From assembly GCA_016206175.1 (NCBI GenBank), contig JACQSB010000018.1, positions 1,334 through 65,333 of the forward strand: DNA of 64,000 bases, written 5' to 3'. Made by a program: the position numbers and the translations under genes. Under the pieces are notes generated by a model that saw only the letters and a program-made list of their open reading frames with translations, was not told the DNA's origin and did not search any database. Shown here piece after piece: positions 1 to 64,000 of the stretch; within the stretch, counting starts at the first letter, position 1, and each line of letters begins with the position of its first letter. Origin of the DNA: Candidatus Uhrbacteria bacterium. Its GTDB lineage: Bacteria > Patescibacteriota > Patescibacteriia > JACQRZ01.

Positions 1-363
1 CCAATCGAGAACTGGCTGGCGAGTCTTGCGGCCCGCAAGTGCTTCGAGCTTTTGCTCGAGCTTCTTGCGCTCGATCTCACCCTCGGCTTTGGCGATCCTT
101 TCGCGAAGTACGCGATGGATCAGCCGGATGCTCTTGAAAAGCACCCATGCCGACAGAAGTTTCCCCAGGGTGTAGTCCCAGACCCACCAAAAAAACGGCT
201 TGGTAACCTCGAAGCCGTCCTTTTCAAGATAGACGATCTCAACGCCGTCGGTTTCGACGCGCGTTGCGGCCTTGTGCTCGACCCCGAAAAGCGGGATCTG
301 CGGCCCTAGTTTATAACTTCCAATATCGACCATGCCAATTCCGGTCTGTACATTGACCGCCAT
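1..363 (-). CDS. hypothetical protein, partial (continues beyond left edge)
   Basis: Not in the ORF track because there is no stop in the window. The reverse strand has ATG at 363..361, then MAVNVQTGIGMVDIGSYKLGPQIPLFGVEHK..., open to position 1. An AGGGGGG SD-like run lies just upstream. GC-rich. Confidence 0.45.
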   Translation of the reverse strand, partial: MAVNVQTGIGMVDIGSYKLGPQIPLFGVEHKAATRVETDGVEIVYLEKDGFEVTKPFFWWVWDYTLGKLLSAWVLFKSIRLIHRVLRERIAKAEGEIERKKLEQKLEALAGRKTRQPVLDW

Positions 364-652
364 GGGTCCCCCCTTTCATGGGTTTCAAGTTTGTTTGCCA
401 ACGACCGCTGCCAGCAGAGATTTCTTGATCCTCCATTGTGCGCAGTGCACAAAAAACAAGAAAACCTCTTGGTATTGCGTTTAATTAAACCCTATCTAGT
501 ATGATTTGTCAAGCTCAAATGGACTATTTTCCTTATAATCAAAACAAATCTTAATTTGAGTCTGTAGAAAAACGTCCTTTTTCTGACCAATGATGAATAT
601 CTCTATATAGGCGATGTGGCGTCAGTATAGTGCGCAAGCAGTAAACGTCTTC

Positions 653-2440
653 TCATTGCGTCGGCAGTGCGGCTTTGCTTTCTTCTTTCGGACTTTCTTG
701 CGGAGCGGGATCCACTGTTTCTTCTTGAGTCGGCTGTTCCGTTGATACTGTCTCTTGCGCGCTCTGCGCGGCTAGCTCTGGTTTTACAGAGGCAGAGCTG
801 CATGCTTCTGCGATATTTTGTAATGCGCCATTAGATACCACAACGCAAAATGGCGCACCGGTCTCTGTGTCATACAGCTGGATACCGTGAGGACGGTCTG
901 CAGATCCTACGGTAAACGATTCTGTCTGTATCGATGATGCAAACAGTTTCTGTACGCGCATTACCCCGTCTTCGATCGCAACACCTACTGATGCAAGCGT
1001 GCTGCGCAGCCACGAAAGATCGATCGAGAGTATTTGCTGTGAAAGCGCTTGTATTGCCAAAAGCGCAATGCCAGAAGGATCAATCGTGGAAATGGAGCGC
1101 ATGCCCTCGATACCGCCAACGCCGAAAGCTGCATAAAATTCCTCTGCGACAGGGCCGATATGGGTGGTGTCAGAGCTGTCTGCTTTGTAGTTCCATCTTG
1201 TGATCTTAAGTTGATTCACTTTTTTAAGCATGTCGCCTGCATCAAGATCAGCAAAATTTTCTTTTAATGCTCTGCTCGATGCGTTGGTCCATGTGCCGCC
1301 TCCGGAAAGGTAAGCGCCTGACTCGGTATCAATGATGCGGTTTGCAGTAATGGCAGCGTTTTGGCCGACAGCGGGGGTTCCGAGATACAAAGTTGCCGCG
1401 CTGGATACTGTTTGCCCGGGCACTTCTCCGGTAACTGTGGGTGCGTCAATGGTCATTGCGCGAGCATATGGGTGCGTGCTGGTGCCAGTGCCTTGCAGCG
1501 TTATCGACGGCTCGGCGACATGCAATCCTTTGATTGGCGCATCCGCTCGGCCCGCCATGCTCAACGCAACAGTGACAGCACCACGTAAGCTCGTCTCGCC
1601 GTCAGTTGCCAGTGAAGAGAATTCGGCTTCTTCACTTTTCAATGACTCTGAATTCAATGCTGTGGCTGTAAAAGATGTCGCTCCTTCAGAATCAATGATT
1701 GCGGGTATATAGTGCTGCTGAATGCCATCAATGCCCGGCAATCCATTCAAGTTTTGCGATGTTCCTGGCGTACCTGCAGGTCCGGTATCCCCTTTTTTGC
1801 CTTGCGGACCCGTAAGGGCGCCGGAAGCGACAAGAGCGTCAATATACGAACGCACCGCTGAGTCCATTTCCTTGCGGAGCGTAGGGGCATCTATGGAAGC
1901 GGTACCAACTGCAACAATCTGCGTGGAGTCGCCCTCATCGCCGGCACTTTGCATCTCGCTATCTTTGCCTTGATGATCTGTTGCTAAAAGGCTTACTTTC
2001 TTTACTGATCCATCTGTTCCAGATTCGCCCTTCGGACCCCTTGGACCCCTCTCTCCCCTACCACCTTTTTCACCGCGAGGTCCTTGATCTCCCTTTGGCC
2101 CGGGAACACCTCGCAAAGCACCGGAAGAAGCTAATGAGTCAATGTATGTAGAAACCATAGTACTCATTTGTTCTTCATGGTCCTCGCTTATCTCTCCTTG
2201 ATTGTGTCCATGATCCCCATGGATATCCTCTTCTCCTGTTGTTGAAACATGAAACTCGCGGAATACCTTCCCAACCTCTTGTTCAACGAGTACCTGAATC
2301 GCTCCCGGCGACAACGTGGAATGTGCAACTTCCAAGTCAACCGCCTTTTGGGTATAGAATGCATGGATCGGGAATGAGGAAAGCACAAACACCAGGGCTG
2401 CAGGCGCTACAAAAAATGCGGAATAATGATTCCATTTCAT
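653..2440 (-). CDS. secreted collagen-like repeat protein with C-terminal peptidase S74 intramolecular-chaperone (tail-fibre type) domain
   Basis: ORF 653..2545. Likely start is ATG 2440 (MKWNHYSAFFVAPAALVFVLSS, AAGGA RBS upstream). Two G-X-Y tracts (GPKGDQGPRGEKGGRGERGPRGPKGESG; GPQGKKGDTGPAGTPG). His/acid tract EEDIHGDHGHNQGEISEDHEE. SSRALKENF...IGPVAEEF...LLAIQAL matches the S74 autoprocessing signature. Confidence 0.8.
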   Translation of the reverse strand: MKWNHYSAFFVAPAALVFVLSSFPIHAFYTQKAVDLEVAHSTLSPGAIQVLVEQEVGKVFREFHVSTTGEEDIHGDHGHNQGEISEDHEEQMSTMVSTYIDSLASSGALRGVPGPKGDQGPRGEKGGRGERGPRGPKGESGTDGSVKKVSLLATDHQGKDSEMQSAGDEGDSTQIVAVGTASIDAPTLRKEMDSAVRSYIDALVASGALTGPQGKKGDTGPAGTPGTSQNLNGLPGIDGIQQHYIPAIIDSEGATSFTATALNSESLKSEEAEFSSLATDGETSLRGAVTVALSMAGRADAPIKGLHVAEPSITLQGTGTSTHPYARAMTIDAPTVTGEVPGQTVSSAATLYLGTPAVGQNAAITANRIIDTESGAYLSGGGTWTNASSRALKENFADLDAGDMLKKVNQLKITRWNYKADSSDTTHIGPVAEEFYAAFGVGGIEGMRSISTIDPSGIALLAIQALSQQILSIDLSWLRSTLASVGVAIEDGVMRVQKLFASSIQTESFTVGSADRPHGIQLYDTETGAPFCVVVSNGALQNIAEACSSASVKPELAAQSAQETVSTEQPTQEETVDPAPQESPKEESKAALPTQ

Positions 2441-2463
2441 ATATTTCCTTGATAAATTATTAT

Positions 2464-2509
2464 TGCAACTTAGTTGCAGTAACTTACCCCAAAACTTATC
2501 AACCGTCAA
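2464..2509 (-). promoter_or_regulatory. candidate promoter (-35 TTGACG, 17 nt, -10 TAAGTT) with palindromic operator TGCAACTTAGTTGCA
   Basis: Perfect 7-1-7 palindrome at 2464..2478. It lies 2 nt downstream of the -10 (2481..2486) and about 25 nt before start codon 2440. It matches 14 of 15 nt of the znuA operator at 19583..19597. Confidence 0.45.
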
Positions 2510-2645
2510 GGCAATGCCCTGTGGATAGATGCAACTTTGGTGCAATAACGATAATTACGTTCACTGGCACAAGATAGAGAAACGATAGAAACGCTCATCT
2601 ATCCGACTGGTGGGCAAAAAATGAAAATGGAAGAAAACGACGTAA

Positions 2646-2981
2646 CTATCTTGTAGCGTTTCGCGCGGCGAGGCCGTATGCGAGAAAATCTTTCCGAAGC
2701 TGCTCGGCCGTGATACCGTACTCGTTGTTTCCAAACAAGTAGTCGCTGAACACTTCGCGAGTGCGCAGCAGCTCCTTGAGCCGCATACGCCACTTCGGAT
2801 CCTGTACCGTCAGGTCTATAAGCTCAAGCGCGCGCTCAAACGCCGCGGTGAATCGCGCCGTATCGCCACGCTCATGCGCACGCAGCGTCCGCTCGACTTC
2901 GCTTCCGATGTTTCCGAGTTGCTCCATCGAAGAAAGCTCAAACCACTTCCCGGCAGCCAATTGTTCGTGAATAAAATCCAT
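2646..2981 (-). CDS. hypothetical all-alpha protein (111 aa)
   Basis: Clean ORF whose start lies 1 nt after the stop of the upstream gene (TGAtATG coupling). No motif I can name with confidence. Confidence 0.6.
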   Translation of the reverse strand: MDFIHEQLAAGKWFELSSMEQLGNIGSEVERTLRAHERGDTARFTAAFERALELIDLTVQDPKWRMRLKELLRTREVFSDYLFGNNEYGITAEQLRKDFLAYGLAARNATR

Positions 2982-2982
2982 A

Positions 2983-3333
2983 TCATTTTTTCACCAGCAT
3001 CGCAACGACAGCCCTGATTTTCCCTCGTATCTCTTCGCTCTCAACATCCCTCGAACGGTTCCCTTGCCGCGGGCGAATATTAATCATGGAGTCATACTCA
3101 ATCCATTCGTCATCTAAGGCGTTGGGATAGAGGTTGATTCCCCAGAGGTCTTCCTGACGGGAACCGTTTTCCAAAAGCACGCGCTCCAAATCAGCATGTA
3201 ACTCCGCATGCACAGCCATGATCCTCCTTGACACATCAACAACGCCCTTCACGTAGTCGCCGAAAAGCTGCCGCGACATTATGTGAAGATCATCTTTTGC
3301 TATCGAATCGGTAACAATTTTCGTTTGATCCAT
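2983..3333 (-). CDS. DUF5674-like small protein (116 aa)
   Basis: The pattern GDYVKGVVDV...IMAVHAELHADLE..LLENGSRQEDLWGINLYP...IEYDSMINIRP.QGNRSR resembles, from memory, the uncharacterised family annotated DUF5674. Confidence 0.55.
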   Translation of the reverse strand: MDQTKIVTDSIAKDDLHIMSRQLFGDYVKGVVDVSRRIMAVHAELHADLERVLLENGSRQEDLWGINLYPNALDDEWIEYDSMINIRPRQGNRSRDVESEEIRGKIRAVVAMLVKK

Positions 3334-3456
3334 AAACGAGGATTACTGCATTCATCCTTCCATCAAAATCCCTTACAGTCAATTTTTCATATAGAAAATG
3401 GATGTGGGAAGCTGTAACGAACAAGTTGTGTCTAGAATGGTTTTTGCGCTTTTTCA

Positions 3457-4722
3457 CTAAAACCGATGGCGGCGGAAAGGTTTTTTGCGTGAACGCTTTT
3501 TATGGGGGTTTCCCCTTCCATACGGTGTTCGCGGCTGGCGGGAATCTTGGTTACGGTCAGAAATGAATCCTGCAGAAAGCGATGGGGTCTGCGAGGCACG
3601 AATCACTTTCTTGATCAACCGCTCAATTTGCTTGACATCCCGTTTTTGGTCAAAGGTCGCAAACGAAATGGCGTGTCCAGGGTGGCCCGCGCGTCCAGTC
3701 CGACCGATACGGTGCACATAATCTTCAGGCTGTTCGGGCAGATCATAATTGACGACAAGCTGAATTCCCTTCACGTCAATTCCGCGCGCGGCAATGTCAG
3801 TTGCCAGAAGGATACGGTACTTGCCAATTTTGAATCCTTCCAACGCTTCAAGCCGTTGATTGAGTGTTCGGTTTGAATGGATCTCCGCGGCACGTTCTCC
3901 AGAACTTCTTATAACGCGCGTGATTTTTTTTACGCTGTGTTTTGTTCGGCAAAATACCAATACGCTTCCTTTATATTCAGAAAGTAAGGTTGAGAGCAGT
4001 AAGAGCTTTTCCGTATTCTTTACAAAGAATACCTCCTGATCAATACCCTCAATGGTAGAGCCGGCAGGAGCGACTTCAATGCGCAGCGGAAGCGACATAT
4101 ACGACTGCGCTATTTTGACAACCTCGTGAGGCATTGTTGCCGAGAAAAGGAGTGTCTGACGTTTCTGTGGGACGTTTTTGAGAATACGCTGAATTTGAGG
4201 CGCAAAACCCATATCAAGCATCCGGTCGGCCTCATCGAGAACGACGATCGATGCACGATCAAGCGAGAGTCGCTTGCCATCGAGATGGTCATTGAGCCTG
4301 CCGGGTGTCCCGATTATAACGTGAGGGCGCTGTTCTATTGCCCTTACTTGCCGGCGCATATCCTCTCCACCAATAAGCACTGCCGCGCGCAAACCCAACG
4401 GGCCGCCGATTTTTTTTATTGTTTCGTGAACCTGTACCGCGAGCTCGCGCGTAGGCAAAATGACGAGTCCGATTGCCGCACCATTACCCAACGCAATTCT
4501 TTGAATCATGGGGATGCCGAACGCGAGCGTTTTGCCAGTACCGGTTTGCGCAATGCCCATGATGTCCTTGCCTTCGAGAGCGGGAGGAATAGATTTGAGT
4601 TGAATTGGTGTCGGTGCGGTGAACTTATATCGAAAGAGAATCTCAAGTATTTTTGGCGCAATACCAAGATCCTCAAACCCTGCCGTTCTGCCATGTGGAT
4701 TCATAGTCGTATTATCGTACAA
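3457..4722 (-). CDS. DEAD-box ATP-dependent RNA helicase
   Basis: Q-motif region, AQTGTGKT (motif I), VLDEADRM (DEAD), SAT, HRIGRTGRAG (motif VI) and a basic C-terminal tail. Confidence 0.92.
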   Translation of the reverse strand: MYDNTTMNPHGRTAGFEDLGIAPKILEILFRYKFTAPTPIQLKSIPPALEGKDIMGIAQTGTGKTLAFGIPMIQRIALGNGAAIGLVILPTRELAVQVHETIKKIGGPLGLRAAVLIGGEDMRRQVRAIEQRPHVIIGTPGRLNDHLDGKRLSLDRASIVVLDEADRMLDMGFAPQIQRILKNVPQKRQTLLFSATMPHEVVKIAQSYMSLPLRIEVAPAGSTIEGIDQEVFFVKNTEKLLLLSTLLSEYKGSVLVFCRTKHSVKKITRVIRSSGERAAEIHSNRTLNQRLEALEGFKIGKYRILLATDIAARGIDVKGIQLVVNYDLPEQPEDYVHRIGRTGRAGHPGHAISFATFDQKRDVKQIERLIKKVIRASQTPSLSAGFISDRNQDSRQPRTPYGRGNPHKKRSRKKPFRRHRF

Positions 4723-4833
4723 AAAACGAGCGCATCATTCGACTCTCCCAGAGAGATCGAAACAATGAAAGAGTAGCATATACAAAGAAAAGCACAACGA
4801 CTTAGCAATCAAATTGCTCACCATCGATGTAAG

Positions 4834-4864
4834 TAAAAAGAAACCTCGCAGACAGACTGCGAGG
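4834..4864 (-). terminator. intrinsic terminator after the proS/FAD-oxidoreductase pair
   Basis: Minus strand reads CCTCGCAG-tctgt-CTGCGAGG (8-bp stem) followed by TTTCTTTTT, 10 nt after the stop at 4874. Confidence 0.65.
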
Positions 4865-4873
4865 CGAAAGAAA

Positions 4874-6151
4874 CTAAAGAACGAGACCTTCTCCGTGCTT
4901 GAATTCACGGTCAACGGCAAACGCGCTCGCGTCGACTTCCCCGAGCCCAAAGGGGAGATCGAAGACCGAGACGTTCTCGCGCGCAGCCACAAGGTGCGCG
5001 ACGATTGTAGCCGTAAACGGAGCATGCATGACCCCGTGGCCGCTGAACCCAGAAGCGTGGATGAGGTTCGGCACGAACGGATCGTACCCGATGAGCGGAT
5101 TGTGGTCGGGGGTGACATCGTAGTACCCGCACGACACCCCACTCATCCGTGCCATCTCCGTGATGGCGGGAATGTAACCCTCGAGCTCCTTACGGATCGC
5201 TCCGCCGAGCCCGTCCGGATTCGAATAATGGAAACCGGATTGAATTTCATCCTGTCCTTCGAAGGTCGGCACCTCCTCTGGCGTATGATGCCCCCAGCCG
5301 GCCATCAGTTGTGTCCGCGCCTCCGGGCGGCAATACGCGCCCCGCGGGGTTATGACCATAGGCATCTGGTGGATGTTTGCGGCGTTTAGGCCGCATTCAT
5401 CCTTCTCGCCCATGCCGGGAAGAAAGTACAGATACCGCCGCCTCGTCGAGATCGGTAGCTCGTACCCACCGCACATGCGCGAGATCGCCGGCGCCCAGTT
5501 GCTTGCCGCATTGACGAAGAGAGTACCGGGATACTTCCGGCCGTTCTTGGCGCTGACGCTCACGATCCGTCCGTCCTCGACAGTTGCGTCGACGACTTCG
5601 GCGTTGGTGATGATGTCGGCCCCAAGCTCCGCTGCAGCAGCAGCTGCACCCTGGTAAATGAGATCAGGGTGCAAAAAACCGTCCGTCGGGCACCATGTGG
5701 CGCCGATGAGACCGGTCGTGTCGATGTATGGAAATTGATCGAAGATCTCTCCCTTCGTCAGGAAAGTAACTTCCGCCAACCCCGCTTCCTGCTGCATCTT
5801 GATCTGGCTGCGCAACGAATCGGGATCCGTGCGAAGGTCATACATGAAGAGATATCCGTTCTGCTCGATCGGGGACTGAACGCCACCGATGAGCTCTTCC
5901 CACTTCTTGTAAAAATCCACGGCATACCGCAAACCGCGAACCGTGGTCGGAGTCGTGAACTGCTGCCTGATGCAAGCAGCAGAACGCGAACTCGCACCGT
6001 TACCGAGCTGACGCGCTTCAAGCAGCATCACTTGGTGGCCGGCACGCTGGAGCTCCCAGGCACACAACGTGCCCGAGACGCCCCCGCCGATGACTACCAC
6101 ATGCTGCTTCGCGCCCCGCGGCGGCGGGTGCACCACAGAGTGAATACTCAT
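4874..6151 (-). CDS. FAD-dependent oxidoreductase (DAO / sarcosine-oxidase-beta-like family)
   Basis: N-terminal dinucleotide fold VVVIGGGVSGTLCAWELQRAGHQVMLLEA. Length and layout are typical of the glycine/D-amino-acid oxidase family. GC-rich. Confidence 0.8.
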   Translation of the reverse strand: MSIHSVVHPPPRGAKQHVVVIGGGVSGTLCAWELQRAGHQVMLLEARQLGNGASSRSAACIRQQFTTPTTVRGLRYAVDFYKKWEELIGGVQSPIEQNGYLFMYDLRTDPDSLRSQIKMQQEAGLAEVTFLTKGEIFDQFPYIDTTGLIGATWCPTDGFLHPDLIYQGAAAAAAELGADIITNAEVVDATVEDGRIVSVSAKNGRKYPGTLFVNAASNWAPAISRMCGGYELPISTRRRYLYFLPGMGEKDECGLNAANIHQMPMVITPRGAYCRPEARTQLMAGWGHHTPEEVPTFEGQDEIQSGFHYSNPDGLGGAIRKELEGYIPAITEMARMSGVSCGYYDVTPDHNPLIGYDPFVPNLIHASGFSGHGVMHAPFTATIVAHLVAARENVSVFDLPFGLGEVDASAFAVDREFKHGEGLVL

Positions 6152-6186
6152 TTACCTTTCCTTGTCCTTTCGTATCGAGGGTTGGG

Positions 6187-7953
6187 TCAGTTATCACGCT
6201 CGTTGAGCTCGCGGCAGAACGCCTCGAGTTCTTCGATGGTCATGGTTGCCGTCGGCAAAGACCCGGGCTTGGAAACACTGAATCGGGCATCAGCGCTAGC
6301 AGCTTGCCGGAAGCGCACCTCGAGCTTGTGTTCTTGTTCCCATGTCCTGCCAACGAGTACCTGAAGCGGGATTCCGAGGAGTTCGGCATCCGTCAGCTTT
6401 TCGCCGATCCGCAGATCGCGATCGTCGATCAGCATGCGCAGATCCGAGTCGGACTGCAGCTGCTGGTAGATACTTTCTGCTTCAGCGCCGTTCTTCTCCG
6501 CGTTGACGGGGATAACGACGATGTGGAATGGCGTGAGGCTCCACGGCCAGATGATGCCACGCTCGTCATTGTGTTGCTCCACGATCGCTTGCACGATGCG
6601 CGAAACGCCAATGCCGTAGCAGCCCATCCAGTAGGGAGTTTTCTTGCCGAGCTCTGACGCGTAGCATGCGTCCATTGGTTCGGAGTACACCTGTTGAAGT
6701 TGGAAGATGTGGCCGAGTTCGATCCCCCGCTTCTCGACGAGCTGGCTCGTCTTGCAGTTCGGACAGTGCTGTCCCGCGACTGCTTTGGAGAGATCATGGT
6801 ATTCCGTGATTCGCGGAAAATCTCTGCCGGGGTTCACGTTGATGAAGTGAATGTCCTCTTCGTTTGCCCCGCACAAGAAATTCCGCAGGCCTTGCACTGA
6901 CCGATCGAAGAAGTACCGCACATTTGTCTTGCCGTACAGGTTGATCGGTCCGGCGAAGCCGACAGGAGCGCCAGTGACAGTCTGCACTGTTTCGGCATCC
7001 GCTGTTACCACTTCTTTTGCTCCGAGAAGATTCGCGAGCTTGATCTCGCTGATCTCGAGGTCACCGCGCATGGTGACGATCACCGGTTTCCCATCAGCAG
7101 CCATTACGATAGTCTTCGCCATCTTGGATGCAGGAATACCGGTGAACTCCTCGAGCTCTTGCACCGTACGAATGTTGGGAGTGGGCAGCTTCACGAGATC
7201 GGCAAACGCTTCTTCGGGATACCCCGGATAGTGCGCCGATGCCTTTTCCTGATTGCCGCCGTAATGGCACGCGGGACAGTACAGGAGGATATCCTCGCCG
7301 AACTCCGTGACCGCCATGAACTCCGCGCTGCCCGAGCCGCCGATGGCGCCCGAGTCAGCCTCGACCTCGATATAGTTGAAGCCGCACCGCGTGAACACAC
7401 GGTTGTAAGCGGCTTCCATCGTGTCATAGGCCTGCTTCATTGCCGCCGGATCTGCGCCGAAGGACTAGGCATCCTTCATGATGAATTCCCTACCCCGAAT
7501 CAATCCTTGGCGGGGCCGCAGTTCGTCGCGGAACTTCGGTCCCATTTGCCACAAGGTGATCGGCAGATCGCGGAAGCTCTGAAGCGTCGTACGGGCGAAG
7601 TGAGTGATCACTTCTTCCGCTGTCGGAGACATGAGAAACTCCGCGCCCTTGCGGTCCATGACCTGAAACGCGGTGTTGCTCTGGATGTACTTGTCCCACC
7701 TGCGGGTTTCTTCCCACAGGCTCCGTGGCTGCAGGATCGGCAACTCGAGCTCAACAGCGCCTGCGCGCTGCATTTCTTGCCGCACGATTGCTTCCACGTT
7801 CCGTCTGACCGCAAGGCCAAGCGGAGCCATGGTCCATACGCCGCTCGCCACCTGGGTCATAAACCCGGCCCGGATGAGCAAGCGCGTCCCCGGCGACGGA
7901 ACGTCTGCCGGGTCATCTCTCCTTGTTTTTGGGTAAAGCTTGCTGTAGTGCAT
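6187..7953 (-). pseudogene. proS: prolyl-tRNA synthetase interrupted by one in-frame TAG (7465..7467)
   Basis: Track ORFs 7465..7986 and 6187..7440 are in the same frame. The read-through is ...REFIMKDA*SFGADPAAMKQAYD.... Bacterial-type ProRS with an editing insertion. Likely start is ATG 7953 (MHYSKLY) with a GGAG RBS. Confidence 0.85.
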
Positions 7954-8082
7954 TTCTCCTTTTCCCTTCCGATGAAAACCTAGCATGCCAGGCTTTCATA
8001 TAATTTCCTTACAATGACACTATTTCAAAGGGCTCATGGTTGAGCCTAGGGTGCAATAATGTCGTTGTCAAGGAGTGCTGAA

Positions 8083-9147
8083 TCACTTCAATAGAATAAG
8101 ATTATCAGTATGAATAAGCTCTAAACCGTGAATTTTTTCCGTGCCAAGAAGTGGAATAAGTTCATCGGAAGATATTTTTACTAAACCGACGGCAATGCTA
8201 TGTTTTTGCGCGTTAATGATTTCGATGATCTCGCTAAGTCCAAATTGTCCAAATACCCGTTTCACGCCTACCGCAAGCAAGCTCTTGCCACGCAGCAATG
8301 CTTTTTCCGCCCCTTCGTCAATTTCAATACTTCCGCTGGAGTTTTTTGCCGCAAGCATCCATCGTTCTCGTTCCTTCAGTTTACTGCGAAAATGCCGAGC
8401 ATGGAATACCGTACCGACTTTCTCCCCTTTCAACGCGCGCGCGAGGTTGCCGGTCACACACCCGTTGACGAGCTGCACTTCGATGCCCACCGCGTTGCAG
8501 AGCCGGGCTGTTTTCACTTTTGAAAGCATGCCGCCTCGTCCGCCGGCAGAGATTTTTCCCGATATCACTTTGAGCAATATCGTATTTGCATCATCAACAT
8601 CGCTGATGAGCTGTGCGCCAACACCCAACGAAGGATTCTTGTCATAGAGACCATCGACATTCGTGAGGACGATTACTTTTTTTACATTGAGAAAAATTGC
8701 AAGCGCTCCGGCGAGGCTATCGTTGTCTCCAAAGCTTGTCCCCGTACCCGCTGTCACCGCGTCGTTTTCATTGATGATCGGTATCACTCCGCGTAAGACA
8801 AGTTCTTTTATGATTTTTTGGATATTCTTGCCATTGTCCCGCTCAATGAGATCAACACGTGTCAACAAAATCTCAGCAAGGCGACATTCCTGCTCGCGGG
8901 CAACTTTTGCGTACTCACCAAAAAGCGCGGGCTGCCCCACGCTCGCGGCAGTCGCGATAGATGCGCGAGCATCATCAAGTATATGGCGTCCGTATTTCGT
9001 CGCTCCAGAACTTACCAGCACGATCGTAATGCCTCGTTTAGCAGCATATGCGATCGTCGACAATAAATCTTGAATGACTTCACGCCGCACGCGACCGTCG
9101 GATGCAATCAAGGTATCCGAGCCAACTTTTACAATAATCATTTCCAC
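8083..9147 (-). CDS. proB: glutamate 5-kinase with PUA domain
   Basis: IVKVGS...VSSGA amino-acid-kinase fold and a C-terminal PUA-like segment (GSIEIDEGAEKALLRGKSLLAVGV). Adjacent to proA. Confidence 0.9.
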   Translation of the reverse strand: MEMIIVKVGSDTLIASDGRVRREVIQDLLSTIAYAAKRGITIVLVSSGATKYGRHILDDARASIATAASVGQPALFGEYAKVAREQECRLAEILLTRVDLIERDNGKNIQKIIKELVLRGVIPIINENDAVTAGTGTSFGDNDSLAGALAIFLNVKKVIVLTNVDGLYDKNPSLGVGAQLISDVDDANTILLKVISGKISAGGRGGMLSKVKTARLCNAVGIEVQLVNGCVTGNLARALKGEKVGTVFHARHFRSKLKERERWMLAAKNSSGSIEIDEGAEKALLRGKSLLAVGVKRVFGQFGLSEIIEIINAQKHSIAVGLVKISSDELIPLLGTEKIHGLELIHTDNLILLK

Positions 9148-9161
9148 TGTATTGAGGTTAA

Positions 9162-10400
9162 TTACCTGATATGTCCGTCGCCGATCACGCGATAGGCAGG
9201 TACGGTAAGATCTTCAAGCCCCATAGGGCCACGCATATGAATACGCGCGGTGCTGATGCCGACTTCCGCGCCAAGCCCGAATTGCCCCCCATCTGTCAAG
9301 CGGTTGGAAGCATTTACAAGCACGGTCGCGCTGTCAACTCGTTTGAGGAATTCTGCAGCTGCCGTTTGATTTTCCGTAATGATAGAGTCAGTGAGACCCG
9401 AACTATATTTTGCAATATGCTCAATTGCCTCATCAAGAGATGAAACCACTTTCATGGATACAATTAAATCCAGATACTCGGTATCCCAATCTTGTTCTGT
9501 TGCTGGTATGCATTCGCGATCATAGGAACACGTTTTCGCGCATCCGCGAATTTCAACTCCTTTTGCATGCAGTTGGCTGATCAGCGGTGGCATTACAGCG
9601 TCGGCAATTCCTTGGTGTATCAAAATCGTTTCAACGGAATTGCACGTGGCGGGATTTGATGTTTTTGCATTGACGGCGATCTGAATAGCCTTTTGGATGT
9701 CAGCAGCAGCGTCGATATAGGCATGGCACAACCCGCGCATGTGCTTGATCACCGGGACGCGCGCATGATCACAAACAGCTTTGATTAACGATTCGCGGCC
9801 GCGCGGGATAACCAAATCAATGTACTGTTCAAGTTGCACCAATTCATTCACGGCTTCGTGGCGGCGATCTTCGACGAGCTGGACCGCCATGGCAGGCAGT
9901 CCTGCTTGAGAAAGAGCGTCGCGGACGCAACGCATCAATGCCTCACAAGAATGCAAGGCCTCTTTACCGGGACGCAGAAGCAAGGCATTCCCGCTTTTTA
10001 TACAAAGCGCCGCAACATCGACAACAACATTAGGGCGCGATTCAAAAATAAAAACGATGACGCCGATCGGCGTACGGACACGTTCAATGCGTAGTCCGTC
10101 AGGCCGCGTCCACGATCGCACGAGCGTGCCGACCGGATCGGGAAGTTCGCGGATATCGCGTACGCCGTCTGCGATTGCGGCAATACTTGCATCCGTAAGT
10201 TCGAGGCGGCGCCGCATCGCAGGAGTGATATCGAAATGTTCGGCGATATCTTTTTTGTTAGCTTCGATGATCTGCTGCGCGGAACCGCGAAGGCACGATT
10301 CCAAATGCCGCAAAAAATCATTTTTCACTTCCGTGCTTGCAGATCGCAGTTGTATCCACGCCTCTTTTGCTTCACGCGCTTGTGTTGTGACGTCTTTCAT
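9162..10400 (-). CDS. proA: gamma-glutamyl phosphate reductase
   Basis: Aldehyde-dehydrogenase-type ProA sequence (ESRPNV, NASNRLTDGGQFGLGAE). The ORF extends to 10436, but MKDVTTQAREAK (ATG 10400) fits ProA N-termini and a TTGCAA-17-TATGCT promoter. Confidence 0.88.
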   Translation of the reverse strand: MKDVTTQAREAKEAWIQLRSASTEVKNDFLRHLESCLRGSAQQIIEANKKDIAEHFDITPAMRRRLELTDASIAAIADGVRDIRELPDPVGTLVRSWTRPDGLRIERVRTPIGVIVFIFESRPNVVVDVAALCIKSGNALLLRPGKEALHSCEALMRCVRDALSQAGLPAMAVQLVEDRRHEAVNELVQLEQYIDLVIPRGRESLIKAVCDHARVPVIKHMRGLCHAYIDAAADIQKAIQIAVNAKTSNPATCNSVETILIHQGIADAVMPPLISQLHAKGVEIRGCAKTCSYDRECIPATEQDWDTEYLDLIVSMKVVSSLDEAIEHIAKYSSGLTDSIITENQTAAAEFLKRVDSATVLVNASNRLTDGGQFGLGAEVGISTARIHMRGPMGLEDLTVPAYRVIGDGHIR

Positions 10401-10446
10401 GGAATGTAGCATACTGTCAAAAAGTATTTTTTGCAATCAAAATGTC

Positions 10447-10485
10447 AGAAAAAAGAAGCCCCACGGAAAGGATTGCACGCGGGGC
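10447..10485 (-). terminator. intrinsic terminator after the GC-rich orphan gene
   Basis: Minus strand reads GCCCCGCG...CGTGGGGC (stem with one G-U) followed by TTCTTTTTTCT. Confidence 0.6.
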
Positions 10486-10530
10486 AGAACGAAGAAAGGA
10501 TGGATGGTCCAAGAAATCGATGAGAAAGGC

Positions 10531-11040
10531 TCACACCTCTTCGACGATCCAGAGAATCCCCGGGTCAAGCATGCTGTACGTGCCGATGACTCCCTCCTCC
10601 CAGGAGTCGCCCCGTCCCTCGAGGCAGGGGAAGTACGTATCGTCCTCCGGACTGATCCATGAAGCGTCCGCCACGCAGATCATGAGCTTCCCAACACGTT
10701 CGAGTCTGTGCTCCGGATCGAGACCCGGATACAGATCCCCCCTGTGCTCAGGTGGCACCGGATACTTGTGCTTGAAAGCTCGCAGCCATTGCCCCTCGGG
10801 GCTGAAGCACTGCGATGCCAGGATGAAATCTGTCGCCTTCTGAAACGTACACGCCTCCGATGGCGTGACGATGAACCGAAACACCCTGATCTGTGCCTCG
10901 TCGATCACTACACCTGCGTGCCGCCACTCCTCTGGGGCATGTTCCTCTTCGACAAGCTCCAGCGGATCGAAGTTGTACGAGCTAAGCTCGAAAGGCTCCC
11001 CGACCTTGGGGAATTGCAGACTCCGAGAGTTGCCTCTCAT
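10531..11040 (-). CDS. hypothetical protein (169 aa), GC-rich orphan between proA and proC
   Basis: Long clean ORF with its own terminator and no recognisable motif. Composition is clearly more GC-rich than the flanking pro genes. Confidence 0.55.
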   Translation of the reverse strand: MRGNSRSLQFPKVGEPFELSSYNFDPLELVEEEHAPEEWRHAGVVIDEAQIRVFRFIVTPSEACTFQKATDFILASQCFSPEGQWLRAFKHKYPVPPEHRGDLYPGLDPEHRLERVGKLMICVADASWISPEDDTYFPCLEGRGDSWEEGVIGTYSMLDPGILWIVEEV

Positions 11041-11173
11041 TGGATTTTCCTCACTTTCCTACGAAAAGATCGTGAGCCTAGTATACAGAAAAATGTGCCC
11101 TCGTCAATTATGACGCATCAAAAACTCAAAGATTGATTCAATGCTATATCTATGCTATTTTATACTAACTACA

Positions 11174-11968
11174 ATGAAAAAAATCAAAACAATCGGAATA
11201 CTCGGCGGAGGCGTCATGGGCGAGCTGATGGCAAGCAACATCGTAAAGATATTTCCCACAGCCTCTTTAATCGTATGCGAACGCAATGGTGCGCATGCTA
11301 CCATGCTGCAAAAAAAATATCGCATTGCTGTCACGACACGGTGCGAGGATCTGATGGTGACTGACGTTATCATTCTTGCTGTGAAACCGCAGGATTTTCC
11401 ATTAGCGCGGATAATCGCAAAAAAAGATGCGCTCGTTATTTCCATTATGGCGGGGGTATCAACTGCAACAATTCGTAAACAGACACATGCAAAAAAAATC
11501 GTGCGCGCGATGCCCAACACTCCGGCGCGATTCGGTAAGGGGTTTACCGCATTTTTTGCTACGCGGACTGTTGATCGGGAAGGTATCCGATTTTGCTCGC
11601 AGCTATTTGATGGATTAGGCGTGAGCTTTCGCGTGCCGGCGGAAGAAACAATCAACAAAGTGACAGCGATAACCGGGAGCGGACCTGCTTACCTGATCGA
11701 TACTCTTGCACACTTTATGAGCGCGGCACAGAGCCTAGGGTTTTCAAAAAAAATTGCGTATCAAATGATACTGCAAACGCTCATCGGCACTGAAGCTCTT
11801 TTGGCAGATAATCCTGATCCGGAGCATCTCATCAACCAGATCGCTTCCAAAGGCGGTACAACCGAAGCTGCGCTTCGCGAATTTGAAAAAGCAGACATTC
11901 ACAAGATATGGCACAAAGCCGTTGATGCCGCCTACGCCAGGGCGCAAGAACTTGGCAAACGTATATAA
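11174..11968 (+). CDS. proC: pyrroline-5-carboxylate reductase
   Basis: MKKIKTIGILGGGVMG NADP fold and a C-terminal ASKGGTTEAAL motif. The track ORF starts at 11141, but ATG 11174 fits the Rossmann N-terminus. Confidence 0.88.
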   Translation: MKKIKTIGILGGGVMGELMASNIVKIFPTASLIVCERNGAHATMLQKKYRIAVTTRCEDLMVTDVIILAVKPQDFPLARIIAKKDALVISIMAGVSTATIRKQTHAKKIVRAMPNTPARFGKGFTAFFATRTVDREGIRFCSQLFDGLGVSFRVPAEETINKVTAITGSGPAYLIDTLAHFMSAAQSLGFSKKIAYQMILQTLIGTEALLADNPDPEHLINQIASKGGTTEAALREFEKADIHKIWHKAVDAAYARAQELGKRI

Positions 11969-11981
11969 AAGGAGAGGGACC

Positions 11982-12218
11982 CTAGACGGACCCCTCGGAA
12001 ACGATGTTCTGGTCAAAGTATTCGGCGAGATCGCCGACCCTTATCGGGTCCTTGACCAGTACTGGCTTCTTCAGCCAATTTGCGAAGTTTGTGATGAGAT
12101 TGTTGGCCACGTCGGCCGGGACTTCCTCCTCGGCGTCCAAAACGCCGGCTGTTTTCCCCATGGCACGCGCGGCAGCGCGCCCGATGTAGTTCGTAATCCC
12201 TTCTGCATAATCACTCAT
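11982..12218 (-). CDS. small hypothetical protein (78 aa), GC-rich
   Basis: ORF 11982..12248. ATG 12218 (MSDYAEG) is preceded by a strong AGGAGG. Lies 19 nt downstream of the argH stop on the same strand. Confidence 0.5.
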   Translation of the reverse strand: MSDYAEGITNYIGRAAARAMGKTAGVLDAEEEVPADVANNLITNFANWLKKPVLVKDPIRVGDLAEYFDQNIVSEGSV

Positions 12219-12267
12219 CGCCTTGCCTCCTTCGTGGGACTTATTCAAACGGAGTTAGCGGTCATTG

Positions 12268-13557
12268 TCAAGACCTCAGCCGTTTTTCATAACGATCGAA
12301 TCCAAGATTGCCGGGGGCGCCAAGGCTGATTTTCGATTTGATGTTTTCGTACGGATCGATATCTTCGTGCGAAAGCCGTTCGCATGCACGTGCATACGCG
12401 TCGCGGAACGGTATCCCTTCTTGTGTTGCCATTGCTGTTGCGATATCAGCAGAAAAAATATCTTTTTTGATCGCGGCTTTGATTGCTGCCTCATTGGGCG
12501 TAAGCGCATTGATGAGTATACCGACCACTGTGATGCTGTCTGCTGCCACCCTGGTGCTTTCGATAAGCAGTTTTTTTATCAACTGCAAATCGCGGTGGTA
12601 CCCAGACATCAAGTGAGACGCAAGGTCAACCGCGGCGGCATGATGGCTGCGCACCACCGCGCCATTGCCGCGGACAAGTTCCAAGCAGTCGAGATTGCGT
12701 TTCTGCGGCATGATGCTTGAGCCTGTTACACAGCTGTCATCTACCGAAAAAAAATCAAACTCGCGCGAGGTAAACAGGATCAAATCATTTGCGATCTTGC
12801 CTAATGTCTGCATGCATGTCGAAAGCGCTTGGAGATAAAGCGCTTCATATTTGCCGCGGCTTGACTGGCAATAGAGCGAATTCACTTGTACTCCAGAAAA
12901 GCCGAGCTCCTGCGCTGTGTATTCCCGATCGAGCGGCAATGCCACACCAAAACCGGCTGCGCTGCCAAGCGGATTTTTATCAATATGCTTGCTGACAGCT
13001 CCAAAAAAATCCCGGTCAGCAAGCAGTGACTCTGTGTAGCTGCAAAAATAATGCCCGACAGATGAAAGCATTGCTTGCTGGGTATGGGAATATCCCGGCA
13101 GAGGAATGTTTTCATATTTCTTGGCATACGCAAGCAAGGCTCGCGCAAGATCAGATGATGCATCTGAAAGCTTGCCCAGCATATCTTTCATATAGAGCCT
13201 CACCGCGACAAGAATCTGATCATTGCGGCTCCGGCCGGTATGGATCTTCTTGCCGACCGCGCCGAGCGTTTCCGTCAGATACCGCTCGATGACAGTGTGG
13301 CAGTCTTCATCCGTAGGCATGATGGTGATTGCGCGTACACTCCACTGCTCTTGCAGTGCTGCAAGCCCTGCAAGGAGTTGATCCAACTCCTTACCTGTGA
13401 GCACCCCGATACGCGCTAAGCCTTTGGCGTGCGCGCGGCTCGCAATAATGTCATATGGCATGAATACCGCATCGTTGCGGTAGTCATCCCCGATCGTGTA
13501 GCGTTCGATTATCGGATCGAGTTTTGCCGAAGATTTTTGCCAAAGTGTACCACTCAT
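12268..13557 (-). CDS. argH: argininosuccinate lyase
   Basis: Fumarate-lyase signature GSSIMPQKRN and ArgH-length alignment pattern (TGRSRNDQ). Confidence 0.92.
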   Translation of the reverse strand: MSGTLWQKSSAKLDPIIERYTIGDDYRNDAVFMPYDIIASRAHAKGLARIGVLTGKELDQLLAGLAALQEQWSVRAITIMPTDEDCHTVIERYLTETLGAVGKKIHTGRSRNDQILVAVRLYMKDMLGKLSDASSDLARALLAYAKKYENIPLPGYSHTQQAMLSSVGHYFCSYTESLLADRDFFGAVSKHIDKNPLGSAAGFGVALPLDREYTAQELGFSGVQVNSLYCQSSRGKYEALYLQALSTCMQTLGKIANDLILFTSREFDFFSVDDSCVTGSSIMPQKRNLDCLELVRGNGAVVRSHHAAAVDLASHLMSGYHRDLQLIKKLLIESTRVAADSITVVGILINALTPNEAAIKAAIKKDIFSADIATAMATQEGIPFRDAYARACERLSHEDIDPYENIKSKISLGAPGNLGFDRYEKRLRS

Positions 13558-13633
13558 AGTCTACAAAAACATAGCACGGAGCTTCTCGGAGAGCAATCTG
13601 GAATATGTGCCACGCGCAACGATCGTCTGTGTT

Positions 13634-14908
13634 CTAGTTTTTATGCAATTCGCTCTCAAAATCATACATCTGAAATGCCGTTCGCTGCGCAAGCGTGTAT
13701 ATCTCAATGAATCCTGCTGACGCGTTTTGATTGAACGTTGCATTCCGCTCAAACGTTGCAAGCGAATGGTCAAATAGAGAATACGGTGATTGCACTGCGA
13801 CTACATCAATGTTGCCTTTATATAATCTCACCGTGCATGAGCCTGTCACCTTTTTATTTTGGCTGTTCATGAATGCATGGATGTGGTACATGACAGGGTC
13901 ATACCATTTTGCCGCATAGGTCAGATATGCCCATTTTGTATCCATGAAGGTCTTTAATTCATTCTCTTCTCGAGTGGATACGAGCCGCTCGAGATTCTTA
14001 TGCGCGGCAATCAAAATGCTCGCTCCCGGATTTTCATACACGCCCCGCACCTTGAGCCCCACAAGCCGATCTTCAATCAGATGAAACACGCCCACGCCGT
14101 GCTCTGCGCCGAGTGCGTTGCAGTATTTAACGAGCTCGCTTAATTTCATCGCTTTGCCGTCCGCCTTTACGGGAATCCCTTTATCGAATTGTATAGTGAT
14201 CGTTTGCGGCGTGTCCGAAGCGCTCTCGACCGTCTTGCACCACTGCAAGATATTTTCCAGCGGAGGAATCAGCTCGGGATTTTCAATCTCTCCGCCTTCG
14301 CCGGTATTGCCCCACATGTTTTCATCATAGGAATAGGGGCTGTTCGCTTGCTGTTTGATCGGGATATGATTTTTTTCTGCGTATGCGATCTCTTCTTGGC
14401 GGCCCATCCCCCACTCCCGTACAGGAGCGATGATTTTGATCTTTGGATCAAGTGTTGTCATATATCCTTCAAATCGCACTTGATCATTCCCCTTTCCGGT
14501 GCAGCCATGCGCAATGACGGTACAGTCGTTTTCTCGCGCTGCTTTCACTGCGATTTTTGATATCGCTACTCTTCCTAACGGCGTGCTTAATGCATATCCA
14601 CCTTGATAATCAGCATTTGCCTTAATCGCCTCGGTTAAGAGGACATCGGCAAATTCATCTTTCGCGTCATACACGATCGTTTTTTTTGCTCCGAGCCGTA
14701 GCGCTTTCTCTTTGATTTCTTCCAGATTGTCAGCAGTCTGCCCCAGATCGATCGTGAGCGTGATGACATCGCACTGATACTCCTCTTGGATCCATTTGAG
14801 CATCACGGATGTATCAAGCCCTCCGGAATACAAAAGAAGGCAGGAGCTAAACTCCCCTTTCTGCGCCTCATGGGAGGCTACCTTTTTATAGGATGTAGCA
14901 CTATTCAT
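13634..14908 (-). CDS. argG: argininosuccinate synthase
   Basis: LLLYSGGLDTS ATP-PPase motif and AHGCTGKGNDQVRFE. The track ORF reaches 15001, but that part overlaps the T-box terminator. ATG 14908 (MNSATSYKK) is the likely start. Confidence 0.9.
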   Translation of the reverse strand: MNSATSYKKVASHEAQKGEFSSCLLLYSGGLDTSVMLKWIQEEYQCDVITLTIDLGQTADNLEEIKEKALRLGAKKTIVYDAKDEFADVLLTEAIKANADYQGGYALSTPLGRVAISKIAVKAARENDCTVIAHGCTGKGNDQVRFEGYMTTLDPKIKIIAPVREWGMGRQEEIAYAEKNHIPIKQQANSPYSYDENMWGNTGEGGEIENPELIPPLENILQWCKTVESASDTPQTITIQFDKGIPVKADGKAMKLSELVKYCNALGAEHGVGVFHLIEDRLVGLKVRGVYENPGASILIAAHKNLERLVSTREENELKTFMDTKWAYLTYAAKWYDPVMYHIHAFMNSQNKKVTGSCTVRLYKGNIDVVAVQSPYSLFDHSLATFERNATFNQNASAGFIEIYTLAQRTAFQMYDFESELHKN

Positions 14909-14930
14909 ACTTATTACGATTACATAAATT

Positions 14931-15300
14931 AAAAAACTCTCGTTCCAACTCATCAACAAAAAACATGTTGATGAAGGAGCGAGAGTTTTTCGCGGTACCA
15001 TCCTTCATTCCCCCTTATCCTCGCGGATGAAGGGCTCTGCCAGTGCGTCCTTTTCAATGAAAGGCTACACTGTCGCGTATGATGACGGACGCGTGCCGGC
15101 GGCACCTACTTGTTCCGTTTTGCAGCGCTTGCATCCGCGCTGCGGAACTTTCTTCGGCTGCTACCAAAGGATAGGAATCTTCCTATCCTTAAGAGGCGCG
15201 TTCGAAATACTCTGTGTCATCGGGCTTTCACCATTCCCCGACTCGCTTGCCGTACGCAGCTACGCACAGCTTTGACACCGTAGCATTCCTACTATTCCTC
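14931..15300 (-). promoter_or_regulatory. T-box leader (tRNA-sensing riboswitch), Arg CGC specifier, with intrinsic terminator
   Basis: Minus strand shows the Stem I distal motif GAGUCGGGGAAUGGUGAAAGCCCGAUGA, the specifier loop AGAGUAUUUCGAA-CGC-G, the Stem II hairpin AAGGAUAGGAAGAUUCCUAUCCUU and the T-box AAGGAUGGUACCGCG. The terminator is CUCUCGCUCC...GGAACGAGAG plus UUUUUU ending near 14931. Confidence 0.8.
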
Positions 15301-15374
15301 GTGGTATTTCAATCTTCTTTTTTAAATGTACAAAAATAGAATGACACAAACAAAAAATCTGTCAAGAATTTTTG

Positions 15375-15995
15375 CTATTCAACCGATATAGATGTAATCA
15401 CAACATCCTCTAACGGCTTGTCAGAGGCATTGGTCTGCACTGCGCCGATTGCATCTACCACTTCCTGTCCCGCTGTGACCGCGCCAAAGATCGTATAGTT
15501 ATTCGGCAATGGATAATCCTCCAACATGATGAAAAATTGGCTGCCGTTCGTGTTTGGTCCTGCGTTTGCCATCGCTACCACTCCTTTTCTATATCCGCGC
15601 TGATAGCTCTCTGTTGCCGGGTTTAGCTCATCTTCAAATGTGTAGCCGGGGCCACCAGTGCCGTCGCCGTTCGGATCTCCGCCCTGGATCATAAATCCGC
15701 TTATGACGCGGTGAAACTTCAGACCATCGTAAAATCCCTTTGAAGCAAGGGTGACAAAATTCTCAACAGTCTTTGGCGCATCAACATCGTACGTCTGAAA
15801 CGTGATATCGCCCTTTGAAGTGTGAAGCGTGATAGAATGCATGCCGTTTTTTGTAATGATTGAGGATTGCTCTGGAGATGATGCTGTCGGACGTCCTGCC
15901 TTCTGGTTGTCAGAGCCAGAGAATGCAGCCCATGATACCGCTCCGCCGACGACAAGAAAAATCCCAGCCGCAACAATGACTTTTATATTATTCAT
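15375..15995 (-). CDS. membrane-anchored cyclophilin-type peptidyl-prolyl cis-trans isomerase
   Basis: N-terminal TM helix followed by FHRVISGFMIQGGDP...GSQFFI cyclophilin motifs. Confidence 0.9.
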   Translation of the reverse strand: MNNIKVIVAAGIFLVVGGAVSWAAFSGSDNQKAGRPTASSPEQSSIITKNGMHSITLHTSKGDITFQTYDVDAPKTVENFVTLASKGFYDGLKFHRVISGFMIQGGDPNGDGTGGPGYTFEDELNPATESYQRGYRKGVVAMANAGPNTNGSQFFIMLEDYPLPNNYTIFGAVTAGQEVVDAIGAVQTNASDKPLEDVVITSISVE

Positions 15996-16006
15996 AGCAG
16001 GATAGC

Positions 16007-16609
16007 TTAGTGTGACAAAAGGTAGAAATCGAGCTTTTTTCCAAACTCTGCAGCTTGTTCGCTCGTTGCGGCATTGTACCTTTCCTTATGAAGTTCCGAT
16101 TCCGCGCCATGCTGATAAAAAACGGTTTTTACTTCTTCGGCAGTAGCGCCTTCAGCAACAAAGTCGCATTTCTCGCCTGTCAAATCCTTACACACGATCT
16201 TGTGGGTTGCGCGAGCCGTGCTGGTCGTCCACCATTCTTTGAAATTTCGGGGCATTCCTCCGAGAAGGAAAAATAATGCGAGGGGAGCGCCCCAATTTGC
16301 CCATCGTTCCACAAAATCCCACATCGGATCCGGACCGACCGGCCAGCGAATCATGGCAGTCCAAAGCCCCCATACTGACATCCATGCGAGCGGGGCTCGC
16401 ATCGGACGCACCAAAACGAGAAGCGCGAGCGTAAGATCCATTGCCCCGATAAGAGGCATCAGGGTGAGAGCCGTATCAGGTGCGATGCCGACTGCTTCAA
16501 AGTATTTCAACCAGCCGTTTTTTTGCTCCAGGGCAAAAACACCATGACCGACGAACTCTCCCGCGATGGCGATCCGTAATACCCATTGTGCGAGGCGTGC
16601 CTGATTCAT
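16007..16609 (-). CDS. DoxX-like membrane domain fused to DUF1059-type small metal-binding domain
   Basis: Four predicted TM helices. The C-terminal KIVCKDLTGEKCDFVAEGATAEEV...HGAESELHKE resembles the DUF1059 family. Confidence 0.55.
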   Translation of the reverse strand: MNQARLAQWVLRIAIAGEFVGHGVFALEQKNGWLKYFEAVGIAPDTALTLMPLIGAMDLTLALLVLVRPMRAPLAWMSVWGLWTAMIRWPVGPDPMWDFVERWANWGAPLALFFLLGGMPRNFKEWWTTSTARATHKIVCKDLTGEKCDFVAEGATAEEVKTVFYQHGAESELHKERYNAATSEQAAEFGKKLDFYLLSH

Positions 16610-16649
16610 AGAATAATGTTATGATTTTCCACACTCTACCGCGCTATCC

Positions 16650-17054
16650 TCACTTTTGCAAATAGCGTCGACGAAATTCCTTTTCATCGCCATAGCGGAG
16701 AAACGCACCGTGATGCTGCGGCTCGACATAATTTCGCAATTTCTTATTACGGATACTGCACCAGTATGCTTCTGTCTCTCCTGCGATTACGGATGCGTAA
16801 AGAAGCAATCCATTTGCATAGCTGCAATACTGGCAGTTGATCTTTTCCCACCAAGTAAGATAAGTAAGACGCGCTCGATCAAATCGGAAATACTGTTTCC
16901 GTGGCACGTACGGAATCCCATAGAGCGGAAAACAGATACGTTGATAGATCTCGGTAGAAATATCCAAGATCACCAGCGGAACAATAAGCCCGTAGATAAA
17001 TGGACCGGCGAGAAAATGATTCACCAAGCGCTCTGGATGACGCTTATATTCCAT
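16650..17054 (-). CDS. hypothetical membrane protein (134 aa) with CxxC
   Basis: One or two TM helices and a CQYCSYANG motif. Lies directly downstream of znuB on the same strand. Confidence 0.5.
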   Translation of the reverse strand: MEYKRHPERLVNHFLAGPFIYGLIVPLVILDISTEIYQRICFPLYGIPYVPRKQYFRFDRARLTYLTWWEKINCQYCSYANGLLLYASVIAGETEAYWCSIRNKKLRNYVEPQHHGAFLRYGDEKEFRRRYLQK

Positions 17055-17069
17055 AAGAGAGATGAGGGC

Positions 17070-17882
17070 TCAAAAGGTCTTACATGCGCGAACGAGAATA
17101 GCGCAAAAGAAAAAAGCTGCGGCTGACAGCACGATAACTGCCCCCGTTGGAAAATCCAGTAGATATGATACTGCTAATCCGGTGATCACTGCAAGTTCGC
17201 CCCCCACGATGCTCCCGAGGATCATGCCACGTAAAGAGCGAGCAAGTAATTTCGCCGTAGACGGAGGAATGACAAGCAAAGCGCTGACTAAAATAATGCC
17301 CAACAACTTAATGCCCAACACGATGGTGACAGAAAGAATGATATAAAAGAAAAAATCGAATAATCCAGTGCGGATGCCGGAAAGCCAGGCGGACTCTTTA
17401 TCAAGCGCGAGCATGGTAAGCTGACGGCGCGTGAAAGCGAGAATCACAAAGATGAGCCCCGAAAATATCGTTATCACAAGCAAATCGTAGGAATTGATCG
17501 TAAGGATATTTCCAAACAAAAAACTCATAAGCTCCGGCTGATATCCGCGCTGGAGGCTTAAAAGTACAAGTCCGACAGAGAACGCCGTAGTAAACAAAAC
17601 GCCAATCAGGGCATCAGGCGCAAGTATGGTCTTGTGTTCCAAGAGGTAGATAACGATACCAACGAGTATGCCGACACCGACCGCGGAGAGAAAGGGATCC
17701 GCGCCGCTCAATACGCCTAGAGCAACTCCGGCAAGCGAGGCATGCGCAACGCCGTCACCGAAAAAAGACATATTGCGCAACGTAACGAATACTCCAAGAA
17801 AGGGCAAGATCAATCCAAGCGCGAGTCCTGCGAAAAGCGCCTTTTGCAGAAAGGGAAGTTGAAAGGCGGTAAAAATGTCCAT
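17070..17882 (-). CDS. znuB: metal (Zn/Mn) ABC transporter permease
   Basis: ABC-3 family permease pattern (FFGDGVAHASLAGVALG). Start is 2 nt from the znuC stop. Confidence 0.85.
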   Translation of the reverse strand: MDIFTAFQLPFLQKALFAGLALGLILPFLGVFVTLRNMSFFGDGVAHASLAGVALGVLSGADPFLSAVGVGILVGIVIYLLEHKTILAPDALIGVLFTTAFSVGLVLLSLQRGYQPELMSFLFGNILTINSYDLLVITIFSGLIFVILAFTRRQLTMLALDKESAWLSGIRTGLFDFFFYIILSVTIVLGIKLLGIILVSALLVIPPSTAKLLARSLRGMILGSIVGGELAVITGLAVSYLLDFPTGAVIVLSAAAFFFCAILVRACKTF

Positions 17883-17883
17883 A

Positions 17884-18657
17884 TTACGATTTTTCCTGGT
17901 GCTGATAGAGACTTACATCTTTACCGTACAACTGCTGCAAGGTCTGCGGCGTAAGGACATCGATCGGCGCGCCATGGCATACTAATGTTTTATTCAAACA
18001 CAGTACGGTATCGGCAAAACGCGCCACAATATCGATCTCGTGGGATACCATCACAATTGTATTGGCATGTTCTTTATGCAGATGAAGGATCAAATCATAA
18101 AACGTCTGCTCGCCTCCAATATCAATGCCGGAAGCAGGTTCGTCGAGAAATAAAATCTCCGGCGAGTGCAGTACGCTACGTATCACAAGCGTGCGTTGAA
18201 GCTGGCCGCCCGAAAGCGAACCAAGCCGTGCTGTCCGCATCGCGCTCATGCCTAAATGTTCCAGATATTCATCGATCCGTTCCTCTGGCACCGCCGGATG
18301 AGAAAACCGTAAAAATTCAAATACCGTGATCGGAAAGGTATGGTCAATAGCAAACCGCTGGGGCACATAGCCAACGCGCGGACGGGCTTCACTCGGAGCA
18401 AGACCGAGCACTTCAATGCTTCCGCTGGTCGGTGGAATGAGCCCCAGGAGAGCTTTAAGGAATGTCGTTTTCCCGGAACCATTCGGGCCCACGATAATAG
18501 CTACAGAACCGGAAGGAATAGAGCAAGAGATGTTCTGTAATATCGGCGTGCCATCGCCGTATGAGAAGGCCAGGTTATTGACTGTGATTGCAGCGCGGGA
18601 ATGCAGATGAAAGTCTCTATGATTACTGTTGAATGGGAATGTCGCTGAATGCTCCAA
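17884..18657 (-). CDS. znuC: metal ABC transporter ATP-binding protein
   Basis: Walker A GPNGSGKTT, signature LSGGQLQR and Walker B LFLDEP. Confidence 0.88.
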   Translation of the reverse strand: MEHSATFPFNSNHRDFHLHSRAAITVNNLAFSYGDGTPILQNISCSIPSGSVAIIVGPNGSGKTTFLKALLGLIPPTSGSIEVLGLAPSEARPRVGYVPQRFAIDHTFPITVFEFLRFSHPAVPEERIDEYLEHLGMSAMRTARLGSLSGGQLQRTLVIRSVLHSPEILFLDEPASGIDIGGEQTFYDLILHLHKEHANTIVMVSHEIDIVARFADTVLCLNKTLVCHGAPIDVLTPQTLQQLYGKDVSLYQHQEKS

Positions 18658-19561
18658 TGATGGAACGCACGTTATACTCCATAAGCTCCAGATATGTCAT
18701 TCGGCCCTGGGAACCTCCGAGTGGATCAATAATGCCGAGGCGTAATCCTTCATCGTTTGCAAATGACGAAAGCGAAGGGGTGGCAAGCTGTGGTTCGGAG
18801 AATAATACGGGTATGCCATAACTCTTGATCTCTGCGCGAAGATTCGCAAGATACTGCGGCGTTGGCTCGCCGCCAGCTGCCGGCTCAAATGTGCCGGCAA
18901 CGATCAGTCCGAAATTATCACTAAAATAATACCACGCGTCATGCAAACTGACAATCCTTGTTCCGCGCAATGGAGCAAGAAGAGATGGCAATTCTTGTTC
19001 CTTTTCTGCAAGTTTCTTCTGATACCTGACAGCATTCTCTTGGTACACAGAAGCATGGACAGGATCGGCAGCGACAAGTCCTTCCGCGATTGTGGCAACC
19101 ATCATGCGCGCGTTGCCAAAATGGAGCCAATAATGCGGATCAATGCCGTCAGCATTTTCCCCGTGTTCGTCTTCTTCGTGGTCGTTCGCTGCTTCCTTAC
19201 GCAACACGATGCCTTTGTCTACCGTAACACGCTGCATTTCAGGCGCGACGCTTTCCAGACGCGTAGCCCAAGCATCAATTCCATGACCGATATCAAAAAG
19301 CACGCGAATGCCCTGCAGATCCTGCAACTGACGTGGCGTAAATTCATATAGATGCGGAGAAGCGCCTGAAGGTACGATCAGATGCACGTCAACATAGTCC
19401 CCTGCCACTTCGCGTACAAAATCATATAAAGGATAGATGGTTGCCGCCACTTGAATACGGTCGTCCTTGCTTGATGGGACGTCAGTACGCTTCTGTAATC
19501 CTGCTAAACCAAATACAATGATGAGCGCTGCCGCGCCAAGCGTAATCCAAAAAAATTTCAT
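18623..19561 (-). CDS. znuA: metal ABC transporter substrate-binding protein with His-rich loop
   Basis: Cluster-9 (ZnuA/TroA) SBP layout with a signal/TM N-terminus and an acidic His-rich insert NDHEEDEHGENADGIDPHYW typical of zinc-specific ZnuA. Confidence 0.82.
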   Translation of the reverse strand: MKFFWITLGAAALIIVFGLAGLQKRTDVPSSKDDRIQVAATIYPLYDFVREVAGDYVDVHLIVPSGASPHLYEFTPRQLQDLQGIRVLFDIGHGIDAWATRLESVAPEMQRVTVDKGIVLRKEAANDHEEDEHGENADGIDPHYWLHFGNARMMVATIAEGLVAADPVHASVYQENAVRYQKKLAEKEQELPSLLAPLRGTRIVSLHDAWYYFSDNFGLIVAGTFEPAAGGEPTPQYLANLRAEIKSYGIPVLFSEPQLATPSLSSFANDEGLRLGIIDPLGGSQGRMTYLELMEYNVRSIIGAFSDIPIQQ

Positions 19562-19575
19562 ATCTTGTTCATTAT

Positions 19576-19629
19576 TTCTAAATGCAAATTAGTTGCATTT
19601 AGAATATCTGACAAAATACCCCGTGTCAA
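19576..19629 (-). promoter_or_regulatory. znuA promoter (-35 TTGACA, 17 nt, -10 TATTCT) overlapped by a perfect 12-5-12 palindrome (Zur-box-like)
   Basis: TTCTAAATGCAA-ATTAG-TTGCATTTAGAA at 19576..19604. The -10 complement is at 19601..19606 and the -35 complement at 19624..19629. Confidence 0.6.
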
Positions 19630-19648
19630 GTGTGTTTCGCGTCATGTG

Positions 19649-20686
19649 TTATTTCACGCGAGGTATATCGGCAAAATCAACATCAGTTATTCCCATGCCT
19701 GTCTTTTTCATGATGGCAAACGCGTCCGACGGCTTCCCGAGATAATACCGTCGCAATTCGGTGGGATGCACATACCATGCTTCACCGTTTCTCTGCACGG
19801 CAAGAAATATCACACCTGCGTGCCTCGACGCAAATTGCTTGTTTGTTGCTATACGAGCGGCTCCGGTCGGCGAATACCCGTTCATTACCTCAAGACCATC
19901 GGCATATCCATCCCCATCGGTGTCGGCAGCAGCGGGGTCGGTTCCGATAGCCGCTTCTCCACGATCGGAAAGCCCATCGCCATCCGTATCTGTGCCATCA
20001 CGCAATGTCTCGTAGGCAAGAGGGATTGAGTCCATGTCACTATTTTTGATCCCGATCCCGCTGGACCGCATGACAGCAAACGCATCGGCGGGTCGGCCGA
20101 GAAATACTGCTTTGGAGTCTTTGGGCCGCACATACCATGCTTCACCATTTCTTTCAGTAGCGATGAGGATGCGGCCGCGCAGTCGTTTCATTTTTGTGTT
20201 CTGCACTTCTTCTTTCGATGGGAGTTTTGCGAGATTCGAATAAAACATTTCTTCTGCGGATGGTTGTTTCTGCATCTCTGTTTGCACTCTTCCATAGGCG
20301 GGAACAAGTTCCCCGCTACAGCGCGCAAGCTCACCAGGCGCGAGTATATTGCGGGAAAAGTATTTGAGATCTTGCGGCAAGACGCATATCATCGAATGGC
20401 CCTTAAAATCCTTCCAGGTAGACTGCAAGAACGTGGTTTGCACTTCGCAGGCATCCCCTTTCATGCCAAGAATTGTCCGCTCGGCAACCTCACCATTTCC
20501 GGAAACAACCACCTTAGCCGGCAGGCATGCGGAAAAATATGTCTCGAAGCATGTCTCTGCCTCATCGCCGGCTCCGGTAACGTCGATTGAACCGCACTCA
20601 TACGGAGATTGGCCCAACGCAGGGTTTGGTGTGAGTGCGATACCGGCTATTGCGAGAACAAAGATGATGCGTTGCATCATGGACAT
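19649..20686 (-). CDS. secreted protein: Cys-rich N-domain, 2x GEAWYV module, thrombospondin-type-3-like Ca-binding repeats
   Basis: Signal peptide MSMMQRIIFVLAIAGIALT. Two copies of the ..GRIL....NGEAWYV.P....R..LG.P.DAF..M...G.GI module. DTDGDGLSD...GTDP...DTDGDGYADGLE repeats. Confidence 0.7.
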   Translation of the reverse strand: MSMMQRIIFVLAIAGIALTPNPALGQSPYECGSIDVTGAGDEAETCFETYFSACLPAKVVVSGNGEVAERTILGMKGDACEVQTTFLQSTWKDFKGHSMICVLPQDLKYFSRNILAPGELARCSGELVPAYGRVQTEMQKQPSAEEMFYSNLAKLPSKEEVQNTKMKRLRGRILIATERNGEAWYVRPKDSKAVFLGRPADAFAVMRSSGIGIKNSDMDSIPLAYETLRDGTDTDGDGLSDRGEAAIGTDPAAADTDGDGYADGLEVMNGYSPTGAARIATNKQFASRHAGVIFLAVQRNGEAWYVHPTELRRYYLGKPSDAFAIMKKTGMGITDVDFADIPRVK

Positions 20687-20691
20687 AATAA

Positions 20692-21546
20692 TTATTGAAC
20701 AACGATTATACCGCCGTGAGACGGGGCAAGATGATTGTGAAAGCGATAGGTGCCCGCTTTCTGAAACGGAAATGAATACTCCTCACCGATTGTCTGCTGA
20801 TCAAATCCCGACAGATCCGTATGCACGGGATGAGGATCTGATGCTACCCACATTGATGCTGAACCGGTACTTCGGAATACCACCGTCTGTCCAACCTTGA
20901 TCGTCACCGAAGAAGGAGCAAAAGTGTTTCCGTTATAGAGAATGGTTGTCGGAGATACTGGTGATTCTTTTGCTGGCTCTGTTGATGTTGCTGTGTCGGC
21001 AACGACGGGTGCCTTTTCTTTTTTCTTCGCTTCATTTTTATCCTGCATCGCAGGCGCTTGCGCTTGTGGCGGCAGGAGAATGGCATCAAACTTGGCGGAA
21101 GGTACGAGCAATAGATTCTCGTGAGTAATGCCAAGACCTAACTCGCGCATAACCCGAAATGCATCTGCCGGCCGCGCAAGAAAATAGCGTTTGAATGTAG
21201 TAGGATGCACGTACCATGCTTCACCATTGGACTCTACTTGTAAAAGGATTCTTCCGGCAAGGCGGGTAGCGAGCGGTGAGGCGCCCTCCTCATCTCCTTG
21301 CGGGATTTTTTCCAAATCTGCATTGGTGATGCCGAGCCCAAGCTGCCGCATTACCTGAAATGCGTCTGCGGGACGGCCAAGGAAATACCGTTGCTCATTT
21401 TTCGGATTCACATACCACGCTTCGCCTTTCTGTCTGACATCGAGCAGAATACGGCCTTTCAGCTTTGTGGATAATGACAACGCGTCGACACGAGCCGAAA
21501 ACGTTAACGCGAGCACGAATGCGAGAATGCTTAAAACGCATCTCAT
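20692..21546 (-). CDS. secreted protein: 2x GEAWYV module plus C-terminal cupredoxin-like domain
   Basis: Signal peptide and two GEAWYV modules. The C-terminal FAPSSVTIKVGQTVVFRSTG...AGTYRFHNHLAPSHGGIIVV has a cupredoxin-fold pattern, but no canonical Cys ligand is evident. Confidence 0.7.
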   Translation of the reverse strand: MRCVLSILAFVLALTFSARVDALSLSTKLKGRILLDVRQKGEAWYVNPKNEQRYFLGRPADAFQVMRQLGLGITNADLEKIPQGDEEGASPLATRLAGRILLQVESNGEAWYVHPTTFKRYFLARPADAFRVMRELGLGITHENLLLVPSAKFDAILLPPQAQAPAMQDKNEAKKKEKAPVVADTATSTEPAKESPVSPTTILYNGNTFAPSSVTIKVGQTVVFRSTGSASMWVASDPHPVHTDLSGFDQQTIGEEYSFPFQKAGTYRFHNHLAPSHGGIIVVQ

Positions 21547-21555
21547 AGGATATCT

Positions 21556-21975
21556 CTAGGAATTAGTAGTATCTTTTGTCTCCTTCTGAATAGTGCGCCA
21601 GTGGTAGAGATAAAGCGGCAAGCCAACGATGATGAGCGCGATATTCATGGATGCGTCACGGTGACGCTCTACCAGACGGTAATCGATTTTATCGCGTTGT
21701 TCTTTCCATTTCTTGTATTCTTCAAGATAGGTTTTGACCTGCGCGCGCTCTTCTTCGCTTAATTCTTTATCCTCCTTTGCTTTCTCAAGAGGGCTTACGG
21801 CATAGGGCATGGGCAGCTCGGGGTACCGCATGTATTGATCCTGCTCGGCTTGAGTAAAAACAAAAATCTTCAAGCCCATATTCACAAATCGCACCGCGCC
21901 GATCGTGATAAGCGCCAAACCGATAAGGGCAAAAAGATACAAATAGATAGTTCGGATGAGAGGATATCGAGACAT
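21556..21975 (-). CDS. hypothetical membrane protein (139 aa)
   Basis: TM helices at both ends flank a charged coiled segment. Confidence 0.5.
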   Translation of the reverse strand: MSRYPLIRTIYLYLFALIGLALITIGAVRFVNMGLKIFVFTQAEQDQYMRYPELPMPYAVSPLEKAKEDKELSEEERAQVKTYLEEYKKWKEQRDKIDYRLVERHRDASMNIALIIVGLPLYLYHWRTIQKETKDTTNS

Positions 21976-22038
21976 ACGGTCTTTGGGTGTTACTCTAAGA
22001 GAATCATGAATCAGAATAGCATGGAATGGGAATTCGAT

Positions 22039-22698
22039 CTATGCGCGTTGCAATAGAGCTTCGTCTTCAAGCACCTTCTTTTGCTCGGAAAGAAGGTGAA
22101 TTTGATACTGTGGATATAATTCCTGCAATGGACCTTTCATGTCCGCATAGACATCATTGACAAAAACGTGTCTGATTCCATCACTGTCAAGCTTCTTCGC
22201 ATAACCGCTTGTCACGACCGCGATGCCGTCCTTATATGCTTCACCGCTGGCAGTACCGAGAGCCGCGCCGAGAGCCGCGCGTTTTTCATCGGGTACTGCA
22301 AACGGCGCTGTATGAATATCTTTTTTCGGATCAATGCCCTCATCGAGGAGACGCAATAAACTTTGAAGTTGATCTAGCTTGGCAATACCGTGCGCATCGT
22401 AGCGTTCTCCCACTTCGCCAGCAACCTGCTCAAACGGCTCTTGGGTTTCGGGATGCATTCCGTGCGCTACAAGAAACAAATCGTCGTCAAGATTGCCGCC
22501 ACTTTTTTTGCGAGAAAAGTACGCATCGTTAAAGACTTGCTGAAGCTGCAGGCGAAGACGGTCGTGTTTTTCGCTTTCGGTTTTTTTCGCACGGAGAGCA
22601 GAACGGCGCGATTCCAACGCTTGCGGATGTTGCGGAGTAATCTGTTGTACTACAAAATCAGGATTTCGAACGTAATCAGGAATGCGGCGTTGTTCCAT
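22039..22698 (-). CDS. hypothetical protein (219 aa)
   Basis: Clean ORF with no recognisable motif. Confidence 0.5.
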   Translation of the reverse strand: MEQRRIPDYVRNPDFVVQQITPQHPQALESRRSALRAKKTESEKHDRLRLQLQQVFNDAYFSRKKSGGNLDDDLFLVAHGMHPETQEPFEQVAGEVGERYDAHGIAKLDQLQSLLRLLDEGIDPKKDIHTAPFAVPDEKRAALGAALGTASGEAYKDGIAVVTSGYAKKLDSDGIRHVFVNDVYADMKGPLQELYPQYQIHLLSEQKKVLEDEALLQRA

Positions 22699-22782
22699 GG
22701 GAGAATACTATTGCATTGTTACCTGTGATAGTATACAACTTCCTCATGGTCTTTACAACGTGTTGGAAATAGAGTCGCAGTA

Positions 22783-23739
22783 ATGCGCGACGTAAGGAGG
22801 ATATGTCGAATGCAAGTAACGTTGAAAAACGACCCGGAGGAGGTCGTAGAGTCTGCACAATGCGGGCCGTTCACTGTGGTCTGGAAGTCCATGGACGAGG
22901 TGCATTACCCTGGCAAGGAACGGCGGACGTTTCATTACAGCCGGCATCCGGTAAAAGGTTCGGTGATCATTGATATTATGATCCGCGCGGAGCTCGCAGC
23001 GCATTTCGCGAAGAAGTACGAATCCTGGACTCCACGGCAGCTCATGCACGCACTCAATGAGTGCATCACTGCTTTCCAGATGAGCGAAAGGCTGCCGTTA
23101 GGCCAGGCCGACGAGTTGTGCGGCGCACGCATGGTCATCGCCAAAGACTGCGGCAATCGCTTCTCGATCGCCTATGTCGGCGACTGTTTCGCGGTATGGG
23201 AGACCAGTACTGCCCTCCAGATGACGAACAATCAGGCGTATCGATACGACGCGCTGATGCACTCACTAATCGAAGATCACTGGAACGACGCTGCTCGACA
23301 CCTCCGTTTCAATCCGGCCAAGATACAGCAAGGATCTGCAGAATGGAACACCCTGCGCCTGGAAATGTGGCGCCGCTTCGGGCCACAACTCTCGAACGCA
23401 AGGCGTGTTCATATCAACAACACCCAGTCGGCTGTCGGACACGGGGTCCTGAACGGCCAGGAGGGGGTCGAGAGGTTCATCGCGGAATTCGATGTGCCAG
23501 AAAAGGGGTTGAGGTACATCCTTCTCGGCAACAACGGATGCACGCCGTGGGATATGGAGAGCGGTGCTTCGAGGCCATACATCGCGACTCTGCTCGCGGC
23601 CGCGATTGACAACGCCGACGACCCCGAAAGAGGTCTCGATAACGTCATCGCGCAGGCGCGCCAGTACGAGAGAAAAACGAAAATCTCTCATGCCAAAGGC
23701 GGACGTGCGGACGCAGCATGCGCGCTCATCGTGCCGTAA
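22783..23739 (+). CDS. hypothetical protein, GC-rich; faint PP2C-like pattern
   Basis: FSIAYVGDCFAVWE, YILLGNNGCTPWD and C-terminal GGRADAACALIV loosely echo PP2C blocks, but key Asp residues are not evident. Followed by its own terminator. Confidence 0.5.
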   Translation: MRDVRRICRMQVTLKNDPEEVVESAQCGPFTVVWKSMDEVHYPGKERRTFHYSRHPVKGSVIIDIMIRAELAAHFAKKYESWTPRQLMHALNECITAFQMSERLPLGQADELCGARMVIAKDCGNRFSIAYVGDCFAVWETSTALQMTNNQAYRYDALMHSLIEDHWNDAARHLRFNPAKIQQGSAEWNTLRLEMWRRFGPQLSNARRVHINNTQSAVGHGVLNGQEGVERFIAEFDVPEKGLRYILLGNNGCTPWDMESGASRPYIATLLAAAIDNADDPERGLDNVIAQARQYERKTKISHAKGGRADAACALIVP

Positions 23740-23766
23740 GGCGCAATCCAACACGCAATCGTTCTA

Positions 23767-23798
23767 AGCCGCCCGGCATTCGGGTGGCTTTCTTTATT
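23767..23798 (+). terminator. intrinsic terminator
   Basis: AGCCGCCCG-GCAT-TCGGGTGGCT followed by TTCTTTATTATT. Confidence 0.6.
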
Positions 23799-24096
23799 AT
23801 TGTAGATTTTTCTTCCACTCTTCCATTCCGCCTTCTAAGTATTCAATATCATATCCTTTGGCTTGCAGCTCTCGGGCGACAATTTCGCAACGACCACCGG
23901 ACTTACAAACGGTGATTATCTTTTTATCTTTTGGCAGATTTCCCTTCGCGGCTTCGGTAAATACTTTTCCCATCGGCACGTTATGAGCGCCTTTAATCTT
24001 GTCTTCGCTTGATTCATATTCATCATGTTCTCGAACATCAAGGAGCAGGACATCTTCCTGTTGCTCAAGTTTTTTTCTAAGCTCTGGTGCTTTCAT
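23797..24096 (-). CDS. rhodanese-domain protein (single domain, active-site Cys)
   Basis: LLLDVREHDEY...ITVCKSGGRCEIVA is a rhodanese CX5R-type loop. ATG 24096 (MKAPELRKK) avoids overlap with the DoxX gene. Confidence 0.8.
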   Translation of the reverse strand: MKAPELRKKLEQQEDVLLLDVREHDEYESSEDKIKGAHNVPMGKVFTEAAKGNLPKDKKIITVCKSGGRCEIVARELQAKGYDIEYLEGGMEEWKKNLQ

Positions 24097-24109
24097 AAAA
24101 TAAATGATT

Positions 24110-24595
24110 TCAACCAAACAAAGATCGGATGCGAGGGCAGCGAGAACAGAGCGGCAGGCGAGCGCACCACGAATCAAGCCCCCATACCCGTCCTGCTTGC
24201 ATGGAAGCAAGCACTACTAAAACAAGTGCGTTAATGATATGATCATCCACAATGTATGAATGTGGCGGAATTATGGGAAATTGCAAAACAGGAAAGTAAT
24301 ACAAAAGCATAAGCACTGCGCCAAGTACCGAACTCAAGCGAACAAAAATGCCCAAGAGCAAAGAAACGCCGAGAAGCGTCAATCCCCACTCATTGATAAA
24401 ATTGATGATCGGCAAGATGTCAGGCTGCGCAAACCATTGATACAATCCGGCAAACGTCTTTGCGCCTTTGAGATACCCTGCCGCTGACCACTCCGGATTC
24501 AATACTTTGGTAATGCCGGCATACAACATGAACCACCCCACTCCCAAGCGGAGAAGAAACAGCGAAATTTTTGCAAAGGATGTCATAGAATACAA
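24110..24595 (-). CDS. DoxX family membrane protein
   Basis: LLRLGVGWFMLYAGITKV is a DoxX-type N-terminus, with four TM helices. Confidence 0.72.
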   Translation of the reverse strand: MYSMTSFAKISLFLLRLGVGWFMLYAGITKVLNPEWSAAGYLKGAKTFAGLYQWFAQPDILPIINFINEWGLTLLGVSLLLGIFVRLSSVLGAVLMLLYYFPVLQFPIIPPHSYIVDDHIINALVLVVLASMQAGRVWGLDSWCARLPLCSRCPRIRSLFG

Positions 24596-24635
24596 ATGTT
24601 AGGATAAAAATACAACGATCAGAAACAATCGTCTT

Positions 24636-25874
24636 CTAGGGCGGAGGCTGCGGAGAGCACACATCGCAGACTTCGCAGATCGATCTTCCTTCCCGAAACA
24701 CCCTGAACGCTTTCGTAACGGGAAGAACGTTCAAAAAATACCGCAGATCGGCAATGCGCCGAAGGATCCAGCCTCCATAGCCATACACATGGACGGGACC
24801 AACAATTGCCGCCGCCCACCGCGGCCCGACCGGCAGAGCATAATACGGCTGCTTGGGATGATACACAGCTAAAGCGGCACCGTTGATCGATCGGATGATA
24901 TTTTCCGCTGCGACCATTCCGTCATGAATGGCGGTTTGTGCCATGCCAGAATATTTTGTGGCCGCCCCATCTCCGACAATAAACAAATGATCCGCGCCCT
25001 TTGCCCGTAAGTACTCATCTACAACCACTCTCCCCTTTTTATCCGTCTCGATACCAGGGATCAAAGCATACAAATCATGGGCTTTGACCCCCGCAGTCCA
25101 TACTACCGTCTCTGTCTTGATCGTCATTCCTTTCAAAATCACTTCCTGCAGCTCTTCGCGGACCATTGTTCGATTGGCATAGATATTTACTCCCAACTCC
25201 TTGAGCCGTTGCTCTACGCGTCGCGCAACGGTTGCCGGAAACGGCGGCAAGATGCGCGGTGAAGCCTCAATCAAATCAACGTCGACGAAATCTTTGCTCA
25301 CATGATGTTTTTCTGAAAGGATCCGGAGATATGATGCAAGCTCTCCTGCAAGCTCAACCCCGCTTGCGCCGGCGCCGACAATCACCATGCGCATACGCCG
25401 CGCATCGTCATCACGATCGTCGTTGCGCGCAGCAGTCTGCTCAAACATCTCGTGGAGATGCCGCTGCAGTCGGATGGCGGCGCTGATTGATTTCAGGTTA
25501 AAGGAATACTCTTGCATCCCCGGAATACCAAAATATGCGATCTTGGATCCAAGTCCGAGAACCGCGTAATCATAGGAATAGGCACTGCCGGATGTACATT
25601 GTATCGTGCGCTTCGCCGGATCAATCGATGCAGCCGTATCGCGCACACATTCAATAGGAAGGTCTCCGATAATATCCCGCAGGGGGATGCAGACTTCAAG
25701 CGGCGAACGTCCAGCTACCACACGGTAGAGCGCTGCCGTATATTCCAGATGGGGCTTATCAGAAATAAGCGTTATCGCGAGGTTGGGAGAACAGCGGCTT
25801 GCAAGCGCGAGAGCACACGAGACTCCGCCAAACCCTCCGCCTACAATGACAATCCGTGACGGATTTTTCGCCAT
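24636..25874 (-). CDS. type II NADH dehydrogenase-like FAD/NAD(P) pyridine-nucleotide-disulfide oxidoreductase
   Basis: Two dinucleotide folds, IVIVGGGFGG and MVIVGAGASGVELAGE, and an NDH-2-like length. Confidence 0.8.
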   Translation of the reverse strand: MAKNPSRIVIVGGGFGGVSCALALASRCSPNLAITLISDKPHLEYTAALYRVVAGRSPLEVCIPLRDIIGDLPIECVRDTAASIDPAKRTIQCTSGSAYSYDYAVLGLGSKIAYFGIPGMQEYSFNLKSISAAIRLQRHLHEMFEQTAARNDDRDDDARRMRMVIVGAGASGVELAGELASYLRILSEKHHVSKDFVDVDLIEASPRILPPFPATVARRVEQRLKELGVNIYANRTMVREELQEVILKGMTIKTETVVWTAGVKAHDLYALIPGIETDKKGRVVVDEYLRAKGADHLFIVGDGAATKYSGMAQTAIHDGMVAAENIIRSINGAALAVYHPKQPYYALPVGPRWAAAIVGPVHVYGYGGWILRRIADLRYFLNVLPVTKAFRVFREGRSICEVCDVCSPQPPP

Positions 25875-25957
25875 ACCCTTAAACGGATATTGTTACGAGT
25901 CTCGCGGACCTCTACCTCATATCAATATAGTATACCATACCCACGTATAATCCGCTA

Positions 25958-26464
25958 TCAAAATTGCTGTATCGAACTGCCGACAAGAACTCCGATGAGT
26001 ACAGCAGCGCCTCCGATCAGAAACATCCGCAGCCCGCTCCTCCACACCGGCACTCCTGAAATCTTTGCACCGACCATCCCGAGTCCAAGCAAAGCAATCA
26101 AAGATGCGGTGATCGAAACGGGCAAGGCGGCTCTCCCGCCTAAAACGACATACGGCATCAGTGGGATGAATCCGGAAACGAAATAGGAAAAAAACATGAT
26201 CAGGCTATTCACCAAGGGCTGCAATGAGGAGACGGCACGCTTTTCGAGATATTCCTCTACCGAGTGTTCCGAAAGATAACTGCCGACTGCCATAGAGAAT
26301 GCCTCAACAAAAATCAAGACAATGCCCGTTAGGAGAATTGTTTTTGAAGGAATATCTGCTATCGCAATACCCGAGAGGAGCCCGACAGTGGATACGAGGC
26401 TATCTTCAACGCCGAAAATAAAATTGCGGAAATTTGCTGCAGTCGTGCTGTTGGGATGATTCAT
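25958..26464 (-). CDS. VIT1/CCC1-family iron/manganese transporter-like membrane protein
   Basis: FGVEDSLVSTVGLLSGIA plus TM helices typical of the VIT family. Lacks the long cytosolic N-domain. Confidence 0.7.
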   Translation of the reverse strand: MNHPNSTTAANFRNFIFGVEDSLVSTVGLLSGIAIADIPSKTILLTGIVLIFVEAFSMAVGSYLSEHSVEEYLEKRAVSSLQPLVNSLIMFFSYFVSGFIPLMPYVVLGGRAALPVSITASLIALLGLGMVGAKISGVPVWRSGLRMFLIGGAAVLIGVLVGSSIQQF

Positions 26465-26489
26465 GAATACCAGTGTATCATTCCTTATT

Positions 26490-27704
26490 TCAAAATACGA
26501 GCAGCGCGGGATTGAACAGCATAATGATCCCCAACAGAAGCATCAAGAGGCCACCGACAAGCGTCGACCATTTGCTATATGCATATGTCGATCCGAGCTT
26601 TTCAATGCCGTACAGCGCGATCAGAAATACCACGACATCATCGATCATATACATGATGATGTATAACAACAGATACCACTGCGTCTGGAGCCATCCCAAA
26701 TTATTGAGCTCAAGGATCTTAGTGAATGTCTGCGGAATGCCGATCGAACAGGCAAACTCAAAAATGTTCACGGAAAATGCGATGCCGATGATCACAAAAA
26801 ATACCCCGACTGAAAGCGGTTTTTGCGCAATCCTTTTTATCTTATCCGTCAGCGTCTGCTGCTGCTGGGGCGATGCTACTGAACAGACTGGCTTGAATGT
26901 AATAAACTTATAGAGAAAATAGATGCCGCTTCCCAACGCCAGAAGACCGATGAGCGGGGTGACGATGCGGTTTAATCCGATAAAATCCCAGGCGGTCAGC
27001 CATACCGTAAGGATGAAGTAGTACATAACTGCTTCCGCAAGAATGAAAATTCCAGCGTATTCAAACATGCGCCGCCGCGAACCTAACTGCGAAAGGATAA
27101 AAAGAAACATGACGAGCACCCACATCGCGCACGGATTAAATCCATCGATAAATCCAAGCGTCAATGAAAGCGCGGAGAGAGAGAAAGCGCCAACATCGAC
27201 AGTCCATCCTACAAGAGGGATCTTTACGATATACGAACGCTCATTCACGATCGGGCATGTCCCTTCACAGCTGCTCTCCGTACTAAATTCATTCGCGAGC
27301 TTTGCACCGCCGGCACGGATATCTTCAAAAGTCAGGAATGGGCCGTCATGTTCATCGAGAATACGGCGTATCAAAGCCCCTGTGGTTGCTTCATCTGCAA
27401 ATCCCTGGATGAGTTGATTGCCGACAAGCGTGATCGGCGTACCAAGTGTCATACCATAGCGTTTTGCGATATCCTCGAAAAGAGCCTTCTCTGCAGGTTC
27501 GGCGATATTATGATACTGAAATTGTATCGGCCGGTCTTGGGCAAGTTTTTCAAAAAATTTCTTTTGGTCAAGGCAGTGCTTGCAGTCATCTCGGACAAAA
27601 GAGGAAATGGTGGGTTCCGTTGCGGCTTGAGCGTATGTGACACTGCCAAAAGCAAGTTCAAGAAGGGTGAAACCAATAATTGCGATGCGGAAATAGAGAT
27701 TCAT
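26490..27704 (-). CDS. thioredoxin-fold (CxxC) domain fused to DsbD/CcdA-like membrane thiol-disulfide transporter
   Basis: Signal peptide, DDCKHCLDQKKFFEKL (glutaredoxin/thioredoxin-like), then TM helices with the FNPCAMWVL CcdA-type motif. Confidence 0.7.
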   Translation of the reverse strand: MNLYFRIAIIGFTLLELAFGSVTYAQAATEPTISSFVRDDCKHCLDQKKFFEKLAQDRPIQFQYHNIAEPAEKALFEDIAKRYGMTLGTPITLVGNQLIQGFADEATTGALIRRILDEHDGPFLTFEDIRAGGAKLANEFSTESSCEGTCPIVNERSYIVKIPLVGWTVDVGAFSLSALSLTLGFIDGFNPCAMWVLVMFLFILSQLGSRRRMFEYAGIFILAEAVMYYFILTVWLTAWDFIGLNRIVTPLIGLLALGSGIYFLYKFITFKPVCSVASPQQQQTLTDKIKRIAQKPLSVGVFFVIIGIAFSVNIFEFACSIGIPQTFTKILELNNLGWLQTQWYLLLYIIMYMIDDVVVFLIALYGIEKLGSTYAYSKWSTLVGGLLMLLLGIIMLFNPALLVF

Positions 27705-27810
27705 AAAGGAAAACTCGCTTGCGCGAGTCTCGAAGACTTCTTATTCTGTATATCCTTGCACTATTTTCGAATAGCTGTCAAAAAAGTTAGCGCCCCATTA
27801 CCTTAATTTG

Positions 27811-28155
27811 CTATCTATAAAACATGGATGAATTAAGGTAATGGGGCGCTAGAAACGAAGCCATATTCATAAGGGCGGAAGGCAGTAGCAAAACACGCAA
27901 CGTTTTTCCCAACAGCTTCGAAAGTAGCAGCGCTTCAAGCGGAATCAATGCGATCTCCGCTGCTATCAATGGATAAAAAATAGGTATCCGCATTTGGATC
28001 AGTGCGTACAATCCTATATGTAATACCGGATGAGTGAACGCATTCACGATTGCAGATGCGTATGATGTTCGCCTGCTGCGGTAGCCGAACAGAACAAGTA
28101 CAACCCATTCAATGGCAACCGTTACTCCGAATGACAGGAGATATGACAAAAGCAT
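27811..28155 (-). CDS. hypothetical polytopic membrane protein (114 aa)
   Basis: Three or four TM helices. Start is 2 nt after the upstream stop. Confidence 0.5.
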   Translation of the reverse strand: MLLSYLLSFGVTVAIEWVVLVLFGYRSRRTSYASAIVNAFTHPVLHIGLYALIQMRIPIFYPLIAAEIALIPLEALLLSKLLGKTLRVLLLPSALMNMASFLAPHYLNSSMFYR

Positions 28156-28157
28156 CT

Positions 28158-28523
28158 CTACTGCTTTTTCTCGCTAGCGCGAAGTTTCATTACAATAAAT
28201 CCTACGAGACCACCGACAAAAATCAAAACTCCGGCAATAAGAAATGCTGTTTCGGAAAACTTCGGCGCACTCACTACTTTTTCTGTCGGACAAAACTCAT
28301 AGTTTTGCATGCTGGCGCCAACTTCGCCGCCGGCGAGCGTGTATGCCGGATTATTCAAGTATTGATCACAGAGCCCTTTATCCTGATAGCTGCTGCACTC
28401 GATTTTTTCCACTTGGCAAGGAATATCAGGCAATGTTGTTGAACCCTCATCGGCAAACACATCGAGAGGAAGAAGAAGGACAGTAAATAAGAAAATAAAT
28501 CGCATCATAAAAGACCTATACAT
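28158..28523 (-). CDS. small secreted Cys-containing protein with C-terminal TM anchor (121 aa)
   Basis: Signal peptide MRFIFLFTVLLLPLDVFA, four Cys and a C-terminal hydrophobic helix plus a basic tail. The TAATG overlap links it to the upstream gene. Confidence 0.5.
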   Translation of the reverse strand: MYRSFMMRFIFLFTVLLLPLDVFADEGSTTLPDIPCQVEKIECSSYQDKGLCDQYLNNPAYTLAGGEVGASMQNYEFCPTEKVVSAPKFSETAFLIAGVLIFVGGLVGFIVMKLRASEKKQ

Positions 28524-29152
28524 TAAGCCGCTTTAAGAGTATTGAGTTCAGCAACAATGCCTTCTGCCTGATGGAGAGCATTAATAAGATCGTTATACTC
28601 CTTCGCGCCGCTTGCTGCTTGTATCCGCTTTTCTTGCCTCGCTTCCAGATCTTTCTTTTTTTCTTCAATGCCAGCTCGCATCTGTGCTAGTTCGCGGCCG
28701 GCACTATCAAGTGCGGGAAATATGGTGCGAATGAATTTTGCCGCCCCAGAGCTCTCGTCGTATTTCTTTTGCATAGCGTCGAGTGCGTTGCCTGACTTCT
28801 TGATGTCGGCACGCAAAGGCTTGATCTTGCTGTCATATTTCACGACGCTTTTTTGCATTTCATTTATGAGATCCTTATAATGCTTATCGATTTGTTTCAC
28901 TGCGTCGGGATCAGATAAGGTATCCTTTACGATATCGAGCCGTTTCAATAAAAACCGAAGTTTTTGCGTGAGGGATTCCACCTGCCGCTGGGTTTCCTTA
29001 TCAACTTCAGCGGCAGAGCTTTTTTTACGGCTTGTGCTCTGTAGTTCTCGTTTCGTTCTCCTCTGTTCTTGTTGCGCCGCAAGGTCAATAACTTCAGCTT
29101 TGGAGCCAGCGGAAAGAATTTCCTGTGGCACGCTCCTTGTTTCTCGTGACAT
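28523..29152 (-). CDS. coiled-coil protein (209 aa)
   Basis: Highly charged, heptad-like sequence with no signal peptide. First gene of a tightly coupled trio. Confidence 0.5.
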   Translation of the reverse strand: MSRETRSVPQEILSAGSKAEVIDLAAQQEQRRTKRELQSTSRKKSSAAEVDKETQRQVESLTQKLRFLLKRLDIVKDTLSDPDAVKQIDKHYKDLINEMQKSVVKYDSKIKPLRADIKKSGNALDAMQKKYDESSGAAKFIRTIFPALDSAGRELAQMRAGIEEKKKDLEARQEKRIQAASGAKEYNDLINALHQAEGIVAELNTLKAA

Positions 29153-29235
29153 AACTATAATAATACCAGAATGTACTCTGGCTTAAATATTATTATAGCA
29201 TATCCTCTGTTGTCTGAACAGAGCAGTAAATCGTG

Positions 29236-31038
29236 CTATTTCCGCACTCGTTTGCGTTCAAACGCTGACATGATTCGCTTTCGCAAGCGAATGCTTTTGG
29301 GCGTCACCTCAACAAGTTCATCATCACCGATGTATTCCAAAGAGTTTTCCAGTCCCATGATGCGCGGCGCGTTGAGTCCTTCACTGACTCCTTCCCCTTT
29401 TGACCGCATGTTTGTCAGCCGTTTCTCCTTGCACACATTCACTTCGAGGTCTTCGGGCTTTGCATTTTGACCCACGATCTGACCCTCATAAACTTCCTCG
29501 CCCGGCTGGATGAAAAGCATACCGCGCTCCTGCGCGTTGACCATGCCATACGTATTTGTCACGCCCGACTCAAATGCAATCAAGGAGCCGTGCGGATTAG
29601 AATCAATCTCACCGGCAAAGGGCACGTAGCCGGAAAATAACGTGTTCAAAATACCCAACCCTTTCGTGGCAGTGAGGAATTCATTGCGAAAACCGATAAA
29701 GCCGCGGGTTGGCACAACAAAATGGAATGACGCTAATCCATTATCAACGTGCATATTTTTTAATTCTCCTTTTCGCTTTCCCAGCCGCTCCAAAATAGCG
29801 CCCATGTATTCTTCTGGGACATCAATCCATACATCTTCAAGCGGTTCTTTCCGTACGCCATCCTCTTCGTGGAAAATCACCTCCGGACGAGAGACTTGCA
29901 ACTCATACCCCTCGCGGCGCATACGCTCAATCAAGATAGCAAGATGTAGTTCACCTCGGCCACTCACAATGAATTCATCCGCGCCCCTGCCTTCTTCGAC
30001 CCGCAAAGCAACATCGGTCTCAAGTTCTTTGAAGAGGCGTTCCCGAAGATTGCGCGACGTGCAATACTCCCCTTCCCTGCCTGCAAACGGAGAAGTGTTT
30101 ACCGCAAATGTCATTTTTACTGTCGGCTGTTCAATCGTGATCGGCGGGAGCTGGATTGGATTATTCGCATCGGCAAGCGTATCGCCGATCGTCACATCAT
30201 CGACTCCGGCGATCGCAACGATATCACCGGCTGACACGGTATCGGTTTCCACTCTGCCAAGGCCCTCAAATGTCATTAAGGCGCTGATTTTTGTCTTACG
30301 TACTGATCCATCGCGCGTGATATGCGCTAACGGCATGCCTGCACTTATCGATCCGTTCGAGACGCGACCGATCGCAATGCGGCCCTTGTAGGAATCAGCG
30401 GCAAGGGTCGTCACCAACATCTGAAACGACTCGTTTGTTGAACCGGAAGGAGTTGGGATATACGAAAGGATTGCGTCAAATACTGGCGTGATGTCAGTCA
30501 TTTTTTCCAAGTCGGCCGTTACACCCGCCTTGCCTTCGCGGGCGGAAGCATACAGCACCGGAAAATCAACCTGTTTGTCGTCTGCCCCGAGTTCAATAAA
30601 AAGTTCAAAAGTTTTTTCATGGGCATAGGTGACTCGCGCATTCGGCTTATCGATCTTGTTGATTACCACAATAATCGTATGACCCAATTCAAGGGCTTTT
30701 TTGAGCACAAAACGCGTTTGCGGCATGGGACCTTCTTGCGCGTCAATAAGCAACAGTACGCCGTCAGCCATCTTCAACACGCGCTCAACCTCGCCGCCGA
30801 AATCCGCGTGGCCGGGCGTGTCGATGATATTGATCTTCGTATCACCATATCGCACCGATGCATTTTTCGAAAAAATCGTGATGCCGCGCTCGCGTTCAAG
30901 TTCGTTGGAATCCATGATCAATTCATCCGCCGTGTCTTTGCCAAGCTGTATGCGTGATGCGCGCAGCAAAGCATCCACGAGCGTTGTTTTGCCGTGGTCA
31001 ACGTGTGCAATGATAGCTATGTTTCTGATATTGGACAT
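29236..31038 (-). CDS. typA: translational GTPase TypA/BipA
   Basis: AHVDHGKTT, DTPGHADF and NKID G-domain motifs with BipA-specific C-terminal domain length (600 aa). Confidence 0.95.
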   Translation of the reverse strand: MSNIRNIAIIAHVDHGKTTLVDALLRASRIQLGKDTADELIMDSNELERERGITIFSKNASVRYGDTKINIIDTPGHADFGGEVERVLKMADGVLLLIDAQEGPMPQTRFVLKKALELGHTIIVVINKIDKPNARVTYAHEKTFELFIELGADDKQVDFPVLYASAREGKAGVTADLEKMTDITPVFDAILSYIPTPSGSTNESFQMLVTTLAADSYKGRIAIGRVSNGSISAGMPLAHITRDGSVRKTKISALMTFEGLGRVETDTVSAGDIVAIAGVDDVTIGDTLADANNPIQLPPITIEQPTVKMTFAVNTSPFAGREGEYCTSRNLRERLFKELETDVALRVEEGRGADEFIVSGRGELHLAILIERMRREGYELQVSRPEVIFHEEDGVRKEPLEDVWIDVPEEYMGAILERLGKRKGELKNMHVDNGLASFHFVVPTRGFIGFRNEFLTATKGLGILNTLFSGYVPFAGEIDSNPHGSLIAFESGVTNTYGMVNAQERGMLFIQPGEEVYEGQIVGQNAKPEDLEVNVCKEKRLTNMRSKGEGVSEGLNAPRIMGLENSLEYIGDDELVEVTPKSIRLRKRIMSAFERKRVRK

Positions 31039-31151
31039 ATCGATAGAGAAAAATCAAAACGAACTCCTACAATACGGCAGGAAGTGGGCTTCTGTCAAGT
31101 AAAGGGGCTACCTCTACTCAATCATCAACGGAAGAACGCCTCTTTGTTGCT

Positions 31152-31856
31152 CTATGATTTTTTGAACGTAAGAGCAAACGTAGCGCCAAATGTGTCGTCA
31201 ATCACATTGTCTGCCAAGTTGTCGAAAAATTTCCCGGAACCGTATCGGATATCCCACAACGTCCGATCAAGATGCATATCCGCACGTAGCGCTATGGCAT
31301 CGCCTTGAATAGAAAGTGCTGCCGGAATTTCTACGGGATTCGTGATTCCCTTGATCGTAAGCTCCCCGCGCAAAAGATATGTGTTGGCACCTTGGTCAAC
31401 CGCTTGCTGTAATACAAACATTGCCGTCGGATATTTTCCCGCATCAAAAAATGCTTCGGATTTCAGATGCCCGGTGAGCGCTTCTTCTCCTATACCTTTT
31501 CCTGTCTTTCCAGCTTGGATCGTTGTCATGTCAAACACCAATGTCCCTGATGCTACTTTGCCGTCTTTTACCTCTGCCGATCCGTTTTTCAGCTTGAGCG
31601 ATCCTGTATCTTTGTAATTTGCTAGAAGCGGCTTCCTCCCTTCCCATCCAATCGAGCTTTCTTCAGCAACGACGGTGTATGTTCCGTCTTGCAATGCAAA
31701 TGGTGCTGATGGAGGCTCGCCGTCCTGTGATTGAGCTTCAAAACTTCCGCGCTGCGCCTCCGAAGAAAGTCTTTGTGGCTGTTGCTTGTTCTGCACATAC
31801 CAATATATGCCGCCGGCAACGATTATCGCCACGATGAATACATACAATACACGCAT
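31152..31856 (-). CDS. YceI-like domain protein, membrane anchored
   Basis: TM anchor followed by SSIGWEG...GTLVFDMTTI...HLKSEAFFDAGKYP...LRGELTIKGITNPV YceI blocks. ATG 31856 (MRVLYV) is preferred over the track start at 31928. Confidence 0.78.
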   Translation of the reverse strand: MRVLYVFIVAIIVAGGIYWYVQNKQQPQRLSSEAQRGSFEAQSQDGEPPSAPFALQDGTYTVVAEESSIGWEGRKPLLANYKDTGSLKLKNGSAEVKDGKVASGTLVFDMTTIQAGKTGKGIGEEALTGHLKSEAFFDAGKYPTAMFVLQQAVDQGANTYLLRGELTIKGITNPVEIPAALSIQGDAIALRADMHLDRTLWDIRYGSGKFFDNLADNVIDDTFGATFALTFKKS

Positions 31857-31878
31857 ACAATAGAGAGATAAAGATTTA

Positions 31879-32364
31879 TCACTTTTGAGCTTTAAGAGCT
31901 TCTTGGAGAAGAACAATCGTTTTTTCAAGGTCTTGCAATTTTCCTTCGTATTCCTGTTTGAGACGATGCTGATTGACCGTATACCCTTTCATGATATGGT
32001 CGCGCAACACCTTTGTCGCCCAGATGCGAAAGCGCGTCGCATGCCGCGAGTTCACACGATACCCGACCGCGATAATCATATCAAGGTGGTAATACTCGAT
32101 TTTTCGCTTGATAAAACGACCCCCCTCCCGCTGAACAGTTTCCATTTTGGAAACAGTTCCATTGCGGAGCAGCTCGGTGTCAGCATAGATATGTTTGATG
32201 TGCTTCGAGACTGCAGCCTTTTTTACGACAAAAAGATTTGCGATCTGCTGTTGTGACATCCAAATCGTCTCGTCGGCTACCATCACTTCAAAATGGATGC
32301 CATCCTTCCGTTCATACAGCAATATGGATCCGGAAGTATTTTGCTGTTCCATAGATATCTTCAT
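31879..32364 (-). CDS. RhuM-family protein, apparently truncated (161 aa)
   Basis: IWMSQQQIANLF...HIKHIY...EGGRFIKRKIEYYHLDMIIAVGYRVNSRHATRFRIWATKVL matches the RhuM N-terminal region. As I recall, full-length members are about twice as long. Confidence 0.7.
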   Translation of the reverse strand: MKISMEQQNTSGSILLYERKDGIHFEVMVADETIWMSQQQIANLFVVKKAAVSKHIKHIYADTELLRNGTVSKMETVQREGGRFIKRKIEYYHLDMIIAVGYRVNSRHATRFRIWATKVLRDHIMKGYTVNQHRLKQEYEGKLQDLEKTIVLLQEALKAQK

Positions 32365-32390
32365 CTTTATATGAAATGCTTCGCTCGTCC

Positions 32391-32921
32391 TTACTTCGGC
32401 AAAAGCGCCGGCTCGGCTGAATCAGAGATCGGTACGCGCCATTCGCGCCATTCTTGCGGGATAGCAAGAGCCCCTTCCACATCGGCAGTGATATTCGCAA
32501 ACCGTGGCTGATCGCCCTTTTCCGCATTGACCGCCACCACATAGATAAGATGTTTGGCAAACAATTCAGGACTGGCAAAATCCTCCACATTCATTGACGT
32601 TATTTCATTGATCCCTCCCCAACCGGCGTATGCTGTCTTGCCGGACTCTAACGTGATGCGGTATACCGTCGCGTGGCCGTAGATAGCATCTGATCCCTTA
32701 ACAGTCTGCAAGATCGGATAATAATAGTCATCCACTCTTTGCAGTGACACGTAATCTTCACCCAAATAATACGGCACTTCACGCGAAAGATACTCTTTTA
32801 ATTCTCTTTCCTGCAAAAAATCTGTTTTTATTAAAAATAGAAAAGTGCCAAAGATACCGGCAACAATAACAGCAGCAAACGCGATTACGGGAAAGATAAA
32901 TTTTTTATCGTCAGGCATCAT
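32391..32921 (-). CDS. membrane-anchored hypothetical protein (176 aa)
   Basis: Single N-terminal TM helix. 4-nt overlap with the upstream IMPase gene. Confidence 0.5.
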   Translation of the reverse strand: MMPDDKKFIFPVIAFAAVIVAGIFGTFLFLIKTDFLQERELKEYLSREVPYYLGEDYVSLQRVDDYYYPILQTVKGSDAIYGHATVYRITLESGKTAYAGWGGINEITSMNVEDFASPELFAKHLIYVVAVNAEKGDQPRFANITADVEGALAIPQEWREWRVPISDSAEPALLPK

Positions 32922-33757
32922 AGAAGTGATGCAGCATCCATGGATCGGACAAGCTGCTCGTGGATCGCGCCATTAGTTCCAAAAACGCCTCGTACGCGCG
33001 AAACGTTCTCCTGGCAATAACGGAACGGCGCGCCATCGATGTCAGTAATCGTCCCGCCGGCTTCTTGCAAGATCACTTCGGGAGCGCACGTGTCCCATTC
33101 CGAGGTGAGCGGACCGGTGTTGACATACAGATCGCACTCCCCGCGCGCAACAAGACAGACTCGTTTCGCCGTACTGCCAGAAGTGATGCGCCCTTGAATC
33201 CCCATACGTTCAAGCGCGGACGCATCGCTCGGCCGGACATGGATGTTGCTCACGACAGCTTTCATTTCATTCGGATTATTCGTACGGCTTACGTGCAGGC
33301 GGATAGGAGTCTGCGTTCCCTTCTGGAGAAATGCGCCCGTACCCCGTTGAGCAAAAATCATTTCATCAGTAAGCGGAATATACACCACGCCGAGTATCGG
33401 CGTACGCTGATAAACAAGTCCGATGACGACGGAAAAATCGCCTGTTTTTCGCACAAATCCGCGCGTGCCGTCGAGCGGATCCACAAACCAGGTATAGTCA
33501 GAACCTTCACATGTGTGTCTTCCTGATTCTTCGGCAACGATCGAGTAGGAAAATTCCTCTTTGATCCGCGACAAAATCGCACGCTCGCTTGCATGATCCG
33601 CGTCTGTCACCGGCGATTGATCTTGTTTGTGCTGTACCGTAAAACCACGCTCGTAATAATCGCGCAATACCGCTCCGGCAGCATGTGCGCATTCCTGCGC
33701 GATCATCATTTCTTTTTTTAATTCTGATGTCATGACAATAAGAGACAGGTAAATCAA
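32918..33757 (-). CDS. inositol monophosphatase family protein
   Basis: VAEESG and WFVDPLDGTRGF metal-binding motifs plus WDTCAPEVIL. The true start may be ATG 33733 (MTSELKK). Confidence 0.85.
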   Translation of the reverse strand: MIYLSLIVMTSELKKEMMIAQECAHAAGAVLRDYYERGFTVQHKQDQSPVTDADHASERAILSRIKEEFSYSIVAEESGRHTCEGSDYTWFVDPLDGTRGFVRKTGDFSVVIGLVYQRTPILGVVYIPLTDEMIFAQRGTGAFLQKGTQTPIRLHVSRTNNPNEMKAVVSNIHVRPSDASALERMGIQGRITSGSTAKRVCLVARGECDLYVNTGPLTSEWDTCAPEVILQEAGGTITDIDGAPFRYCQENVSRVRGVFGTNGAIHEQLVRSMDAASLL

Positions 33758-33776
33758 TTGATTCCATCCTTCCGCA

Positions 33777-33968
33777 TTATAACCCTTTATACATTTCTTT
33801 TCTATGCTTCACAATCAAAAATATGAGTACGGTTCGCTCATAGCGGAATAGAGCCCGATAATCACCAATTCTGAAACGATAGATATCTTTTGTTGTCTTG
33901 AGCTTTCGTGCGAATAAAAGAGGATTTTCACACGATGCCAAGTAGGCAAGTTTCTCCTTTTTTTTCTG
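33777..33968 (-). pseudogene. RelE/ParE-family toxin remnant (N-terminally truncated, no ATG, no antitoxin)
   Basis: Not in the ORF track. The minus frame reads ...ENPLLFARKLKTTKDIYRFRIGDYRALFRYERTVLIFLIVKHRKEMYKGL*, the C-terminal RelE/ParE core (RIGDYR...HRKE.Y). An upstream in-frame TGA lies at 33971..33969. Confidence 0.65.
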
Positions 33969-33981
33969 TCAAGCACGGTAA

Positions 33982-34704
33982 TCATACGCCATTCTCAAGT
34001 TTGCAATGATACAACAATTGTATTTCACTTTTGGTAAGCTCGCGCCACTCCCCTCTTTGAAGCCCCTTTGCTGTTAGCCCGGCATATGAAATACGGTCGA
34101 GCCTTTGGACAGAATACCCGAGAGATTGAAACATTCGATGAATCTGGCGATTGCGCCCCTCATGCAACGTGACGATGATGTCGCGCTTGCTGCCGCGAAA
34201 AAATTGAGCAGAGCACGAAGCTGTTTTTCTATCATCAAGCATGATTCCCGATTCAAAATGCTGCCGATCCTTTTTTGTGAATGATTTGTCCAGATAGGCG
34301 CGATATGCTTTTCCAACTCCATGTCGCGGATGCATCAGCTTATTGGCAAGTTCGCCATCATTGGTCAGCAAGAGAACGCCGGTAGTGTTCCGATCCAACC
34401 TTCCGATGGGAAATATCCGTTCTTTGATGTCGATATAATCCAAAACAGTATTTCTCCCGTGCGTATCAGAGCGCGTCGTGATGCAGTCGAGAGGTTTGTT
34501 GAATAAAAGATATCGATGACGGGGGTGGGTCGAAGAAATCTTTTTGCCGTCAATTGCAATAACATCTGCTGGCTGCACTTGATAGCCGGCTTGATCCAAC
34601 ACATGCCCATTCACGCTGATACGGCGTGCCGCGATAAGGCTATCAACAGCGCGGCGCGAAGCGATGCCAAGGCTCGCAAGATATTTGTTGATGCGAACAG
34701 CCAT
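33982..34704 (-). CDS. S4-domain pseudouridine synthase (RsuA/RluB family)
   Basis: N-terminal S4 (RINKYLASLGIASRR), catalytic GRLDRNTTGVLLLTNDG and a HPRH block. Confidence 0.9.
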   Translation of the reverse strand: MAVRINKYLASLGIASRRAVDSLIAARRISVNGHVLDQAGYQVQPADVIAIDGKKISSTHPRHRYLLFNKPLDCITTRSDTHGRNTVLDYIDIKERIFPIGRLDRNTTGVLLLTNDGELANKLMHPRHGVGKAYRAYLDKSFTKKDRQHFESGIMLDDRKTASCSAQFFRGSKRDIIVTLHEGRNRQIHRMFQSLGYSVQRLDRISYAGLTAKGLQRGEWRELTKSEIQLLYHCKLENGV

Positions 34705-34785
34705 TCAATTCCTATGATGTATATGCATAATCTATCGCAAAACAAAGGAGCGGACAAGACTTTTTTCACGACCAATAGTTCGCAA

Positions 34786-34935
34786 GCGGCCGCGGGGATA
34801 GTCCCTTGAGCGGCTTGTGGAGCGAGCGGGCACACGGTGCCCGAAGCGTAAGCGTATGGCGAGCGAGTGAACGTGCAGCCAAACCACGCTGGGGTTTTGG
34901 CGTAGCGAAAGGGAGTATCCCGAGTGCCGCTCAGA
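34786..34935 (+). other. GC-rich structured intergenic element (candidate ncRNA, unclassified; strand uncertain)
   Basis: A GC-rich block of about 150 nt in an AT-rich spacer. Closing helix TGAGCGGC (34808..34815) / GCCGCTCA (34926..34933). Hairpins GGGCAC-ACG-GTGCCC and GCGT..GGC..GCG-AGTGAA-CGT..GCC..ACGC. GCG(A/T)AGCG recurs four times. No plausible ORF. Confidence 0.3.
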
Positions 34936-35025
34936 TATATGCACCAGTGTAAAGACTGGCATTTCCATGCCGTTTCTTATACAATCGTTGAGAGACTAAG
35001 AAAGGCAGAATAACACCTCGAGTGT

Positions 35026-38000
35026 ATGACAATCCGCGAAAAATCCATCGGAGAACTCACAGGGCAAATGAAAGAAGTATCTCGCACGATCGGCGAGAGT
35101 ATTGCTGCTCCGACAGTCTCGCCAGAAACGTTCGCTTCTCTATCTGCAGACCAACTCCAACGGCTTTTTTCTCGACGATTTGAAATCTACCGTAAGATTC
35201 TTCTGGAGAGAAGCACCGTTGGCGATACAAGTGTCGGATTAAGCGACCGGGAACTTGCCTCCATGCGGGAATATCTGCGGATGCTTAACGCGATTGATCA
35301 ATATATCGCTGACAATCCTACCGGCGTGGAAGGAGAGCCGAGGCTGGAACCATTTCAAGTTGATGTAATACGTGCCATCCAACGATTCATTGAAGAAGGC
35401 AATACGCGCGGATATCTTACTATGGCTGGCGGCACGGGCAAAACGGTCGTCTATACAAAACTACTCGATGTGATGCGCCCCCGCAAAACGCTCATCCTGT
35501 CCCCCTCGCAGCCATCCATCGGGCAGATCAAAGACAAAATGCAGGTATTTGCAGAAGGCCTGGATGTAGGCCAGATCTACCAACACGCAAAAGAGTATGG
35601 TCACGATATTACTGTAACGACGCCGAATAGCTACTTACTAGACATAGCAGCCGATCCGGAGTACGCCCGTCAATTTGACTGCGTGATTTTTGATGAAGCC
35701 CATCGATACCTCGCGCCGAGGATGCGCGCGGGTATTGCCGCATTACGCGAAGATGCTCTCATGCTTGGTTTCACGCAAACAGAAAAATACTCTGACGAAA
35801 AGAAAGTGGCAAACTACCTCCCTATCCGCATTGGCAATATCGACATTAGTGAAGCAGTTGCTCTGCGCGCTATCTCCGCGTTTCAAACGATATTTATTAA
35901 GACCAAAGTGGATGTGTCAGATGTCACGATCACTCCTGACGGCGGACTGAATGATAGAGAAATGCAGGAGTTGGCCGAACAAGTTGGGCTGGATATCACG
36001 ATGGTCGATACATACAAAGAGTTCACTCCCGACAAACGCGCTATGGCTTTTTTCAACCGCAAAACAGAATGCATCGAAGCTGCGGCGCTCTATAACAACG
36101 AGGGTGTACGCGCAGCAGCGATATACAGCGGTATGAGCCAGACAGAGACTAATGCCATTCTCAAGGCACATCGGGCTGGCGAGATTAAGGTCGTCGTTTG
36201 CATGAAGAAACTTGCAGAAAGCTATGATGACCCTGGCATTGAAGTTGTGCTCTGCCACCGTCCTACCTTATCCCCCGTACTTGAGTCACAGCGATGCACG
36301 CGCGCCACGCGCATTCCGTCATGGGAGCGGGATATCTTGAAACACCATTTTTCAGACGAACAGAAACTCCCGCCAAAAGTAGCGCTGATCATCGAGGCAA
36401 TCTTTCAGTCGCGCGATCCGCGAAAAGTGCAAGTAACATTTCCCAGCATCGCCGGAGGAAGTTTCCTGTATCCAAAAAACAGTCCTGAAAGCACCAAACC
36501 GCGCATCTACCTTCCCCCCGTGCCGGAACAAGTCTATACGATCCATGGCTTGCAAGTCATCGCTGACCATCGCATGGTCTACGAGATGACAGAAAAAATG
36601 GAAAAAGAAAAATATGGCGATCCTGAAAGCGGGTGGCTGCCTCTTGAGGCAATCCTTCAGAATCCGTATTTCGAAGGCATTACTTCCTTTTTAATAACGT
36701 CGAATGTATATCGCCTTGAATTGAAGCATCCGGAATGGGTAAAGCTCTTTGTCAACCGCGAAAAAAATAAACTTCTCAAACACTTCTCGCCAGATCTGAT
36801 CGCTGCTCTCAAAAATGAATTTCCTCTATTTCCCGAGGGCTGGAAGTCGGAAGACGACGAAGTGCTCAAAACATATCGCCTTGGAAGAGAGCGGCTCAAA
36901 AGAACAGCATCGGCAGTCAGTCGAACTTTGCGGATCCCCTACCAAGATTTGATTTGTTCGCGAGGAAAGCGAGTAGCGATATCGCCCCAATTTGAAAGCT
37001 TGCTGCCGGACCTCTATACACCGATACCGGCTGGCGCGAATACAATCAGTCAGCTTACGCAAGAGTCTGGGGGTCGAGTGTCAGAGGCTGCGATCAGGGA
37101 TGTTGTGGAGCCTTATCGCGCATCACATCAGGACTGGTTTATCAAACAGATGACCAAACTTGAAAAAGAAAGTCCGTATACGCTCCGTTATCGCCCTGAC
37201 AAATCCTTTAAGGGGCATGAATATCTGACACGAGAGCTCTGTGATATCGTGAGAGAACATTTCGACTTTGGTGAAGAGCGCGTCAGAAAAGGCAGGCCGC
37301 GTCCGGGATGGCGGATGCGTACGTCTCTCGAGTCGCAGTACGGACCGCTACCACCGCGGGTCGAGCAAGTCGTACAAAATAATCCTGATACAGCAGAGCT
37401 GCGGAACTTCAATAAGACTGTTGATCGTAGCTATCACCCCAAGATCATTGCGGAATGGGCAAAAGAGGCAGAACGCCTTGCAAAGAAGCACGCTGAAGAG
37501 TTACGCAAAAGATATCGCCCTGCTCCGCATGGATGGATATCGCTGTACGACTTTTGGAAAGAGACAAAATTTGAAACGCCCGAGATCTTGCAAGTAAAAC
37601 TCAATCGGATGGAGGATCATCTTACGCATACCGCCTATCCTCTCGTGTATTTTCTCGATGCAAGCGGCATACCAAATCTCCATATGAGCCCAACACAAGT
37701 ACAGTTGGCTCGCATTGAATTCGGACTCATCAATAGATTTTCACGGCAAACCGTACAACCCTCGAATTGGCGGGAAGAATCTCGTTTTGAAGATGAATAC
37801 GGGTATGATTCTGAAAACATTGATTTCCTTGCGAAAGGCACTCTTGCATTAGCTAACAAAGACACTCCAGAAGAAAAAAGGACGGCGATGGAACGCTCGC
37901 GAAATATGGCGCCCGACACAGACAGAATCTTGTGGCACCGTGCCCTTGCGCGTATTACAAAAGAAAGTCTGTCTCCGGCAAAAAAGACCTTGCTTGAACG

Positions 38001-39393
38001 TTGTGTCAATCCTCGGCCCGAGGGATCGCGAAGCATATTTGAGCTTGCCCGTGAACTCGGACTGTACGCGCTTGTGTATCCCGACGACTACACCAAAGAA
38101 GAGGAAAAAGCGCTCTTTCTTGCTCGAGATGCCAACGGGATACCAAATCAACATTTCCCCGCGTCTATTGTCGCTGACATCAAAAAACGCTTTACGACAC
38201 GCGATGTCACGCCATGGGGGCTTGAAGGTATTTCCAGCACTCATACAGAACGGCGAGTAACACATGATGAGCGCGAACGGAGATACCCCCTTCCTCCGCA
38301 TGGCGCGATGACGGCAGATCAACTCGCTCGCATGTTGCGAGTCAATAAGAATAATGCAGAATACATCGCCTATACAATACTAAACAGCGGCATCGGGAGC
38401 CGCGACACATATCAAGAAGAAGGTGCTGATAAGCCAGAGCAGTACTATTCAAAAGACATCTGCGACATCGCGCGAAGTGAAAATCCCCTCATACCGCGAG
38501 AGTGGATCAAAGACAATGCAGTAATCAACAAATATGGGTATGGAGCCGACCTGTACGATGTAATGGATCATCTTGCGCGCGTGCGAAAAGACCTCTGCAT
38601 TAAGCATGGCACTAAATATGGACTTAGCCCGGAAGGAGAAATGCTGCTGCAACGGCTCATTGACCGCATACCGCCCGGCGCAGAAAAAATAAAGCATGTC
38701 GCGATGCATCTGAATAGAACTCTGGAAGACGTTGCAGCTCTCGCGGCAAAATATCGAGCTGGCGATCCGGATCTTTTCTTTTATCAGCGACGACCGGCAG
38801 GTATCCAAGAATATGCGATTGCAAGATTGATAGCACTCATGAAAAAATGGTTTGACTCTGGCGCGGATAAAAGTGGAAAACCTTTTTCGAAACATACACT
38901 ATCAGATAAAGAGAAGGCGGAACTCAAAGAAATCATGTTTGGTCCTCCCTATGATGCGCCGCGCGAGCATCGGTTTCCCTATGGATGGAGAGATCGCGAC
39001 TCGTTAATGCGCGAGTATGGAAAGATGGGTGAACACACGCAACGCTATGTCGCCCAACACTCAATGAGTGTCAAGATACTTCCACATCCAAAATCAAAAA
39101 AAGCAGTATACTGCTACGGTCCGGATGTAATTTATGAGTGGGAACAGGAAGCAGTTGAGAAAAGCAAATCTGTGACGGCGTTTAAGGATGCCCCAAGTAA
39201 TCACCTGTCGCTTTTTGAGCTTGCACGAAATCTTGGGAGAGACGAGATAACGATTGATGAACTTACCGACAGCGAACGTGATTTGCTCTTTACCTACAAA
39301 GACAAACGCGGGCTCCCAGTAGATCACCTACCGACATGGACAGCAGACAAAATCCGCGAACGCTTAGGGGTACGTATCGTGGATACGATATAA
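35026..39393 (+). CDS. SF2 (DEAH/ResIII-type) helicase with ~900-aa C-terminal array of ~12 degenerate HTH-like repeats
   Basis: Motif I MAGGTGKT, motif II VIFDEAHRY, motif III GFTQT, motif VI QRCTRATR. From about nt 36620 onward, units of 60-80 aa begin P..GW and end (H/Y)(F/Y).P.......(K/R)..F. Confidence 0.85.
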   Translation: MTIREKSIGELTGQMKEVSRTIGESIAAPTVSPETFASLSADQLQRLFSRRFEIYRKILLERSTVGDTSVGLSDRELASMREYLRMLNAIDQYIADNPTGVEGEPRLEPFQVDVIRAIQRFIEEGNTRGYLTMAGGTGKTVVYTKLLDVMRPRKTLILSPSQPSIGQIKDKMQVFAEGLDVGQIYQHAKEYGHDITVTTPNSYLLDIAADPEYARQFDCVIFDEAHRYLAPRMRAGIAALREDALMLGFTQTEKYSDEKKVANYLPIRIGNIDISEAVALRAISAFQTIFIKTKVDVSDVTITPDGGLNDREMQELAEQVGLDITMVDTYKEFTPDKRAMAFFNRKTECIEAAALYNNEGVRAAAIYSGMSQTETNAILKAHRAGEIKVVVCMKKLAESYDDPGIEVVLCHRPTLSPVLESQRCTRATRIPSWERDILKHHFSDEQKLPPKVALIIEAIFQSRDPRKVQVTFPSIAGGSFLYPKNSPESTKPRIYLPPVPEQVYTIHGLQVIADHRMVYEMTEKMEKEKYGDPESGWLPLEAILQNPYFEGITSFLITSNVYRLELKHPEWVKLFVNREKNKLLKHFSPDLIAALKNEFPLFPEGWKSEDDEVLKTYRLGRERLKRTASAVSRTLRIPYQDLICSRGKRVAISPQFESLLPDLYTPIPAGANTISQLTQESGGRVSEAAIRDVVEPYRASHQDWFIKQMTKLEKESPYTLRYRPDKSFKGHEYLTRELCDIVREHFDFGEERVRKGRPRPGWRMRTSLESQYGPLPPRVEQVVQNNPDTAELRNFNKTVDRSYHPKIIAEWAKEAERLAKKHAEELRKRYRPAPHGWISLYDFWKETKFETPEILQVKLNRMEDHLTHTAYPLVYFLDASGIPNLHMSPTQVQLARIEFGLINRFSRQTVQPSNWREESRFEDEYGYDSENIDFLAKGTLALANKDTPEEKRTAMERSRNMAPDTDRILWHRALARITKESLSPAKKTLLERCVNPRPEGSRSIFELARELGLYALVYPDDYTKEEEKALFLARDANGIPNQHFPASIVADIKKRFTTRDVTPWGLEGISSTHTERRVTHDERERRYPLPPHGAMTADQLARMLRVNKNNAEYIAYTILNSGIGSRDTYQEEGADKPEQYYSKDICDIARSENPLIPREWIKDNAVINKYGYGADLYDVMDHLARVRKDLCIKHGTKYGLSPEGEMLLQRLIDRIPPGAEKIKHVAMHLNRTLEDVAALAAKYRAGDPDLFFYQRRPAGIQEYAIARLIALMKKWFDSGADKSGKPFSKHTLSDKEKAELKEIMFGPPYDAPREHRFPYGWRDRDSLMREYGKMGEHTQRYVAQHSMSVKILPHPKSKKAVYCYGPDVIYEWEQEAVEKSKSVTAFKDAPSNHLSLFELARNLGRDEITIDELTDSERDLLFTYKDKRGLPVDHLPTWTADKIRERLGVRIVDTI

Positions 39394-39468
39394 AGCCTAT
39401 CGAGTGAGGATGCTCACGGCAAGACCGACCGCAAACGTAATGACGAGCGACAAATCCATACCTCTCGC

Positions 39469-39981
39469 TTATTCCACTAAAGTAAACTTCAAGGGAACCA
39501 CGAGCTTGTAAAGCTCTTCCCCTTTCTCACCAACCGCAAAGATTTCAAGCATCTTTTCTTCACCGTTGGTGAACGTGTAGGAGAGATTTTTTATCTCAAA
39601 TGTTCCAAATGTTTTCTCATCGCCGCCGCGCACCGCTGCGGTCAACGAAACTGCTGCAGAGCCATCCTTGTTGACGATCCGTACAGAAAGCATGTTGCCG
39701 GGGATGCCACGCGCTTGCCCGCGGACGGCAAACGGTGAAGGGACGAGTGTCTTTGGCGCTGGCTCGAGTAGGACGATATGTTCATTGGACGCAACAGCTT
39801 CTTCTGACTCCTCCTCTTTAAGAGATTCTTCATCCGAGCTGTCATCTTCAAGTTTTGATTCTTCTGTTGCAGCACCTTTCTGGTCAGTAGGCGCTGCGCC
39901 TTGTTGCGGTAATTGGCGGTTTGCAAAAACAGCAAGAAGGATAATAAAAAAAGCGACTGCCACGAGCCAATATCTTTGCAT
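39469..39981 (-). CDS. secreted Gmad2-type Ig-like domain protein
   Basis: TM/signal N-terminus and an acidic linker. VPSPFAVRGQARG..GNMLSVRIVNKDG...FGTFE resembles the Gmad2 Ig-like domain. Confidence 0.55.
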   Translation of the reverse strand: MQRYWLVAVAFFIILLAVFANRQLPQQGAAPTDQKGAATEESKLEDDSSDEESLKEEESEEAVASNEHIVLLEPAPKTLVPSPFAVRGQARGIPGNMLSVRIVNKDGSAAVSLTAAVRGGDEKTFGTFEIKNLSYTFTNGEEKMLEIFAVGEKGEELYKLVVPLKFTLVE

Positions 39982-40137
39982 AGAATACTTGTTAATAATT
40001 TGCTGTGCAGTATAGCAAACAAACCTCTATGCGCAAGGGCGTAAACACTAAGCTTACATACCGACATTCCTCGGTATCCGTGTACGATATATACGATATA
40101 TGTTATACTTAACCTTCAATTACTTATCTCATTTTTT

Positions 40138-40497
40138 ATGGCGTCTATCCAAGAATTGTTTCACCGTTTACAGAATAACAAAAAGCACCGCAATGATATC
40201 CATGCGATGTATCGAGATGCGTTAACAACTGAGAAAGGCTATCGAGAAATCGTCGATGAAATCAAAACGCTCCGTGAAAAGAAAAAAAGAATCGAGGTGC
40301 TTGTACGAACGAGATTTCAACGAGAGCTGCAACGGCTGGATGACATTAAAAATGAGATGCAAGGCGACACAACCCAGCTTACCGATGCGGTACTCACACA
40401 GATCGCCCAAGGCAAGATCGTGAAAGTCCGTGATGCGGACAACAACTCATACGATCCGATACTCAAGGTGAATTTCAAAAAATCTGATGAAAAATAA
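40138..40497 (+). CDS. hypothetical coiled-coil protein (119 aa)
   Basis: Clean ORF with a charged helical sequence. Confidence 0.5.
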   Translation: MASIQELFHRLQNNKKHRNDIHAMYRDALTTEKGYREIVDEIKTLREKKKRIEVLVRTRFQRELQRLDDIKNEMQGDTTQLTDAVLTQIAQGKIVKVRDADNNSYDPILKVNFKKSDEK

Positions 40498-40507
40498 TCC
40501 GATGAGA

Positions 40508-41146
40508 TCAGACAACAGGAAAATGCTCTTTTAATGGCTTTATCATCAACCGTGCCCAATCATCAAGTGCTTGCGGTTGCTGTGTGATCATTGACTCGAT
40601 TTCATCAATAGAACGAAATGATCCATGAGCAAGCGTCGTATCTCGAAGCCGACAGACAGGTGTGGCAAGTTCAACAAGATACATCACTCCAAAATGCACT
40701 TTGCTCACTTCGGTGGAATCGTCGTTAAGATAACCAAACAGATGCGGTGGCGGCGGGTCAACGATCTCAAGCTCCTCATCACGCTCGCGTACAAAACCCT
40801 GTTCTAAAATGTCGCGCGGCCCTTGCGCGTCTTCTTCTTCCACGTGCCCGCCAATACAACACGACCATGTGCCATGTAGACGGGATTCCGAAGCGCCTTT
40901 CAACTTCTGACAGAAAAAAACCGTCTTGCTGGGACGATACAACACGACCGCGCAACAGATTGGTTGCTTAAAGCGGGGGTCTTGTTCCGCATCCCCTCTT
41001 CGCGTGAAAGATGAAGATGCAAGGATTCGAGATCGGTAGTCAATGGTGCCTGCCGCTCGGAACCCACTGAAACTCCCTTCTTGAAAAAGCGTTTCACGCG
41101 GTATAACCAAGACTTTCCGATCAAATTTGTTTTCAGGATTTTGCAT
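40508..41146 (-). CDS. hypothetical protein with divergent Nudix-like box
   Basis: GGHVEEEDAQGPRDILEQGFVRERDEELEI approximates GX5EX7REUXEEXGU, but with altered spacing. Confidence 0.4.
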   Translation of the reverse strand: MQNPENKFDRKVLVIPRETLFQEGSFSGFRAAGTIDYRSRILASSSFTRRGDAEQDPRFKQPICCAVVLYRPSKTVFFCQKLKGASESRLHGTWSCCIGGHVEEEDAQGPRDILEQGFVRERDEELEIVDPPPPHLFGYLNDDSTEVSKVHFGVMYLVELATPVCRLRDTTLAHGSFRSIDEIESMITQQPQALDDWARLMIKPLKEHFPVV

Positions 41147-41525
41147 GCATCACTTTTTTTGTTTTATACCATCCGACGAGCAGAGGAAGGGTAAATGTAA
41201 GCGCGTAATAAATGTAGACATCCAACTTGTAGTATCCATCTGGCGGATTGAATGCTTTTACAAGAAAAAAATAATCGCATACCACTGCGATGCCAGTCCA
41301 GACAATACTCACCGAAAAAAAATAACGGGAAGAAGTGCTATGAATTTTTTTCATAAGGACCCAAAGTGTGACCGCCGTGGCAATCGGTGTGATGATCCAA
41401 CCGATCGCCCACAGCGGCACAAGTGAAAAAAGAGCCATGCCAAGCCCATAGCCAATGAGCCAGAGTAAAAATCCCCATCCCAGTCCGTCTTTGATACATT
41501 GTTTATTCATATTGATGAACCTCAA
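41133..41525 (-). CDS. hypothetical membrane protein (130 aa)
   Basis: Four TM helices. Overlaps the downstream gene by 14 nt. Confidence 0.5.
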   Translation of the reverse strand: MRFINMNKQCIKDGLGWGFLLWLIGYGLGMALFSLVPLWAIGWIITPIATAVTLWVLMKKIHSTSSRYFFSVSIVWTGIAVVCDYFFLVKAFNPPDGYYKLDVYIYYALTFTLPLLVGWYKTKKVMHAKS

Positions 41526-41542
41526 CTGTCAACCACACAGTT

Positions 41543-42619
41543 TCACAAACATGGCTTATGGAGCGTACGATTGTATGCGCTTAAAAGCTCATCCGCACTG
41601 GAAAATGTCTTGAGGTTTTCTTTTTTTAATCCCTGCCAGGTCGGATCAGTGTCGCAGTAATAGAACTTCGCAGTCTTGTATGATGAAGTATACCACATAT
41701 GCCCATCGCCGCGGAATTGCTGAACTTGCTCTTTTGAATTGTCCATCTCACTCGCTTCTTCCGATAGTGAACTCGGTGCCCACAATCCCCTTTCCTGTTT
41801 CCGTGCAACTTTTGCCGCTTCTACAAACTCTGCTTGGAACTGATAGGGAATGATGTAGGTATACTCATGCGCGTAGCCGTTCTCTATCATCCACTTGTTA
41901 AAGAAAAGGCCGTCATCGCGGTATACATAGCGAAGCAAGCGTCCGTATGTATCCCGATCGTTCTGCGTCGGGTCTGGCACAAGCCTTACCGTCCGATTGA
42001 GCAAAAGCTTCGAGGCTGTTTCCGATGATTCTTTGCCGAAGTATTGCACGCTCTTGCGCAGATCAACGACTTCGGGCGTATCGATCCCAATTGCGCGCAC
42101 ACGCTCTGTCGCGCCATTCATGGAAACATCGAGCGTATCGCCATCTACCGCTCGTGTAACGAGATACAAAAATTCTTTACCGTTTTCTCCGATCGGTATC
42201 TTTGCAAGATCGCTGTCAGTAATCCCCAATCCCAAAGCACGCATCAGCCGAAAAGCGTCTCTCGGCCGGCCGAGATAGTGCAGTGTGCGGTCAGGAGGAT
42301 AGACGTAGTATGCCTTCCCGACATCTTGTGTTTTAAGCACTATTCTTCCGGAAAGACGCCGTGGCGCACTCAACTTCAAAGAATCAAAATCCTTATTCGA
42401 TATCCCAAGCCCAAGCTCGCGCATGATGACAGACGCGGAAGACGGACGGCCAAGAAAATATCGCTTGCCGTCTGTGGGATTTACGTACCATGCCTCGCCG
42501 TGCTGCTGGACCTGCAATACAATACGACCTTTTAGCTGCAGAGGTATTTCTCCTGCTCTTGCAAAACTTGGCAAAAACAATGCAACAGCTATACCAATCA
42601 ATACTACGGCTCTTTTCAT
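41543..42619 (-). CDS. secreted thermonuclease (SNase) fused to 2x GEAWYV module and a C-terminal Cys-containing tail
   Basis: Signal peptide and two GEAWYV modules. DGDTLDV...VRAIGIDTPE...YFGKESS...DTYGRLLRYVY...NGYAHEY are staphylococcal-nuclease motifs. Confidence 0.8.
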   Translation of the reverse strand: MKRAVVLIGIAVALFLPSFARAGEIPLQLKGRIVLQVQQHGEAWYVNPTDGKRYFLGRPSSASVIMRELGLGISNKDFDSLKLSAPRRLSGRIVLKTQDVGKAYYVYPPDRTLHYLGRPRDAFRLMRALGLGITDSDLAKIPIGENGKEFLYLVTRAVDGDTLDVSMNGATERVRAIGIDTPEVVDLRKSVQYFGKESSETASKLLLNRTVRLVPDPTQNDRDTYGRLLRYVYRDDGLFFNKWMIENGYAHEYTYIIPYQFQAEFVEAAKVARKQERGLWAPSSLSEEASEMDNSKEQVQQFRGDGHMWYTSSYKTAKFYYCDTDPTWQGLKKENLKTFSSADELLSAYNRTLHKPCL

Positions 42620-42623
42620 CCCG

Positions 42624-43541
42624 CTACGGTTGGAGCTCTACTGGCACAGCAAGGTCTTCGACGGGAGTTCCCGCCCACAGCCGCGCATCGGGGCCGCGGT
42701 GGAGTACAATCCGTCTCGTGCCGTAAGCTTTTGACCGTTCGCTATCATCGTCGATGCGGCTGAAAAAAGATTCGCATTCTTTCAGGCCGCCTGGGCGTAT
42801 CTCATAATTATGCGTCTTTGAATCACCGAACGAAAGAAAAACCTTATCGGTAGGCATTTTTTTTAAAACTCCTGAATCCTGTAATGCGAGCGTGCCTTTC
42901 AAGATTGATGATGAATCGCGTGACGTAAACAACTGAACACCCTCGCGCTCCACATCAGTTGCATCCACGAGATAATCCATTTGTTTTACGACCGGCTTAC
43001 TGCCGGTTGCCTCTTTGCGCGCACTCTCAAGAGATGCCAGATAAAGTGAAAGATATCCTTGTGCTGAATCGTCTTGTGTCCCGAAAGAATCGAGAAGTCC
43101 GACGTATTGGGTGTCCCCTTTTTCTTCTTCGTACGTATTTGCCTCAACATGGATAAGTACGCGATCGACTCCGTCAACATTGATATTCTTCGCAAAAACT
43201 TTTGCCTTGCTTTTCAGCCCATCTTTCACCTCGTAGAGAGGATCGCCAGCAGCGAGCTCTTTCACTTCCTTGCCATATTGGGTTCCTACCTGCTCAATGC
43301 CTGGCCGCTCCTTACTCAACGTTTGCTTCATATCTCCTTTTGGGGCCATACCGGGCATCTCGGTGCTGCATCCAGCTAAAACCGAACCAGTTAACGCGAG
43401 CATAAAAACCTGTACCGATTTTGGGATCGCCTCAACAGATTTTGCAGCAACTCCGCAAATCTCTCCCACCTTCACAAAGCCTTTCTTCATCTGTTCCGCC
43501 GCAGCCTCACGGATAAATCGCATTGGATTTTCAAATCTCAT
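42624..43541 (-). CDS. hypothetical lipoprotein
   Basis: Lipobox-like LTGSVLAGCS after a hydrophobic stretch. An internal start is possible. Confidence 0.5.
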   Translation of the reverse strand: MRFENPMRFIREAAAEQMKKGFVKVGEICGVAAKSVEAIPKSVQVFMLALTGSVLAGCSTEMPGMAPKGDMKQTLSKERPGIEQVGTQYGKEVKELAAGDPLYEVKDGLKSKAKVFAKNINVDGVDRVLIHVEANTYEEEKGDTQYVGLLDSFGTQDDSAQGYLSLYLASLESARKEATGSKPVVKQMDYLVDATDVEREGVQLFTSRDSSSILKGTLALQDSGVLKKMPTDKVFLSFGDSKTHNYEIRPGGLKECESFFSRIDDDSERSKAYGTRRIVLHRGPDARLWAGTPVEDLAVPVELQP

Positions 43542-43561
43542 AGAATTAAGTAAGTATCAGA

Positions 43562-45124
43562 TCAATCTTTCACGCACATTTTCAGGGTAACACTATATGA
43601 AGAGCCGGCGGAACAATTCTGTTTTGTTTCATCCTGCTTGGCGCTCGTATCTTCATAACATTTTTGCAACGTAGGACTATAGAGGTAGCCTGCGGGGCAT
43701 GATGTCGGAGCGACTTTCTCTTCAGTTTTTTGCTCCTCTTTCTTCGGCTCCTCAGGAGGAAGGACGCCTTTCTGCTCAGGCGGGTTACTCACTGGTTCTG
43801 GTGGAGGAGGTGCAATTTTTCTTTCTGACGATTTTTCGTCAGTCGTAACACTTTGATCCTTATCGAATAATCCCTGGCTGGAATAGTCTTTGCCAGTATA
43901 TGGATCAATGACGACGCGCCGAATAAAGGAAGGCTCCGGATCTGGCATGTAGCCATCAAGAACAAAATACATCGGTGTTTTTGCCCCACTGGCAAGGCTA
44001 AAGAAAATTGCTACCGGAGAGATGGAGAAAAAATCTCTGTATTCTTCCCGTGATAATGCAAGGTAATCAGCAACGGCGTCGTTAGCAAGCGCATGCGCCT
44101 CATCGGGCGATATTTCAGGCAACTCTCCATTTTCATTGATCAAATATGAGATGTTTTCCGTATCAATCAACTGTTTTGTACTCGGATCAACATTTTCCGG
44201 GATTTGGCTTGATAAAGCGTCAAGTTCCTTGAGGTGTGTTTTGTCTTTATCCAGCTCGTAAGTATAGGGGTTGATGAGAATCCGTTTGCCAAAATAATAG
44301 CCACCCCCCGACGACCTTACGAAATCGATAAAGTACGTTTCGCTGCCATCGGCAAGTGTGTAGTCATCAGGATAGAGCGGAAGATAATCAGAACTTAGGC
44401 CAACATCACGCGCAGTATATTTCATCGTCTTTTTCTCTACGACATAAGTTGCCCTATCCCCTTCCTCGCCATTTTCATTCCAGCAGACAAGCGCATATTC
44501 CTTCCCCGGTTCTGCCGAATAATAATCGCTTCCCTGCGGAGCTTTCAACCCCTCCCAATCTTGGGGGCCGCTTGCCCAGCAAGCAACCGTCCCTTTTGAT
44601 GAACTCCATGCAAGCGTAATCTCTTCACCGGACCGTGCATGGGAATGACCCGTAATCTCAGGGACCGGACTTTTAAGCTTTTTACGCTTCAACTTTTTCT
44701 TACTGGCGACAACAGTCACTTTCTGTGATACTTTTTTTGTTGCAACTCCCTCATCGTCAAAACATTCAAGCTCATAGACACCTGTCTTCTTAGCAACAAC
44801 CCGTACCGACCCAGTCGGTTCTTTTTTCCCGGACCACGCACCTGATGCCGTGCAGTAATCGGCACCGTCACTCTCCCAGTCAAGGCGTATTTTTTCACCT
44901 TTTACTACTTTGAACGGTGCAGCATAAAATTGAATGTCAAGTTCAGAGGATGCATCATCTTCCGCCGCAAACCCAAACGATGTGATGCCTATAATGAGAA
45001 ACAAAGCGCTCACAATAGCAGTAATGGCAACCATCGATCGCGCAGCTCCAAATCGAGTAAAGTATTTCATAGAATTGGCGCTATTCATAAGATAAAAGTG
45101 TACTCTATCATTAGTATGCCGCAT
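43562..45124 (-). CDS. secreted protein with two Ig-like repeats and duplicated C-terminal Cys motifs
   Basis: TM/signal sequence (probable start ATG 45070, MKYFTRF). Repeats are L.WES.GADYCTASGAWSGKK and LAWSSSKGTVACWASGPQDWEG. C-terminal CPAGYLYSPTLQKC and CSAGSSYSVTLKMC. Confidence 0.55.
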   Translation of the reverse strand: MRHTNDRVHFYLMNSANSMKYFTRFGAARSMVAITAIVSALFLIIGITSFGFAAEDDASSELDIQFYAAPFKVVKGEKIRLDWESDGADYCTASGAWSGKKEPTGSVRVVAKKTGVYELECFDDEGVATKKVSQKVTVVASKKKLKRKKLKSPVPEITGHSHARSGEEITLAWSSSKGTVACWASGPQDWEGLKAPQGSDYYSAEPGKEYALVCWNENGEEGDRATYVVEKKTMKYTARDVGLSSDYLPLYPDDYTLADGSETYFIDFVRSSGGGYYFGKRILINPYTYELDKDKTHLKELDALSSQIPENVDPSTKQLIDTENISYLINENGELPEISPDEAHALANDAVADYLALSREEYRDFFSISPVAIFFSLASGAKTPMYFVLDGYMPDPEPSFIRRVVIDPYTGKDYSSQGLFDKDQSVTTDEKSSERKIAPPPPEPVSNPPEQKGVLPPEEPKKEEQKTEEKVAPTSCPAGYLYSPTLQKCYEDTSAKQDETKQNCSAGSSYSVTLKMCVKD

Positions 45125-45151
45125 GGAAAGCAGCTAAGCAAGGAGGTATCT

Positions 45152-46351
45152 TTACCCCGTTTTCAGATACGCGACCAAGCCCTTTGCAAAGATCTTCATT
45201 GCGCGTTTCAGGGCGGCTGCATTGAGAACATACGCGATACGAATCTCATTGCGGCCGAGACCGGGGGTGATATAGAAATCCTGCAACGGAGAAACCATAA
45301 TTGTCTCATTGTGATACGAAAAATCCCGAATGAGAAATTTCACAAATTCTTCGGCGGAGCCAATCGGCAGTTTCACGATAATATAAAACGCTCCTTCCGG
45401 CTTGCCACACACCACGCCCGGCATACGAGAGAGCGCGGCATATACCACGTCACGCCTTTTCTGGTATTCCCGCCGAACGGGCGTTGTCAATGCTTTTGAA
45501 TGCCGCAGCACCGGGATCAATGCATACTGTTCAAGGGTACCAACAGAGAGACGCGCTTGCGCAAACTTCAGCACCGATTGCATCAGCGCTTGATTGTACG
45601 AGATCAGGCAGCCAACGCGTGCGCCCGGCATGGAGTATCGCTTGGAGACGCTGTCAACGAGAATGACGTGCTCCCGTGTTTGGGGGTAGGAAAGCATACA
45701 GGATGGCTTGCCGGTAAAACAGATCTCTCGATACGTCTCGTCGGCGATCAAAAAGATATTGTGCAGCCGCGCAAACCTTATTATGCGCTTGAGTTCTTTG
45801 GCGGTCCACAGTTTTCCCGTCGGATTATCGGGATTAATGACGACAATCGCTTTGGTCTTCGGTGATAGGCGTTCTGCAATTTTAGCAAGCGGCGGAAGGC
45901 GCAGCCCTTTCTCTACTTCAAGGGTAATCGGCACAAGGGTAATGCCGATCATGACCGCGAAAGATTTGTAGCTTACATAGAGCGGCTCAAAGACAATAAT
46001 CTCATCTCCGACATCGGCAACAGCCATCATCGCAAATAATATCGCTTCGGCGCAGCCGACTGTTGGGATAATATTGCTCGGCTCAAGGTTGACACCCCAC
46101 TGACGATAATACTCGATCCATGCAGCGACATGATCCGGCTCTCCCGGGCTCGGTGCGTAGGAAAGATTTTTCTTGTGATAGTGGCGCAACGTCTTAAAAA
46201 AAAGCTGAGGGACTGCAACGTCAGGATCGCCGGTGTTTAATTTGTATACATGAATCCCCTTTTTCTGGGTATCCTGCATGAGGGGTAAAAACTTGCGGAT
46301 TGGCGATGCGATCACTGCCTGTCCGCGGTTCGAAATCGATGGCAAGGCCAT
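45152..46351 (-). CDS. class I/II pyridoxal-phosphate aminotransferase (aspartate aminotransferase-like)
   Basis: NPDNPTG and a SVSKRYSMPGARVG Lys-PLP motif. Confidence 0.85.
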   Translation of the reverse strand: MALPSISNRGQAVIASPIRKFLPLMQDTQKKGIHVYKLNTGDPDVAVPQLFFKTLRHYHKKNLSYAPSPGEPDHVAAWIEYYRQWGVNLEPSNIIPTVGCAEAILFAMMAVADVGDEIIVFEPLYVSYKSFAVMIGITLVPITLEVEKGLRLPPLAKIAERLSPKTKAIVVINPDNPTGKLWTAKELKRIIRFARLHNIFLIADETYREICFTGKPSCMLSYPQTREHVILVDSVSKRYSMPGARVGCLISYNQALMQSVLKFAQARLSVGTLEQYALIPVLRHSKALTTPVRREYQKRRDVVYAALSRMPGVVCGKPEGAFYIIVKLPIGSAEEFVKFLIRDFSYHNETIMVSPLQDFYITPGLGRNEIRIAYVLNAAALKRAMKIFAKGLVAYLKTG

Positions 46352-46476
46352 ATTGGTTTGAATCTAAGTACATCTATCCTATCACATCGCCCCAAAATAC
46401 CGTGTGCATAACTCCATTGAATACTATGCTGATGCATGGTACCATAAGGTCAATTTATCCACGCACCTCACTATCT

Positions 46477-48972
46477 ATGGAACAGGGTTCTCCGCGATTT
46501 ACTCTTTGGTTTTCAGAGATAACCAAAGATGATATCGGAATAGTCGGCGGAAAAGCCGCTAACCTGGGAGAGATGTATGCGCGTCTATCGACTGCCTCTC
46601 ATCCCCTCTTTCCTGATGAACGTGTGGCAGTCCCTTATGGTTTTACGGTGACTGTTGATGCCTACCGAGAATTCATTGCACATAACAATCTGGAACAAAA
46701 AATCGAAGCGCTTCTTTGTAATCTCGATACGCATAATATTGCTCATCTTGAGCAGCGCGGACAGGAGCTACGCCAACTGATCTTGGACGGATCATTTTCT
46801 CACCCCCTCCAGCAAACTATTGAAACTGCCTATGAGGAACTAGCTGAACACTATCAAACAGACGTCCATCGACTTGATGTTGCTGTTAGATCATCCGCAA
46901 CAGCGGAAGATCTCCCTGATGCATCATTTGCGGGACAGCAGGAAACATACCTAAACGTACGCGGCAAGAGTGAACTGCTCGAGCATATTAAAATGGCGTT
47001 TGCCTCACTTTTTACGAATCGCGCGATCTCGTACCGTTGCGATCGCGGATATCCGCAAACCGGCGCGGATCTCTGTGTTGTGGTGCAAAAGATGGTGCGA
47101 AGCGACATGGGAAGCTCGGGAGTTGTTTTCACTCTCGACACGGAAAGTGGGTTTCGCGATCTCATTCTCATCAACGCCAGCTGGGGGCTCGGCGAACTCG
47201 TGGTAAAAGGCGTTGTTACACCCGACGAATATAAAGTTTTCAAACCGACTCTCAAGAAAGGATTTGCGGCAATCATCAGCAAGCGTCCGGGACCAAAAAA
47301 CAAAAAACTTATCTACTCTGCCGGCGCAGGAAATCTTACCGAAGAAGTACCGGTGCCGGAGGAATTGCGCCGTTCCTATGCGCTGCCCGACGATATCATC
47401 CTGTGCCTTGCACGGTGGGCCGTAATCATCGAGGACCACTATAAACGCCCCATGGATATTGAATGGGCGTTTGATGGCATACTTAATCAACTATTCATCG
47501 TACAAGCGCGGCCGGAAACAGTCCAATCCCAGCGGAATCAGAACGCGGCATTGGAAGAATATACGCTCAAATCCCGAGGTGCGATTCTCGCGCAAGGCTC
47601 TGCCGTGGGGTCAAAGATCGGTCAAGGTAAAGCGCGGCTTGTCACCGACATATCACAGATGCAAGAGTTCGTCGCGGGAGATGTGCTTGTCACAGAAATT
47701 ACTGATCCTGATTGGGAACCGATCATGAAAATAGCTTCCGCGATCGTCACAAACGCCGGCGGCCGAACGAGCCACGCCGCGATCATATCGCGAGAACTTG
47801 GCATCCCCGCAGTGGTTGGCTGCGGCAATGCAACTGCAGTGATCAAGCCGGACATGGCTATTACCGTTAGTTGCGCCGAGGGAGAGATCGGTACCGTATA
47901 CGAAGGATTGCTACCCTATACCGTTGAGAGATACGACCTCACTGATTTTGTCCCGCCGCAGATCGATATAAAACTCATTGCCGCGGATCCAAAATTAGCA
48001 TTCCATCATGCCAAGCTGCCCCATCGAGGCGTTGGGTTGGCGCGACAAGAATTCATCATATCGAATTTTGTAAAAATCCATCCAAAAACGCTTCTACACT
48101 TTGACGAAATTTTTGACAATAAAGTCCGTGCCGCTGTTGAATTGCTTACCCAAGGATACGCACGGAAAGCCGACTATTACGTTGATATGTTGACATACGG
48201 CATTGCGCAACTTGCTGCCGCATTTTACCCTTACAATGTTTTACTGCGGTTTAGCGATTTCAAAAGCAATGAATATGCAAATCTCATCGGAGGATCTTTA
48301 TATGAACCGAAAGAAGAAAATCCGATGCTTGGATGGCGCGGCGCGAGCCGTTACTACGATCCGCTTTTTGAAGAGGCGTTTTCCCTGGAATGCGAGGCGA
48401 TAAAACGGGTGCGCGAGGAGCTTGGATTGTGGAATGTCAGCGTGATGGTTCCTTTCTGCCGTACGCCGGAAGAAGGAAAAAAAGTAATCGAGCTCACACG
48501 CAAATACGGCCTGGCGCAGCGCATCAGCCCGGAAGAGAGGAAAAAGAAAAAAAATGGAGATTTGGTTGTAGGTCTTGAAATATGGGTCATGGCAGAATTG
48601 CCATCCAACATCCTACAGGTTGATGAGTTTGCAGAACTCTTTGATGGATTTTCCATCGGATCAAATGATCTTACGCAACTGACGCTGGGGTTGGATCGGG
48701 ATTCAAAAATGATTTCTCATGTGGCGAATGAGCGGAACCGTTCCGTGATGAAACTCATGGAAATGCTCATCGAAGAAGCTCACAAACGCGGCTTGAAAGT
48801 CGGTATTTGCGGACAGGCGCCGTCTGACTTTCCCGATATCGCCGAGTTTCTCGTCAGGAAAGGGATTGATTCAATCTCGATCAGCGCTGATACAATCGTA
48901 AAGGTTGCGATGCAAATCAAGGAGATTGAAAGACAAGCGCCACAATCGTTGCAGCACCAACAAGCGCCATGA
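46477..48972 (+). CDS. ppsA: phosphoenolpyruvate synthase
   Basis: ATP-grasp N-domain (GGKAANLGEM), phospho-His swivel GGRTSHAAIISRELGIPAVVG and PEP-utilising C-domain GICGQAPSD. ATG 46477 (MEQGSPRF) is preferred over the track start at 46300. Confidence 0.9.
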   Translation: MEQGSPRFTLWFSEITKDDIGIVGGKAANLGEMYARLSTASHPLFPDERVAVPYGFTVTVDAYREFIAHNNLEQKIEALLCNLDTHNIAHLEQRGQELRQLILDGSFSHPLQQTIETAYEELAEHYQTDVHRLDVAVRSSATAEDLPDASFAGQQETYLNVRGKSELLEHIKMAFASLFTNRAISYRCDRGYPQTGADLCVVVQKMVRSDMGSSGVVFTLDTESGFRDLILINASWGLGELVVKGVVTPDEYKVFKPTLKKGFAAIISKRPGPKNKKLIYSAGAGNLTEEVPVPEELRRSYALPDDIILCLARWAVIIEDHYKRPMDIEWAFDGILNQLFIVQARPETVQSQRNQNAALEEYTLKSRGAILAQGSAVGSKIGQGKARLVTDISQMQEFVAGDVLVTEITDPDWEPIMKIASAIVTNAGGRTSHAAIISRELGIPAVVGCGNATAVIKPDMAITVSCAEGEIGTVYEGLLPYTVERYDLTDFVPPQIDIKLIAADPKLAFHHAKLPHRGVGLARQEFIISNFVKIHPKTLLHFDEIFDNKVRAAVELLTQGYARKADYYVDMLTYGIAQLAAAFYPYNVLLRFSDFKSNEYANLIGGSLYEPKEENPMLGWRGASRYYDPLFEEAFSLECEAIKRVREELGLWNVSVMVPFCRTPEEGKKVIELTRKYGLAQRISPEERKKKKNGDLVVGLEIWVMAELPSNILQVDEFAELFDGFSIGSNDLTQLTLGLDRDSKMISHVANERNRSVMKLMEMLIEEAHKRGLKVGICGQAPSDFPDIAEFLVRKGIDSISISADTIVKVAMQIKEIERQAPQSLQHQQAP

Positions 48973-50302
48973 TGCCGGTGATCATCCAGCCGAGCAGCGC
49001 TGTTGGAAGATTACTCTTCCATGCTCCCATGATTTTTTTATTGCAGCTCATCTGAACGATGAGAAATAAAATGAGCGGGGCAACAAGCCCGTTTGCCACC
49101 GCAGAATAAATCAGCGCTTTGATCGGATCAATGCCAATGAAGTTCAAGAGAAACCCAATCACCATGGCGATGATTAAAACGCCATAAAAAGCATATGCCT
49201 GTTTGAGTTTGTAAAACAGGCCCGTCTTCCACTGGAAGCTTTCGGCGACTGCATAAGTAGCGGATCCAGCCAAGACCGGTACCGCCAAAAGCCCGGTGCC
49301 GATGATGCCAAGCGCGAAAAAAAGATAGCTCGCCTCACCTGCAAAAGGACGGAGCGCTTCGGCGGCTTCAGCAGCGGTTGTGATATTTTTGATCCCATTC
49401 GGAAAGAGGGTCCCGGCAGCGGCGACAATGATAAAAAACATAATAAGGTTTGAAAAAAACATGCCTGTCCATACGTCGATGCGCATGTGCCGGATTTCTT
49501 CGGATGTCGCTCCTTTGCGCTGCGCGATCGTTTTTTTCCCGCTCAAAATTTCTTCCTCAACTTCCTGCGATGTCTGCCAAAAAAAGAGATACGGCGAAAT
49601 GGTCGTACCTAAAATCGCGCTGACAAGAATGATCTGATCTTTTGAAAAAGTGATTGATGGTAAAACGGCGGAAGTAAATATCGCCTGCCAATCGAGCCCC
49701 TCGATGAGCAAGGTAGAAAAGATGTACGAAAAAAGAAAAAATGTAAGGTACTTCAGGTACTTCGCGTAGCGAGCGTATGTGGAAAAAATCTGAAGGAGAA
49801 GACAGGTGATTGTAAACCCAAGGAGAAGAAGCGGAAAGCTCGCATGGGGCCAGAGAAGTTGCGTTGCTTTTGCCATCGCACCGAGGTCAGCGCCGAGATT
49901 AAATGTGTTTGCCGCAAAGAGCAAAGCAGTGCAAATAAAAAGAAGTCGACGCGAGTAATGCTGCCGGATGTTTGATGCAAGTCCCTTGCCAGTCACCAAA
50001 CCAATACGGGCGCACATCTCTTGCACGACTGCCATGAGCGGAAAGGTAAACCCCGCAAGCCACAGTAGTTGATTGCCGTACTGCGATCCGGTCTGTGAGT
50101 ACGTTGCAATGCCGGCAGGATCATCGTCGGAAGCCCCTGTCGTCAATCCCGGTCCAAGCATATGCCAAAAGTCTTCGGCTTTTTTGATCGGCCGCTTTGT
50201 ACTGATATCTTTTACAATATGCTTTGCGCCCTCCACCACCTTCTCAAGGGCGACCGCCGGTGCTTCGACAATCACTTCCGCGCTACTCTTTTTTTTGGGC
50301 AT
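48917..50302 (-). CDS. mntH: NRAMP-family divalent metal transporter
   Basis: LGPGLTTGASDDDPAGIATYS is an NRAMP signature, with about 11 TM helices. Confidence 0.85.
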   Translation of the reverse strand: MPKKKSSAEVIVEAPAVALEKVVEGAKHIVKDISTKRPIKKAEDFWHMLGPGLTTGASDDDPAGIATYSQTGSQYGNQLLWLAGFTFPLMAVVQEMCARIGLVTGKGLASNIRQHYSRRLLFICTALLFAANTFNLGADLGAMAKATQLLWPHASFPLLLLGFTITCLLLQIFSTYARYAKYLKYLTFFLFSYIFSTLLIEGLDWQAIFTSAVLPSITFSKDQIILVSAILGTTISPYLFFWQTSQEVEEEILSGKKTIAQRKGATSEEIRHMRIDVWTGMFFSNLIMFFIIVAAAGTLFPNGIKNITTAAEAAEALRPFAGEASYLFFALGIIGTGLLAVPVLAGSATYAVAESFQWKTGLFYKLKQAYAFYGVLIIAMVIGFLLNFIGIDPIKALIYSAVANGLVAPLILFLIVQMSCNKKIMGAWKSNLPTALLGWMITGIMALVGAATIVALVFQSP

Positions 50303-50335
50303 AGGAATAATATTTTAGATCTTGTGCATAGACAC

Positions 50336-50368
50336 GGGATAAAACTATCCAACAGTGCGGGATAGTTT
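50336..50368 (-). promoter_or_regulatory. inverted repeat AAACTATCC-N9-GGATAGTTT plus extra GGGATA half-site upstream of mntH
   Basis: Arms at 50342..50350 and 50360..50368 and a third GGGATA at 50336..50341. They overlap a TTGAAA -35-like hexamer on the minus strand, 35-65 nt from the start codon. Confidence 0.4.
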
Positions 50369-50378
50369 CAATTTTACT

Positions 50379-50410
50379 AAAAAATCCTTGCCTTCACAAG
50401 GATTTTTTTT
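50379..50410. terminator. bidirectional intrinsic terminator
   Basis: AAAAAA-TCCTTG-CCTTCA-CAAGGA-TTTTTTTT. Lies downstream of the minus-strand gene ending at 50505. Confidence 0.7.
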
Positions 50411-50504
50411 CTCACGCACCTCCTCGCTCAACAACCTTCAAAGTCGCGTGATGCCTAGAACTTCTTTCTGTTTATTATGCCATACTTCTGCATATCGCTC
50501 AACT

Positions 50505-51356
50505 TTACAGAGGCTTGCCATCCTTAAGAAAAGAAACGGGCAAGGATTTACAAAATTCCTCTCCCCATTCGATCGGAAGGACAAGAAGATCGCTTAAACC
50601 GACAGAAGCTACCATGCTGCGCGCTTCTGCAACATTCTGAAGAGGGACTTCTATATGGGTAAGAGCGTGCATGAGAATGGGTGATCCTGAACGTGATTCA
50701 TGCTTTTGAAGTACCTTTGCTATTCTTATCTCTTGGAATGTTCCTGCCTTGATCCCTATGAGCATAGGATAATTTCCGGAAATATCAGAAACACCACCTT
50801 GCAGTAAATCTTTTCCGGATGCTTGGGCTTTTGTATATTTTTTGTGAAAATGCGCCCCGCCTTTTTTATCAAGATTAATTTGCTCGCGAAATTTTCGACT
50901 AAACAATCGACGATCGTGCTTTGCAGCTTCCAGAGCGGCAGATGCAAGGTAGTAAAACCATGCTGCTTTTGTCTGGAACGGTTTACGGATGCTCTTCCCC
51001 TTTTCAAAGTGACATTGAGCGTAAAGACTCGCATATGTACGGGATGGCGAGGTAGACACAGAATGTACTGCTCCTTCCCGCGTGTAATCATAAATATCTT
51101 CATGAGGCGTAAGCCCACCTGCTTCAATTATTTCTTTCAGCACATCGATTACGGCATCGCCATGATGGTGATAACGTCCTGTTCCATGCCATCGCCATGC
51201 TGCTGTGTATAATTCTCGAAGTCGGGGAATTGCCTCCTGATACTCTGGATCTCGTAGTACAGCTTCGTTTTGCTCCCCATATAACAAACGTGATGCAAGA
51301 GAGGTTTTTGCATGCATGGTATCTCGCGGCGTAATGCCATCTCTATTTGTTCTCAT
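50505..51356 (-). CDS. hypothetical protein (283 aa)
   Basis: Clean ORF with a WHGTGRYHHHGD segment and no family I can name. Confidence 0.5.
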   Translation of the reverse strand: MRTNRDGITPRDTMHAKTSLASRLLYGEQNEAVLRDPEYQEAIPRLRELYTAAWRWHGTGRYHHHGDAVIDVLKEIIEAGGLTPHEDIYDYTREGAVHSVSTSPSRTYASLYAQCHFEKGKSIRKPFQTKAAWFYYLASAALEAAKHDRRLFSRKFREQINLDKKGGAHFHKKYTKAQASGKDLLQGGVSDISGNYPMLIGIKAGTFQEIRIAKVLQKHESRSGSPILMHALTHIEVPLQNVAEARSMVASVGLSDLLVLPIEWGEEFCKSLPVSFLKDGKPL

Positions 51357-51510
51357 ATTTCTTGTCTGATTTCATGGAGTAATACTACCACATATTTTGA
51401 CAAATGTTTTTTCTGTAGCAATATTACTACTCCTGCTTTACACGAAGCATCTTATTGTGTAAATTTTGCAGATCGGCACTGTATCTTGCAAATAGGAAGG
51501 AGAGAAACTG

Positions 51511-52383
51511 ATGCCGCCATGTACGATAGATGTCGGAAAGCGACTTGGGAAGTCGCTCGATGTTCTCAAGCCGTGGCTTGAGGGTTGCGAACCGAAAATC
51601 GGACTCATCCTTGGGTCGGGACTCGGTACGTTCGCCGAGACGAGCCTCAATGATCCCAAGACCATGGACTATGGTGATATCCCGCACTTCCCGGAGTGCA
51701 AGGCTCAAGGACATGCAGGAAAGCTCTGGTTTGGCAGAATTGACTCGCACGAAGTGCTCGTCATGTCGGGTCGAGCGCACTGGCATGAAGGTTGGGAAAT
51801 GCACGAGATAGTGCATCCGACTCGCGTCATGATCCGGCTCGGAATCGAGATCCTCATTGTGACGAATGCCGCCGGCAGCGCCAACCTGAACTATGAACCC
51901 GGATCTCTCGCGCTCATCCGTGATCACATCAATGAAATCCCGGATGACCCGATCAGGGGACAACACCTGATCAACGAGCTGGGAGAACCGCTCGGCCCTC
52001 ACCATACGGACCTGAGCGAGGTGTACTCGTCACGCCTTCGTCGGTATGCTCAAAACCGCGCGTGCGCGCTTCAGCGGCAGCTTCCTATGGGCGTCTATGC
52101 CGCCATGCCCGGTCCCAGCTACGAGACGCCGTCCGAAACAAGGAGGCTCCAAAACATGGGGGCTGATCTTGCCGGGATGTCATCAGCGCCTGAAGCGATA
52201 GCCGCTCGGCACATGGGTGCCGAAGTCCTTGGAATCTCGTGTGTGACGAACTGGACTGGCGGCATCGCGAAGACGCCACTTACTCATGAGGAAGTCCAAC
52301 AAGCAGCCAGAATCGTCAGTATGGAGTTCGTGGGTCTCGTCCACAGCATCATCAGGTACATGCCGTTCAAGGAGGAAGAGTAA
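51511..52383 (+). CDS. purine nucleoside phosphorylase (PNP/MTAP trimeric family)
   Basis: GLILGSGLG, GHAGKLWFG, GRAHWHEG and VTNAAG blocks plus the C-terminal THEEV. GC-rich. The long antisense ORF 51427..52005 is a shadow. Confidence 0.85.
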   Translation: MPPCTIDVGKRLGKSLDVLKPWLEGCEPKIGLILGSGLGTFAETSLNDPKTMDYGDIPHFPECKAQGHAGKLWFGRIDSHEVLVMSGRAHWHEGWEMHEIVHPTRVMIRLGIEILIVTNAAGSANLNYEPGSLALIRDHINEIPDDPIRGQHLINELGEPLGPHHTDLSEVYSSRLRRYAQNRACALQRQLPMGVYAAMPGPSYETPSETRRLQNMGADLAGMSSAPEAIAARHMGAEVLGISCVTNWTGGIAKTPLTHEEVQQAARIVSMEFVGLVHSIIRYMPFKEEE

Positions 52384-52433
52384 CTATCTGACATATCGCC
52401 ATCAGTAAGGCGCTAGGTCGATCACATTTGTTG

Positions 52434-52469
52434 GAGGAGACCCCCTGTCCGGTCTCCTCATTATTTTTT
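52434..52469 (+). terminator. intrinsic terminator after PNP gene
   Basis: GAGGAGACC-CCCTGTCC-GGTCTCCTC followed by ATTATTTTTT. Confidence 0.7.
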
Positions 52470-53014
52470 CAAAACTCAAGTTCAATAATAGCGCCGTCAG
52501 CGAGTTTATCCGGAGCATCCTTGCCAAGTGCTCGCAAAACACATTTTATCGGCCCGCCATGCGTGACGATGCCAACAGTATTGTATTCTTTTTCGGTGAT
52601 TGATCGTATTGCGTGCATAACCCGATTGCAGAAATCATCGTAACCCTCACCTTCCGGATCAGTATTGAGTGGGTTTTGATGTCGAGCTACCGCCTCGGGA
52701 TATTTTTGCTTCGCTTCTTCTTCCGTGAGACCCGTCAATACCCCGAAGTAACGCTCCTTAAGGGAATCCATGTACTCCACTGGAATGTTGATAGCGCTTT
52801 CAATGATAGCAGCGGCTTCGCGTGTACGTATGAGAGGGCTGCAATACAATACCTCAATCCCCTTTCCGGCAAGACGCTGCGCGGTTGCCATCATTTGTTC
52901 GCGCCCGTGTTCCGTCAGGTGATCATCATACCACCCGCCATACCGATCTTCTCTGTCTCCAGTTGTTTCCCCGTGTCTGATAAGAAATAATTTCATAACG
53001 TGATCTCTCATCAC
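52469..53014 (-). CDS. histidine phosphatase (phosphoglycerate mutase-like) family protein
   Basis: LIRHGETTGD is an RHG catalytic motif, with a downstream VTHGG. Confidence 0.82.
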   Translation of the reverse strand: MMRDHVMKLFLIRHGETTGDREDRYGGWYDDHLTEHGREQMMATAQRLAGKGIEVLYCSPLIRTREAAAIIESAINIPVEYMDSLKERYFGVLTGLTEEEAKQKYPEAVARHQNPLNTDPEGEGYDDFCNRVMHAIRSITEKEYNTVGIVTHGGPIKCVLRALGKDAPDKLADGAIIELEF

Positions 53015-53463
53015 CTTACTAATGGCATTGGTATCAATTTCGAACCAACGACAACGGCGGAAGCGGCGATAAGAATATTTTTAATGATATACTGCCCTTC
53101 CAATGTCGGGATTAAAAATGCCTGCCAAGTGATGTGCGGCAAAAATAGTAACGGCAAAGCAGTGGCAATGAGATGAAGGCTTAACAAAAAAATTGCCGCG
53201 CGTTCAAAACCACGAATGAGGAAGAGCACGCCGATAATCATTTCAAAAACAGAGAAGAAAGTGTAAAAAACCGCAAACGGAATAATAGGTATTGTCTTTT
53301 CAAAAAGTGCCTGAACCAATGGAATTGCGGGGCTTACGCCGATCAGTTTAAGAAACCCGAACCAAAAATAGACAACAAAAATTGCCGTTCTGGCAAGTGG
53401 GGTTTCCACGCGTTGAAGACGGTTGATAATTCTTTTATCAATCCTTTGAATTAACTTGGGCAT
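53011..53463 (-). CDS. hypothetical membrane protein (150 aa)
   Basis: Four TM helices. ATGA overlap with the downstream gene. Confidence 0.5.
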   Translation of the reverse strand: MPKLIQRIDKRIINRLQRVETPLARTAIFVVYFWFGFLKLIGVSPAIPLVQALFEKTIPIIPFAVFYTFFSVFEMIIGVLFLIRGFERAAIFLLSLHLIATALPLLFLPHITWQAFLIPTLEGQYIIKNILIAASAVVVGSKLIPMPLVR

Positions 53464-53519
53464 ACGAGCAGGCTATTCATAGGAATAGGATAAAACAATC
53501 CGATCATTGGATAATGCTT

Positions 53520-55178
53520 TTATTGTGCCCGTTCGGTATCGAACTGCCCCAATTCTTCTTCGAGTTCGATCCCCGCTTCTTCAAGCGCAGGCCTTGTCGA
53601 CTTGCGGATATGTACCCGCGGCATAAAACACACAACAACCAACGCAACAAACATCAGAGCAGCGCTTACCAGATAGACCTGACCAACCGAATGTGTAAAA
53701 GCTATCTTAATCAAATCAACGAAATGCGCAAATCCCTCCGCCAGACGCTCCCGAACTCCCAGCGGCGCTACCGCAAATGAAGAAGTGATCATTTCTCGCG
53801 TCTGTGGGTTGAAGACTGCTAACACGGAATAGCTATCGATCTTTCCCAGCAGAGCGGAAAGGTTAATGCTTTTCAAAAGCTCAACAAAGGGATCGCGTTC
53901 AAGCTCTGCCAGGTTGCGGGCAAGCTGGCTGTTCATGACACCGCCAAAGATCGCCGTGCCTACTGTTCCGCCGATCAAACGAAATAGCTGTAAGCCTGCA
54001 GTCACTTCGCCCAATTTACTTCGGTCAAAGGCGCTCTGCACGGCAACCATAAAAATCGGCATGGTGACGCCTAAACCTACACCAAGCATGATCATGCGCA
54101 CTGAAAGCATGAGATTGCCGGTCGCTTCGGTGATGGTCGACAACCAATACATGGCAAGAACGGTGATTGTCATGCCAGCGACGGCTAGCGGTTTGTACGT
54201 TCCGATCTTGGATATGATCTGGCCCGAAACTGTCGAGGCGACGACGAGCGCAAGCATCATGGGAGTAAGAATCAAGCCCGAATGCGTTGCGGAAATCCCG
54301 ACCACCGCTTGCCCAAACAACGGAATATAAATAATAACCCCGAACATCCCCATTGCGGTCAGGAATGTCGTGAACACCGATACTGCGAACACGCGATTAG
54401 AAAAAAGCTGTAAAGAAAGAATCGGCTCCTTGACGCGCGACTCAACGGCAAGAAACGCAACCAGCCCGACAAGCGCGATACCGAAGAGCCCGAGAATGGC
54501 CTTTGAATCCCATGCGTATTCGTTCCCGCCCCAGACCAGCGCCAAAAGAAACGGCGCAAGGGTAATGGCAAGCAGCGCTGCTCCTGCGTAATCTACCGAC
54601 CGATGGCGCGTATCCTTGCCGATCTTGGGAAGCACGCTTGCAAGCACAACCATTGCAAGAAATCCCAGTGGCAGGTTGATGTAAAAAATCCAGCGCCATG
54701 AGAAATTGTCGGTAATCCACCCGCCGAGCAAAGGACCGGCAATGGAGGCAAGTCCAAAAACAGCACCGATCAGACCCTGCCATTTGCCGCGCTCGCGAGG
54801 AGGAAAGACATCGCCGATGATCGCAAGCGAATTGACCATGATTGCCCCGCCTCCGATCCCCTGTAAGCCACGAAAAAGAATAAGCTGCATCATACTATTC
54901 GCAAGACCTGAAAGCACAGAACCGACAAGGAAGATAAGGATTGCCACAAGATAAAGTCTCCGCCGCCCAAAAATATCGGAAAGCTTGCCATAGATCGGCA
55001 CCGTAATCGTTGAGGTCAATAAGTATGCGGTGAACACCCACGTGAGGTGTGCAAGACCATCCAACTCGCCGACGATTTTAGGCATCGCGGTCGAAACGAT
55101 CGTTTGATCGAGTGCCGAAAGCAGCATGCCTAAAACGACTCCGCCCAATATTGCAAATTTTTTTGTACTCATACTCAT
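53520..55178 (-). CDS. MFS transporter, DHA2 (EmrB/QacA-like, 14 TM) family
   Basis: [11 protein letters not shown] motif A and about 14 TM helices over 552 aa. Confidence 0.85.
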
Positions 55179-55277
55179 ATCAATATATCAGATTCTTTCC
55201 AATGAATTGGAAAAGCTTATGCGACATATGACCGTAATTTTTTATTATCAGTGAAATGCATGAAACGGGGTTAGCCA

Positions 55278-55829
55278 TCATTTATGGTATTGCAATGGGT
55301 AAAATGTTTTATTGGCCGGATCGTTCGATTCCTTTGCCGACATGTCGTTTACAACTGCCAATACGATACCGGTTATCCTGGCATTACAAACACACCCTCC
55401 ATCTAAATAGCCTATGCACGTACCGTATTCCTCTTTCGCAATTTCATCGCCAATAGTAATGTGCGGCATGAAATTCTTTTCATACTCTTCACGCGCCTTT
55501 TCGACGTAATTCCGATATTCGGAGAGAGTGTTGCATAAGTCCTTTTGCAATTGAACCAACTCTCTGGCATCATTTGCGCAAACCATGATAGCTCCAACCT
55601 GGTCCTTATTATATAGAAGAGTATCAAAGACGACATGAATCGTACCCCTATGGGATTGAAAGAATTCAAAAATCTCTCGCTTCAGCTCGTCGACTTTTTC
55701 ATCTTCAATATAACAAGGTTGCTTCAGAGTCACATGCAGACCTCGCGGTTGATACTTCTCTAAAAAATCATCCAGCCAACTTGGCTTTTTTACCAACTCA
55801 ACATTCGTGTACAATGCAAATATTTTCAT
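55278..55829 (-). CDS. 2H phosphoesterase superfamily protein (LigT-like)
   Basis: Two HxT/S motifs, LHVTLKQP and PHITIGD. ATG 55829 (MKIFALY) is preferred over the track start at 55955. Confidence 0.62.
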   Translation of the reverse strand: MKIFALYTNVELVKKPSWLDDFLEKYQPRGLHVTLKQPCYIEDEKVDELKREIFEFFQSHRGTIHVVFDTLLYNKDQVGAIMVCANDARELVQLQKDLCNTLSEYRNYVEKAREEYEKNFMPHITIGDEIAKEEYGTCIGYLDGGCVCNARITGIVLAVVNDMSAKESNDPANKTFYPLQYHK

Positions 55830-56063
55830 AAACTCCTCTCCCGCTGTTGGGCCACCCTCACGTTTCGTAGCCACAAGTTTTTGCAATATTGAAACGCCAA
55901 AATCCACTAGATCATACATCAAACCCAATAAGTTGACAAAATTCCTAGGCAACATACTATGATTGTATGCAGATCATACGACTCACATCGTCAAGCTCAT
56001 CATCTTCATCCGCAATGCTGCGGAGGGAGTGATTTTGAGTTTGCGTACATGTACGAAATTCTA

Positions 56064-56094
56064 ATCTGCCCCTTCGCGGGGCAGATTTTTATTT
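56064..56094 (+). terminator. terminator-like hairpin 20 nt upstream of the next RBS
   Basis: ATCTGCCCC-TTCGC-GGGGCAGAT followed by TTTTATTT, then GAAAGGAGGG and ATG at 56116. Confidence 0.6.
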
Positions 56095-56115
56095 CGCACA
56101 GAAAGGAGGGTTTCG

Positions 56116-56712
56116 ATGGGTTTTGACGCTGCATGGAACGGGGTGATAGTGCCTCGCGGAGGACTCAGCGATTCGGAGGTGGTCGCGCTTGAAAAATATG
56201 GCATCAGGAGAGTTCAGCCCGTCTGGTCTGATATCTTCCAAAAAGTCAGAGGTGCTGTGGATGCTTGCTTGCGAGAGCCGTACGAACCACACTTCTCTTT
56301 CACAATCTCATGCCCGTGCTTCAAATGCATGGAGGAATTATTCGGAGCTATGGGGCTCGAGATAAAGGTGATCTTGCCTACGTTCGGCCTGGTAGTCACC
56401 AGAGATGATCTTAAAGAAGGAGATCTACTCTTCTTCCGCGATGCGCGTCTCCCGAGCTATAGTCGCCTATCGCCAATAGATCATGTGGCCATTGTCACTG
56501 ATCTAGGCACGGTCTTTCATCCTGCTGCATATCAAAAAGCATGGGAAGGAAGAGTGGATGACCTCCTTGAAAATGGGGTGTTCGTAATCGGCCGACGCCT
56601 GATTGGCGAGGGAGAGCTCACAACCTTCAGAGTTCCTGCCGTTGGCAGAGATGAATTCTCCCTGGAGAACACTGATTACCTCCGTTCCTTCCTTCAAAGC
56701 CCCGCCACATAA
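56116..56712 (+). CDS. NlpC/P60-like (C40 peptidase-like) protein, GC-rich
   Basis: GDLLFFRD....IDHVAIVTDLGTVFH resembles the NlpC/P60 His block. Assignment of the catalytic Cys is uncertain. Strong RBS GGAGGG. Confidence 0.55.
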   Translation: MGFDAAWNGVIVPRGGLSDSEVVALEKYGIRRVQPVWSDIFQKVRGAVDACLREPYEPHFSFTISCPCFKCMEELFGAMGLEIKVILPTFGLVVTRDDLKEGDLLFFRDARLPSYSRLSPIDHVAIVTDLGTVFHPAAYQKAWEGRVDDLLENGVFVIGRRLIGEGELTTFRVPAVGRDEFSLENTDYLRSFLQSPAT

Positions 56713-56725
56713 GCGAGGACCTATC

Positions 56726-56760
56726 AGACCGCCTGCAAAGCAAGGCGGTCTATTTATTTT
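56726..56760 (+). terminator. intrinsic terminator
   Basis: AGACCGCC-TGCAAAGCAA-GGCGGTCT followed by ATTTATTTT. Confidence 0.75.
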
Positions 56761-56975
56761 CTCGAAAAGAAAAGCACCTCCATTTCTGAAAAATGTACTT
56801 GGCTCCGCAATGAAACCCGCATTCTTCGCATCGATAGAGCTCTCTTCCTTCTTGCTGTATAGCAACAACCATGAAAAGTTATATCTTACTTATGAGAGTG
56901 ATTCAGTTTCCTGTCGGGAAAATCTTCGTGATATGTTTGCAATAAGCGTATTGTCGTGCAGCCGCAACCGATCTG

Positions 56976-57452
56976 TCAGTTGAGGATCCAGATCGCATAG
57001 TTGAGGTATGCGGCAAAACTCACCCAAAGAATGTACGGTACAAGAAGATACGCCGCGGGTCTTGATATTCTATAGAATGCTACTATCGTCGCGGCAATCA
57101 GCAGCCAGAGAACGGTTATATCGGCAAAAGCGAATCCGGGATTGCGCAAACCGAAAAAAAGAATAGACCAAGCGGCGTTAAGGGTGAGTTGCGCGCCGAA
57201 TACGCCTAAGGCAACTTTGACGTTTTTCTGCGTCCATCCTTTTTTCCAGACGAGAAAAGCCGCGATCCCCATAAGCGCATACAAAACCGTCCATACGGGA
57301 CCGAAGACCCATGCCGGAGGATTAAAAGCCGGCTTGACAAGGTCGGCATACCAAACAGGAATTGCCGATACGGTAAATACGGACCCGACAATTCCGGCGA
57401 GCTCCGAGATGCCGATTGCGATGACAAGCTTTATGGCATTACCCGACTGCAT
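56976..57452 (-). CDS. tspO: TspO/MBR tryptophan-rich sensory protein
   Basis: Five TM helices with PPAWVFGPVWTVLY and WSILFF motifs. Confidence 0.88.
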   Translation of the reverse strand: MQSGNAIKLVIAIGISELAGIVGSVFTVSAIPVWYADLVKPAFNPPAWVFGPVWTVLYALMGIAAFLVWKKGWTQKNVKVALGVFGAQLTLNAAWSILFFGLRNPGFAFADITVLWLLIAATIVAFYRISRPAAYLLVPYILWVSFAAYLNYAIWILN

Positions 57453-57619
57453 AACGATTTCTTATACGAAAGGGCATATTGAGTTTGAAAAAAATGTGCG
57501 AAAGAAACGATAGCGGCGATTTTATTACCAACTAATATTATACCAAGTACGAGAATCATGGCAAAAAAATACTCTCCTCAGCTTGGGCGAAAGCTCGGTA
57601 TCTTTTTTCATCGGAAATC

Positions 57620-58096
57620 TCATTTTGAAATAATATGCGGGAAAATAGATACTATTTGCGCGCTTGCGACAAACAGAATACATAGTGCGGCTGTCCTCAC
57701 AAATCTGCGGGGATTCGTGATCTGGAATCGCAGCGCGCTGCCCTGCCCCCTGGCAAATGAAATTTCTTCTCTTGCGACAGCAATCGTATATCCGAGATAT
57801 AATATCGAAAAAAATGAAAGAAAAACAACAGCCGCAAACCATGCCCACAGATAGGATGGCGGCAAAGCGCAGAATCCTTGGATATCAGGCGTTTTGCAGC
57901 CCAATAATGCCGTAAAAACAGGATTCACAAGCACGGTGACGATAAATAACGGCGATACGACAATGATCGCAGCTGCGGCCCCGATACCGCCGTAGGAAAA
58001 TAACGCACCGATAATTTGGATCAATATGACAATTCCGATCACAATACCAAATGTCGTAAACGGATAGAGGATGAAACGGATGAAACGTTTTTTCAT
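57620..58096 (-). CDS. hypothetical membrane protein (158 aa)
   Basis: ATG 58096 (MKKRFIRFILYPF) begins the hydrophobic part. The upstream part of the track ORF looks non-coding. Confidence 0.5.
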   Translation of the reverse strand: MKKRFIRFILYPFTTFGIVIGIVILIQIIGALFSYGGIGAAAAIIVVSPLFIVTVLVNPVFTALLGCKTPDIQGFCALPPSYLWAWFAAVVFLSFFSILYLGYTIAVAREEISFARGQGSALRFQITNPRRFVRTAALCILFVASAQIVSIFPHIISK

Positions 58097-58468
58097 ACTA
58101 TTACCGCAGAGAATGGTAAAGATTTTACTCCCATAGAAATTTATAACAACGCTCTGCGCGCTATGGTATTCTTGCGATGACCCGCACGGACGCCGCTGCC
58201 GCGTCGTATGCGGCAGGAAGCGCAATCACTTCAAATGCCCAGTCCTGCAAAGCTGCTCCAAGCGCGCCATTGATTCAATAATGAGTATTTCATGGGTGAG
58301 CAGGATTTTAGGGATCACGTACGGCGCGGTATCGGGACTCGGCGTATCCATGCCGATAAATTTTATTTGTATGGAATAAAGGGGTCAGGGACCTTTTCTC
58401 ACTTTTTTCTTTTCACCTTTTCTTTTTCCTAACAGCTTGCCCAGAATGAGATTGACTGATACATATTC

Positions 58469-58565
58469 TTGACAATAATAATTGACGTAGTATTCTAGGG
58501 ATAGAATCCACATTGAGAAGCACCTCCTACGGTTCCGTCCTTAGGCGGTGTTTTTCTTTTTGTAC
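58469..58565 (+). ncRNA. candidate ~60-nt convergent antisense transcript at the 3' end of NYN gene 1
   Basis: TTGACA (58469..58474), 16-nt spacer, TATTCT (58491..58496). Hairpin CACCtCCTA...TAGGcGGTG (58521..58550) followed by TTTTTCTTTTT, overlapping the NYN stop codon at 58541..58543. Confidence 0.3.
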
Positions 58566-59050
58566 TCAAGTTTCTTCTGAAGATTATTGATAAAAACAAG
58601 CTTCTCTTTTGCCGTGCTCTTTAATAACGTTGAACATGTTTTGTAATAAGGACTGATGACCTTTTCGAGTTTATTCTTCTCATACAAAAAATTCACGGCT
58701 GAATAAAAGTCTCCGTCGCTGGTTACCAATACCGCCCTAGCACAATTGTTCTCGAAGTGGTCGATGACGATTTGAAGCACCATATCGGCATCGACATTCC
58801 CTTTATGTGCGCCGTCTCGATCTGGCAATACAGGCTTGAACTTCAGAATATATCCACTTTTTTGTAAGGAGCTATACAGGTCTTGGTTTTGAGGAATAAA
58901 GCCGATAAAAAGATAGGCAATCTTTACGGAATATTTTTCCGTTAAATAGACTCGAAATTTTTTGTAATCAAGCTTCCATCCTAGGCTCTGTACTCCGAGA
59001 TTAAGATTTTGACTGTCGATATAGGCATAATTATTTTCTTTGGCGATCAT
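58541..59050 (-). CDS. NYN (LabA-like) domain nuclease-family protein
   Basis: YAYIDSQNL...GNVDADMVL...VLVTSDGDF are NYN/PIN-like acidic motifs. ATG 59050 (MIAKENNYAY) follows the terminator of the kinase gene. Confidence 0.75.
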   Translation of the reverse strand: MIAKENNYAYIDSQNLNLGVQSLGWKLDYKKFRVYLTEKYSVKIAYLFIGFIPQNQDLYSSLQKSGYILKFKPVLPDRDGAHKGNVDADMVLQIVIDHFENNCARAVLVTSDGDFYSAVNFLYEKNKLEKVISPYYKTCSTLLKSTAKEKLVFINNLQKKLEYKKKNTA

Positions 59051-59079
59051 ATCACTGCAGTATACACTATAAATATCAG

Positions 59080-59104
59080 ATACAAAAGGCCCCCAAGGGG
59101 GGCC
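59080..59104 (-). terminator. intrinsic terminator after the histidine kinase gene
   Basis: Minus strand reads GGCCCCC-CTT-GGGGGCC followed by TTTTGTATCT. Confidence 0.72.
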
Positions 59105-59239
59105 GATTGTGCTCAATATACTACTTGGCTCTCGATCGTGGACGATGTGAGAACCCATCTCATGAAATGATATAATTGATATTGTGGACTGCTTTATCAA
59201 TAATCATACAGAATACCTTTTGAAGATTTACCTGAGGAT

Positions 59240-60880
59240 TTACCGATTTTTCATAACCAAGGGAATGGAAACAAAAAATGTTGCGCCTTTCTGTTCTTGT
59301 GACTCAAACCAGACAGACCCGCCAAAACGATCCACAATCTGTTTGACAACATAGAGCCCAAGGCCGGTACCGACCGCATTGAGTGCGCGGGCGTTATCTG
59401 CGCGAAAAAGTTTTGAAAAAATTTTATCGTGCTGATGAGCGGGTATACCACAGCCCGTATCAGCAATCTTCATGACAAGGCTGTCCACGTTCATCTTCCT
59501 GCCATCTACGCACTCGCCTTTTGTTACCCTCCAAACAGCGCAATCAATCGTACCCTTTGAGGGTGTATATTTAATCGCATTAGAGAGAATATTGATAACG
59601 ACCATGCGTAACAATTTTTGATCAATCAGCATGGTTGGGAGGTCATCAGCAAAGTGTGTCGCAAGCGAAATATTTTTTCGTTCAATCTCCGATTTCTGTT
59701 CACTGATGACGTGACTGATCACGGATACAGTATCGGTTGGCTCGAGCTTCAGAGTCAGTGTACCGAGCTCCAAACGCGCGACATTAAGCAGTGCGTCTAC
59801 CAGGCCAGCCATCTGTTGATTACTTTCATAAATTTTTTCAAAAAATCTTCTCTGCTGCTCATTGAGGGGGCCTGCGTCACCAGACAACAGCATCTCAGCG
59901 TGCCACTTAATTGTTGTGATTGGACCGAGTAGCTGATGGGAGGCAAGCGATACAAACTCTGTCTTTACCTTGTCAATTCCCTGTTCCTTTGTTATATCCC
60001 GAAATATCTCAACCGCGCCGACGACAGTATTCTCCAGCATGACCGGCGTAACGGTGATGGCGACCGGAAATTTTGTCTTGTCGCTGCGTATATAATAAAA
60101 ACCCCCGTGAATCGTTTTCATCCTTGGAAGATCCCTGCGCCATGCTTCGTCAGTAGTAGTAGTAGTAGTAGTAGTTGAGGTGGTTGTAGACGTCCCCGCC
60201 GACAGGGCGACTGACATGGGGCGATCGATCGTCGCAACAAGCTCTCCTTTTTCGTTCTCAATTGGAAAAATATCAAAGAGCAGCTTTCCGATAACATCCT
60301 TGCCCTCCAAACCAAGAAGTGCTTGCGCCGCTTGATTCATGCGCGTTATTCTGCCGGAAAAATCAAGGGTAATAACGCCGTCCCCGATACTGGCGAGGAT
60401 TGCCTCAACATGGGCCCTGACATGCGCGAGCTCTTGCTTTTCCGCTTGTAAATCCTCAAAAACGTTTCGCGCGGCAATCTTCGCATCTTCAGCTTTTTTC
60501 TCTATGAGTTTGTGTTCGGTGATATTCTGAAATACGGCGACAAAAAAATTTTTGTTAGGGCTGTATGCCCTGACGAAAAACCACCGTTCAAGCGACTCGA
60601 TGTGCATTTCAAAATCTTCCGATACTCCAGTCGAGGAAACTCTGCCGCAAGCCTCGAACAGTGTCGGATTTGATGCGATAATTCCGGGAATGAGCTGTGT
60701 GACATTCTTGCCTACGACATCTTTCAACCCGGTCAATCGTTCAAAATTTTTATTTACCGCAAGATAGGTAAAATCAACCGGACGGGCACGGGCATCAAAA
60801 ATCATGCGGCAATACATGATGCCGTCCGGCGAATTATCAAACAGTGACTTGTGGAGCTCTTCTGCATCCCAAGCGTTCAT
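59240..60880 (-). CDS. cytoplasmic PAS-PAS sensor histidine kinase (orphan, no cognate response regulator in window)
   Basis: Two PAS-like regions, H-box FVSLASHQLLGPIT, and N/G boxes NAIKYT, DTGCGIP and GTGLGLYV. Confidence 0.85.
   Translation of the reverse strand: MNAWDAEELHKSLFDNSPDGIMYCRMIFDARARPVDFTYLAVNKNFERLTGLKDVVGKNVTQLIPGIIASNPTLFEACGRVSSTGVSEDFEMHIESLERWFFVRAYSPNKNFFVAVFQNITEHKLIEKKAEDAKIAARNVFEDLQAEKQELAHVRAHVEAILASIGDGVITLDFSGRITRMNQAAQALLGLEGKDVIGKLLFDIFPIENEKGELVATIDRPMSVALSAGTSTTTSTTTTTTTTDEAWRRDLPRMKTIHGGFYYIRSDKTKFPVAITVTPVMLENTVVGAVEIFRDITKEQGIDKVKTEFVSLASHQLLGPITTIKWHAEMLLSGDAGPLNEQQRRFFEKIYESNQQMAGLVDALLNVARLELGTLTLKLEPTDTVSVISHVISEQKSEIERKNISLATHFADDLPTMLIDQKLLRMVVINILSNAIKYTPSKGTIDCAVWRVTKGECVDGRKMNVDSLVMKIADTGCGIPAHQHDKIFSKLFRADNARALNAVGTGLGLYVVKQIVDRFGGSVWFESQEQKGATFFVSIPLVMKNR
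60152..60175 (-). repeat. (ACT)8 trinucleotide microsatellite encoding poly-Thr inside the kinase
   Basis: The + strand has (AGT)x8 at 60152..60175. The protein reads GTSTTTSTTTTTTTTDE. Confidence 0.9.
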
Positions 60881-60889
60881 TGGCGTGAG

Positions 60890-61519
60890 TTAAAAGTTGT
60901 CGTCGTGGCCGGATAACGCGCTTCTGTCTTCATTATTTGTAATCCGCGCCTTGAGGTCCTCGATTTCTTTTTTGAGCTCAACCATTTTTACTTCCCGCCC
61001 GATCATGGTTTCGTTCAGTGTTTCCAATTCTTTTACGCGTGCCTCCAATTCTGTTGTCCTCTTTGCCACTTCTCGCGTGAGTTCTTCGGTGTATTTCTTC
61101 ATTTTATCCTCAAGTTCTACCTGTTTGGTAATGTCCTCCATAGCCAGTAGTACAATCGGAGTTTTGTTATCCACCGTGAACACCTGCCGTGCGTTGAGCA
61201 TCATAATGCGGAATCCAATGCCCGGAAAATTGTGCTCCACTCTAAAATCTTCAAAAAAGGTATTATTTGGCAGAATATCCTCAAGTAAGATTTTTAATTT
61301 AGGAATATTCCATTGGCCGTTCCCCAAATCATATACTTTTTTCCCTTCTGTTTCCTGGGCGGTTGTCTGAAAAAACGCATAGAATGTTCTATTGGCCGAG
61401 AGTATATTCAGTTCATCCCCGAGAACTAAAAACGGCTCCCGCACAGTATCAACAACCGTCCTAATATACGTCCATGCGACTTTCCATAGCTCATCCGCCG
61501 CGATGTCACTTTGTTTCAT
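60890..61519 (-). CDS. PAS-domain protein with C-terminal coiled coil
   Basis: PAS-like fold (FLVLGDELNILSANRTFYAFF...GNGQW) followed by a heptad-rich tail. Lies 9 nt upstream of the kinase gene. Confidence 0.7.
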   Translation of the reverse strand: MKQSDIAADELWKVAWTYIRTVVDTVREPFLVLGDELNILSANRTFYAFFQTTAQETEGKKVYDLGNGQWNIPKLKILLEDILPNNTFFEDFRVEHNFPGIGFRIMMLNARQVFTVDNKTPIVLLAMEDITKQVELEDKMKKYTEELTREVAKRTTELEARVKELETLNETMIGREVKMVELKKEIEDLKARITNNEDRSALSGHDDNF

Positions 61520-61713
61520 AAGGTATGCTTCTTAAAGTGCTGATTTATAACAATAAGTATAGCATGCTTTTTCGCATACTAGAATGCCATGAAACTCATA
61601 TCCCTCAACAATTAGGCGGTTCCAGGAATAGTTTTTTTGTGCACGAGGTTTTGTTTTTTATGGTAATTTCTTCTCCATATCCTCGTCTTATATACTGCCA
61701 TGGTTATCCACTA

Positions 61714-61805
61714 TGGACACAGGTTCGTTTCTGTGGTATAGTGGAATCGTAGGTGAAAGCCTACTAATCACGCGGTCCCGCCACAAGCGGGATTTTCGCT
61801 TTTTA
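61714..61805 (+). ncRNA. candidate ~55-nt convergent transcript abutting the 3' end of NYN gene 2
   Basis: TGGACA (61714..61719), 17-nt spacer, extended -10 TGgTATAGT (61734..61742). Hairpins GTAGG-TGAAAG-CCTAC and CCCGC-CACAA-GCGGG, then ATTTTCGCTTTTT ending on the NYN stop codon (61803..61805). Confidence 0.35.
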
Positions 61806-62453
61806 TAGATAATTCCTTTTACCGTCATAAAACCTTCCAAAATCAATATAGCGATCTTTTACCTTATGGAGCTCGCCCGCTGTCATATTGCGGACACCCA
61901 CGATATACACCTTTTTGCCCTTGAGTTTGAGCCGCTCAAGCGGCGCAGCCATATCGGAATCGCCGGAGTAGAGTATTACGCCCGAAACTTTTTCAGCATC
62001 ATCCATGATGTCCATTGCCATCTCAACGTCAAAATTGCACTTCGGCTCTTCAATGACCAGTCCTGTTTTCCGTATCTCTTCAACAAGCTCGTGCACTTTT
62101 GACGTAATGCCGTCATTGAATAAAGTCATCGTTGATCGCTTAAAAAGAAACGCCTGATCAATATTCTTGCGGATAAACTTCATGGGCTTTGAACGAAGCG
62201 TCGCGCCAGCCAGACGAATCCGCTTGTGAAACGCCAGTGAGGATGCGAGATCGCGCTCATTGACACCGTAATATGCTTTGACTTCTTTTACCGACGGGAA
62301 CGACAAAAGTTGTTTGATGACGCTCTCAATCCGAAACCGCCAACCCAGGACATTTTGCCAATGAAACATATTCGTGATATCGAGATACGCGATGAGTGCT
62401 GTCTCATGGCGAAGAATATCGTAGTATGCGTTTTGCTTTTCATCTACGGTCAT
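61803..62453 (-). CDS. NYN (LabA-like) domain nuclease-family protein, second distinct paralogue
   Basis: IAYLDITN...NFDVEMAMD...ILYSGDSDM are NYN acidic motifs. Confidence 0.75.
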   Translation of the reverse strand: MTVDEKQNAYYDILRHETALIAYLDITNMFHWQNVLGWRFRIESVIKQLLSFPSVKEVKAYYGVNERDLASSLAFHKRIRLAGATLRSKPMKFIRKNIDQAFLFKRSTMTLFNDGITSKVHELVEEIRKTGLVIEEPKCNFDVEMAMDIMDDAEKVSGVILYSGDSDMAAPLERLKLKGKKVYIVGVRNMTAGELHKVKDRYIDFGRFYDGKRNYL

Positions 62454-62649
62454 AGAAATTGCGTGTTGCTCCTTACGGCCTCCTCTTGGGAGACATGGGG
62501 TCAGCCATAATTTTTATCAACCCCACAAATTAAATCATAGCAAGTTTCCTATTGATTTCAATTCTTTTTTGCATTCCGACGGAGAAAAATTCAGATACGA
62601 AAAAGCCCCTGAAGGGGGAGATCCCGCTTTGTATCCTGTCTGGTAAGCA

Positions 62650-62837
62650 CTGACGACATTGAGTTCTACAATCGCGTAGGCGTTCATAAAGCATTTGAAG
62701 AACAGCTCGAGGCAATAAAAACACAAGGATGGACATACAATTACAAACGGCCCCATCAGGCATTAGGGTACCTGACATCCATGGAGTTCTATGAGCTCTG
62801 GAAAAAAATCCCGAGGAAGGGTAAACGCTCAATTTAA
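62650..62837 (+). mobile_element. C-terminal remnant of an rve (DDE) integrase/transposase
   Basis: Not in the ORF track. The + frame reads ...IEFYNRVGVHKAFEEQLEAIKTQGWTYNYKRPHQALGYLTSMEFYELWKK...*. YN..RPH.ALGY.T..EF is the conserved rve tail. There is no upstream catalytic domain and an in-frame TGA lies at 62610. Confidence 0.65.
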
Positions 62838-64000
62838 ATACCAAGAGCAGCGAGTGCGCCTTCAGATACTGCTTCTGTGACACGACCACCTTTACGCGCA
62901 TCACCCACAACGCTCACATTTTTTATTACCATTTTCAATTCGTTGGTCATCCCATCATTCGGCATTGCGCCAAGACACATCACGACCGTATCTGCTGGCA
63001 TAGTCTTCCCTCCCTGGGATCCTTCAATCGATACGGTCGAGGGTCCGATTCCCATTACTTTGTATTCAGTCATAATCTTTACTTTTTTCTTTTTCAATCG
63101 TCCGAGAAGCAACGCGCGATCATCAGAAGGCGCTTCTGCTGCTATCGAACCGCTTGCTTCGACAATGGTTACCGGGTGTCCATGATCCGCAAGCACTTCT
63201 GCCACCTGAGCACCCATACACCCACCTCCAGCAATCACTACCTTCCCTCTCGCTTCTGCCCATCCTTCGAGAAGATCTCGAGCAATCACGACGTTTGTTC
63301 TCCCGACTCCTGGGATATTCGGCCGCGAAGGAGAAGATCCAAGCGCGACAATGCAAGCATCATACTCGCCCCTCTTGATCATCGCGGGTGAAAATTCTGT
63401 ATTGAGGCGAATGTCAACGTTGAGAGATTGGACACTTCTCACAAGGCCTGTAATAAAATCACCCCAATCCTGACGATATGGCAATGCAGCTGCAGCATTT
63501 ACTTGACCGCCAAGTTTAGCCTGCTTCTCATATAAAACTACCTTGTGTCCCCTTTCCGCTGCCACCTTTGCCGCGGAAAGGCCAGCAGGACCCCCGCCGA
63601 TAACAAGCACTTTCTTCTTTGTTTTTACGGGTCGCTTAAATTCAAGCTCACGTCCACAATAAGGATTCACCGTGCAGAGCACATCCTGCCCAGCAAACAA
63701 ACGACTAATGCATCCTTGATTACATGCGATACATCTATTGATCTGATCAAGTCGATTCTCGCGCACCTTGGTAGGATAATCAGGATCAGCGAGGAGCGTA
63801 CGGCCAATTCCAATGAAATCAGCTTTCTTTTCTGTAAGAATTTTTTCAGCGCCTTCAGGGGTACGGATTTTCGCGACTGCAATAACAGGAATCTTCACGG
63901 CTTTCTTTACCCCCGCTGCAAGATACACGAGCGGCTCATCCGGCATTGCCATTGGGGGAATAAGATACCCTCTGGCATACGATGCATAATTTCCTACACT
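62834..64000 (-). CDS. NADH:flavin oxidoreductase (OYE TIM-barrel + FAD/NAD(P) domain, 2,4-dienoyl-CoA-reductase-like), N-terminus outside window
   Basis: End of the TIM barrel (ADFIGIGRTLLADPDYP), Fe-S motif CIACNQGC and VLVIGGGPAGLSAA. The reading frame stays open beyond 63952 to the window edge. Confidence 0.8.
   Translation of the reverse strand, partial: SVGNYASYARGYLIPPMAMPDEPLVYLAAGVKKAVKIPVIAVAKIRTPEGAEKILTEKKADFIGIGRTLLADPDYPTKVRENRLDQINRCIACNQGCISRLFAGQDVLCTVNPYCGRELEFKRPVKTKKKVLVIGGGPAGLSAAKVAAERGHKVVLYEKQAKLGGQVNAAAALPYRQDWGDFITGLVRSVQSLNVDIRLNTEFSPAMIKRGEYDACIVALGSSPSRPNIPGVGRTNVVIARDLLEGWAEARGKVVIAGGGCMGAQVAEVLADHGHPVTIVEASGSIAAEAPSDDRALLLGRLKKKKVKIMTEYKVMGIGPSTVSIEGSQGGKTMPADTVVMCLGAMPNDGMTNELKMVIKNVSVVGDARKGGRVTEAVSEGALAALGI

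What the first reader, a model, noticed from the sequence alone, without database searches (positions are those of the whole stretch)
61714..62453. NYN nuclease gene 2 shows the same convergent mini-transcript arrangement
On the + strand, TGGACA-17-TGgTATAGT (an extended -10) is followed by two hairpins (GTAGG-TGAAAG-CCTAC; CCCGC-CACAA-GCGGG) and ATTTTCGCTTTTT. The T-run ends exactly on the NYN stop codon (61803..61805). No + strand gene lies upstream that would need this terminator. The two NYN proteins are clearly different subfamilies and the two predicted RNAs are not obviously alike. The repeated architecture is therefore what is notable, not duplication.
Basis: inference. Interest (0 to 1): 0.55.

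Follow-up and report, generated by a model that had tools for sequence, protein, structure and literature searches.

The report
Conserved small RNA partnering NYN nuclease
The short promoter-to-terminator unit facing the end of this NYN nuclease gene is a real, strongly conserved small RNA gene found next to almost every member of the nuclease family in uncultured bacteria, and it most likely keeps the nuclease in check as RNA antitoxins do.

Summary
Window 61749-61803 (+) is a ~55-nt small RNA gene. It has a sigma-70 promoter (TGGACA-17-TGgTATAGT), a GNRA-capped 5' hairpin, a conserved linker (UAAUCAC) and a GC-rich terminator hairpin whose U-run ends on the NYN stop codon.

- **Linkage.** The same RNA lies on the strand opposite the gene, at its 3' end, in 65 of 65 intact family members with downstream sequence (Patescibacteria, Omnitrophota and others). 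In a reverse search by RNA pattern, 99 of 115 informative metagenome loci had the nuclease.
- **Structure.** 99.8% of pair cells are paired, 10 of 16 pairs show compensatory changes, and G·U pairs and GNRA/UUCG loops occur only on this strand.
- **Not coding.** The conserved bases are read in all three frames, or not at all, by different NYN genes.
- **Repeated layout.** NYN gene 1 and a third NYN subfamily carry different convergent small RNAs with the same layout.
- **Promoter motif.** Perfect DnaA-box 9-mers abut the promoter in many Patescibacteria.
- **No known family.** No Rfam family or paper matches.

Most likely function (inferred): an RNA antitoxin-like negative regulator of the nuclease. 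No transcript data were available.

The parts
61704..61712 (+). DnaA-box-like 9-mer TTATCCACT (8 of 9 matches to TTATCCACA), ending 1 nt before the -35
   Evidence: A perfect or one-mismatch box sits at the equivalent position in 41 of 65 distinct homologous loci, against about 1.6 expected. In the window alone the match is not significant.
61714..61719 (+). -35 hexamer TGGACA of the small-RNA promoter
   Evidence: Family consensus: T56 T54 G55 A53 C43 A32 over the 61 of 62 distinct loci where a -35 could be scored.
61734..61742 (+). Extended -10, TGgTATAGT
   Evidence: Family consensus: T58 A58 T51 A48 (C/T) T62. The TG extension is present in 47 of 62 loci, and the -10 ends 6 nt before hairpin 1 in 46 of 62.
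61749..61803 (+). Small RNA of ~55 nt, referred to here as the NYN-2-associated sRNA. The start is predicted 7 nt after the -10. The covariance-model match covers 61747-61803.
   Evidence: The model scores 82.7 bits, E 9e-18, and this is the only hit in the window. It gives 67 hits in related loci, always opposite the NYN 3' end. Covariation is reported.
61749..61764 (+). Hairpin 1: GUAGGU-GAAA-GCCUAC, six pairs with a GNRA tetraloop
   Evidence: All 6 pairs show compensatory changes. Loops are GNRA or UUCG on this strand only.
61765..61771 (+). Single-stranded linker UAAUCAC. In most relatives it lies opposite the NYN stop codon.
61772..61799 (+). Hairpin 2, the terminator stem: GCG-G-UCCCGC / GCGGGA-UUUU-CGC
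   Evidence: Most positions are at least 90% conserved. A G·U pair is present in 59 of 61 distinct sequences.
61800..61804 (+). U-run of the terminator, overlapping the NYN stop codon by 2 nt
61803..62453 (-). NYN nuclease gene 2 (216 aa)
   Evidence: Pfam NYN match. Invariant D25, N28, D142, E144, D151 and SGDSD 163-167. The AlphaFold model (pLDDT 88.7) matches the LabA-like protein 2qip and the MARF1 NYN domain.
62534..62561 (-). Candidate promoter of NYN gene 2 (TTGAAA-16-TG-TATGAT)
   Evidence: Consensus scan only. It was not tested by comparison with other loci.
61650..61713 (.). Remainder of the block shared at ~90% identity with the closest relatives. It includes the vestigial start (61651-61671, - strand, ATGGAGAAGAAATTACCATAA) of a downstream gene that the window has lost.
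58541..59050 (-). NYN nuclease gene 1 (169 aa)
   Evidence: P0121 is 100% identical and 169 aa long.
58469..58496 (+). Promoter of the gene-1 small RNA (TTGACA-16-TATTCT)
   Evidence: An equivalent promoter, TTGACA-17-TATACT or TAATAT, is seen in most of the aligned homologous loci.
58503..58561 (+). Gene-1 small RNA: a single-stranded 5' end (AGAAUCCACAUU) followed by a long hairpin with a conserved CGGUUCCGUCC apex and a U-run. It overlaps the last ~6 codons of NYN-1.
   Evidence: The fold gives -24.4 kcal/mol, z = -3.7. The RNA is conserved in 10 loci, and 10 of 16 predicted pairs show compensatory changes.

Best explanation
**What it is.** Window 61749-61803 (+) is a genuine, independently transcribed small RNA gene, and it is the obligate genomic partner of this NYN (LabA-like) nuclease subfamily. 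It has a near-consensus sigma-70 promoter with an extended -10. The RNA has three parts: a 5' hairpin capped by a GNRA loop, a 7-nt conserved single-stranded linker, and a 3' GC-rich hairpin with an internal U-loop that also acts as the intrinsic terminator. Transcription runs head-on into the 3' end of the nuclease gene, and in most relatives into its last 5-12 codons.

**Shown.** The gene, its structure, its strand, its linkage to the nuclease, and the recurrence of the same layout with unrelated RNAs at other NYN subfamilies.

**Inferred.** The RNA is a negative regulator of the nuclease and behaves like an RNA antitoxin.
- It is made constitutively from a strong promoter. In Patescibacteria that promoter appears to be wired to DnaA.
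- It holds the nuclease down in one or both of two ways. It could pair with the complementary 3' end of the nuclease mRNA, or interfere with its transcription, as 3'-overlapping type I antitoxins do. It could also bind the nuclease protein directly, as type III, AvcI and RCd22 RNAs do.
- Loss of the short-lived RNA, for example on transcription shut-off or loss of the locus, would release the nuclease.
For: **1. Linkage.**
- The covariance model finds one copy per locus, always opposite the NYN 3' end. This holds in 67 loci, which include all 65 intact NYN-2-type genes that have downstream sequence.
- The only family member without the RNA, L062, is a pseudogene with an in-frame stop and a truncation before SGDSD.
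- In the reverse search, which selected loci by RNA pattern alone, 99 of 115 informative loci have the adjacent convergent NYN gene. Most exceptions carry NYN remnants or another NYN paralog.
- The asymmetry, nuclease never without RNA but RNA sometimes alone, is what a toxin-antitoxin relation predicts.

**2. Selection at the RNA level.**
- 99.8% of pair cells are paired, against 40-55% for slid controls.
- 10 of 16 pairs carry compensatory changes, and there are 73 double-change cells against 14 in shuffles (0 of 500 shuffles reach this).
- 77 G·U cells, including one pair that is G·U in 59 of 61 sequences, would be A·C mismatches on the other strand.
- Hairpin loops are GNRA or UUCG on this strand only.

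**3. The conservation is not due to coding.** The conserved nucleotides are read in three different frames, or lie after the stop codon, in different loci. The RNA is more conserved (75% pairwise identity) than the coding sequence (61%).

**4. Promoter.** The hexamers, the TG extension, the spacing and the distance to hairpin 1 are conserved while the spacer sequence varies.

**5. The geometry recurs with unrelated RNAs.** It is seen at NYN-1, at a third NYN subfamily, and at a DUF3800 gene occupying the same slot of a type I restriction operon.

**6. Genomic context.** Synteny is not conserved. Neighbours are often restriction-modification, toxin-antitoxin or abortive-infection genes.

**7. 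The nuclease looks active.** The acidic residues are invariant and the predicted fold is NYN.

**8. Precedents.** Single structured RNAs that neutralise enzyme toxins are known: RCd22/AbiF (PMC12373285) and AvcI/AvcD (PMC10511110).
Against: - No transcript, toxicity or binding data exist, so the regulatory role is inference only.
- In the window itself, the RNA overlaps the nuclease reading frame by only 2 nt. Antisense action would therefore need the nuclease mRNA to read through into the RNA gene, and this is unknown.
- The very high sequence conservation of the 3' half is not required for cis-antisense pairing.
- The strict convergent geometry is not required for protein binding. Neither simple model explains everything.
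- The nuclease families are unusually well conserved for toxins (about 60-85% identity across deep lineages).
- About two thirds of immediate neighbours are ordinary housekeeping genes.
- No complementarity to the nuclease 5' region was found (z = -0.13).
- Neither the RNA nor the nuclease was found on viral contigs.
Confidence: 0.55

Rival explanations
1. The RNA is a positive partner of the nuclease rather than an inhibitor. It could be a cofactor, scaffold or specificity element of an RNA-protein complex. Alternatively it could be the nuclease's dedicated substrate, which the nuclease matures or degrades.
For: - Sequence conservation is extreme in the linker and the 3' hairpin, beyond what pairing needs. 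This points to recognition by a protein.
- Co-occurrence is strict.
- The RNA type changes with the nuclease subfamily.
- Both nuclease families are highly conserved, as housekeeping enzymes are.
Against: - A cofactor does not explain why the RNA gene must be convergent and must abut or overlap the 3' end of the reading frame in every subfamily.
- It does not explain why the same layout occurs at a non-NYN gene, DUF3800.
- Orphan RNAs persist next to decayed nuclease genes.
- The RNA has no variable 'guide' segment.
Confidence: 0.2
2. The RNA is a trans-acting, DnaA-controlled riboregulator of other genes, for example genes tied to replication or the cell cycle. Its position next to the nuclease reflects only shared mobility or shared turnover.
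For: - DnaA-box 9-mers are fixed next to, or inside, the promoter in 41 of 65 loci.
- The conserved single-stranded linker could serve as a seed region.
- The RNA sometimes occurs without the nuclease.
Against: - Within the sequence held, it was never found away from an NYN gene or an NYN remnant, apart from a handful of rearranged loci.
- Omnitrophota copies lack the box entirely.
- Different NYN subfamilies each have their own RNA. That fits a gene-specific role better than a global one.
Confidence: 0.12
3. The element acts at the DNA level. It could be the boundary or recombination site of a mobile cassette, or a terminator/insulator that stops read-through between the nuclease and its neighbours. 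Under this view the promoter-like hexamers are incidental.
For: - The nuclease plus the element moves as a unit between unrelated contexts.
- In the closest relatives the conserved block ends exactly where variable downstream genes begin.
- The -35 and -10 lie in arms of an inverted repeat in the window.
Against: - G·U wobble pairs and GNRA/UUCG loops are strand-specific, which shows selection on a transcript of the + strand.
- The promoter hexamers, the TG extension and the spacing are conserved while the sequence between them drifts.
- The inverted repeat around the promoter is not conserved outside the closest relatives.
- On the nuclease-sense strand the hairpin is not followed by a U-run.
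Confidence: 0.05
4. The pattern is a chance match, or the conservation merely reflects the coding sequence of the nuclease C-terminus.
For: In about 53 of 68 loci the nuclease reading frame runs into the element, and many proteins end in ...KSENPAFGGTA.
Against: - Three different reading frames are used, and in 15 loci the conserved bases are not read at all.
- Changes in loop length shift the frame.
- Conservation continues through the non-coding hairpin 1 and the promoter.
- Window-wide and locus-wide scans show about 200-fold enrichment of such units at NYN 3' ends.
Confidence: 0.02

Closest known systems
Type I toxin-antitoxin loci with convergent, 3'-overlapping antisense RNAs (Bacillus subtilis txpA/RatA and bsrG/SR4; Enterococcus faecalis par RNA I/RNA II). 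These are recalled from my own knowledge and were not checked against a paper here.
   Same: - A small RNA with its own strong promoter is transcribed head-on towards the 3' end of the partner gene.
- The two transcripts overlap at or around a terminator.
- The two-gene module is autonomous and sits in variable or mobile contexts.
- Orphan RNA copies are tolerated.
   Different: - The partner is a 169-248-aa NYN nuclease, not a hydrophobic peptide of under 60 aa.
- The overlap with the reading frame is short: 0-40 nt, and 2 nt in this window.
- The RNA sequence is far more conserved than an antisense mechanism needs.
- The hairpin is not a bidirectional terminator, because no U-run follows it on the nuclease strand.
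Type III and type III-like RNA antitoxins that bind enzyme toxins: ToxI/ToxN, AvcI/AvcD (PMC10511110), RCd22/AbiF (PMC12373285)
   Same: - A structured, sequence-conserved non-coding RNA is linked to a toxic enzyme, an RNase in ToxN and AbiF.
- The locus sits in a defence-island or mobile context.
- The working idea is that an unstable RNA holds a stable enzyme in check until transcription stops.
   Different: - The RNA has no tandem repeats.
- It is encoded downstream and on the opposite strand, not upstream on the same strand.
- The nuclease fold is NYN/PIN-like rather than ToxN-, AbiQ- or Abi_2-like.
- Binding has not been shown.
LabA-like / COG1432 NYN proteins (Pfam PF01936; structure 2qip; MARF1 NYN domain)
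   Same: - The protein passes the Pfam threshold.
- It keeps the acidic active-site residues and the SGDSD motif.
- It is predicted to adopt the same fold.
   Different: - It has a ~50-residue insertion (about residues 95-130).
- The 2017 classification of the PIN-like superfamily lists the bacterial group as 'function unknown' and mentions no associated RNA (PMC5499597).
PrrC/RloC-type latent RNases embedded in type I restriction-modification operons. Recalled from my own knowledge and not checked against a paper here.
   Same: In the closest relatives (88% identity) the nuclease sits between hsdM and hsdS, and its start overlaps the hsdM stop codon.
   Different: - The nuclease family is different.
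- Most family members, including the window copy, are not in a restriction operon.
- PrrC is held in check by the restriction protein, not by an RNA.

Membership tests
NYN / LabA-like nuclease (Pfam PF01936) | Match to the family profile above the curated threshold | tested here: met
   NYN-2 scores 65.1 bits against a cut-off of 24.2. NYN-1 scores 50.3 bits.
NYN / LabA-like nuclease (Pfam PF01936) | Conserved acidic active-site residues (N-terminal D..N, central D/E, SGDSD) | tested here: met
   D25, N28, D142, E144, D151, D165 and D167 are invariant or nearly so in two alignments of 26 sequences each.
NYN / LabA-like nuclease (Pfam PF01936) | PIN-like/NYN three-layer fold | tested here: met
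   The model has pLDDT 88.7. The best PDB matches are 2qip (E 3e-9) and the MARF1 NYN domain.
NYN / LabA-like nuclease (Pfam PF01936) | Metal-dependent ribonuclease activity | not testable with these tools
   This needs biochemistry.
Independent small RNA gene (promoter, structured RNA, intrinsic terminator) | Sigma-70-type promoter conserved in sequence and spacing across homologous loci | tested here: met
Independent small RNA gene (promoter, structured RNA, intrinsic terminator) | Secondary structure supported by compensatory, strand-specific changes | tested here: met
   (the alignment was fitted to the model). An independent RNAalifold run on the MAFFT alignment recovers hairpin 2.
Independent small RNA gene (promoter, structured RNA, intrinsic terminator) | GC-rich stem followed by a U-run | tested here: met
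   In a minority of relatives the only U-run is the internal UUUU.
Independent small RNA gene (promoter, structured RNA, intrinsic terminator) | A transcript of the predicted size is detected | not testable with these tools
   No expression data are available here.
Any Rfam family / tRNA / tmRNA | Match to a curated covariance model or a tRNA model | tested here: not met
   - No hit at the gathering threshold in the window or in 7 related loci.
- Nothing relevant at E <= 10 in 61500-62700.
- ARAGORN finds nothing.
Type I toxin-antitoxin system | The antitoxin RNA is complementary to the toxin mRNA | tested here: inconclusive
   The RNA is cis-encoded on the opposite strand. It overlaps the reading frame by 16-40 nt in about 53 of 68 loci but by only 2 nt in the window. 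The 3' end of the nuclease mRNA is unknown.
Type I toxin-antitoxin system | The toxin is a small (usually under 60 aa) hydrophobic peptide | tested here: not met
   The partner is a 216-aa soluble nuclease.
Type I toxin-antitoxin system | The toxin is toxic and the RNA rescues the cell | not testable with these tools
   This needs an expression experiment.
Type III toxin-antitoxin system (ToxIN-like) | The antitoxin is an array of tandem RNA repeats upstream of the toxin, on the same strand | tested here: not met
   This is a single-copy RNA, downstream and on the opposite strand.
Type III toxin-antitoxin system (ToxIN-like) | The RNA binds and inhibits the toxin protein | not testable with these tools
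   This needs a binding assay or co-purification.
DnaA-regulated promoter | A 9-mer DnaA box (TTATCCACA) positioned at the promoter | tested here: inconclusive
   - The window has 8 of 9 matches (TTATCCACT, 61704-61712), which is not significant on its own.
- Relatives have an exact box in 25 of 65 loci and a box with at most one mismatch in 41 of 65. About 0.2 and 1.6 would be expected.
- DnaA binding itself was not tested.

The most novel reading that the evidence does not exclude
NYN/LabA-like nucleases paired with family-specific convergent small RNAs form a previously unrecognised class of RNA-controlled nuclease modules: toxin-antitoxin or abortive-infection systems. They are widespread in Patescibacteria and Omnitrophota. 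Synthesis of the RNA antitoxin is wired to DnaA through a box at the promoter. The cell's replication or infection state would then decide when the nuclease is unleashed.
Probability: 0.3. Interest if true: 0.85.

Novelty: new variant of a known kind. Interest (0 to 1): 0.72.

Why it matters
- **Function of a large family.** Bacterial LabA-like NYN proteins form a family of thousands of members with no assigned function (PMC5499597). A strictly linked, highly conserved partner RNA is the first concrete handle on what they do and how they are controlled.
- **New RNA families.** The finding adds at least two, and probably three or more, structured RNA families from lineages that cannot be grown alone. 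Experimental RNA discovery is scarce for such organisms.
- **Testable hypothesis.** An RNA antitoxin for a PIN-like nuclease can be tested in E. coli with synthetic DNA.
- **DnaA link.** The DnaA boxes on the RNA promoters suggest an unexpected link between replication control and a nuclease switch in organisms with very few transcription factors.
- **Annotation.** The C-terminal 'KSENPAFGGTA' tails annotated on many of these proteins are probably read-through into an RNA gene.

Tried and rejected
- **tRNA or tmRNA.** ARAGORN finds none in the window. The loop sizes do not fit a tRNA.
- **Known RNA family.** Rfam gives no hit at the gathering threshold or at E <= 10.
- **Conservation from the nuclease C-terminus coding sequence.** Rejected, because three reading frames are used.
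- **Origin of replication nearby, to explain the DnaA boxes.** No dnaA, dnaN or other conserved neighbour was found. Boxes are not enriched in the window as a whole.
- **Phage-borne module.** Neither the RNA pattern nor the nuclease is found in IMG/VR viral contigs.
- **Trans pairing of the RNA with the nuclease 5' UTR or start region.** Duplex energies equal those of shuffled RNA (z = -0.13).
- **Second copy of RNA 2 at NYN-1.** None was found. NYN-1 has a different RNA.
- **Small ORF downstream of NYN-1.** An AGGAGG + ATG is present in the window but is not conserved in relatives, so it was dropped.
- **hsdM linkage in the window.** Homology to the relatives' hsdM stops about 10 nt before the NYN start.
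- **NCBIfam and PADLOC.** NCBIfam gives no name. PADLOC gives only partial matches to a generic NYN model and to HEC-09.
- **Literature.** Five searches found no description of an NYN-associated small RNA. Subscription-only papers were not searched.
Full report
**Observation.**
- TGGACA lies at 61714-61719. A 17-nt spacer and the extended -10, TGgTATAGT (61734-61742), follow it.
- Two hairpins follow, at 61749-61764 and 61772-61799.
- The T-run 61800-61804 overlaps the TAA stop codon of the - strand ORF 61803..62453.
- That ORF is an NYN protein (Pfam E 1.3e-17).
- The predicted RNA folds much better than shuffled sequence (-23.1 kcal/mol, z = -4.18).
- No plausible + strand gene lies upstream.
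- A scan of the whole window, both strands, for a good promoter followed within 110 nt by a terminator returns two sites only. These are the 3' ends of the two NYN genes. Markov simulations give 0.35 sites per window.

**Source organism and closest relatives.**
- The window comes from a Candidatus Uhrbacteria (Patescibacteria) genome.
- Five metagenomic relatives with 88% protein identity carry the NYN gene between hsdM and hsdS of a type I restriction operon.
- In those relatives the ~150 nt after the NYN stop codon are almost invariant, more so than the coding sequence. The few variable positions fall in the promoter spacer, the loop of hairpin 1 and the start-site region.
- The conserved block ends at the start codon of a downstream gene that differs between loci. 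In the window this gene is reduced to six codons (61651-61671).
- Upstream of the NYN gene, homology to hsdM stops ~10 nt before the start codon.
- A remnant of a DDE transposase lies a little further upstream.
- The window therefore carries the nuclease-plus-element cassette in a new context.

**Family-wide conservation.**
- A scan of one genome per species returned 70 loci, mostly Patescibacteria. Omnitrophota, Ratteibacteria, an Ignavibacterium bin and a Methanosarcinales bin are also represented. Protein identity is 48-65%, plus five distant paralogs.
- The 60-100 nt next to the NYN 3' end match the window element at 75-100% nucleotide identity in 65 of the 70 loci.
- A covariance model built from 38 sequences finds a single hit in the window (61747-61803, 82.7 bits).
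- In 375 kb of related loci the model finds one hit per locus, 67 in all. Each hit lies on the strand opposite the NYN gene, at its 3' end.
- The loci without a hit fall into three groups. In two the contig ends at the gene. Five carry the distant paralogs. One, L062, is an NYN pseudogene with an internal stop and a truncation before the SGDSD motif.

**It is an RNA, made from the window's + strand.**
- On the model-based alignment, 99.8% of pair cells are standard pairs, against 40-55% when partners are slid.
- 10 of 16 pairs have compensatory changes. 73 cells changed on both sides, against 14 in shuffles (0 of 500 shuffles reach this).
- Because that alignment is fitted to the structure, I also note that RNAalifold recovers hairpin 2 with covariation on the plain MAFFT alignment.
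- 77 cells are G·U, including one pair that is G·U in 59 of 61 sequences. On the nuclease strand these would be A·C mismatches.
- Hairpin 1 is closed by GNRA or UUCG tetraloops on this strand only.
- Promoter consensus over 62 distinct loci: -35 T56 T54 G55 A53 C43 A32 (61 loci scored); -10 T58 A58 T51 A48 N T62.
- The TG extension is present in 47 loci and the spacer is 16-18 nt. The -10 ends exactly 6 nt before hairpin 1 in 46 loci. This places the start at the first base of the hairpin.

**The conservation is not due to coding.**
- In about 53 of 68 loci the NYN reading frame runs 16-37 nt into the element.
- The same nucleotides are read in three frames (tails ...KSENPAFGGTA...KAKIPLVAGPRD...KRKTRS). 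In 15 loci, including the window, they lie after the stop codon.
- Mean pairwise identity is 75% for the RNA and 61% for the coding DNA.

**Reverse test.**
- Searching metagenome contigs for the RNA's terminator motif alone gave at least 120 loci.
- Of these, 99 have the adjacent convergent NYN-2-type gene and 5 have no room for it. The other 16 lack it.
- Among those 16, five have a distant 248-aa NYN paralog that carries its own second convergent RNA.
- Two or three retain NYN C-terminal remnants. Two have a DUF3800 gene after hsdM, again with its own convergent RNA. In one the RNA faces hsdM directly.
- The nuclease is thus never found intact without the RNA, while the RNA can survive alone.

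**The architecture repeats.**
- NYN gene 1 (169 aa, 58541..59050) has a different convergent RNA. Its promoter is at 58469-58496 and the RNA at ~58503-58561, with z = -3.7.
- That RNA is conserved in all ten NYN-1-type loci examined, and 10 of 16 predicted pairs show compensatory changes.
- A third NYN subfamily (L071-L074 and the 248-aa paralog) has yet another RNA with the same layout: promoter, GNRA hairpin, linker, GC-rich hairpin, and a U-run at the stop codon.
- With one mechanical definition, the unit is called at 41 of 62 NYN-2 3' ends. Only 10 other units occur in 320 kb of flanking DNA.

**DnaA boxes.**
- Exact TTATCCACA/TGTGGATAA 9-mers lie within the promoter region in 25 of 65 distinct loci, and 41 of 65 have a box with at most one mismatch. 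Expected numbers are about 0.2 and 1.6.
- The box usually ends 1-6 nt upstream of the -35, in either orientation. Sometimes it lies inside the spacer or doubles as the -35.
- All of these loci are Patescibacteria-type. Omnitrophota-type loci have none.
- The window has TTATCCACT at the typical position. On its own this is not significant.
- Boxes also occur at some promoters of the other RNA types.
- No dnaA or dnaN neighbour explains the boxes.

**The protein.**
- The NYN-2 family keeps D25, N28, D142, E144, D151 and SGDSD.
- It is predicted with confidence (pLDDT 88.7) to adopt the NYN fold. The best matches are the LabA-like protein 2qip and the MARF1 NYN domain. An insertion of about 50 residues is modelled with lower confidence.
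- Bacterial LabA-like proteins have no known function (PMC5499597).

**Context.**
- Synteny is not conserved.
- About a third of immediate downstream neighbours are restriction-modification, toxin-antitoxin, GmrSD, DUF3800, RadC or conjugation genes. The rest are ordinary genes.
- Nothing was found on viral contigs.

**Mechanism.**
- *Shown:* a conserved small RNA gene that is the fixed partner of the nuclease gene and points into its 3' end.
- *Inferred:* it restrains the nuclease.
- The convergent, stop-codon-abutting geometry is shared by unrelated RNAs at several nuclease subfamilies and at DUF3800. This argues that antisense pairing or transcriptional collision matters, as in 3'-overlapping type I systems.
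- The near-invariant sequence of the linker and the 3' hairpin across phyla argues for recognition by a protein, most simply the nuclease itself, as in the AvcI/AvcD and RCd22/AbiF systems.
- I cannot separate these two modes. No pairing with the nuclease 5' region was detected.
- Against a classical toxin: both nuclease families are unusually conserved, and many neighbours are housekeeping genes.
- The main rival is that the RNA is a cofactor or substrate of a housekeeping nuclease.

**Novelty.**
- No Rfam family matches. Five literature searches found no description.
- I rate the element as a new variant of a known kind, RNA-controlled toxin-like enzymes, built on at least two and probably three new RNA families.
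- I put the probability that the small RNA gene is real above 0.9, and about 0.55 that it is a negative, antitoxin-like regulator.

Noticed in passing
window 61704-61712; L007, L008, L010, L012, L013, L015 and others, just upstream of the small-RNA -35: Perfect DnaA-box 9-mers (TTATCCACA or TGTGGATAA, in either orientation, two in tandem in L010) sit next to or inside the small-RNA promoter in most Patescibacteria loci. None occur in Omnitrophota loci. The same is seen at some promoters of the other NYN-associated RNAs.
   Followed up: partly
L006-L070, last 16-40 nt of the NYN ORFs: Many annotated NYN proteins end in tails such as KSENPAFGGTA, KAKIPLVAGPRD or KRKTRS. These tails are translations, in three different frames, of the small RNA's terminator. 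They look like read-through into an RNA gene rather than functional peptide.
   Followed up: yes
L001-L005; window 62454-62470: The closest relatives carry the nuclease between hsdM and hsdS of a type I restriction operon, which also encodes an AbiJ-like protein. The NYN start overlaps the hsdM stop. The window copy has lost hsdM and the downstream gene.
   Followed up: yes
window 62625-62836 (+): C-terminal remnant of a DDE (rve-type) transposase, ...YNYKRPHQALGYLTSMEFYEL... It has no N-terminal part and lies just upstream of NYN gene 2 (Pfam rve_3, E 1e-4, below threshold).
   Followed up: partly
L137 and L153 (after the orphan sRNA); L157: A DUF3800 gene occupying the slot after hsdM has its own convergent unit: DnaA box, then TTGACA-17-TGATATTCT, then an RNA of ~100 nt. 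The layout is therefore not restricted to NYN genes.
   Followed up: partly
L089, L125, L150, L159, L195: Two small RNA genes lie in tandem. The first is an orphan NYN-2-type RNA. About 60 nt further on is a second RNA of the third type, which abuts a 248-aa NYN paralog located after hsdM.
   Followed up: partly
L023 (1881-2375 and 2593-3219); L200-L203 (940-1317 and 1501-2025); window 58541-62453: NYN genes of different subfamilies tend to lie near each other. They are in tandem in L023 and L200-L203, and 2.7 kb apart in the window with a PAS/histidine-kinase pair between them.
   Followed up: no
L104, L172, L176 (next to the sRNA); L062: Decayed copies exist. In some loci, RNA genes are flanked only by the last few NYN codons. 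One NYN pseudogene lacks the RNA.
   Followed up: partly
L053 1245-1366 (+), L057 3717-3838 (+), L009, L018, L027, L031, L052: The mechanical scan calls ten further promoter-plus-terminator units elsewhere in the related loci. Two of them lie immediately beyond the small RNA in Omnitrophota loci. They were not examined.
   Followed up: no
window 59240-60880 (-), residues ~232-246: The PAS/histidine-kinase protein between the two NYN genes contains a run of threonines and serines (TSTTTSTTTTTTTTD).
   Followed up: no
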